DNA from: Promethearchaeota archaeon
Lineage (GTDB): Archaea; Asgardarchaeota; Lokiarchaeia; Sigyniarchaeales; SOKP01
Direction of reading: 5' to 3'
Length of the DNA stretch: 29,894 nt
Assembly: GCA_016840165.1 (NCBI GenBank)
Contig: JAEOSU010000035.1
Span: 1 to 29,894 of the forward strand
Shown: piece by piece, positions 1 through 29,894 of the stretch
How the letters are laid out: each line of letters begins with the position of its first letter
How positions within the stretch are numbered: the first letter of the stretch is position 1
Translations under genes and position numbers: made by a program
The notes under the pieces: generated by a model
What the model was told of the DNA's origin: nothing
What the model saw: only the letters and a program-made list of their open reading frames with translations
Database searches by the model: none

Positions 1-156
1 GCCTAAATATTTAAGATCTTTAGCCAAGCAAATTATATTTACTAATGGTTTTCCATTTACAATGATATCCACTGGAGTTTCAATTAGAATGATATCATTT
101 ATGTTTTTCTTAGTATTTTTATGAATTTGTGTAATATCAACTACTCGTTTAAACAT
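1..156 (-). CDS. fdhD: Formate dehydrogenase accessory sulfurtransferase FdhD, N-terminal 52 codons (runs off the window edge)
   Basis: Manual translation from ATG at 156 gives MFKRVVDITQIHKNTKKNINDIILIETPVDIIVNGKPLVNIICLAKDLKYLG, open to position 1. The ExPvxIxvNG...kDLxyL pattern matches the FdhD N-terminus. Lies directly downstream of a Mo/W-enzyme operon. Not in the ORF track. Confidence 0.75.
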   Translation of the reverse strand, partial: MFKRVVDITQIHKNTKKNINDIILIETPVDIIVNGKPLVNIICLAKDLKYLG

Positions 157-235
157 AATATTAACTAAGATAATATTGTATTAAGCTAATAAGTTGTAAA
201 TTATTAAAAAGAAATTGGTTAAAAATCATAAAAAG

Positions 236-1045
236 TTAACTGGCAATATAGATTCTGCCATTAGTCTCTTTTTTTACGCTATGATCTCCACTATATTCAA
301 TAAATTTGCCTGTTACTTTTTCTCCGTTGGCTAACTCAATCTCAGAGATTTCCCCTACTTTTTTATATGATGGTAATAATCTGGGGGCTTTCCCTTTAAT
401 TATAATTTGGCCCCAAGCTTGGTCTGCACCCGTGTAAAGATTAACATCACCCTCTACGATAATAGTTCCTCCGTGGTTATGCATTCCTAAAAAAGATTCA
501 GCACCACCACATCTTAACATCGGGAACTTTCCCGCTCCTTTTGAGCTTCTAGCCCATAGCATTGATTCTCTGCCAACTTTACCTTTGACTTTTATTATTC
601 CATTTTCCATACCGATCCAAAATCCACGATATGCGGCACCAATATAATTTCCGGCATCGCCAGTTATTTCTAATTCTCCCCCCTTTAACATGGCTCCCGC
701 CCAATCTCCTGCGTTTCCATTGACCGTTATTTTTCCTCCTTTCATTTGATTTCCAATGTGCATCCCTACATTACCATTAATAATGATTTCACCATCTGTC
801 ATTTTCTCCCCTATTCGTTTCACATTAGAAAGGTCTCCCTCAATAGCAATGGTGGTGTTTTTAACATCAGTTGATTTTCCCGAGACATCAAAGAAATCTC
901 CTAAGCTTACAATTTCATTTCCATAGAATAATTCTAACTTTTTAATTTGCGCCGCAGTTTTTCCAGCAAAATTATCAGGCGTTATTACTTCTGCCTCTAA
1001 GGGAAATTGGGGTTGCTTTTTTAATTTTAGTTTTATCTCTGCCAT
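236..1045 (-). CDS. fwdC: Formylmethanofuran dehydrogenase subunit C
   Basis: N-terminal PLEAEVITPDNFAGK, repeated GxxMxGGxIxVxGNAG beta-helix (GXGXG) repeats and C-terminal GD...NGRIYI; 2 bp from fwdB. Confidence 0.95.
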   Translation of the reverse strand: MAEIKLKLKKQPQFPLEAEVITPDNFAGKTAAQIKKLELFYGNEIVSLGDFFDVSGKSTDVKNTTIAIEGDLSNVKRIGEKMTDGEIIINGNVGMHIGNQMKGGKITVNGNAGDWAGAMLKGGELEITGDAGNYIGAAYRGFWIGMENGIIKVKGKVGRESMLWARSSKGAGKFPMLRCGGAESFLGMHNHGGTIIVEGDVNLYTGADQAWGQIIIKGKAPRLLPSYKKVGEISEIELANGEKVTGKFIEYSGDHSVKKETNGRIYIAS

Positions 1046-1047
1046 TC

Positions 1048-2376
1048 TTATTCACCTTTTTTTTCCTTTACTTTTTCAATTAATCGCTCTAAAATTTCTC
1101 GATCTGGTAAAGTTTCTCCAGGAGGATTTTTCACTTTTCTTAACCTTAATGGTACATGATCCATACGATACGCTGTTCCTTCCGTTTCAATACCTGCAAA
1201 CGCTGCAGGCAAAATAATATCTGCATTTACAGAAGTAGGAGTATGATGAGGTTCAATTGAAATTATCGGGTGTTTGAACATATTTTTAACCGCTGCAGCA
1301 GGAAAATTACTCGCAGGATCGGATGCCACGATTAATAATGCGTCAATTTCATCTCTCAATAATACATCAACAGCTGAGAACTCCCCTGGATTATAGCGGG
1401 CGAAGCCACGCGAAAAATCAATCGAATAGGCATACCCGGTGTTCCAGGTAAAGACAGTATTGCTTCCAGTAATGTTATAATGCCCTCGCATAGGTGTTAT
1501 CAAAAATTTTGTATGATCATTAAGTTCTCTGGTCAAACATATAGCTGTATCAATATTCCTATGATGAGAAATAGATTGTGTTAACCCCATACCAAAGAAG
1601 ATTACTCCATAATTACTCTCTTTCATAATGTTTGCTAATTTTATTATATCTTCCTTCGCTACGCCCGCAACTTCTTTTTGATCAATTTCAACTCCTCTTA
1701 AAGTAGCGCGGATGGCATTCATAAGCTCATAATCTTCATTTGGATTTACTTTTACATATAGGTCTGCTATTTGAGCTGTATTAGTGTTTCTTGGGTCGAC
1801 TACGATAATATATCGATCATTACGACCATCTTGTCGAAAATAGCCCCTTACAAAATCACTATAGCGACCCAGATGTCTTGGATGAGCATGAACAGGATTG
1901 CATCCCCAGAAAATGACTAAATCTGCTCGATTCTTATATTCTCCTAAAGTAGAAGTAGGCACTCCTACGTCCTGTTCAGCTAGCAAAGTTGGTCCATGGC
2001 AAACCGATGCTGTATTATCTAATATTCCACCTAAAATCTCTGCTAACTCAACTCCTTTGCTTTGAGCTTCACATTCAGTACTGGCAAACCCATATAGAAG
2101 TGGTCTTTTTGCTTTTACTAAGATATCTGCAGCTTTATCAAGAGCTTCATCCCATGAAATTTCTTTATAGGAACCGTTCTCTCTAATTAACGGAGCCATA
2201 TATCGATGACCACTCGGATTCGAAGAGAAAAATTTTCGCGTCCCAATTTGGCACCCATTCCGAACTTCTATAACTTTTTGCTCTTTTTCATCAACATCAA
2301 TTTCAAGATCATCGCATAATGTCCCACAAAATGGACAAACTACATCATAAAACGTTTTATACTTTTTTTCAACCAT
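1048..2376 (-). CDS. fwdB: Formylmethanofuran dehydrogenase subunit B (Mo/W-bis-PGD catalytic subunit, Cys form)
   Basis: CPFCGTLCDDL...C [4Fe-4S] motif, TASVCHGP metal-ligand motif, NRADLVIFWGCNPVHAHPRH, PMRGHYN and GTAYRMD. Confidence 0.96.
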   Translation of the reverse strand: MVEKKYKTFYDVVCPFCGTLCDDLEIDVDEKEQKVIEVRNGCQIGTRKFFSSNPSGHRYMAPLIRENGSYKEISWDEALDKAADILVKAKRPLLYGFASTECEAQSKGVELAEILGGILDNTASVCHGPTLLAEQDVGVPTSTLGEYKNRADLVIFWGCNPVHAHPRHLGRYSDFVRGYFRQDGRNDRYIIVVDPRNTNTAQIADLYVKVNPNEDYELMNAIRATLRGVEIDQKEVAGVAKEDIIKLANIMKESNYGVIFFGMGLTQSISHHRNIDTAICLTRELNDHTKFLITPMRGHYNITGSNTVFTWNTGYAYSIDFSRGFARYNPGEFSAVDVLLRDEIDALLIVASDPASNFPAAAVKNMFKHPIISIEPHHTPTSVNADIILPAAFAGIETEGTAYRMDHVPLRLRKVKNPPGETLPDREILERLIEKVKEKKGE

Positions 2377-2388
2377 TAATTTCCACCA

Positions 2389-2784
2389 TTAAGCCTCTCT
2401 TAATTTACTTATTAACTGAACTGCATCTAACACTTTCCCATTCGCAACCACTTCTACCTTTGCCTTGATTCCCTTGAACGTTGGTGTTCCCGTAGATTGA
2501 GAGCCTGGATTTACTACTTGGTTAGCCCAGGGACCCATGGGAATGAAAATTATACCTGGATGAGGTCCTTCCTCAGAAATAGTAGAATAGACTAATACCT
2601 CTCCATAATCAGTTGTCACTTTTACTGGAGTGCCAGCGAGACAGTTAAGCTTAATAAAATCATTCCTGTCAAAAGCACATATGCCTGCTGCCCTTACGTT
2701 CTCTCTTGTATTCTTTCCTCCCTCTAATGCTACTCCTTGATTTATAGTCCGTCCTGTTATCAAAATTAAATCATTTAAACTCAT
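2389..2784 (-). CDS. fwdD: Formylmethanofuran dehydrogenase subunit D (molybdopterin-dinucleotide binding)
   Basis: LITGRTINQG, GIIFIPMGPWAN and TGTPTFKG motifs; operon position. Confidence 0.95.
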   Translation of the reverse strand: MSLNDLILITGRTINQGVALEGGKNTRENVRAAGICAFDRNDFIKLNCLAGTPVKVTTDYGEVLVYSTISEEGPHPGIIFIPMGPWANQVVNPGSQSTGTPTFKGIKAKVEVVANGKVLDAVQLISKLREA

Positions 2785-2789
2785 TTTTA

Positions 2790-3509
2790 TTACTCCCCCT
2801 TTTCATTCCATCTTAAGTTTTTTAAACGTTCGGTTAATGGAGGCCAAAACATTTCACTATACTCTCCCGATGTACTTATTTCGATGATCTTTAATTGTAG
2901 TGCGCCCGTTGGGCATGCATTATCGCATGCTCCACATGCTACACATGCATCGGGGTCCGCTACCTCTACATTCTTCGATTTTTCCCAGCCATGTTCAGGT
3001 CGCTTCGCAATTACAATTGTACCTGAAGGGCAAACCTCTGCACATGAACCACATCCTTTTGCACACTCTTCATCGATAATAGAGACTTCCGCTTTCGCGT
3101 ATTGTTTGACAGTTCTTTCAACTCCTTGATTATTTTTGATCTTTTTTGCTTTAAATTCAATTTTAGGCACTACTTTTTGGGCTACTATGGGAATATCATT
3201 TAATTCAATTACTTCTCCATTTTTTTTTAGGGTTAAAGCACTAAAAGGGCACATTACCACACAGGTTCCACAAAACACACATTTCTTTGGATTATAAACC
3301 TCTGGTATAATATCCTCGGTTTCAGGAGACCTACGTGAGGCTCCTACTGGACCACGTGTAATTGCTTCTTTGGGACATACACGTGCACATGTTCCACACC
3401 CCACACATTTTTCACGATTTAAAATGAGTTCTAAACTTTCGGTAAGAAATTGAACTTTAACATGTTCTTCTTGTTCATTTATAGTTCTTGATATTTTTGG
3501 AAATGACAT
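2790..3509 (-). CDS. fwdF: FwdF-like polyferredoxin, short form with four 4Fe-4S binding motifs
   Basis: Four CxxCxxCxxxCP-type motifs (CVGCGTCARVCP, CVFCGTCVVMCP, CAKGCGSCAEVCP, CVACGACDNACP), plus AIxxGPVGA and CPFSALxL segments typical of the FwdF N-terminal half. Confidence 0.8.
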   Translation of the reverse strand: MSFPKISRTINEQEEHVKVQFLTESLELILNREKCVGCGTCARVCPKEAITRGPVGASRRSPETEDIIPEVYNPKKCVFCGTCVVMCPFSALTLKKNGEVIELNDIPIVAQKVVPKIEFKAKKIKNNQGVERTVKQYAKAEVSIIDEECAKGCGSCAEVCPSGTIVIAKRPEHGWEKSKNVEVADPDACVACGACDNACPTGALQLKIIEISTSGEYSEMFWPPLTERLKNLRWNEKGE

Positions 3510-3511
3510 TT

Positions 3512-3769
3512 TTATTCTTCCTCCACAGTTTCTATTCTAATTGCCCGCGCAGGGCAAATTTGGACACAGACTCCACAACCATCGCAATTTACTTCGCGGT
3601 CTTCTTTATAAATGGGATATGCAACTCCATTTCTCACGAGAAGCACGGCATTTTTTTCACTTAAATAGCTATCCTTTCTTAATTGATTAAAATTTAATGG
3701 ACAGCTGACTACACAATCATTACATCCAAAACAACGATTATTATTAACAGTAATTTTGAAAACTCTCAT
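3512..3769 (-). CDS. fwdG: FwdG-like 2x[4Fe-4S] ferredoxin subunit
   Basis: 85 aa with CFGCNDCVVSCPLN...VLLVRNGV...CDGCGVCVQICP; size, spacing and context fit FwdG. Confidence 0.75.
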   Translation of the reverse strand: MRVFKITVNNNRCFGCNDCVVSCPLNFNQLRKDSYLSEKNAVLLVRNGVAYPIYKEDREVNCDGCGVCVQICPARAIRIETVEEE

Positions 3770-3770
3770 T

Positions 3771-4196
3771 TTATTTTGCCTCTTTTTTAATTGGATTAGG
3801 TCCTAATTCTTTTAACTCATGGACAAATTCTTCGACAATTTCTGTTAATTCTGCCCCCTCTGAAGCGGATACATATGTATATTTTACTCTTTTCGGATTG
3901 ATACCAAACTGCTTCAGATATAGGTGTAGCATGGGTAATTTTCGAATAGTTTTATAATTTCCCTCTACATAATGACAATCTCCGGGATGACAATGACTTA
4001 CTAAGACCCCATCAGCACCATTCATGAGAGCGTTTAATATAAAATGAGGTTCGATTCGCCCACCACACATAACTCGCATAATTCTTAGATTAGCGGGTCG
4101 TTGCATGCGTGAAGTCCCAGCTTGGTCAGCTCCAGCATATGTACACCAATTACAACATATCCCTAATATATAAGGATTAAAATCTGTTTTTGTCAT
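3771..4196 (-). CDS. mvhD: Methyl-viologen-reducing hydrogenase delta subunit ([2Fe-2S] adaptor to HdrA), Cys form
   Basis: CCNWCTYAGADQAGTSR, RVMCGGRI, GADGVLVSHCHPGDCHYVEGN and VSASEG motifs. Confidence 0.95.
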   Translation of the reverse strand: MTKTDFNPYILGICCNWCTYAGADQAGTSRMQRPANLRIMRVMCGGRIEPHFILNALMNGADGVLVSHCHPGDCHYVEGNYKTIRKLPMLHLYLKQFGINPKRVKYTYVSASEGAELTEIVEEFVHELKELGPNPIKKEAK

Positions 4197-4389
4197 TATT
4201 TTTCAGTTTCAAAAGCTTTAAGTTAACTTACTTTTCAGTTATAATTTTAAACATAGTATCATTATGATATGACAAACTTAATTTTTAGAAAGTATTGTAT
4301 TTTAAAAAATTTAGTATATGAATTCTTATGTTTGGAAATTGAAAGGATTTCGAAAAAAAAGTCTATTTTTTAAAAGCTAAAAATAACAG

Positions 4390-5217
4390 TTATTCCAAAA
4401 ATTTTAGATGAATAATTTTAGCCGCTTTAACCCTTTCTGATTTCTTTATTGCTTTAATTGTTTTTTCATACCATTCAGAATTAATTTCTAGTCGTGACCA
4501 GATAGTATACCACTCTTTGATTTTTATCTTAGGAGACCAATTAGGAAATATTTTCTCCGGATTTCCAACTCCAAAATGAAATCTAAGATCCTTTTCACCT
4601 GCTTTTTTTGCTCTTCTATTTACAACCCTGTTAGCTAAATTAGATGTCGCATCAAAGATTAACTCTCCTCCTGGAAAATGCTGTGCCATAGAAATGAATA
4701 GATTTTTCACGCTCTCTTCAAAAAAATAATAAACAAATCCTCCTGCTATAAAAAAAATCCCTTTCGACGCCTCATATTCAATCTCATTATACCATTCATC
4801 AAAAGCTGATTTTGCTATAGTTTTGTTTCTTTCTGTATCAGGGATAAGGCTTTTTCGAAATTTTGCTGCTTCTGGTAACTCGAGATTGAAGCATTGAATC
4901 CTACCATTATCAACTCTCGAAAAAGTGGTATCTAAACCAGCTCCAATGTTTACCAAGGTTGATTCAGGGTTATCTTCAAGAAATCTTTTGAAAGCAATAT
5001 CAAAATTCTTAGCTCTAGCAAGTAATCCTAGTCCTCTCCATTCTCCTAAATAATTTTGGATTTCTGAAAAATCATAATTCAATTTAGTGATAATTTCACG
5101 TGCCATTGGGTCATCTAAAAATTCAGGATATTGCTTGCTATATTTTGCCCGTGCCCATAAAGGTCCCAGCATAGTTTCTTGAATTTTATCATCTGCAAAA
5201 ATTCTTTTTTCACTCAT
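4390..5217 (-). CDS. Class I SAM-dependent methyltransferase (leucine carboxyl methyltransferase / TcmP-like family)
   Basis: QETMLGPLWARA, VNIGAGLDTTFSRVDNG, LELPE and FPGGELIFD motifs. Start placed at the ATG at 5217 rather than the upstream non-ATG codon. Confidence 0.85.
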   Translation of the reverse strand: MSEKRIFADDKIQETMLGPLWARAKYSKQYPEFLDDPMAREIITKLNYDFSEIQNYLGEWRGLGLLARAKNFDIAFKRFLEDNPESTLVNIGAGLDTTFSRVDNGRIQCFNLELPEAAKFRKSLIPDTERNKTIAKSAFDEWYNEIEYEASKGIFFIAGGFVYYFFEESVKNLFISMAQHFPGGELIFDATSNLANRVVNRRAKKAGEKDLRFHFGVGNPEKIFPNWSPKIKIKEWYTIWSRLEINSEWYEKTIKAIKKSERVKAAKIIHLKFLE

Positions 5218-5387
5218 GACTATAAACAAAATTTTTATTTATTCTACTAATGATTAACAGAATTTAACATTCTCTTGTAGAGAATTTGAATTAAAAATTA
5301 TAAGAAATATTTTTAAATATCTCCTATTCCCACTCTCATTAAATTCAATTTAATAATTCATTATTTTTCTCTAATGTGATAAATAAG

Positions 5388-7049
5388 ATGGCACAGGATG
5401 TTTTTACGTTTTTAGTAGGCGGAAAAGCAGGTGAAGGGGTGAAGAAAGCAGGATCTGTTTCCGCTCATATTTTTTCAAGCATGGGACGGCATGTATTCCA
5501 AATGGATGATTATATGTCTCTAATTAGGGGTGGACATAACTTTTCTGTTATAAGTACAACACCTAGATGGATTGGGAGTCATTACATGAAAGCTAATTTA
5601 GTTGTAAATTTTGACAAACGAAGTTGTGATGTTCATAAAAATGACATTACAGAAAATGGTATAATCTTTTTCAATTCAGATGAACAAGATCTTGATCGTG
5701 GTATCGGTATACCTTTGACTTCAGAAGTAGAAAAATATCCTATGAAAAATCTTATGTTTGGAGTGGGTGCTGTAGCGATTTTGGCTGCTGCAATTGGATT
5801 TCAAAAAGAAGAAATGAATAATATAATTAAAGATGAATATCCAAGAGGAATCGAAGATAACATTAGATTCGCAGATACTATTTATGATCTTGTATATCCT
5901 GACTGTGGCAACAAATTTAACTTAGAAAGAGGAGATAAGAAGAGACCAATTATTACGGGTAATGAGGCAATTAGTTTAGGAGCAATAGCAGGTGGATTAG
6001 ATGTTTATTACGGATATCCTATGACTCCAGCATCTTCAATCTTGCATACGCTTGCTCAAGAGGCTGAAAATTTTGGATTAGCTGTAGTTCACCCCGAAAG
6101 TGAAATAACAGTTATAAATATGGCAATAGGATCAGCTTTTACAGGAGCTAGAACCATGGTGGGAACAAGCGGAGGAGGTTTTTCTCTTATGACTGAGGGT
6201 TTCTCTTTAGCGGGTATGACAGAAGCACCAGTATTAATTGTTTTATCTCAGAGACCAGGTCCAGCGACAGGTGTTCCAACTTATACAGAACAAGCTGAAT
6301 TAGCTTTTGCATTAACCGCAGGCCACGGAGACTTTTTAAGAATAGTGGCTTCACCCAGAACCATTAGAGAAGCATATTATCTTACTTCTGAAATGTTAGA
6401 TTTAGTATGGAAATTTCAAACTCCGGGAATATTGCTAACTGAAAAACACCTTTCAGAGAGTAGTATGACAGTTCAAATTGAGGTAGAGAACTCAGGTTGG
6501 GCTGAACCAAAAATTCATAAAGCTGGTGATTATAAACGCTATTTAGATACTGATGATGGTATTTCTCCCTTGTTATTTCCCCCATCAAATCAAGTTATTA
6601 AATGGAATTCTTATGAACATGATGAATTTGGTATTACTACTGAAGATAGTAAGAAAATTTCATTTATGCATGATAAAAGAAACAAAAAGTTAACAAGTCT
6701 CATAGAATATTTAAAAGGGAAAGAAACTGTTAAAATTATTCGAGGAAATCTACCAATCAACATTTTTACTTATGGCTCTACTTATATGAGTGTTTTAGAA
6801 GCAGTTCGATATGGAAACCTAAATCCCACTATTATTGCTCCAATATATTTAAGTCCACTGCCGATTTGGGAATTGAAAGAATTTAAAAGTCAAGACAATG
6901 TTGTTATTGAACAAAGTTCTACAGGACAATTTTCCAAGCTCTTAAGTGAAAAAGCTGGATTAGAAATTAGAACTACAATTAAACAATATAATGGTCGACC
7001 ATTTGATCCAATGGATTTATCGCAAAAAATTAAGGAGGTGCTCGGCTAA
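5388..7049 (+). CDS. korA: 2-oxoacid:ferredoxin oxidoreductase alpha subunit (gamma-alpha fused type)
   Basis: GGKAGEGV, IRGGHNF, ITGNEAI, YPMTPAS, TSGGGFSLMTE and QRPGPATGVPT motifs. Start refined to ATG 5388. Substrate specificity cannot be determined from sequence. Confidence 0.92.
   Translation: MAQDVFTFLVGGKAGEGVKKAGSVSAHIFSSMGRHVFQMDDYMSLIRGGHNFSVISTTPRWIGSHYMKANLVVNFDKRSCDVHKNDITENGIIFFNSDEQDLDRGIGIPLTSEVEKYPMKNLMFGVGAVAILAAAIGFQKEEMNNIIKDEYPRGIEDNIRFADTIYDLVYPDCGNKFNLERGDKKRPIITGNEAISLGAIAGGLDVYYGYPMTPASSILHTLAQEAENFGLAVVHPESEITVINMAIGSAFTGARTMVGTSGGGFSLMTEGFSLAGMTEAPVLIVLSQRPGPATGVPTYTEQAELAFALTAGHGDFLRIVASPRTIREAYYLTSEMLDLVWKFQTPGILLTEKHLSESSMTVQIEVENSGWAEPKIHKAGDYKRYLDTDDGISPLLFPPSNQVIKWNSYEHDEFGITTEDSKKISFMHDKRNKKLTSLIEYLKGKETVKIIRGNLPINIFTYGSTYMSVLEAVRYGNLNPTIIAPIYLSPLPIWELKEFKSQDNVVIEQSSTGQFSKLLSEKAGLEIRTTIKQYNGRPFDPMDLSQKIKEVLG
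7032..7040 (+). promoter_or_regulatory. Strong Shine-Dalgarno sequence AAGGAGGTG for korB
   Basis: Located 10 nt before ATG 7051, inside the 3' end of korA; supports 7051 rather than 6991 as the start. Confidence 0.75.
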
Positions 7050-7050
7050 T

Positions 7051-7890
7051 ATGGCAGATCTTAAAACTAATGCTGAAATTACATGGTGTCCTGGGTGTGG
7101 AAACTTCGGAATCTTTACAGCTATAAGAAAGGCAATCCCTCTACTTGAGGAAAAGGGAATAAAAAGAGAAAATATAGTCATGACAGCGGGTATAGGCTGC
7201 CATGCGAAAATTTTTGATTATCTTAATTTGAGTGGAATTTATGGACTTCATGGTCGAAATTGCTCAAACTCCGAAGGTATTAAAGTTGCGAATCCAGATT
7301 TAAGAGTAATTAACTTCTCTGGAGATGCAAATGGATTAGCAGAAGGCCTTGCCCATACGATGTTTGCAGCAAAAAGAAATCAGGATATAACCTTTATCTT
7401 ACATAATAATAGCGTGTATGCTCTTACAACCGGTCAATTTTCGCCATTAGCAGAAAAAGGGTGGAAAGGACCTTCTACCCCTCGAGGTAGCTATGAAGAA
7501 CCATTTAATCCTATATCTTTAATGATTGAGGCTGGCGCAACTTTCGTAGCAAGAGGATTTTCGGGAGATATTGAGAATCTCACTAATCTTATAATAGAGG
7601 CAGTTAAACACAAAGGTTTCGCTTTTATAGAAGTCTTGCAACCTGCTGTTCCATACCATAAGTGGGAAGAATATAGAGAGCAAGTTGAATATCTTGAAAA
7701 AGAGCCAAAAAGTTATTTTGAAGCTATTAAAGCAGCTAAAGAAAACCATAAGTTTACAATTGGGATATTTTATAGAACTACAAAACCAGTATATCATAAA
7801 GAGTTATATGGAGATCATAACCCAATTACTAATAGATTGGCAAGAGATACGAGATTAGATAAAATTCGAAAAATTCTTGAATCTAAATAA
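7051..7890 (+). CDS. korB: 2-oxoacid:ferredoxin oxidoreductase beta subunit (TPP-binding)
   Basis: TWCPGCGNFG, GIGC, LHGR, GDA...NNxVYALTxGQxSP and GATFVARG motifs; starts 1 nt after the korA stop. Confidence 0.92.
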   Translation: MADLKTNAEITWCPGCGNFGIFTAIRKAIPLLEEKGIKRENIVMTAGIGCHAKIFDYLNLSGIYGLHGRNCSNSEGIKVANPDLRVINFSGDANGLAEGLAHTMFAAKRNQDITFILHNNSVYALTTGQFSPLAEKGWKGPSTPRGSYEEPFNPISLMIEAGATFVARGFSGDIENLTNLIIEAVKHKGFAFIEVLQPAVPYHKWEEYREQVEYLEKEPKSYFEAIKAAKENHKFTIGIFYRTTKPVYHKELYGDHNPITNRLARDTRLDKIRKILESK

Positions 7891-7955
7891 TCGATAACAT
7901 TTATTTTAATAGATAGTATTAAAAAAAACTGTATTTATGAATAAAATTATGTCAT

Positions 7956-8936
7956 TTACTTAGGAGAAAATGTTCCTTGATCTACATCCTTGATGAATTG
8001 TACTAACCCCTCAAAAAAAGTCTCTTGGTCATCATAAAGGGCCAAATGAGAACCATTTGGGCACAATAGAAATTTACCTTGTTGCACTTGATTCGAAACC
8101 CATTTCATATGTTCAGGATCCATGGTATCGTAAGTAGCTCCGATTACTAATGTGGGGACTTTTATTTTTGGTAAATCAGAGGTTCTATCCCATTTTTCTA
8201 ATGTCCCTCGGACACCAAATTCACTTGGACCATTCATTTTTACATATATATCCTCATTAAGATGATTAAACATTCGTTTAATAGGATCTGGCCACTGCTC
8301 AACGGTCATACGAATAAGATGTTTAGTATAGTAATTAGATTTCATTAATTCCATGTAGCGTGGATTATCAAAATCTTCTTTTGCTTCCAACTCCCTGATT
8401 TCTGCTAATACATTAGGATCTAATTGCGGTCCTAAAACTTCTTCTGCATATTTCCCGTAAGCTGGACAACTCATCATCATATTTGAGATAATTAAACCTT
8501 TGAGATTTTCTTGATATTTCAATGCATATTCAACAGCAAGAATACCCCCCCAAGATTGTCCAAAAAGGGTGAAGTTTGATTTATCTAATTTTAGAGCTTT
8601 TCTAACTTGCTCTACTTCCTCAACAAACCTCGAAATTTCCCATAGTTTAGGATCCTTAGGCCGCTCACTATAATAGGAGCCCAGTTGATCATAGTAATAG
8701 TATTCGAATCCCTCTACTGGAAAAAAGCTATCAAAACATTCAAAATATTCATGTGTTGCACCAGGACCTCCATGAAGGAGAAGGACTTTAATTGTAGGAT
8801 TATTTCCAATCCTTTTAGTCCAAACTTTAAACTCACCAGATGGAGTCTGGATAGGAATCATTTTAATGCCCCCGGCTAAAATATCTTCACGACCAGTAGT
8901 ATCAAAGTATTTAGTTAAAGTTTTCTCAGATGGCAT
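7956..8936 (-). CDS. pip: Proline iminopeptidase-family alpha/beta hydrolase (peptidase S33)
   Basis: LLLHGGPG, YDQLGS, nucleophile GQSWGG, YDTMDP and GSH motifs give the Ser-Asp-His triad. Confidence 0.9.
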   Translation of the reverse strand: MPSEKTLTKYFDTTGREDILAGGIKMIPIQTPSGEFKVWTKRIGNNPTIKVLLLHGGPGATHEYFECFDSFFPVEGFEYYYYDQLGSYYSERPKDPKLWEISRFVEEVEQVRKALKLDKSNFTLFGQSWGGILAVEYALKYQENLKGLIISNMMMSCPAYGKYAEEVLGPQLDPNVLAEIRELEAKEDFDNPRYMELMKSNYYTKHLIRMTVEQWPDPIKRMFNHLNEDIYVKMNGPSEFGVRGTLEKWDRTSDLPKIKVPTLVIGATYDTMDPEHMKWVSNQVQQGKFLLCPNGSHLALYDDQETFFEGLVQFIKDVDQGTFSPK

Positions 8937-9111
8937 AATAATATCATCAAAATTAATAAAATTGGTTTTCTTAAGCTTTGGATTAGATATTTATATCTTA
9001 GATAAGTATTTATTTAACTTTTCTGTTAAAACGGTTTTAATTTTGCTTTCAAATAATGAGTCGATAAAAAATGATTTATGGAATGAGATACAATTTAGGA
9101 TAGGTCAAAAA

Positions 9112-10146
9112 ATGTATCATCCAAGATTAAAAGGCCAGCATTATGAAATGGGTCGAAAGATGGGCAATATTTTTAAAAGATATAATGCAGATTTTCCGAT
9201 TAAGTTGGATCCATTTCAAACTGAATTTGGTAAGAAAAGTGGAAATTTATTAAAACAATATTTTCCCGAAGCAGTAGCAGAAATTAAAGGAGTTACCGAC
9301 GTGATAGAATATGATAATGAGGTCTTTACTTCTTGGATGATGTGTATGGGATGTTGTCATACTCTTAATGATGTCGATAACGTAGAAATAAGAGGATGTA
9401 CGGCATTTAGTTTTATAAATAATGGGGATGTGTTCTTTGGAAGGAATAACGACTTGCCTCCATTTTTAAAGAGAGTAAGCAAAAGTATATATTATCAGCC
9501 CAAAAACAAATTAAGATTTATTTTGAATACTTCATCCTTTATCAATGGAGAGGAAGGGATAAATGAGATGGGATTGGTTGTGGCAATGACGTTTGTCATT
9601 CCAAAACTGGAAGAAATAATGCCAGGTATTAATTCAGTATTTTTAGTTCGTTATATCTTAGAAAATTGTAAAACTGTTGATGAAGGTATTGAAGCTTTAA
9701 AAATGCTACCGATAGCATCAAGTTGCAACATACTCTTAACAGATAAAAAAGGTGATATGGTGGTAGCAGAATGTAACCCACTAGAAATACAAATAAGAGA
9801 GCCCGAACAAAACAAGGATGGCGAAGTTTTTATTGTCACTGTGAATCATTTTACCTCAAAAGCGATGTGGAAACATGATGCAAGTGATCGCAATGTGTAT
9901 TTATCAGAGGCTAGATATAATACGGCATCTGATGCTTTGAATAATGTTGATTGCAATGATGGTACCGAGCATGCTAAAGCTATACTGAGTGGAAAATTTG
10001 GATTCATGTGTCAATATGATAAAATACTAAATTTTGAAACGATTTGGTCTTCAATTTATGATATTTCTAATAGCAAAATTTACAGAGCTGAGGGAAACCC
10101 TCAAAAAGTCAAATACGTTAATGATAAAAGATTATTTACTATATAG
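9112..10146 (+). CDS. Ntn-hydrolase, peptidase C45 family (acyl-CoA:6-APA acyltransferase-like)
   Basis: GCTAF autocleavage/nucleophile Cys, FGRNND, EEGINEMGL, RYILENCKTVDE and VNHF motifs. Real start is probably ATG 9112 (MYHPRLKG); the longer ORF overlaps the divergent gene. Confidence 0.85.
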   Translation: MYHPRLKGQHYEMGRKMGNIFKRYNADFPIKLDPFQTEFGKKSGNLLKQYFPEAVAEIKGVTDVIEYDNEVFTSWMMCMGCCHTLNDVDNVEIRGCTAFSFINNGDVFFGRNNDLPPFLKRVSKSIYYQPKNKLRFILNTSSFINGEEGINEMGLVVAMTFVIPKLEEIMPGINSVFLVRYILENCKTVDEGIEALKMLPIASSCNILLTDKKGDMVVAECNPLEIQIREPEQNKDGEVFIVTVNHFTSKAMWKHDASDRNVYLSEARYNTASDALNNVDCNDGTEHAKAILSGKFGFMCQYDKILNFETIWSSIYDISNSKIYRAEGNPQKVKYVNDKRLFTI

Positions 10147-10161
10147 AGCGTTTATTTATGC

Positions 10162-10434
10162 TCATATTTTGTTATTATTTTCAGTAGTTTTATTCTTTTT
10201 CATTTCTGAATAACAGTTAAAGATACCATAACCATTCAAAGCTACATAACAACTGTTAATTATTCCAAGACTTATGACTCCAATTGAAAAGGTAAAAATC
10301 GCAATCAATAAATTAATAATAATTGCAATTATCCACCCTATTATTCTGAAGTTAGGTTGGCTTGCTTTCTTGCTTACAAAAAAATAGAAAGCGACAAATG
10401 ACAATATGGTAAATACCCATTCTATTAATTCCAC
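10162..10434 (-). CDS. Small three-helix membrane protein resembling one repeat of PnuC-type transporters
   Basis: 90 aa, GTG start, three hydrophobic segments with an EW...K...GW.....N......G......Y....YG pattern. Confidence 0.55.
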   Translation of the reverse strand: MELIEWVFTILSFVAFYFFVSKKASQPNFRIIGWIIAIIINLLIAIFTFSIGVISLGIINSCYVALNGYGIFNCYSEMKKNKTTENNNKI

Positions 10435-10456
10435 TTATATATCACTTATAATTTAA

Positions 10457-10545
10457 TTTTCATAAGATTCGAATTAAAAAATATTACTATATAATTTAAT
10501 CTGAAGCTAATATATAAATGTTTTCATAAAATTCGAACTAAAAAA
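10457..10545. promoter_or_regulatory. Two copies of a 25-bp box (23/25 identical), candidate operator sites
   Basis: TTTTCATAAGATTCGAATTAAAAAA at 10457-10481 and TTTTCATAAAATTCGAACTAAAAAA at 10521-10545, in the divergent promoter region next to an HTH regulator. Confidence 0.6.
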
Positions 10546-10576
10546 ATAAATACTTTAAACAATTATAATTATATTA

Positions 10577-11659
10577 ATGAGAAAAAAAAGCCCCCCATTC
10601 CTTTTTGAAGGAAGAATTCGAGATTTTGAGAAAGAAATTCTTAAAAGTCGGCTTGAAATTGCACGTTTTTCCTCCCTTTCAAATACTATGGGGAAAATTT
10701 TAGCTTACATATCATTGTATCAAAGATTAACTCAGAGTCAACTAAAATATTTAACGAAGTATTCAAAATCAACAATTTCTACTAGCTTAACCACTCTTAT
10801 TAAGATCTATTATGTAAGAAAAGAAAAAATTCAAGGATCCCGAGAATATGAATATTTCATTTCTCCTCCTTCAAGGATGTCTATAGATTTTGCATTAGGA
10901 AGCGTGCAAAAAGAAATTAGTTTTTTAAAAAATAAATTGAAAGAATTGAACAGTAAACAATTAGAAAGTAAAAAGGGTTATAAACTAGTATCAGTAAGAT
11001 TAAAACATCTTTTAGATGTGTTTGAATGTTACCAACAAATTGTAGTAACTCTAAAAAACACAGATACTAATATCGAGCTTAGTTTGAAAGAAAAACATAT
11101 AAAAAGTCTCTCATCGGAAGATTTTAATAATTTAGAATTAAATTTCGATCCAGAAATAAAAAAAATCGAAGAAAATTTACTTGATTTTTTTATGTATGAA
11201 TCTGCTTACTCAACTTTAGAAGAATTTACATTGAAGATTTATACAATATTTCTTATGAGAAAAATATTGACTCAAGAAAGAATAAGGGAGCTTACAGGAT
11301 TATCATTAGGAAAAGTATCACAAGTCGTGAATGCACTTACAAGAAATGGATTAATTAATAAAATTGATAAGATTCAATATCAAGACTATATACCTGAAGA
11401 GATTAAACGCCAAATAATTTATTCCATGGCATCGATTAAAGATGCATTTTTTATTTCAGGGATTAATTCCTTAGAAGACATGATAAAATGTGAAAAATTG
11501 ATGCTTAGTATTAAATCAGAATTGAATGATCATAAGGAATCCTTGGAAAAACTAAAAGGATATGACCAAGTTTTAACTTACGTTAAAAATTATTTGGCTA
11601 TAATACCCATCTATAAAAGAGCAGTTTCTTTATTTTCAAATCTTTTACATAAAGGATAG
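10577..11659 (+). CDS. Transcriptional regulator with two tandem winged-HTH (GbsR/MarR-like) modules
   Basis: Two repeats, LTQSQLKYLTKYSKSTISTSLTTL...GSREYEY and LTQERIRELTGLSLGKVSQVVNAL, each followed by a helical coiled segment with KGY. Confidence 0.8.
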   Translation: MRKKSPPFLFEGRIRDFEKEILKSRLEIARFSSLSNTMGKILAYISLYQRLTQSQLKYLTKYSKSTISTSLTTLIKIYYVRKEKIQGSREYEYFISPPSRMSIDFALGSVQKEISFLKNKLKELNSKQLESKKGYKLVSVRLKHLLDVFECYQQIVVTLKNTDTNIELSLKEKHIKSLSSEDFNNLELNFDPEIKKIEENLLDFFMYESAYSTLEEFTLKIYTIFLMRKILTQERIRELTGLSLGKVSQVVNALTRNGLINKIDKIQYQDYIPEEIKRQIIYSMASIKDAFFISGINSLEDMIKCEKLMLSIKSELNDHKESLEKLKGYDQVLTYVKNYLAIIPIYKRAVSLFSNLLHKG

Positions 11660-11715
11660 CTTTCCTTTTTTGATGATTTATAATTAATACAAAAATAATA
11701 TGAGGAAATATTTGA

Positions 11716-13059
11716 TTAAATTCGCCCAATTGCTTTAAAGGGTAATGATTTATTAAATAAATCAAAATCAAATATTCGCCTTCCGTCAATAACGTTCGGT
11801 GTCTTCATGTGCTTCTTAAAGTCATTAGGAGTTAATTCTTTAAATTCATCCCATTCTGTAATCAATAAAGCACATTCCGAGTCTCTTAATACGTCCTCTA
11901 AATTTTTAGCATACTTAATTTTCTCTCCTAATTCAATTTCAGCAGTGTGTCTAGCCTTTGGATCATATCCAACAATCTCTGTTACTCCACGTTTGAGCAG
12001 TTCATTTACGATGCGAATACTTGCAGCTTCTCGCATATCATCCGTTCCAGGTTTAAATGCTAACCCCAATAATGAAATTTTCTTTTTCTTAAGATCACCA
12101 GCTAATTCTTCCGCCATGTCTACCATCATAATTGCTTGATCGTCATTAATATCCAAAACAGCTTCTAATAATCTTGATTTATATCCTTTCGATTTTGACC
12201 ATGCTTTTATTGCGTTTACATCCTTATGAAAACATGAACCTCCGAATCCAGCTCCTGCACCAAGGAATCGCGGATTAATCCTATAATCCAGTCCAACCCC
12301 TTTCATAACCTCCACCACATCCACATTTGGAACTAATTGAGCGAAGTTAGCAAACTCATTTGCATAACTAATTTTAGTAGAAAGTAAGCAATTATTTCCA
12401 TATTTAACCAACTCTGCAGATTCAAGGTTCATTCGAAGGATAGGGCAATTTTTAAGATGATCGCCATAGAAATATTCATAGAATTCTTGGAGCATACTTC
12501 CACTCTTCTCATCGAATTGTCCGATTACTAATCTGTCTGGATGCAAAGTATCTTCAATACTCCTTCCTTCAGCTAAGAACTCAGGTTGCATACATAACCC
12601 CAAATCTTTACCTGGCTCCTTTCCAGAAATTTCGGTAACAATTTTGCCTACTAATCCTCGTGTAGTGCCTGGTACAACAGTTGATCTAACCACAACTAAG
12701 TGATATTGATCTTTCTCCTTTAAAGCTTTACCAATTTCTGTTGCAGTACTCTCAATAAAGCTTAAATCGATACTTTTGTCTTCTCTCATCGGGGTGCCTT
12801 GAGTGATCATCGATATATCAGTTTCTCTTATTGCTTTAACAGGATCTGTTATACATTGGAAAATATTAGTAGTCTTTAAACGATCCATTATTTCTTGAAG
12901 TCCTTTTTCATAAAAAGGAGCTATACCATCATTAATCTGTTCTGCTTTTTTTTGATTATGAGTAGAAGCAATAACTTTAATATCCCTATCTGCAAAGCAA
13001 ACTGCTGAGCATAATCCAATAAATCCCGTTCCTAGTATTGACACTTTATATTTATACAT
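11716..13059 (-). CDS. ugd: UDP-glucose/GDP-mannose 6-dehydrogenase family protein
   Basis: GTGFIG Rossmann motif, RSTVVPGTT, PEFLAEG, SAELVKY, catalytic GFGGSCFHKD, GLAFKPGTDDMRE and DGRR. Confidence 0.93.
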   Translation of the reverse strand: MYKYKVSILGTGFIGLCSAVCFADRDIKVIASTHNQKKAEQINDGIAPFYEKGLQEIMDRLKTTNIFQCITDPVKAIRETDISMITQGTPMREDKSIDLSFIESTATEIGKALKEKDQYHLVVVRSTVVPGTTRGLVGKIVTEISGKEPGKDLGLCMQPEFLAEGRSIEDTLHPDRLVIGQFDEKSGSMLQEFYEYFYGDHLKNCPILRMNLESAELVKYGNNCLLSTKISYANEFANFAQLVPNVDVVEVMKGVGLDYRINPRFLGAGAGFGGSCFHKDVNAIKAWSKSKGYKSRLLEAVLDINDDQAIMMVDMAEELAGDLKKKKISLLGLAFKPGTDDMREAASIRIVNELLKRGVTEIVGYDPKARHTAEIELGEKIKYAKNLEDVLRDSECALLITEWDEFKELTPNDFKKHMKTPNVIDGRRIFDFDLFNKSLPFKAIGRI

Positions 13060-13257
13060 TTTAAAATTCTTTTTCCCATTTTCGATGATGAAATCATATA
13101 TAAAATATCAATTAAAGCTTGCGATGATTTTCAAATAAATTTAAAATAAAGTGAATCTAGTATTAAATTTAAGGTTTCTATTTGAAATGTTGATTCATGG
13201 GAATAACATGGGTAAATAGTTTCAAATCCTAATCAAATTATTAAGGTAAATAAAAAA

Positions 13258-14544
13258 ATGAAAGATTTGAGAGAAAAATTAAAAATACCGGACAAAGCAA
13301 TCAAATCAATTAACGAATTTATTTTAGATGGTAAGAATCCCTTGATCAATGAACTTATGGAATTGATCGAAAAATATGGTGGCGTGGAAGAAATTAATCG
13401 GAAAGCAGAAGAAGCAGGTAAGCTTGATAATCTGATGCAAAGACTTGAGAAAAAGCAGCCAAGTTATGTGAAAGATCTTGAATGGTTGATAAAGCAACGA
13501 GATGATCATAAATTTATTAGTGTAGCTGATTATCGACGCAAAATTTTAGGCGATAAAGTTGAACATATGAAATTTAATGAAGACTTCGCTGTCACGTTAG
13601 AACTCTCAGCCTGCCAGTATTTTCCGTTCTTCATTGATATAGCAAGAGATGCGATTGAAACCCAACAATTAGTTCCAGGGAGAATAATTCGAGTCCGAAA
13701 GATGAAAGAACAAGAGGAAGATGGAGATTTGCTTGCTATGGCAGCAGCGATGCAAATTATCGGAGTTAGCTGGGTAGAAACGCTTGATACCAAAGGTACT
13801 ACCCCCGGACCAGATGGAATGCCTGTAAATGTGCATCTTGGTGGTCCCGAAACAATTACTGGATATTTTGGGGGAGTAGGACAACCTAATGACTTTGCGC
13901 TAAAGTGGATTGACGAATATTTATATTATTATACAAATTATGGAATAAAGCAAGTCCTCAATGTGAATCCAGGCACAGTTTTACTTGGATATTTCATTCA
14001 TAAGTTGGGGATAAATAATGAATTTAAAATAAGTGTTTACATGGGTAATGATAATCCCTATGCATGCTTATGGACGTTATTAACTGCGAAATTATTTGCA
14101 CGAGAAGATGGAACAAGTCCTCTCATTGGTTTTAATTTAGCCAATTCTGTTAACAATCAAACAATTGAACTTTCTGCCTATATTCGAAAGAAATTTGGCT
14201 TTGAAGACGTAGTTCGCCTTGAGCATCATATCGTAGAGACTTGGAAATCAATAGTTAGACAACCCTATGATCGAAGGGACGACTTAATCGAGTTAGCTAA
14301 AAAAGTAAAAAATGTAAGTGCAAAACATGAAGGTGGCGATGTTGAGGTAGAAAAGACTCGAGAACACCCATCTGATATATTGGAATACTTTATGACGAAA
14401 GAAGAAATTAAGAATCAAGGATTATGGGAATATCATCGGATAACTCATTTAGATAGATATAGAGCAGTGAATTCCACCGCAAAAGCATTAACCAAAAATG
14501 GATTAGCATTTATCGCTGCTCGAAAATTACATCACATAAAATAA
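13258..14544 (+). CDS. Uncharacterised 428-aa soluble protein, probably an enzyme, co-transcribed with the aldolase-Fae fusion
   Basis: Long ORF with normal protein composition and enzyme-like Gly/His/Asp-rich segments (ETLDTKG, NVHLGGPETITGYFGGVGQPN, RLEHHI, SAKHEGG, HPSDIL). No family confidently recognised. Confidence 0.85.
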   Translation: MKDLREKLKIPDKAIKSINEFILDGKNPLINELMELIEKYGGVEEINRKAEEAGKLDNLMQRLEKKQPSYVKDLEWLIKQRDDHKFISVADYRRKILGDKVEHMKFNEDFAVTLELSACQYFPFFIDIARDAIETQQLVPGRIIRVRKMKEQEEDGDLLAMAAAMQIIGVSWVETLDTKGTTPGPDGMPVNVHLGGPETITGYFGGVGQPNDFALKWIDEYLYYYTNYGIKQVLNVNPGTVLLGYFIHKLGINNEFKISVYMGNDNPYACLWTLLTAKLFAREDGTSPLIGFNLANSVNNQTIELSAYIRKKFGFEDVVRLEHHIVETWKSIVRQPYDRRDDLIELAKKVKNVSAKHEGGDVEVEKTREHPSDILEYFMTKEEIKNQGLWEYHRITHLDRYRAVNSTAKALTKNGLAFIAARKLHHIK

Positions 14545-14562
14545 AAAAGTAAGGTGAAATGA

Positions 14563-16050
14563 ATGGGAAAGTTTGATTTTAGACTTAAAGGTGTTTCCGT
14601 TGCGATGGTGACACCGTTTAATGAAGATGAGTCAATTAACGAAGACCAACTTAGAAATCTTGTTAATTTTCTTATTGATAAAGGGGTAAATGGACTGGTT
14701 CCCGTTGGTACTACCGGAGAATTTGTCAATATGACCTTTGAAGAACGATTAAGAGTTATTGAAGTCGTTATTGACGAAGCCAAGGGTCGAGTGCCAGTTA
14801 TTGCGGGTACTGGTGAATCTGGAACAAAAATGGTCATAGATGCCACAAATGCAGCAACAGATTTAGGTGCTGATGCGGTATTAATAGTCACACCCTATTA
14901 TCTTAAGCCAAAAGCCAAGGGACTATATGATCATTATTATTATATTTGTAAAAATACTGATATTCCTATTATTATGTACAATATTCCCGTCTGTACAGGA
15001 ATAGAATTGCCATGGACGGTTGTAGAAGATCTTGTGGATATTGAAAATATAGTTGGGATTAAAGATTCGAGTGGTGATTATAAATATTTTTCAGCTCTAT
15101 TAGAAAAAGTAAGCGATAAGATATCGGTATTAATCGGATGGGATGAAAATGTGCTCGGTGCATTGGCAGGGGGAGCTGCAGGATGCATATTAGGTTCTGC
15201 AAATGTCATTCCTCGATTTTGGCTGGAAATATATGATCATGTAAAAAATAATCGACTTAAAGAGGCTCAAGAAACTCAAAAAAAAGTACAAAAAATAGCA
15301 CGAATGTTAATAAACTCAGGAGCTTTAGGAGCAAAAGAATGTTTAAATATAATGGGAGTGCCTGTTGGCATCACCCGTCGGCCAATAATACTTGGAGATT
15401 CTCTTTCGTATGAATTACGAGATGAATTTAGGGTCGAGCTTGAAAAATTGGGTCTAATTGAAAAGAAAGAAGTTAAATTCGAAATTGGAGAGAAGGAATT
15501 AACTAGCAGATTTTATGCGGTGGGTGTTACACCCGAAAAAATCACTGATTTTAAGCTAAAAGTAGGTGAATCGCTTGTGGGAAATCGAGCAGAACTAGCT
15601 CATATTGACCTTTTAATTGGTGATAAAAATGGACCTGTAGGAGAGGCCTATGCGAAAGCGTTAACCCATCCTGCGAAAGGAAGAGAAGGTCTACAGGTGA
15701 TATTAGAACCAAATATGCAAGTTAAGCCTCCTACCGTTATGATTCCGACCGTAAAAATATCTTCCTTGCGTCATGCAAGCTTAACTTATGGACCTGCACA
15801 AGCAGCCATCGCTAAAGCAGTTGTTCAATGCGTCGAAGATGGAATTCTACCAAAAGAAATGGCAGAAGAGATTGTTCTTATCGTCAATGTGTTTGTACAC
15901 CCTAGTGCTAGTGCGAGAAAAAGGGTATTTATTAATAATTATAAAGCTACTCGAAACGCGATTCGAAAAGCAATGGAAGGGTTGCCCACCATAGAAGATA
16001 ATATCCGGAATGCAGAAAATGCTCGTCATCCTTTACGGAATGATCCATAA
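14563..16050 (+). CDS. Fusion of a DapA/NanA-family class I aldolase (aa ~1-300) and formaldehyde-activating enzyme Fae (aa ~332-495)
   Basis: N-terminal VTPF, GTTGE, TPYY, YNIP and Schiff-base GIKDSSG motifs. C-terminal VGESLVG..ELAHIDLLIG, PN..VKPPT, GPAQAAIAKAV, VFVHP, NYKAT..AI..A and HP motifs of Fae. RBS AAGGTGA upstream. Confidence 0.92.
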   Translation: MGKFDFRLKGVSVAMVTPFNEDESINEDQLRNLVNFLIDKGVNGLVPVGTTGEFVNMTFEERLRVIEVVIDEAKGRVPVIAGTGESGTKMVIDATNAATDLGADAVLIVTPYYLKPKAKGLYDHYYYICKNTDIPIIMYNIPVCTGIELPWTVVEDLVDIENIVGIKDSSGDYKYFSALLEKVSDKISVLIGWDENVLGALAGGAAGCILGSANVIPRFWLEIYDHVKNNRLKEAQETQKKVQKIARMLINSGALGAKECLNIMGVPVGITRRPIILGDSLSYELRDEFRVELEKLGLIEKKEVKFEIGEKELTSRFYAVGVTPEKITDFKLKVGESLVGNRAELAHIDLLIGDKNGPVGEAYAKALTHPAKGREGLQVILEPNMQVKPPTVMIPTVKISSLRHASLTYGPAQAAIAKAVVQCVEDGILPKEMAEEIVLIVNVFVHPSASARKRVFINNYKATRNAIRKAMEGLPTIEDNIRNAENARHPLRNDP

Positions 16051-16118
16051 GGATGATTTATAATAAAATATATTTCTAATACAAATTTTTCTTTTTCTTT
16101 ATCTATTAATGGAACATC

Positions 16119-16715
16119 CTAAGGTTTTTTGGTCTTTATTATAATTGATTTAATTCCAAAAAAGATTAAGATTACGCTTAATAATGCCCAGAATGCAATT
16201 AAAATTATTGGTTGATTCGGATCAATTGTGAATAGAAGAATAAATGCGATTAAGTTAATAATACCAACCGAAATAGAAACAATCCCTAAAATCTGACCAG
16301 ATTTTTTTTTAGATTTTATTCCTTGTAGATATTTTTCATCTATAAAAAGTATAACTCCGTCAATTATAAAAAAAACTCCAACTAATACCATTGGTACCAA
16401 AACTATGATATTAATCAATCCTAGTCCTGTGAGACGGAAATCTAACATTGTATAAAGAGCAGTTAAAATTGAAGCAATTCCATTGAGTATCAGAAGTAAA
16501 CCTTTTAATTTTGCATTTATAGTTTTTTGAGAGACCATGATAATCGCTAGAGTTATTGAACTTATACTAAAAATAAATAAAGGGATTGACAAGACAATAA
16601 GTAATGCATTTGATAAATTAAAGGTGACAAACATACTCCAAATCGTCATCAAGGAAATAATAAGCAAAGTTATTCCAAGTACTAACAAAATCAAGCCATA
16701 ACTTTTATTATCCAA
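16119..16715 (-). CDS. Integral membrane protein with about 6 TM helices, function unknown
   Basis: 198 aa, almost entirely hydrophobic helices in three hairpin-like pairs; TTG start with GGTG upstream. Confidence 0.7.
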   Translation of the reverse strand: MDNKSYGLILLVLGITLLIISLMTIWSMFVTFNLSNALLIVLSIPLFIFSISSITLAIIMVSQKTINAKLKGLLLILNGIASILTALYTMLDFRLTGLGLINIIVLVPMVLVGVFFIIDGVILFIDEKYLQGIKSKKKSGQILGIVSISVGIINLIAFILLFTIDPNQPIILIAFWALLSVILIFFGIKSIIIKTKKP

Positions 16716-16924
16716 TTTTTCGCACCATTCATTGGTATTCTGATTTATGTAATATCTAATTTATAATGCTAATTTATAATTTTTTGATTATTTATTTTTT
16801 ATCAAAAATTATGATCAAATTCTATTGAATTCTAACTCCTAATGCGCAATTATTAATAATCAATAATATCAAGTTTAATATTTTCAAGATCTCTCTATCT
16901 ATTATAATAAAAAAGGTATCAATA

Positions 16925-17407
16925 ATGCCAGCAAAAAAAGTAGAGTTAAAAATTGGTGATACTGCTCCAGATTTCTGTCTTCCTGATAAAGATAATAAGG
17001 AAGTATGTTTAAAGGATTTTAAAGACAGGTATACAATAGTATATTTTTATCCGAAAGATAATTCACCAGGATGTACCACTGAAGCAATAGGATTTACTGG
17101 TATACTTCCAGATTTACAGAAATTAGATGCAACTGTGGTTGGAATAAGCCCAGATAGCCCTGAATCTCATAGAAAATTCGCTGAAAAGAAAAACTTGAAA
17201 GTGACATTGTTAAGTGATTCTGAAAAAGAAGTTCTTAAGAAATATGGCGCTTGGGGTTTAAAGAAATTTCGAGGAAAGACTTATATGGGAGTAATTCGAA
17301 GCACATTTTTAGTTGATCCGAAGGGAAAAATAGCACACATTTGGCCAAAAGTAAGTGTTAAAGGACACGCAGAAGAGGTCAAATCGTTATTAACAGATTT
17401 ACAGTAA
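16925..17407 (+). CDS. bcp: Peroxiredoxin, BCP/PrxQ family
   Basis: GDTAPDF, YFYPKDNSPGCTTEA, VVGISPDSPESH and RSTFLVDPKG motifs. Confidence 0.93.
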   Translation: MPAKKVELKIGDTAPDFCLPDKDNKEVCLKDFKDRYTIVYFYPKDNSPGCTTEAIGFTGILPDLQKLDATVVGISPDSPESHRKFAEKKNLKVTLLSDSEKEVLKKYGAWGLKKFRGKTYMGVIRSTFLVDPKGKIAHIWPKVSVKGHAEEVKSLLTDLQ

Positions 17408-17522
17408 AATTAACTTTTTTATAATTATCTTATTTTTTTGAAAGAAATGGATTGGAGGCAAATAATACAACAGTTTTCTAATCCGATTACCTAAAAAAAT
17501 CCAATAATAAGGTGTAAATCAA

Positions 17523-19640
17523 ATGAAAGATAAAGGAAATTATAACCGTTTAATTAATGAAAAAAGTCCATATTTGATCCAACATGCCCAGAATCCAGTA
17601 GATTGGTATCCATGGGGCGATGAGGCATTTCAGAAAGCCAAAAAAGAGAACAAACCGATTTTCCTGTCAATAGGGTATTCTACTTGCCATTGGTGTCATG
17701 TTATGGCCCATGAATCTTTTGAAGATAACGAGATCGCAGATTTAATGAATAAAACTTTTATATCAATTAAAGTTGATAGAGAAGAACGTCCCGATATTGA
17801 CAGTATATACATGACCGTTTGTCAATTAATGAATCGTTCCGGTGGTTGGCCACTTACCATCATAATGACCCCTGAAAAGAAGCCGTTTTTCGCAGGGACA
17901 TATTTTCCAAAAGAAAGCCGATTTGGAAGGATGGGCTTAAAAGAGTTGATTCCCAAGATTAAAGAACTTTGGAATAACGAGAAGGAAAAATTAATTGAAT
18001 CAAGCGAAAAAATTACTGCGCTCTTACAAGAAGCAACTTCAGAGGCTCCAGGGTTGAGTTTAAATGAGAGAGACCTTAAAAATGCAATGCAACAATTAAC
18101 TACTAATTACGATGAAAAATATGGAGGTTTTGGAGAACGTCCGAAATTTCCTAGTCCCCATAATTTATTGTTTTTATTAAGGATGTGGAAAAGAACTGGA
18201 AATGAGCAACTTTTATCCATGGTTGAGAATACTTTACAAGCTATGAGACTAGGAGGCATATTCGATCATATTGGATTTGGTTTTCATCGTTATTCTACAG
18301 ACCGTACATGGTTAGTCCCTCATTTTGAGAAGATGCTATATGATCAAGCGATGTTAGCAATCGCCTACACCGAAGCTTATCAAGCCACTAAAAACCCTAT
18401 GTATGAGAGCACATCAAAAGAGATTTTCAATTATGTTTTAAGAGATATGGTTTCAGAAAACGGAGGTTTTTATTCTGCTGAAGATGCTGATAGCGAAGGC
18501 ATTGAAGGAAAATTTTACGTTTGGAATTATAGCGAACTCCAAGCTCAATTAGAAAAGGAGGATTTGGAGTTTTTTACGACTGTTTATAATGTAAGAAAGG
18601 ATGGCAATTATCGTGAAGAAGCAACCCAGAAAATTACTGGTGAAAATATTCTACATTTAACTAAACCATTTGAAGAACTAGCAAATGAATTTAAAATGTC
18701 ATTAGAGAATTTTTTTAGCAGATTACATAATATTCGCCAGAAATTATTTATTGAACGAGAGAAAAGAATCCATCCTCATAAAGATGATAAGATTCTGACT
18801 GATTGGAATGGATTAATGATCGCCGCTTTGGCGTTAGGAGGATACGTGTTTAATGAGCCTAAATACATTGAGGCAGCAAAAAGAGGAGTAAATTTCATTT
18901 TAAAAAATTTAAGAGACACTGAAGGTCGACTATTACACCGATTTCGCAAGGGAAGTGCGGAACTGAAGGCATTTTTAGATGATTATGCGTTTTTCATTTG
19001 GGGTATACTTAATTTCTATGAAGCAACGTTAGATGAAAAATATTTAGAACTAGCTATAGAAATGATGGAAGATCAGTTGCAATATTACTGGGATAAAGAG
19101 ATTGGTGCATTTTACTTTACAGCAAATGATGCTGAGGAATTAATTGCCCGTAGAAAAGAAATATACGATGGAGCAATTCCTTCAGGGAACTCAGTAGCAA
19201 TGTTAAATTTGTTAAGATTAAGCCAATTAACTGGTGAACAAGATTATGAAACTAAAGCTGACATTCTTGGAAGAGTATTTACTGAGAATATTAAAAATAG
19301 CGCTCTTGGTTTTACTTTCTTTCTAAGTGCGACTGATTTTGTATTGGGACCGACCTTTAGTTTAGTAATTTCAGGGGATACAAATAAAAAAGATACAAAT
19401 TTACTCTTAGAAACGATTCGAGATAATTATCTTCCAAATAAAGCATTACTTTTTCGACCTACTGACATAGAATCGCCAAAAATAGATGAAATATCAAATT
19501 TTATCACCTATTTTGATAAACATGAAGATAAAGCAACGGCATATATATGTATTAATAAAACTTGTAAACCTCCTACAAATAATCCAGAAAAAATGCTAGA
19601 ATATCTTAATCCAAAAAGAAATGGTAATCTTGCAAATTAG
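17523..19640 (+). CDS. yyaL: Thioredoxin-domain / six-hairpin glycosidase-like protein (YyaL / SSP411-SPATA20 family)
   Basis: [63 protein letters not shown] and [11 protein letters not shown] motifs. Confidence 0.93.
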
Positions 19641-19674
19641 GATTAATAAACAAGAATAGAGCTCTAATAATTCA

Positions 19675-20088
19675 TTATAGATTAAATTCTTCGATCTTAG
19701 CTATTACTATGTTCTTTAATTCTTCAATTTCTTTTACAGAGTTCATCTCCTTCTGCGAGATAAATAATCTTAACGTTCCACTGTACAGAAGGTAAGCTGA
19801 GGGAAACTTAGCGTCTTCAACTTTAAATTTTTCATTAAATTCGTCTTTATGGAGAAATTCAAACTTGAACTTATCTTTTTTTTTAAATTCTACTGGTACA
19901 TCTAAATTATTTACAAAATTTTTCCAATCTTTCTTCATTCCAAAAGCTCCAAAGGTCACTTGGCAGAGATTACACTGATATGTACTCTTTCGAAACGTTT
20001 TATGTAATGTGTCTTTAAGTCCGGTGAATAGCCCACCACTATCTGCATTATATACAAAAATTAGTTTAGTCTCCTCTTCGTCACTCAT
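19675..20088 (-). CDS. Conserved hypothetical protein with CNLC motif (thioredoxin-like fold suspected)
   Basis: LIFVYNADSG...HK....YQCNLCQVTFG...W..F...FLHKDEF...FP pattern; RBS-like GTGAT upstream. Confidence 0.7.
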   Translation of the reverse strand: MSDEEETKLIFVYNADSGGLFTGLKDTLHKTFRKSTYQCNLCQVTFGAFGMKKDWKNFVNNLDVPVEFKKKDKFKFEFLHKDEFNEKFKVEDAKFPSAYLLYSGTLRLFISQKEMNSVKEIEELKNIVIAKIEEFNL

Positions 20089-20228
20089 GTAATATCACAT
20101 TTTCTTAAATATCTAATAGTATATTTTAGTTTAATCTTCAGATTTTTTTAATTTAAAGTTTATAAATCATAAATTTCCTCAATCAAAAAACAGAGAGAGA
20201 GATCATCAAAAGTCGAAAGGATTAAGAG

Positions 20229-20618
20229 TTATGTGAAAAATAGTTTCCTTATTTTTTCCATTCTATTCCTGTTTGTATTCCAATCATAACCCCCCATTCG
20301 AGCTTGAGAACGAAAGTGTATAATCTTATCTGTATCATTAAATAGAAACTCAACGTCATCATTGAATCTAAAAAGTGCAGTAGTGAATTGAAAATGCATA
20401 TAATTTTCACTCTCTTCAAGTAATTGGGTTCTGTTAAAGGAACTTATAATGTGCTTGATTTTTAATTTAGCCTCTTCAAGAGTGCTGGTGTAAATAATCG
20501 GCTCGATATAATGGGTCTCATCAGTTTTATCTGCCATAGTTGAAACACATACATGATGGGTATCACAGGGATAAAATTTTCCGTTTTTCAATCCAACTCT
20601 TCTTTCTTCTTTTGGCAT
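20229..20618 (-). CDS. DUF1499-family protein
   Basis: GLKNGKFYPC.....CVST, FRFNDDVEF and IHFRSQARMG.YD..TNRNRMEKIR motifs. Start refined to ATG 20618 (GTGAT 4 nt upstream). Confidence 0.8.
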   Translation of the reverse strand: MPKEERRVGLKNGKFYPCDTHHVCVSTMADKTDETHYIEPIIYTSTLEEAKLKIKHIISSFNRTQLLEESENYMHFQFTTALFRFNDDVEFLFNDTDKIIHFRSQARMGGYDWNTNRNRMEKIRKLFFT

Positions 20619-20747
20619 TAAAATCACTATATTCTCTTTCAATATAGAGAATCTTAAGATAATATAAATAAATTATTTTTATAAAATCTAAATTTTTCCT
20701 CATAGAGGGATTAGAAAATAAAATAATACAAATAAAAAGGTAATATT

Positions 20748-22064
20748 TTAAATGTCTAAGATATCCTTGACATCTTCAATTATTTTAGCTGAATCGAAAT
20801 AGCCAGTATTTCCTGTTTCTATAAAGATTTTTATTTCTTCAGCATAGCGTTCTTCAAAATCTTTGAGAAAATAGGCGAGTCGTTCCTTTAAACTCTTTTT
20901 TGCAGGAGTTGATAGGATTAACGCGAGTTTTACCCATTTACCATACGTTGCATGAATATAAAAACCTTTATAATTGATTTCATTCATGGATTCAGTTCCC
21001 CCAATTTCAGAAACGAATGAATCCATAGCACTCAAGAAACCTGAAACTAATTCTTTATCGATATTCAAATCTTCTCGAGAATAGGTTACCAAAGGGAGAC
21101 CAGTCTCACGATCAATAACCAATAATGTTCTAAAGATCTCTCGGTACATTGGTTTTCTTGCGAGAGATTGTTCCTTTTCTAGTGCTTCATCTTTCGGTAA
21201 TAGTTCATACATTGAGAATTTCTTAGGATTATAAGAATCAGACTCACTAAATTCATATTCAGAAAACTTCACGACTCTAGAAGGGGCACGTATAGGTTCT
21301 CGAGGTAATTTGCGTATATATTTTTCTGCACCATTTTCATCTCTATCTTTCGATTTTTTCCCTTTAGTAATACCAAGCACTCGCTGATGAATTGGATCAA
21401 TGATATAAAGCCATACGTTTAATTTTTCCATATCAGCAATAATTCGCTCAAACCCAATATCATAAACACCTCTTGGTGTAGTAACCAATATACTCCAATG
21501 TGATATTTTGGAGGATTCATTTAATTGATAAAAAGTTTTTAGATAGGATTCTTCATTCATTTCTGCGCCTGTTCGAACAAAAACTGCCTCTGTCCTTAAG
21601 CGTGGCGTTTTCTTTATTAAATACAAGTCTAAATTATATACAGATTCATCTAACGCAGTGGAATCAAAAACCGAGATGTTGAGATCTGCACAATAATCAC
21701 TAAAGATCTCAATAAGCTCATATTTTGAGATAAAATCAAATCGCGTGATATATTTTCCAATCCTATTATCCTTAAGAAGCATGTCAGCGATAAATGATAG
21801 ACAGTCGGAATATATCTCGCGTAATTCCTTTATATTGTGATATTTTTCATAGAAATGTTTACTAATATAATCCAGATATTCAAGTTTAGTTAGATCTTTC
21901 TCTTTTGGAACTTGAATGTTATTATTTTTTATAAAAATTTCCAATTCTTTGAATCTTGCCCTCACAATAAGGCAGTTCAAACAAAGTACTCCAATTTTTC
22001 CTTCATTTTCTTGTCGAATTTTCTCTAAAATATCTTCCAATGAATTTGATCCTTCAGAGCTCAT
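20748..22064 (-). CDS. Multidomain protein with C-terminal longin-like domain (paralog A)
   Basis: From aa ~310: IFRTLLVIDRETGLPLVTY...ELVSGFLSAMDSFVSEIGG...EINYKGFYIHATYGKWVKLALIL...LKERL..F..DFEERY, a beta-beta-alpha-beta-beta-beta-alpha longin pattern. Colinear with 22909-24207. Confidence 0.75.
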   Translation of the reverse strand: MSSEGSNSLEDILEKIRQENEGKIGVLCLNCLIVRARFKELEIFIKNNNIQVPKEKDLTKLEYLDYISKHFYEKYHNIKELREIYSDCLSFIADMLLKDNRIGKYITRFDFISKYELIEIFSDYCADLNISVFDSTALDESVYNLDLYLIKKTPRLRTEAVFVRTGAEMNEESYLKTFYQLNESSKISHWSILVTTPRGVYDIGFERIIADMEKLNVWLYIIDPIHQRVLGITKGKKSKDRDENGAEKYIRKLPREPIRAPSRVVKFSEYEFSESDSYNPKKFSMYELLPKDEALEKEQSLARKPMYREIFRTLLVIDRETGLPLVTYSREDLNIDKELVSGFLSAMDSFVSEIGGTESMNEINYKGFYIHATYGKWVKLALILSTPAKKSLKERLAYFLKDFEERYAEEIKIFIETGNTGYFDSAKIIEDVKDILDI

Positions 22065-22191
22065 AATGAATCTTACACCTAAATTTAATAAAAAAATTGT
22101 TATTAAAAATTATTAATGTCATTATGTTTTAGAAGTTAATAATCTTTACTCCTAGATATGATTTTGATTTAATTGCTATTCCCAGAAGTTT

Positions 22192-22821
22192 TCATTTGTT
22201 AAATAAAACATAGCTTTCTTTCAAACGCAAGATTGCAGTAAGAAAAACAAGAATTGCAAATAACCATAAAAGGATCAATCTCCACGGAAATAAAAGAACG
22301 GTAAGAAATAGAATTATCAAGGTTTCCGACCTTTCCATGAATCCTTTTTTATAACGGATAACTTTTCTTACTCCGTTATTCCTCTCGATTTCTTCTGATA
22401 GCATGCTGACGATTAAAAACATTGAAATACATAAAATCATTGCCCCCAAACTAAATAATCCAGGCCAAATTAAAGATAATGGATCAGTAGATACGATTGC
22501 AATAATAATCAATGTCTCAACGGTTCTATCGGAGAAAATGTCTAATATTCCTCCAAACTTCGTCGGTTTCTCAGCTCGTGCAATCGTTCCATCCATAGTA
22601 TCTAATACAAATGAAAATACCATTAAAATACATGCTAAGATATTGAATTCTAACGTAAAAGGAAACTTTATGCTTAAATAAATAACAAAAGCAGCTAATA
22701 TGCCAAAAACTAATCCTATAATCGTAAGTTGATTCGCAGAGACCCTCCCCAATAACACTTTTTTTACAAATCGTTCGTATGTGTTTTTTAGTTTTGTATT
22801 GGATAACCAAGTATCGATCAT
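22192..22821 (-). CDS. CDP-alcohol phosphatidyltransferase family protein (archaeal phospholipid head-group synthase)
   Basis: SANQLT and the signature DxxDGxxAR...GxxxDxxxD (DTMDGTIARAEKPTKFGGILDIFSD), GFMERSET, and about 6 TM helices. Confidence 0.92.
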   Translation of the reverse strand: MIDTWLSNTKLKNTYERFVKKVLLGRVSANQLTIIGLVFGILAAFVIYLSIKFPFTLEFNILACILMVFSFVLDTMDGTIARAEKPTKFGGILDIFSDRTVETLIIIAIVSTDPLSLIWPGLFSLGAMILCISMFLIVSMLSEEIERNNGVRKVIRYKKGFMERSETLIILFLTVLLFPWRLILLWLFAILVFLTAILRLKESYVLFNK

Positions 22822-22908
22822 TAATTATTAAATGTTTTATTATTCTAAATTTATTTCCTCTCTCCACGCTTCTTCTAAATGTGGATTTTTCTTGAGAAAA
22901 ATGAATTT

Positions 22909-24207
22909 TTATATATTTAAAATTTCCTTAACAAGTGAAATAATCTCGTCCTGATTAAATAGATCTGAATCCCCAGACTTACGAAATTTTTCAATTAAAT
23001 CAACATATTTTTCTTCAAATATTTCTATTAAATAACTTAATCTATCCTTTAAACTCTTGTCAGCAGGCTCAGAAAGGAAACATGCGAGCTTTGTTGATTC
23101 ACCATATGCTGCTTGTACATAAAAGCCCATATAATTAATCTCCTTTAACCTTGTACCGCCAATTTGGGAAATATAGGAATCCATTGCTGTCAAAAAACCA
23201 GATGCTAAAGTTTGCTCTTTGAAATTTTCACTAGTATAGGAAACTATTGGTGTGCCTGATAAGATTTCTATGATTATTAAATCTCTAAAAATATTGGTAT
23301 ATTTAGGGTTTTCTTGTTCCTTTAAAATTAACATGTTATGCTGAAGATCATCATAAATTTCAAATAATCCAAAATCATTGGTACTAAACGATTTAACCTC
23401 GCTAAAAGTATAATCGGATAAATTAATCAATTGAGACGGAGCCCTTAAGGGTTCCCTTGGGAGATTCTTAATAAATTCATCTCTTTCTGTAATATCAAAT
23501 TCATTGTTTCTTTTTCCTTTTAAAATCCTAAAAATTAATTTTCTTGAAGGATCTACAATATAAAGCCAGTAATTTAATTGGCTCATTTCAAAAATCAGTT
23601 TTCTAATACCTATTTTAAGTGCACCAATAGGGGTAGTTACAAAAGTAATCCAATTAGCGACTTTTTTTGCTTTTTCAATTAAAGATTTAATTTCTGAATA
23701 TGAATTCGCATTGATCTCAAGCCCCGTCATAGCGAATACGGCTTCAGTTTTCTTTTTTGCTAAATACATATTCATCTTAGGTCCAATAGAACCTGAATTG
23801 CTGTTATAGACCGTAGTCCCTGAATCCGCACAATAATCTGCAAAAACATCGATTAAATCTTGTTTTACAATAAAATCAAGGTCATTTAGACATTTACCTA
23901 TATTAGAATCCCTAATTAACGTATTTCCAATATACTCTAAAGCATTATCGAATTTTGTTTGAAGTTCGGAACCATAATACATCTTCGTTAAATGTAAAAT
24001 TATAATTTTAATAAATTCTAACCTTGTTATGAAATCTTTTTCAGGGATTTCTATTCCATATCTTCTAGAAAAATCATATAAATCATCAACCTTACAATTA
24101 ATCAGAAGATAATTTAGACAAATAAGCCCAGCTTTCTGTTCACTCTTTTCTTTAAGGTGAGAAATTATGTTATCAAAAGTAAAATTTTCTTCTTCAATCA
24201 TATCCAT
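22909..24207 (-). CDS. Multidomain protein with C-terminal longin-like domain (paralog B)
   Basis: From aa ~306: IFRDLIIIEILSGTPIVSY...LASGFLTAMDSYISQIGG..LKEINYMGFYVQAAYG...LACFL...LKDRL....FEEKY. Shares CLN, DYCAD, TEAVF, VTTP, WLYI.DP and LPREP.RAPS with paralog A. Confidence 0.75.
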   Translation of the reverse strand: MDMIEEENFTFDNIISHLKEKSEQKAGLICLNYLLINCKVDDLYDFSRRYGIEIPEKDFITRLEFIKIIILHLTKMYYGSELQTKFDNALEYIGNTLIRDSNIGKCLNDLDFIVKQDLIDVFADYCADSGTTVYNSNSGSIGPKMNMYLAKKKTEAVFAMTGLEINANSYSEIKSLIEKAKKVANWITFVTTPIGALKIGIRKLIFEMSQLNYWLYIVDPSRKLIFRILKGKRNNEFDITERDEFIKNLPREPLRAPSQLINLSDYTFSEVKSFSTNDFGLFEIYDDLQHNMLILKEQENPKYTNIFRDLIIIEILSGTPIVSYTSENFKEQTLASGFLTAMDSYISQIGGTRLKEINYMGFYVQAAYGESTKLACFLSEPADKSLKDRLSYLIEIFEEKYVDLIEKFRKSGDSDLFNQDEIISLVKEILNI

Positions 24208-24320
24208 TTTTCAAGATGTTAAATAGAAAAACTAGTTTTAGTTCCCCTAATTCTAAATTAGTAGCAAAAATAGTTATTTATAAGTGTACGCTTTTAAAAA
24301 GAAAATAATGGTTGTAGTAC

Positions 24321-24353
24321 GAACTTGATATAATTAAAATTTATATCAAGTTC
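24321..24353 (-). terminator. Perfect 13-bp inverted repeat 30 nt downstream of hdrA (candidate terminator / 3' stabilising hairpin)
   Basis: GAACTTGATATAA-TTAAAAT-TTATATCAAGTTC; U-rich tracts lie on both sides on the minus strand. Confidence 0.5.
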
Positions 24354-24383
24354 AAAAATATTAAAAGTTAAAAAATAAAAAAA

Positions 24384-26402
24384 TTACTTTCCCCCATTTT
24401 CAATGGTGGGTTGTTTTAAAGCTACATTTATGATAGAATCAAGTTGAAAGTTGGCAAAATGATTTTGAACCATAGCTCCGGAAGGGCATGCTGAAACACA
24501 GGTTCCACAACCTTTACATAGAGCGGGATTCACTACTGCAACTTTCTTAAATTCATCGAAATCTATAGCTCCAAACGGACATAATGACTGACAGCTTCTA
24601 CATCCTGAACAGAGGTGTTCAATGACGACTGAATAGTAGGGTTCAATTTCTACTTCACCTTGTGCCATGAGAGCGGCTGCACTTGATGCTGCTCCTTTTG
24701 CTTGAGCAACGGTATCGGGAATATCTTTTGGCCCTTGAGCTACTCCTGCAACGAATATTCCATCGGTAAGTGTATCTACTGGTTTCAATTTTGGATGTGC
24801 TTCCATAAAGAATCCATCTGCCGAACGTTGAATGCTAAGTAATGAAGAAACTTTATCAGAATCTGCACGTGCTTCAAGTCCACACGATAGAACAAACATA
24901 TCGACTTCAAGTTCAATTGGTGTTTGAAGTAAGGTATCTTCTGCGCGTATTATGATTGAATCATTCTTTCCTCCATATACTTCAGCGATTCTGCCTCGAA
25001 TATATTTAATTCCATAATTTTCCCCAGCAGACTCATAAAACTCCTCATATCCCTTCCCAAATGCTCGAATATCCATATAGAATATGTAGACTTCCGCTTC
25101 TGGATGTTTCTCCTTATATTGGCGAGCCTGCTTCGTTGCATACATACAGCACACTCGTGAACAATAGGTATGCCCACCCTCTCTGAAATTCCTACTACCC
25201 ACACATTGGAGGAATGCAATACTATGTGGTGGTTTCACATCAGAAGGTCTAACTGGTTTCCCTAATACGGGACCAAATGAGCTTAACAACCGTTCCATCT
25301 GGAGCCCTGTTATCACATTTGGATACCGTCCATATCCATATTGTTTTAACTCAGTGGGATCATACAAATCCCATCCTGTAGCAACTATAATAGTTCCAAC
25401 TTTAACTTTTACGTATTCTGGCTTATCGTCATATTTTATAGCTTCTGGCTCACAGACATCCGTTCGAGCACATATACCACACTTAATACATTTACCCATA
25501 TCTATTGTGTATTCACCCGGAACGGCTTGCGGAAATGGGATATAAATAGCTTTTCGAGTGCTCATACCAAGATCAAATTCATTACCACAAACAACTGGAC
25601 ATGTTTCGACACAAGCACCACAAGCAGTACACTTCTCTTGGTCAACATAATGAGGTTTCTTCATAATGGTGACTTCGAAATTTCCAACATATCCCGATAC
25701 ATCTACAACTTCTGAATAGGACATTATATCAATGTTTTTTTTCCGAGCAACATCGACCATTCGAGGGGTAAGAATACAGGCTGAACAATCCATTGTGGGA
25801 AACGTCTTATCAAGCTGAGCCATATGACCGCCGATAGTGGGTGATCTCTCAACAAGATAAACCTTATAACCTTCATCTGCTAAATCTAATGCTGAATTCA
25901 TACCAGCGATACCAGCACCAATAATTAAACATGAAGGTTCCACTTTCACTTTCTGAACTTGCAATGGGACCAGTTTTCTAGATTTCGCTACTGCCATACG
26001 GATATGATCTTTTGCAATTTCGTATGCTCCTTCAGGATCTTGCATGTTTACCCAGGTCGCATGCTCTCTGATGTTAGCTTGCTCAAAGAGAAATTGATTT
26101 AATCCCGCTTCTTTACAAGTTAACCTGAATGTTGGTTCATGCATTCTTGGAGAACAAGCAGCCACTACGACCCTATTAATAAGCCCCGCTTCAATATCAT
26201 CTTTTATCATTTTTTGGCCATTATCAGAGCACATGAACTTATATTCACGCGCTAGAACTACATCTGGAAGCGTTAAGGCATAATCTTTCAATTTAACAAC
26301 ATCTACTACTCCTGCTATGTTAATCCCACAGTGACAGACATACACACCTATTTGCGGTCGTTCTTTAGCTGTGACTTTTCTTTCTTCTTGTATTTCAGTC
26401 AT
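24384..26402 (-). CDS. hdrA: Heterodisulfide reductase subunit A (FAD, Fe-S; Cys form)
   Basis: IGVYVCHCG.NI, VAACSPRMHE, ANIREH, IIGAGIAG, GGHMAQLDKTFPTMDCSACIL, QCVGSR, YCSRVCCMYA and FYMDIRAFGK motifs, with inserted and C-terminal ferredoxin motifs. RBS GAGGAG. Confidence 0.97.
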   Translation of the reverse strand: MTEIQEERKVTAKERPQIGVYVCHCGINIAGVVDVVKLKDYALTLPDVVLAREYKFMCSDNGQKMIKDDIEAGLINRVVVAACSPRMHEPTFRLTCKEAGLNQFLFEQANIREHATWVNMQDPEGAYEIAKDHIRMAVAKSRKLVPLQVQKVKVEPSCLIIGAGIAGMNSALDLADEGYKVYLVERSPTIGGHMAQLDKTFPTMDCSACILTPRMVDVARKKNIDIMSYSEVVDVSGYVGNFEVTIMKKPHYVDQEKCTACGACVETCPVVCGNEFDLGMSTRKAIYIPFPQAVPGEYTIDMGKCIKCGICARTDVCEPEAIKYDDKPEYVKVKVGTIIVATGWDLYDPTELKQYGYGRYPNVITGLQMERLLSSFGPVLGKPVRPSDVKPPHSIAFLQCVGSRNFREGGHTYCSRVCCMYATKQARQYKEKHPEAEVYIFYMDIRAFGKGYEEFYESAGENYGIKYIRGRIAEVYGGKNDSIIIRAEDTLLQTPIELEVDMFVLSCGLEARADSDKVSSLLSIQRSADGFFMEAHPKLKPVDTLTDGIFVAGVAQGPKDIPDTVAQAKGAASSAAALMAQGEVEIEPYYSVVIEHLCSGCRSCQSLCPFGAIDFDEFKKVAVVNPALCKGCGTCVSACPSGAMVQNHFANFQLDSIINVALKQPTIENGGK

Positions 26403-26415
26403 AGAATATCTCCTC

Positions 26416-27366
26416 TTATATTAATTCCTCCTTAATTTTTTCAATAAAAGGTTCGATTGGAATAAATGGTGACACACCCGATAAATCATGATTTTTTACC
26501 AATCCTAATTCATTAGGATCGATTCCAAAGGACAAACCAAGTAGCTGCGTAAGATAAATGACCGGGATTTTAAATTGTTCACCAATTATATCTTTATAAT
26601 AATTATTTGCTTCCATTTGCCCAAGATCTAGCTGGAGATGGCAAAATGGACAGCAATCTATAATAATATCTGCTCCTGAGTCTCTAATGTTTACCAGCTT
26701 TTCACGAGAAAAATCTGCTGCTACTTCTTTCACAGCAGTGCGTACTGCCCCCCCAGCTCCGCAGCACATAAACTTATCTTTATAATCAATGCTTTTAGCA
26801 CCAGTAATCTCAACAATTTCATCTAAAAATGTTGGATATTCATAATCTCCTCCCCAAGGACGCTTATCACTCGGTTTTAAAATATGGCATCCATAATGGA
26901 CAGCAACTTTAAGATCTGGAAATTTATGTTTAACAAAACCTTTTAAATGATCTAAACCCATATCAAGATACATTGCCTGAACAATATGTTTTGGCTCGAT
27001 CGAACCCTTGAATTTGCGACCAACTTTTGCTAAGTGCTCATTAACCATTTTTTTCAGTTCAGGCTCATGAATTAATTCCCACCATGCATCTCTTAGCGTT
27101 CCATAACACCCATTGCAGCCCGTGATTATATCAACGCCCAATTCTTCCGCTATAGTTAAATTTCGTGCAGCTATTACGAGCCATGTTGGAATGTGAAACG
27201 CCCGAAAGACACCAGGTGCCGGACAACAACTTGCGCCTTCCATCTCAAGGATCTCTGCCCCCAGATGATCAAATACAGCTCTTATAGATGACTCTATCAT
27301 AGGATATCGATTTGGAGCGACACAACCAAGAAAAAAAGCATATCTCCATTTTTTTTCTTCACTCAT
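26416..27366 (-). CDS. hdrB: Heterodisulfide reductase subunit B
   Basis: Two CCG domains: FLGC..PNRYP, SCCPAPG, CNGCYGTL, HYGCH, CCGAGG and CPFCHLQLD. ATGA overlap with hdrC. Confidence 0.96.
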   Translation of the reverse strand: MSEEKKWRYAFFLGCVAPNRYPMIESSIRAVFDHLGAEILEMEGASCCPAPGVFRAFHIPTWLVIAARNLTIAEELGVDIITGCNGCYGTLRDAWWELIHEPELKKMVNEHLAKVGRKFKGSIEPKHIVQAMYLDMGLDHLKGFVKHKFPDLKVAVHYGCHILKPSDKRPWGGDYEYPTFLDEIVEITGAKSIDYKDKFMCCGAGGAVRTAVKEVAADFSREKLVNIRDSGADIIIDCCPFCHLQLDLGQMEANNYYKDIIGEQFKIPVIYLTQLLGLSFGIDPNELGLVKNHDLSGVSPFIPIEPFIEKIKEELI

Positions 27367-27971
27367 TTCTCTTTAACCTCCTCTTTTTCTTGTTCTTCCT
27401 GTTGTTTTTTCTTTTTTTCCGCAACATTATCCATTAAATCACGAAACCCGCTCAATTTCATTAATTCTTGACATTCCTTAAGCGCTTCAGGATGGCTATG
27501 AACCGTTGGTGGTAAGGGTGGCAATCCATAAGATACTCTTAAATCTCTCCACTTTTTATTTGCTTCTCCAGATGCGGGTACTCCATGACCGGTCGCATAA
27601 AAAACCTTATCGGCAAGGTTAAAATGATTATCTAAAATGTAGCCTTCCTCAACAGCGATATTCCTTAATTTAATAATCATATCCGTGACTGGTATATTTC
27701 TCGGACATCGTTCATAGCAATAATAACAAGTGGTACATAACCAGATATCAATATCTTGAAGAACGGATTCATCTCCGGTTAATGCTTTTCGAATTGCTGA
27801 TCGGGTTCGATAAGCAGTGCGTCTTCCAGATGGACAACTGCCTGTACATGTACCACAATTAATACATGCCCGAATCTTCTCTAATCCCGCATCAACGAAT
27901 TTTTGGGCAATCCGAGAATTCTCTTTTTCATAAACTTTCCGTTTAATATATTTTTCTACATTATCACTCAT
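27363..27971 (-). CDS. hdrC: Heterodisulfide reductase subunit C
   Basis: CINCGTCTGSCPSGRRT, IWLCTTCYYCYERCPR, TGHGVP and LPPTVH motifs. Confidence 0.96.
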   Translation of the reverse strand: MSDNVEKYIKRKVYEKENSRIAQKFVDAGLEKIRACINCGTCTGSCPSGRRTAYRTRSAIRKALTGDESVLQDIDIWLCTTCYYCYERCPRNIPVTDMIIKLRNIAVEEGYILDNHFNLADKVFYATGHGVPASGEANKKWRDLRVSYGLPPLPPTVHSHPEALKECQELMKLSGFRDLMDNVAEKKKKQQEEQEKEEVKEK

Positions 27972-28276
27972 GTTAATTTCAAATCTAATAATTTAGTTAA
28001 AATTGACGGCTAATTTGAAAATGGTTTTACATTTAAGTAGTTTGTTCAATCAATTTTCGATTATAATCTTATGAAGTGAAAAGTATTTTTTAATAAAAAA
28101 CTTGTTATTGTTATTTGATAATTAAAAGGGGAGAAATTGTTATTTCTAATATATTTCATTATTAAAAAACTCACATTGATAATTAAGAGGTAAAATAACG
28201 AGCTCCCTTAAAAAAGATTAATGTGGAAATAAAAACTTATATAAGAAAATGTGATAATAAACTTTGTAGGGTTAAA

Positions 28277-28492
28277 ATGAGAAATACAATGGAAGAAACC
28301 AATAAAGATAAGATTATTAAGATATTAAGAGAAGAAATAACTCTCATAAAGCGCATAAATTCTGAGGTCCTCAATGAAAAAGATAAGTTAATAACTAATT
28401 TGCATAACATTATCCAAGAAAAAGAAAAAACTATAGAGACTTTGAAAAAGCGATTGAAAAAAGAAAGCGAAACAGAGTTCCTAATCGTTTAA
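28277..28492 (+). CDS. Small coiled-coil hypothetical protein
   Basis: Heptad-like KDKII..L / EKDKLI..L / EKEKTI..L repeats. Start uncertain (ATG 28277 or 28289). Confidence 0.55.
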   Translation: MRNTMEETNKDKIIKILREEITLIKRINSEVLNEKDKLITNLHNIIQEKEKTIETLKKRLKKESETEFLIV

Positions 28493-28717
28493 GACTTTTT
28501 TATTCTCTATTAACTCTTTGATATATCTTTTTTGTTGGTCCTCTGATAAAAAGCCTAGTTCTTCCTTAATCTCCTTCAATTCTTTCTCAGTCAAATCCAA
28601 TTTAAGTAGCTCTTGTCTAATCTCTTTCGAAAGCACGTTAAAAATTCGCGCAAAATATCGTTTAACTACATCATATTTTTCAAAACTCTCGTCATCACTA
28701 ATCCTAACCACCAGCAT
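28481..28717 (-). CDS. Small helical hypothetical protein
   Basis: 78 aa charged amphipathic sequence (ELGFLSEDQQKRYIKEL), with GGAG directly upstream of the ATG. Its 3' end overlaps the convergent gene by 12 bp. Confidence 0.65.
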   Translation of the reverse strand: MLVVRISDDESFEKYDVVKRYFARIFNVLSKEIRQELLKLDLTEKELKEIKEELGFLSEDQQKRYIKELIENKKVLND

Positions 28718-29069
28718 TACTCCGTTATTATCAATAATTTTGTCTTACTTGAAAAAAGTTATAAATTGTAATAAACAATTAGTAGTCCAATCTTTTATCC
28801 AAGTTCTTTAAGTAAGTGAAAACTAAAAATTCTCTCAAAATGATTGCTCTAGCTTTCTAATGGCATTTGATATGAGTTTAGAATTAGAATTGTGAATTTT
28901 CGAACGACATAAATTTTGTGTGTAAAATTTATGCGATATTGTCCACTTTTTCGCATTACTAATTCGAAAAACTTGCAGTTAGCATAGATTTAAATATACT
29001 CACTATATCTTATATGGTAGCTTAAAAGATGGTCTTTTAATCTTTTATTCAAGGTATTTGAGGAGACGT

Positions 29070-29327
29070 ATGAATCTTAACTTTGATGATCAAAGTTATA
29101 TAAAGAGCGAGTTTAAGGAGAAACTTCGCTGGTTTGAGCAAGAGTTTGACCTAATTTTCAAAAATAAGACTTATAATTATACAAAAGAGGATATCCATCT
29201 CGCAAATGAAATCTTAGACCGATTATCAGAGACGATTAATGAATATAAAAATGAGAAATTGCTCTATTATTTAGTTAATACATTGAATAGTATAGAACAA
29301 AAGCATCCTGAATTTTTTTCTAAGTAA
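29070..29327 (+). CDS. Small helical hypothetical protein
   Basis: ATG 29070 preceded by GAGGAG (29060-29065) and an upstream TTTAAATA box; 85 aa helical composition. Confidence 0.7.
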   Translation: MNLNFDDQSYIKSEFKEKLRWFEQEFDLIFKNKTYNYTKEDIHLANEILDRLSETINEYKNEKLLYYLVNTLNSIEQKHPEFFSK

Positions 29328-29330
29328 TCT

Positions 29331-29723
29331 CTAAAAAAAAGGACCGAACTTTTTATAAATTCGTATGAGATTTTCCTTATAGAATCTTATCTTCTCGTCA
29401 TTCGGATTTAATCTTGCTGCTCTTTCCATAGTAGCTTCTGCTTCTATGAAATCATTATTATCCATGTGTGTAATTGTTAATAATCCCCATGGTTCTAAGA
29501 GTGAAGGTTTTAGTTCTATTGCTGCTTTAAAACAATCAATGGCATCTAGATACACTCCTATTCGTCGCTTTGCAATACCTAAAAGTAGCCAAGCCTCTTC
29601 ATTTGCGGGATCTTCTTCTAAAAGTTTCTTTAAAAATTTAATAGCTTTGGAATTCTTCTTTTGGATTAAAAAATCATTTGCCCGGAGTAATTGCTTGTCT
29701 AATTTTAACGTTTCTAATTCCAT
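29331..29723 (-). CDS. Tetratricopeptide repeat protein
   Basis: About 3 TPRs (AIKFLKKLLEEDPANEEAWLLLG, AIDCFKAAIELKPS..EPW..L, AEATMERAARLNPND). Start refined to ATG 29723. Confidence 0.88.
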   Translation of the reverse strand: MELETLKLDKQLLRANDFLIQKKNSKAIKFLKKLLEEDPANEEAWLLLGIAKRRIGVYLDAIDCFKAAIELKPSLLEPWGLLTITHMDNNDFIEAEATMERAARLNPNDEKIRFYKENLIRIYKKFGPFF

Positions 29724-29894
29724 ATTTCTCAATTAAACTTCTCTTATAATAATAAATATCCAAATTTATTTATATATCTTTAACATTTGTTATCATGATT
29801 TTTAATATTCCGGTATCATATCATTTTTCTTTAAATAGATATATATATCATAGGATATAATTTAAATTAATAATTAGGAAAGTAGGATAATAAA

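Follow-up and report, generated by a model that had tools for sequence, protein, structure and literature searches.

Formaldehyde-activating enzyme (Fae) is a homopentamer that binds tetrahydromethanopterin (H4MPT) between its subunits. In archaea it is known joined to an aldolase-type enzyme in Fae-Hps (5,6,7,8-tetrahydromethanopterin hydro-lyase / 3-hexulose-6-phosphate synthase; NF009833), where formaldehyde is the aldehyde partner and is passed between a carbon skeleton and H4MPT. Of the Fae fusions, Fae-Hps alone is mentioned in an Asgard paper that was consulted. In the literature searched, no paper was found that pairs Fae with DapA or dihydrodipicolinate synthase (DHDPS).

Characterised enzymes of the DHDPS family are known to use pyruvate, DHDPS itself is a dimer or tetramer, and some members of the family are dehydratases or deaminases. 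In the reaction of PanB (ketopantoate hydroxymethyltransferase), C3 of a 2-oxo acid receives a hydroxymethyl group from a methylene-pterin; the enzyme consists of one metal-dependent barrel and is not known to have a Schiff base or a Fae domain. The 4-hydroxy-2-oxobutanoate (HOB) aldolases of the engineered homoserine cycle include promiscuous E. coli class II pyruvate aldolases. To our knowledge, no natural pathway runs on the reversible reaction of pyruvate and formaldehyde to HOB, and no natural enzyme has been described as dedicated to joining these two compounds. The joining itself is used in engineered C1-assimilation routes. No natural HOB aldolase of the DHDPS-Fae kind is described in the literature searched, in line with a preliminary description of the locus presented here, which knew of no characterised enzyme with this architecture.

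The window, that is the whole stretch of 29,894 nucleotides of Asgard-archaeal DNA that was analysed, contains such a DHDPS-Fae fusion, encoded with both domains in one uninterrupted ORF. The features of the locus are as follows.

13258 to 14544, + strand: X428, a protein of 428 aa with a predicted N-terminal helical domain (about aa 1-103) and a predicted TIM barrel (about aa 112-420; AlphaFold2)
14545 to 14562, + strand: intergenic gap of 18 nt between X428 and the fusion gene, with AAGGTGA 5 nt before the ATG (sequence inspection)
14563 to 16050, + strand: DHDPS-Fae fusion gene, 495 aa plus stop codon (ORF and domain searches)
14584 to 15429, + strand: predicted DapA-derived class I pyruvate aldolase domain, aa 8-289 (Pfam, alignments)
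15430 to 15561, + strand: interdomain linker, aa 290-333, with the partly conserved pattern RFY..G.TP..I.DF (cluster alignment)
15562 to 16035, + strand: Fae domain, aa 334-491, with AHIDL His347/Asp349 and YGPAQ intact (profiles, alignments)
16086 to 16100, + strand: T-rich tract 3' of the stop codon, perhaps a site of archaeal transcription termination (sequence inspection)

Both domains are full length and score above curated cut-offs. The Pfam DHDPS profile spans aa 8-289 (E 7e-77) and the Pfam Fae profile aa 334-491 (E 7e-56; 189 bits against a cut-off of 27, profile positions 1-158 of 159), and NCBIfam one_C_fae (TIGR03126) reaches 188 bits against a cut-off of 118. These searches agree with the preliminary description of a single 495-aa ORF made of a complete aldolase barrel and a complete Fae domain, the latter beginning at about nt 15560 (Pfam boundary, nt 15562). 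The Fae-Hps profile NF009833 matches the Fae part only (profile positions 2-161 of 392, E 4e-46) and, at 158 bits against a cut-off of 274, gives no indication of an Hps domain in the fusion; a separate Fae-Hps is encoded in the same genome (C27:43534-44823). Compared with Fae-Hps, the partner of Fae is here a DHDPS-family class I pyruvate aldolase and not the OMP-decarboxylase-fold Hps, the domain order is reversed, with Fae at the C-terminus, and the predicted nucleophile is pyruvate instead of ribulose 5-phosphate.

The aldolase domain was aligned with E. coli K-12 DapA (L011:83-961:-) and with the canonical DapA of the same genome. T50/T51, Y113, Y139 and K167 of the fusion align with T44/T45, Y107, Y133 and K161 of DapA, as the preliminary description had read them, K167 being the Schiff-base Lys by its alignment with E. 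coli K161. The fusion thus shares with DapA the catalytic Tyr-Thr-Tyr set and the Schiff-base Lys, as well as the GTTGE loop, which binds pyruvate. The acceptor side is different: Arg138 of E. coli DapA is replaced by Cys144 (YNIPVCTG against YNVPSRTG), GDD by GWDE (W193-D194-E195), Ser48 by Phe (F54, turning TTGES into TTGEF) and Asn111 by Leu (L114), the first two of these changes having been pointed out before and holding against both references. The catalytic residues compared in both domains show no variation across 120 clusters (90% identity) that share the architecture, nor do C144, W193 and F54. In 15 diverse members drawn from Asgard, Bathyarchaeia and Chloroflexi, both TTGEF and Gly-x-Asp-Glu persist, x being H, W, F or Y, and the position of Arg138 is occupied by Cys, Val or Leu and never by Arg. 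Judged by these alignments, the domain is descended from DapA, with the pyruvate Schiff-base machinery complete and the residues that hold aspartate semialdehyde lost in favour of hydrophobic or aromatic ones.

DapA, which has the same fold, is nevertheless the nearest family by sequence (TIGR00674; e.g. E. coli 1DHP), and the fusion is named 4-hydroxy-tetrahydrodipicolinate synthase in databases, including its source annotation. The name follows from the NCBIfam dapA equivalog TIGR00674, which scores the fusion at 237 bits, above the cut-off of 206, and the top sequence matches in the PDB are without exception DapA; the N-acetylneuraminate lyase (NanA) equivalogs remain below their cut-offs (NF003164, 188 against 281 bits; TIGR00683, 168 against 382). 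The TIGR00674 score is outweighed by the missing Arg. Identity to true DapAs is only 32-33%, Arg138 and GDD are missing in the fusion and in every aligned member, and a canonical Arg-containing dapA (C89:1696-2610) lies directly upstream of dapB (C89:860-1669) on another contig of the same genome. The preliminary description had called for just such a search for a separate dapA and dapB. At the fusion locus itself no link to dapB was seen, the neighbours being X428 and unrelated genes. Since the acceptor Arg is absent here and in 15/15 aligned members and the canonical dapA-dapB pair is found elsewhere, the fusion is, on the evidence of its residues, a pyruvate-type aldolase other than the lysine-pathway DapA, as had been proposed, and a genuine DapA merely bearing an added Fae domain is extremely improbable.

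In the Fae domain, H347 and D349 sit in an AHIDL motif that aligns with the AHIDL of the M. extorquens Fae structure 1Y5Y, whose His and Asp we take to be catalytic, and the alignment with 1Y5Y runs end to end (E 1.7e-29 over the whole domain). Because of this alignment and the conservation of both residues, which are invariant in the 120 clusters, the Fae domain looks catalytic; the earlier reading of a complete domain with the AHIDL His kept is borne out. Every single-copy fusion gene aligned keeps both the His/Asp and the PAQ motif. In lineages with tandem paralogues, one copy is devoid of the Fae His/Asp and the other has an altered PAQ motif, and such complementary losses would fit selection on an active site at the subunit interface.

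The genome also encodes Mch (351 bits) and RFAP synthase (307 bits), as found by profile searches. With Mch as marker for the H4MPT pathway, the distribution of the fusion was surveyed in Asgard: it is present at full length in 10 of 33 families, all of them among the 23 that have Mch, and in none of the 10 Mch-negative families (hypergeometric P ~0.012, a rough, hand-calculated value in which families are treated as independent). This distribution fits a dependence on H4MPT. The fusion occurs in Bathyarchaeia and Chloroflexi as well; the family is widespread, and the artefact that a fusion confined to one assembly would have indicated can be dismissed. In one Chloroflexi genome of unstated completeness, which carries two fusion genes, neither Mch nor RFAP synthase was found, so that in some carriers the pterin partner may be other than H4MPT, or the Fae domains of this genome may act otherwise. 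Within the family to which the window's own genome belongs, four genera that have Mch lack the module (22 genomes).

The fusion gene is usually preceded by a gene for a TIM-barrel protein, either X428 or, in other lineages, a 315-aa barrel protein (fam3), which also accompanies the two fusion genes of the Chloroflexi genome. In L006-L009, L019 and G132 it is X428 that immediately precedes the fusion. The 18-nt gap with its AAGGTGA suggests co-transcription and coupled translation of X428 and the fusion. A sigma-70/intrinsic-terminator scan, of a type unsuited to an archaeon and with counts at background, showed nothing resembling a terminator on the + strand between X428 and the fusion. X428 is 64-82% identical across the phylum and had no match in Pfam, NCBIfam or a PDB sequence search. 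An AlphaFold2 model built on 16 close sequences was unusable (pLDDT 51), but one based on an alignment enlarged with divergent sequences reached pLDDT 89 and pTM 0.89. Searches with this model returned class II FBP aldolases in the PDB by Foldseek (TM 0.3-0.45, E ~5e-4), a flat list at Z ~12 in a wide VIA-align search and U32-like clusters in the Atlas (TM 0.55/0.70-0.75); an assignment of X428 to a family by fold was set aside, all these matches being generic TIM barrels. An Atlas feature search yielded nothing useful (best score 0.79).

X428 is not an obligate partner of the fusion: five families have the fusion and no X428 (f9, f10, f19, f26 and, on its one genome, f32), two have X428 and no fusion (f13 and f16), and in f31 both are present and non-adjacent. 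A complex prediction for the fusion and X428 (score 0.00) speaks neither for nor against their binding. Homology of X428 and fam3 is possible, as profile-profile comparison gives a colinear match over 181-214 columns (E 1.3-1.6e-3, probability 16-19%). In three families that have no fusion (L012, L013, L030), the gene after X428 encodes a class I aminotransferase; the gene order at L012 is X428, aminotransferase, homoserine dehydrogenase and aldehyde:ferredoxin oxidoreductase (AOR), and the order at L036 is fam3, homoserine dehydrogenase and AOR. Mch was absent from four genomes with such barrel neighbourhoods and no fusion. Homoserine dehydrogenase was seen beside a barrel gene at L012 and L036 only, and some of the AOR adjacency could be due to chance, since AOR genes are plentiful in such genomes (nine tblastn matches in the fusion's own genome).

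These observations are best accommodated, at about even chances, by a bifunctional enzyme that would split HOB reversibly into pyruvate and formaldehyde in its aldolase domain and couple the formaldehyde to H4MPT in its Fae domain. Methylene-H4MPT would be formed, again reversibly, and formaldehyde would never be set free; the scheme would follow the logic of Fae-Hps with pyruvate replacing ribulose 5-phosphate. We infer formaldehyde as the aldehyde partner solely from the fusion to Fae and the analogy with Fae-Hps. The fusion would form a two-gene accessory module with X428 or, in other lineages, fam3, and HOB, the C4 2-oxo acid, is probably also a product or a substrate of the barrel protein, to judge from the partners of its gene elsewhere (an aminotransferase, homoserine dehydrogenase and AOR). 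The first option of the preliminary description, cleavage of HOB to pyruvate and formaldehyde, has in this way gained indirect support, through a homoserine-area context that comes from barrel genes in genomes without the fusion. The fusion is dispensable for lysine, pantoate and homoserine, because the genome separately encodes dapA-dapB, panB, asd (374 bits) and homoserine dehydrogenase. This complement, together with the lack of the module in whole sister genera, makes the direction lean towards catabolism, in which the one-carbon unit would enter the H4MPT branch and pyruvate would go to acetyl-CoA.

The opposite, anabolic direction would take methylene-H4MPT from the methyl branch of the Wood-Ljungdahl pathway through formaldehyde and pyruvate to HOB and, by transamination, to homoserine, threonine and methionine. 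In principle the reaction can run either way, the barrel partner keeps company with an aminotransferase and homoserine dehydrogenase, and within Asgard only Mch-positive families carry the fusion; set against the complete canonical route through asd and homoserine dehydrogenase in the genome, and the absence from the four Mch-positive genera (g5, g6, g7 and g11), which indicates a non-essential homoserine route, this direction is considered unlikely. A hydroxymethyl transfer between the pterin and C3 of any 2-oxo acid would suit the architecture, and the rebuilt hydrophobic pocket (F54, L114, C144, W193) could fit alkyl substituents, so that formaldehyde might instead be added to a 3-substituted nucleophile, such as 2-oxoisovalerate, giving ketopantoate as PanB does, or 2-oxobutanoate or hydroxypyruvate. 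We know of no precedent in the DHDPS family for a tertiary C3 enamine. A strong, separate panB (372 bits) exists in the genome, contrary to the absence of panB that had been proposed as a check, the module is accessory and missing from whole sister genera, and the gene context is that of homoserine and not of pantoate; the replacement of PanB, the second option of the preliminary description, is therefore disfavoured, and 3-substituted nucleophiles as a whole appear very unlikely.

A further reading departs from the formaldehyde chemistry: the aldolase domain may act on another aldehyde or be a dehydratase or deaminase, and Fae may serve another carbonyl or pterin, or mainly as an oligomerisation scaffold. 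The Chloroflexi carrier in which Mch and RFAP synthase were not found, the tandem copies devoid of the Fae His/Asp and the recurrence of AOR genes nearby, which could mean a different aldehyde, would be explained in this way. However, the Fae catalytic motif is strict in all single-copy genes, the losses in the pairs are complementary and not random, and the fusion is nested in Mch-positive Asgard families, which leaves this reading rather improbable. Under the preferred reading, reversible cleavage of HOB coupled to H4MPT, members of the enzyme family probably exchange one-carbon units between pyruvate and a pterin carrier, in the vicinity of homoserine metabolism.

The predicted reaction, pyruvate and formaldehyde to and from HOB, is that of the aldolases in the engineered homoserine cycle, in which the adjoining step is transamination to homoserine. 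Those aldolases provide side activities of unrelated or unfused enzymes on free formaldehyde, whereas the enzyme predicted here would be a class I aldolase dedicated to the reaction and joined to a domain for coupling to the pterin. A wider proposal can be made only tentatively and is on balance doubtful: that HOB is the node of a natural, pterin-coupled pathway made up of the fusion and its barrel partner (X428 or fam3), the barrel being a new enzyme family that makes or consumes HOB and the fusion connecting HOB reversibly with pyruvate plus methylene-H4MPT. Run towards assimilation, such a pathway would amount to the engineered-homoserine-cycle step in natural form and would bring C1 units from the Wood-Ljungdahl pathway into C4 amino acids in Asgard, Bathyarchaeia and Chloroflexi. 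The anabolic direction, if true, would be a natural counterpart of that cycle. As a conserved barrel partner with no family assigned, X428 is a clear target for a new enzyme activity. If the proposed chemistry is true, a widespread DapA label would be corrected in many clusters and metabolic reconstructions of Asgard would be altered, and a natural pterin-coupled reaction in abundant sediment archaea and bacteria would further connect C3/C4 metabolism with the Wood-Ljungdahl/H4MPT branch.

Profile searches bore out the preliminary description of a DapA-type aldolase (DHDPS) and a formaldehyde-activating enzyme (Fae) joined in one 495-aa ORF, which lies just downstream of a TIM-barrel gene:

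13258-14544 (+): X428, 428 aa, the gene just 5' of the fusion
14563-16050 (+): DHDPS-Fae fusion ORF, 495 aa in one unbroken frame

Pfam assigns aa 8-289 to DHDPS (E 7e-77) and aa 334-491 to Fae (E 7e-56, profile positions 1-158 of 159), and the NCBIfam models dapA (TIGR00674) and one_C_fae (TIGR03126) score 237 and 188 bits against cut-offs of 206 and 118. When the aldolase part was compared with DapA from the annotated E. coli K-12 genome and with the own genome's canonical DapA, the residues claimed earlier were confirmed: T50/T51, Y113, Y139 and K167 correspond to T44/T45, Y107, Y133 and K161 of DapA, Arg138 (YNVPSRTG) is replaced by Cys144 (YNIPVCTG), and GDD becomes GWDE. The alignment further showed TTGEF in place of TTGES and YYLKP in place of YYNRP. 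Over its full length, AHIDL included, the Fae part could be aligned with 1Y5Y, the solved Fae structure of M. extorquens (E 1.7e-29). The best 120 clusters of a protein search, labelled '4-hydroxy-tetrahydrodipicolinate synthase' and including Promethearchaeota, Hodarchaeota and Thorarchaeota among their names, contain only the DHDPS-Fae architecture (81-97% identity), and the residues named above for both domains are invariant across them. An alignment of 15 diverse fusion members shows K167, Y139, TTGEF and Gly-x-Asp-Glu (x = H, W, F or Y) throughout. At the Arg138 position these proteins carry Cys, Val or Leu, so Cys144 of the window's fusion is no catalytic residue common to the whole family; what the members share there is the loss of Arg.

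A role as lysine DapA is very unlikely, as had been proposed, in view of this loss, the missing dapB link and the presence of a canonical dapA elsewhere. In the own genome (3.6 Mb, 99.7% complete) an Arg-type dapA (YNVPGRTG, SGDD; contig C89, 1696-2610) lies directly upstream of dapB (C89, 860-1669). The genome also carries panB (372 bits), against the suggestion that the fusion replaces PanB, as well as asd (374 bits) and homoserine dehydrogenase, so that no obvious biosynthetic role is vacant for the fusion. Mch, the marker of the H4MPT pathway, RFAP synthase and a second, separate Fae fusion (Fae-Hps; C27, 43534-44823) were detected, and H4MPT-linked C1 chemistry is therefore present. A 690-aa ORF (C43, 23495-25567, +; locus L003) has an N-terminal DHDPS-like domain (68 bits) with Ile at the Schiff-base Lys position (GLIDDFEN) and a further C-terminal part; judged by its sequence, this domain looks like a catalytically dead aldolase.

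Several other genes of the window were recorded:

236-4196 (-): formylmethanofuran-dehydrogenase-like cluster (GXGXG, molybdopterin oxidoreductase, Fer4) with an MvhD/FlpD gene
5376-7890 (+): two-subunit 2-oxoacid:ferredoxin oxidoreductase, its position relative to the fusion conserved in the close relative L006
20748-22064 (-) and 22909-24207 (-): paralogous pair, about 435 aa each, on either side of a 209-aa gene; L006 has a CDP-alcohol phosphatidyltransferase at the matching position
24384-27971 (-): HdrA- and HdrB-like genes, then a third ORF

Across 400 genomes of the phylum (33 families), full-length fusion matches (42-86% identity) were found in 10 families: f1 (genera g1, g2, g4, g8, g12 and g13, partly), f3 (one genome), f9, f10, f18, f19, f26, f28, f31 and f32. 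Of the 33 families, 23 have Mch, among them all 10 with the fusion, which is absent from all 10 Mch-negative families (hypergeometric P ~0.012 at family level, a rough hand calculation that takes families as independent). Four Mch-positive genera of the window's own family (g5, g6, g7 and g11; 22 genomes) lack it as well, which marks it as accessory. Outside Asgard the architecture occurs in a Mch-bearing Bathyarchaeia genome and in Chloroflexi/Anaerolineae, and is thus not confined to its own assembly. Searches of G400, the sole Chloroflexi genome covered, which may be incomplete, detected no Mch and no RFAP synthase. The f3 genome G143 (a single 4.3-Mb contig) has RFAP synthase (287 bits) and no Mch match; it may make a methanopterin-like cofactor without the usual C1 pathway marker.

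X428 ends 18 nt before the fusion ATG, the gap containing AAGGTGA, and lies directly 5' of the fusion also in four other contigs, f18 and genome G132. Its copies across the phylum share 64-82% identity, and it has no sequence match in Pfam, NCBIfam or PDB. Among the 150 matches listed from a library of 1.8 billion representatives, only some five near-full-length clusters (at 50% identity) could be made out; it is an Asgard-restricted protein. An AlphaFold2 model from a more diverse alignment (pLDDT 89) comprises an N-terminal helical domain and a TIM barrel, and fold searches with it returned generic barrel matches only, the best being U32-like clusters in Atlas. X428 is absent from the fusion carriers f9, f10, f19 and f26, was not observed at the locus in f32, and in f31 is present together with the fusion but on separate contigs or at distant sites; the two do not always occur together. 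Another barrel, fam3 (310-316 aa, ~315), takes its place directly 5' of the fusion in f10, f19 and f32 and lies near it on the opposite strand in f9:

L017, 7734-8681 (-): fam3
L022, 4340-5287 (+): fam3
L032, 7001-7951 (+): fam3, Chloroflexi G400
L036, 8001-8948 (+): fam3, genome G402

No Pfam or NCBIfam family was found for fam3; by language-model features it resembles U32-like bacterial clusters (0.98). In Asgard, Bathyarchaeia and Chloroflexi alike, with 65-70% identity between them, fam3 stands 5' of the fusion gene(s). The alignment of X428 with fam3 is colinear for ~200 columns and their strand motifs agree, but the E-value is only ~1.5e-3; the two are possibly distantly related and seem to be functionally equivalent. 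G400 carries fam3 and two DHDPS-Fae genes, with transaldolase/FSA, aldehyde:ferredoxin oxidoreductase (AOR), class II aldolase and FGGY kinase as neighbours.

Two tandem fusion genes occur in f10, f31, Chloroflexi and one metagenomic contig:

L016, 4608-7519: DHDPS-Fae pair
L022, 5303-8191: DHDPS-Fae pair
L032, 8072-11486: DHDPS-Fae pair
L034, 8070-11001: DHDPS-Fae pair

The first copies (470-478 aa) have lost the Fae His/Asp (Ile-Ser, Ser-Ala, Gln-Asp or Gln-Phe), and the second keep His-Asp with an altered PAQ motif (HAL, WAT, HAM or VAQ); all seven aligned single-copy genes, the window's included, keep both. Since Fae reportedly binds H4MPT between subunits, this complementary decay suggests hetero-oligomers with shared active sites. 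It also suggests that selection on Fae catalysis persists.

The barrels also occur in genomes without fusion and Mch. A class I aminotransferase gene comes after X428 in f16 (L012), f13 (L013) and f3 (G138, L030), the three enzymes being 56-58% identical to each other. At L012 homoserine dehydrogenase, AOR and a second aminotransferase follow; at L036, in a genome with no Mch (G402), fam3 is tightly followed by homoserine dehydrogenase and AOR. In G135, likewise without Mch, X428 is directly preceded by an unfused, divergent DHDPS-like gene with an LPQIT motif that resembles the fusion family:

L031, 5778-6824 (+): 348-aa DHDPS-like protein, unfused, retaining the Lys (MKDSSG)

The barrel would therefore be coupled either to cleavage of a 2-oxo acid into pyruvate and a C1 aldehyde or, in its second setting, to enzymes interconverting 2-oxo acid, homoserine, aspartate semialdehyde and aspartate. 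The oxo acid corresponding to homoserine, 4-hydroxy-2-oxobutanoate (HOB), would be the simplest metabolite common to both arrangements.

By analogy, the aldolase domain would interconvert HOB with pyruvate and formaldehyde, and the Fae domain would couple the formaldehyde reversibly to H4MPT as methylene-H4MPT, a reading to which we give an even chance. The Chloroflexi carrier without H4MPT markers counts against it in either direction, as does the finding of homoserine dehydrogenase beside the barrel at two loci only. We lean towards a catabolic use because this genome has complete routes to homoserine, lysine and pantoate and sister genera do without the module; the same chemistry run anabolically, bringing C1 into homoserine, seems rather unlikely. 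Fae-Hps is the closest known system and has a common logic with the proposed HOB-cleaving reaction of the fusion, but a different carbon skeleton; DapA is the closest sequence family, from which the fusion differs by the loss of Arg138 and the lack of a dapB link. No paper pairing Fae with DapA/DHDPS, or describing such an enzyme, was found in the library searched. The fusion would represent a new version of a known general type, Fae fused to a formaldehyde-handling aldolase. X428 is a good target in the search for new enzyme activity, and the predicted DHDPS-Fae activity would be of real interest for C1 biochemistry.

Follow-up and report, generated by a model that had tools for sequence, protein, structure and literature searches.

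Two neighbouring genes in the window, the 29,894-nucleotide stretch of Lokiarchaeia-type Asgard DNA analysed here, encode diverged copies (A and B) of a previously undescribed three-domain protein, predicted to consist of a helical head, a restriction-endonuclease-like fold and a longin domain of eukaryotic type. The folds and the dimer described below are predictions throughout. We tentatively infer a function that may well prove right: A and B would form a dimeric, probably non-nucleolytic scaffold that displays a pair of longin domains and has a link to a membrane lipid.

Paralogs A and B

An ORF check confirmed the coordinates given in the original prediction for paralog A (20748..22064, minus strand, 438 aa) and paralog B (22909..24207, minus strand, 432 aa). 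The two had also been described as colinear from end to end, and BLASTP aligned them over their full length with 38% identity, 64% positives and 14 gap positions (E 7e-110). All of the shared motifs that had been listed (CLN, F.DYCAD, TEAVF..TG.E, VTTP.G, WLYI.DP, LPREP.RAPS, SGFL.AMDS, EINY.GFY and KSLK.RL) were present in the alignment. Treating A and B simply as longin proteins is incomplete, as about 300 of the 438 residues of A, or about two thirds of each protein, form other domains. AF2 models were confident (pLDDT 87.9 and pTM 0.84 for A, and pLDDT 93.6 for a second model), and B follows the three-domain plan of A. About 300 homologs of A were found, every one labelled Asgard and 'hypothetical'. 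B belongs to a faster-evolving clade with 100% SH-aLRT support and a long stem (0.58).

The C-terminal longin domain

The longin domain had been placed at residues 310-438 of A (20748..21137, minus strand), which coincides with the range of the AF2 model that aligned to solved longin domains. Colinear alignment to this region places the domain of B at residues 306-432 (22909..23292, minus strand). Structural searching bore out the proposed fold: the best longin match of A was Sec22b (1ifq_A; Z 13.1, rmsd 2.9, 123 of 127 residues aligned), followed by synbindin, Bet5, sedlin, VAMP7, Ykt6, SRX and adaptor sigma/mu, and a solved Lokiarchaeota longin domain (8yqg_B) matched with Z 10.1. Longin-type proteins made up nearly all of the best 50 matches spanning these residues. 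DSSP of the model gave the beta-beta-alpha-beta-beta-beta-alpha-alpha topology by which the domain is defined (PMC10933270), with a five-stranded sheet and two C-terminal helices (E311-318, E324-329, H337-353, E363-365, E368-374, E378-384, H390-406, H408-417). A linker helix (H291-300) precedes strand 1, and the fold matches start at about residue 310. B retains the longin invariants A346, I363 and Y365.

A Pfam search with A and B at E values up to 1 gave no match, including to the curated longin families Longin, Sybindin, Sedlin_N, SRX and Clat_adaptor_s. When 50 longin-module sequences were compared with the Pfam longin families, the sole match was one to Sybindin at E 0.022, and a profile search against PDB sequences returned nothing relevant. 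A longin domain C-terminal to a nuclease-like fold was not found in the literature searched.

The N-terminal head and nuclease-like domain

DSSP of the AF2 model delimited an N-terminal helical domain at residues 9-108 of A (21741..22040, minus strand), comprising H9-18, E24-28, H29-35, H38-47 and four further helices. Its structural matches were weak, to FAN1 463-536 (Z 5.7), which we take to be the SAP DNA-binding region of FAN1, and to a death domain (Z 5.3). ESM Atlas matches to HARE-HTH/Mrr-type clusters covered A residues 18-304, the head co-aligning with the N-terminal parts of these clusters.

A PD-(D/E)xK restriction-endonuclease-like fold was placed by structural search at residues 109-287 of A (21204..21740, minus strand). 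Nucleases dominated the top 50 matches from 48,161 chains searched, with 3dnx (Z 10.9), PaqCI (Z 10.6) and XisH (Z 9.4) joined by NucS, Can2, Hjc, SfsA and others; ESM Atlas matches were MmcB-like, NERD and Mrr_cat. The alpha-beta-beta-beta-alpha-beta core is present in the model (H114-127, E131-134, E147-151, E157-163, H171-184, E190-195). Sequence searches found no match to PD-(D/E)xK nuclease families.

The catalytic D...(D/E)xK motif is incomplete when its positions are placed from secondary structure rather than residue-level superposition: of 38 sequences, 34 have D146 and 36 have E159, and the lysine position is valine in 31 (V161 in A). Polar residues D110, K114, D123, D127, D146, E159, T195, D223 and K234 are strongly conserved, a set that a catalytic or ligand site fits as well as a scaffold does. 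A conserved basic loop, GITKGKKSK (residues 231-239; 21348..21374, minus strand), was seen in the family alignment between a strand and a helix. G231, K234 and G235 are nearly invariant; at K236, K237 and K239 basic residues predominate in A-type proteins and are less frequent in B-type proteins. The corresponding domain of B (residues 110-283; 23359..23880, minus strand), aligned with A, has eroded polar positions, with D146N, R164M, G231R and K239N in A numbering. B-types of genus g2 carry E159G/A, K151M/I/T and E168N and retain the linker and longin invariants. The nuclease fold probably serves as a scaffold or binds phosphate and does not cut DNA, since valine replaces the canonical lysine across the family and B-types surviving on their own can do without the putative acidic residue E159.

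Rag/Gtr GTPases were the top Foldseek rows for the full-length A model (E 4.5e-4), with rmsd of 17-20 A and TM of at most 0.28. When residues 1-305 were searched alone, the best 50 matches held no GTPase, only nuclease folds. A Rag-type GTPase identity was rejected on these matches and on the lack of GxxxxGK[ST], Walker A and G motifs.

Predicted dimer

The original prediction that A and B may heterodimerise gained support in that an A:B interface was predicted well above controls; it is weakened in that this interface is symmetric, lies mostly outside the longin domains and belongs to a pair that is not conserved. Median ipSAE over three runs was 0.65, compared with 0.00 for the best of three controls. 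Of 80 solved complexes 58 attain this score, as do 2 of 110 mismatched pairs, figures that are approximate here since our own alignments were used. Contact agreement between runs was at least 68%, and partner pLDDT was at least 80. The predicted interface comprises residues 119-131, 150-156, 250-267, 347 and 363 of A and 132, 150-154, 242-263, 342 and 357 of B, with no more than two longin residues listed for each chain. The strongest predicted contacts come from the nuclease-like domain and the invariant linker, and those of lowest error join A 255-267 to B 251-260. Conservation and the complex model both point to the A linker LPREPIRAPS (residues 253-262; 21279..21308, minus strand) as the interface core. 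In it R259 is invariant and P254 and P257 nearly so. The B linker LPREPLRAPS (residues 249-258; 23434..23463, minus strand) is conserved as in A, and B 251-260 falls in the predicted interface. Family-wide invariants in or next to the interface are R259, I363 and A346, the last beside the listed residue 347.

Since the interface is built from residues common to A and B, homodimers are equally plausible, and the score should be read as covering A:B, A:A and B:B alike, close cousins of a true partner also passing in complex prediction. R164 has repeatedly changed to a hydrophobic or small residue in the second paralog of separate tandem pairs (A/B here, the pairs in genomes G256 and G259, P0131/P0144 and P0273/P0132). 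When a genome has both paralogs, like the one analysed, they likely form an asymmetric A:B heterodimer; in most genomes one type on its own would be enough, presumably as a homodimer.

Distribution and copy number

The only members found come from a single Asgard class (labelled Lokiarchaeota, Promethearchaeota or Helarchaeota); of 400 genomes searched, 68 are carriers. The pair is not inherited as a conserved unit: about 47 of the 68 carriers are single-copy, and A-only and B-only genomes both exist (B-only are at least 8 genomes of g2 and 2 of genus g1). Co-inheritance of both paralogs, as in Mon1-Ccz1 or TRAPP, was thus not seen. In g2 the presence of A and of B is roughly independent, both occurring in 5 genomes where about 4 are expected. 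The 'old retained duplication' proposed for A and B has to be qualified: it is lineage-specific and recurrent rather than ancient, with the A/B split inside one GTDB family-level clade rather than Asgard-wide. Duplications recurred in separate lineages, with tandem pairs in at least four, and A and B occupy unlinked loci in genomes G132, G265, G272, G274 and G284. The function of these proteins is dispensable: in their own GTDB family the genomes without them outnumber those with them, and one copy (G277) is a pseudogene. Conservation among carriers is high, with 53-70% identity across many clusters and stable synteny.

Neighbouring genes

The gene between B and A (22192..22821, minus strand) encodes a CDP-alcohol phosphatidyltransferase (PF01066, E 2e-12). 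Among NCBIfam models, archaetidylinositol phosphate synthase comes closest with 83.8 bits, below the cut-off of 180, so that the lipid product of the enzyme is only putative. In the window, and in 11 loci of relatives including one from another family (G252), the transferase gene immediately precedes the A-type gene; in G125 it is one gene further upstream, with B in between. Downstream of A are a DUF1499 gene (20229..20642, minus strand; PF07386, E 1.8e-28) and a gene for a 137-aa CxxC protein (19675..20088, minus strand) without a Pfam or NCBIfam match, both syntenic with the family.

Among 61 genomes of the GTDB family, both the transferase and the A/B family were present in 19, the A/B family only in 5 (3 of them B-only), the transferase only in 3 and neither in 34, counts that overstate independence as they come from kin genomes. 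The B-only genomes G150, G184 and G186 are without the transferase. Family and transferase are co-present even on different large contigs (G135, G162), and the DUF1499 and CxxC genes co-vary with the family much as the transferase does. A-type genes co-vary, also when unlinked, with one particular phosphatidyltransferase paralog and these two genes. Neighbouring genes can also be lost together without any functional connection, which qualifies the tie to lipid.

Proposed function

In the models, an N-terminal helical domain, a PD-(D/E)xK fold and an invariant Pro/Arg-rich linker would lead into the C-terminal longin domain. The chains would form a two-fold dimer through helix 1 and the strand 2-3 hairpin of the nuclease-like domain, the linker, and helix 1 and strand 3 of the longin domain, the last two being those through which longin and roadblock domains dimerise in solved structures (PMC10933270). 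In such a dimer the two longin domains would be displayed next to each other. A-type proteins may work with the dedicated archaetidylinositol-phosphate-synthase-like transferase, the DUF1499 protein and the small CxxC protein. From its association with these three genes, the A-type protein would belong to the membrane, acting there as an adaptor or regulator with a link to lipid, whose client is possibly a GTPase. A more specific version, which we regard as very unlikely, is that a dedicated inositol-phospholipid-type synthase makes a membrane mark and the dimer reads it, perhaps through the GITKGKKSK loop or a phosphate-binding nuclease fold. The paired-longin surface would thereby be brought to the membrane, where a GTPase or another client could use it. 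If true, this would be an archaeal parallel to the way phosphoinositides recruit longin exchange factors, Mon1-Ccz1 among them.

The original prediction was that A and B may heterodimerise and act on a small GTPase. In its strict form, the two would be obligate partners in a longin platform resembling Mon1-Ccz1 or TRAPPC1/C4, and one of the many small GTPases encoded in the genome would have this platform as its exchange factor or GTPase-activating protein. This now appears quite unlikely. The longin fold and the predicted A:B dimer agree with it, dimers of longin or roadblock domains are an established type of platform for GTPases (PMC3747258, PMC10933270), and the source genome has about 75 Ras/Arf-type GTPase genes. 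In this genome six other ORFs carry the same longin module, and four of them have a GTPase gene less than 5 kb away (about 1 kb on contig C40, 1.8 kb on C64, 3.7 kb on C66 and 4.6 kb on C27), a proximity with a chance of about 0.02 by a rough binomial estimate. A Ras-like GTPase gene also lies about 2.3 kb downstream of B in g2, but only one lineage shows this, and a genome with about 80 GTPase genes would have one that close by chance in about 20% of cases. None of the roughly 75 genes is on the contig carrying A and B. The window has no ORF with G motifs, as had been noted, and a scan of the A locus in the eight first-fetched relatives found no GTPase either, so that synteny there does not support the link. 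Single-copy carriers, A-only and B-only genomes, the co-presence in g2 that independence predicts, and the position of the most confident contacts outside the longin domain also argue against an obligate platform.

A DNA-directed role is unlikely in our judgement. A and B would then be Mrr-like enzymes or DNA binders whose N-terminal domain recognises DNA ahead of the PD-(D/E)xK domain, with the longin domain as a dimerisation or regulatory module, encoded by accessory genes of, for example, defence or repair. Such a role would account for the nuclease fold (Z about 11) with D146, E159 and many other polar residues conserved, for the HARE-HTH/Mrr-type and weak FAN1 matches, and for the patchy distribution and pseudogene. 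Many Asgard proteins join this longin module to winged-helix arrays, and restriction enzymes typically dimerise through the nuclease domain, as predicted here. However, the canonical lysine is missing family-wide, B-types without E159 persist alone, and PADLOC gave no match. The neighbours are hdrABC, lipid synthase, DUF1499 and thioredoxin-like genes, with no methylase, helicase or mobile-element gene among them, and the high identity and stable synteny are unlike typical defence islands. Doubtful, too, is the view that A and B are not partners, being separate homodimers with different roles after duplication whose adjacency is a leftover of tandem duplication. It draws on the unlinked loci, the common A-only and B-only genomes, the B-only genomes lacking A's accompanying transferase, the long stem and altered polar positions of the B clade, and an interface that makes homodimers feasible. 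Set against it are the confidently predicted A:B interface and the parallel R164 change in one copy of the tandem pairs, which an asymmetric heterodimer fits better.

Longin domains are eukaryotic signature folds expanded in Asgard archaea, and to our knowledge almost none of the Asgard ones has a known partner or role. The A/B family offers a defined, testable case, with a confident three-domain model, a predicted dimer with named contacts, a specific, repeatedly co-inherited lipid head-group synthase, and natural 'experiments' in genomes with A only, B only, both, none or a pseudogene. The lipid link, if real, would tie an Asgard longin protein to membrane identity, a central question for the origin of eukaryotic trafficking; an active nuclease fold would mean a longin domain recruited to nucleic-acid work. 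Whichever reading is true, the label of a longin heterodimer regulating a GTPase is insufficient.

Comparison with known systems

PD-(D/E)xK nucleases, such as the MmcB-like SPO1766 (3dnx), PaqCI, XisH, NucS and Mrr-type enzymes with an N-terminal HTH, have the same core fold as A (Z up to 10.9), with a conserved Asp before strand 2 and a Glu in strand 3. Mrr/HARE-HTH clusters resemble it in their layout of head and nuclease, and dimerisation through the nuclease domain is a further predicted likeness. In contrast, A and B have Val for the canonical Lys, are fused to a longin domain, lack a sequence match to these families and stand in a genomic context that is not DNA-related. XPF-ERCC1 and Mus81-Eme1 are nuclease heterodimers of one active and one degenerate paralog. 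By analogy only, one A/B-family paralog keeps the polar set while the other loses K151, E159, R164 and E168, with the predicted interface retained in both, and the ERCC1 central domain is among the fold matches of A (Z 5.2). Unlike these partners, the 'degenerate' B-type persists alone in many genomes, and catalysis by A itself would be an unsupported assumption.

Known longin proteins (Sec22b, Ykt6, VAMP7, TRAPPC1/2/4, SRX, adaptor sigma/mu and 8yqg) share fold and topology with the C-terminal domain of A (Z 10-13, rmsd 2.5-3.1 over about 120 residues), whereas A and B match no Pfam longin family by sequence profile and carry the domain behind a nuclease-like fold. The heterodimeric Rag/Gtr GTPases, with a G domain and a roadblock C-terminal domain, are similar in layout, an alpha/beta domain being followed by a dimerising domain of roadblock/longin type. 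Mon1-Ccz1, TRAPPC1-TRAPPC4 and FLCN-FNIP are, like A and B, two diverged longin paralogs, and the A/B dimer is predicted to be pseudo-symmetric. They differ in that the A/B pair is not conserved, most carriers being single-copy, that there is no GTPase at the A locus and that the confident interface lies mostly outside the longin domain. The family's apparent link to a specific membrane lipid nevertheless recalls the PI3P-dependent recruitment of Mon1-Ccz1, which is named in the title of reference 7 of PMC10933270.

Sequence relationships of A and B

The ORFs encoding A (20748-22064, minus strand, 438 aa) and B (22909-24207, minus strand, 432 aa) are separated in the window by a 209-aa gene. 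Alignment by BLASTP extends over the full length of both proteins with 38% identity and 64% positives (E 7e-110). The two colinear paralogs of the original prediction are thus real and far beyond chance, and every motif it had listed is present in the alignment. Scans of A and B against Pfam, NCBIfam and PADLOC gave nothing meaningful, and searches of PDB sequences with A, with a profile of residues 1-305 and with a 50-member profile of the longin module gave no meaningful match.

A word-indexed search identified approximately 300 homologs; those with named sources all come from Asgard metagenome bins and are annotated as 'hypothetical'. In an exhaustive HMMER search against 1.84 billion representatives, 44 clusters scored better than E 1e-30, and most of those listed were near full-length. 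Hundreds of weaker matches cover residues ~303-435 only, the longin module, and lie within large multi-domain proteins, some of which also contain winged-helix or PCI domains. No Pfam model exists for the module. Six further ORFs with an A/B-type longin module were found in the window's own genome.

Predicted domain structure

Full-length A was modelled with AF2 from a 38-sequence alignment at pLDDT 87.9 and pTM 0.84, and residues 1-305, modelled separately, reached pLDDT 93.6. In the model, residues 310-438 follow the order beta-beta-alpha-beta-beta-beta-alpha-alpha, which is longin topology by definition (PMC10933270). This region matches Sec22b with Z 13.1 and rmsd 2.9 (123 of 127 residues aligned), followed by synbindin, Bet5, sedlin, VAMP7, Ykt6, SRX, adaptor sigma and mu subunits, and Fuzzy; the solved Lokiarchaeota longin domain 8yqg also matches (Z 10.1). 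The C-terminal longin domain had been placed in A at 20748-21137, which is exactly the modelled range, and that assignment was right.

Residues 109 to ~287 adopt a restriction-endonuclease-like fold in the model. A search against 48,161 chains gave 3dnx (Z 10.9), PaqCI (10.6) and XisH (9.4) as top matches, with NucS, Can2, Hjc, SfsA and many restriction enzymes ranking next; matches in the ESM Atlas were MmcB-like, NERD, Mrr_cat and HARE-HTH/Mrr clusters. The helical head (residues 9-108) had no convincing fold match in the 48,161-chain search, the best having Z 5.7. The models give good support to A/B family proteins as fusions in which a helical head is followed by a non-canonical nuclease fold and then by a longin domain.

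Residues D146, before strand 2, and E159, on strand 3, are positioned as the 'D' and '(D/E)' of the nuclease motif would be, judged by strand positions and not by superposition, and are kept in 34/38 and 36/38 sequences, respectively. The motif lysine position is occupied by Val in 31 of the 38. Nearly invariant polar residues are D110, K114, D123, D127, K151, T195, D223 and K234, together with R259 in the Pro-rich linker. Several conserved polar positions are relaxed in the B clade: B of the window carries D146N, R164M, G231R and K239N (A numbering), and every B-type protein of genus g2 carries E159G/A, K151M/I/T and E168N/S. The linker is intact in this clade, and so are the longin invariants A346, I363 and Y365.

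A G domain within A or B was also considered. With the whole model as query, Foldseek ranked Rag GTPases first, yet with rmsd of 17-20 A; the search with residues 1-305 returned nuclease folds with no GTPase in the top 50, and neither protein contains G motifs. For these three reasons a G domain was rejected. The loop GITKGKKSK was likewise dismissed as a Walker A motif, being located in the nuclease fold and not in a P-loop fold. In a second copy of the family in genome G135 (locus L019, 9759-11057) the loop reads GITKGGKS, a literal Walker-A pattern that matches the regular expression and is probably coincidental.

Predicted dimerisation

Complex prediction was performed with full-length A and full-length B, each entered as an alignment, in three runs and with three controls. 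The median ipSAE for A:B was 0.65 over the three runs, and the best of the three controls scored 0.00. Of 80 solved complexes, 58 attained this ipSAE mark, as did 2 of 110 mismatched pairs; the two counts apply only approximately here, since our own alignments were supplied. Contact agreement between the A:B runs was at least 68%, with partner pLDDT of at least 80. Confident contacts were made by A residues 119-131, 150-156, 250-267, 347 and 363 and by B residues 132, 150-154, 242-263, 342 and 357. From these contacts, the main part of the predicted interface would be formed by the nuclease-like domain and the invariant linker. Helix 1 and strand 3 of the longin domain, through which roadblock and longin proteins pair in their dimers, would form a smaller part. 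Residues common to both A and B make up the interface. Because close cousins of a true partner also pass this test, the prediction supports dimerisation of family members and demonstrates no preference for A:B.

Distribution and duplication history

Of 400 genomes of the phylum searched with the residue 1-305 profile, 68 contain the A/B family, all of them in one Asgard class. Carriers make up 61/134 genomes of the window's own family (its own genome excluded from the count), 5/14 of the sister family in the same order, 1/2 of family f32 in the same class and 0 of ~250 in all other families. Two or more copies are present in ~21 carriers and one copy in ~47. The copy in genome G277 (contig C36:132447-133291) contains five stops and looks like a pseudogene.

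Among the fetched loci, A-only, B-only and both-type genomes all occur. The B-only genomes include at least 8 of genus g2 and, in genus g1, G310 and G334. Genus g2 comprises ~12 A-only, 8 B-only, 5 both-type and 26 neither-type genomes, so that the presence of A and of B is close to independent. In G310 and G334, which belong to the same genus, the hdrCBA-to-DsbH locus (L032, L034) retains a B-type gene only, and the CDP-alcohol phosphatidyltransferase (transferase), A, DUF1499 and 137-aa genes are missing from it; the paralogs have thus been lost differentially at one locus.

Quick maximum-likelihood trees, with SH-aLRT support only, placed A and B in one 23-row clade (support 100%), with a long B stem (0.58). 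Other tandem pairs are separate in origin, judged from the tree and the loci. The two G135 copies are sisters (support 93), and the homologs P0273 and P0132, neighbours on the same contig, split inside another clade (support 97). A further homolog, P0131, adjoins a 438-aa protein that was taken to be P0144 from its length, its sources and the length of its contig. Since A and B fall in one clade and the other pairs arose separately, the trees indicate that the A/B duplication is not ancient and that duplication with retention is recurrent; the proposal of an old duplication has to be qualified accordingly. One copy of these tandem pairs repeatedly swaps R164 for Met, Leu or Ser.

Gene context

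The order in the window is hdrCBA, B, the CDP-alcohol phosphatidyltransferase gene, A, DUF1499 and the gene of a 137-aa CxxC protein, beyond which lie a convergent DsbH-like thioredoxin gene and AhpC. The transferase (22192-22821, minus strand) has archaetidylinositol phosphate synthase as its nearest model, at 83.8 bits and thus below the cut-off of 180. The 137-aa protein (19675-20088) contains a CNLC motif and belongs to no family in Pfam or NCBIfam; Bacteria also hold feature-based look-alikes of it. Between the hdrA stop (after a T-run) and the B start lies a perfect 12-bp inverted repeat (24322-24352, AACTTGATATAA-N7-TTATATCAAGTT), which could be a terminator hairpin of hdrA or an operator of B.

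The block transferase-A-DUF1499-137aa recurs, whole or in part, in genomes G104, G083, G125, G138, G132, G272, G300, G274, G283 and G286. In G252, of another family, the transferase adjoins a 39%-identical A/B family member, and the A-137aa adjacency is found again in G259. Co-occurrence was counted over 61 genomes of the own GTDB family. The transferase and the A/B family were both present in 19, the A/B family alone in 5 (3 of them B-only), the transferase alone in 3 and neither in 34; the corresponding counts were 20, 4, 7 and 30 for the 137-aa CxxC gene and 16, 8, 3 and 34 for DUF1499. The pattern is seen in at least 4 genera, and co-presence is kept in G135 and G162, where the genes are carried on separate large contigs. 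Evidence for a functional link between the A/B family and these neighbours is good but not conclusive, because related genomes are not independent samples and neighbouring genes may disappear jointly.

Candidate functions

The original prediction, of a paralogous longin heterodimer acting on a small GTPase, finds partial support only. Its dimeric part is matched by the dimer predicted for family members. As for the GTPase, a motif scan detected no GTPase gene in the window, as had been claimed, nor at those loci of the first-fetched relatives that hold an A-type gene; the genome contains ~75 Ras/Arf-type genes, none of them on the window's contig. The ~47 single-copy carriers also speak against an obligatory pair. 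Two observations favour a GTPase link. Among the six further ORFs of the genome with the longin module, four (C40:30563-32348, C64:48876-51644, C66:37994-42571 and C27:54723-60124) lie less than 5 kb from a small-GTPase gene, with a chance of ~0.02 by a rough binomial estimate; this suggests a connection to GTPases for other proteins of the module family, in contrast to A and B. In genus g2, a single lineage, a Ras-like gene is located 2.3 kb from B.

The neighbours of this stand-alone B (L015 6683-13684 in G132; the same order in L020, and in part in L037 and L041) encode an ICMT/PEMT-type methyltransferase, a wHTH protein, a radical SAM enzyme, a 198-aa Ras-like GTPase and a polyprenyl synthase. 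Prenylation of the GTPase was rejected as a reading of this neighbourhood because its C-terminus, IPFVVA, has no Cys and so no CaaX box.

Most likely, A/B family proteins would act as dimeric scaffolds with a link to one specific membrane lipid. The A:B complex may then be an optional, asymmetric form of the scaffold dimer: an asymmetric heterodimer would best explain the parallel change of R164, which recurs in one copy of separate pairs.

Comparison with known longin proteins

The A/B family is undescribed. A literature search for longin, Asgard and endonuclease found no paper describing the combination of longin domain and nuclease fold, and one for longin with restriction endonuclease gave nothing relevant among the matches listed. 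Longin proteins in general are already known from Asgard archaea, with 41 predicted in one Lokiarchaeon (PMC10933270), and a literature match on ParA systems describes profilin-longin-like domains fused to wHTH.
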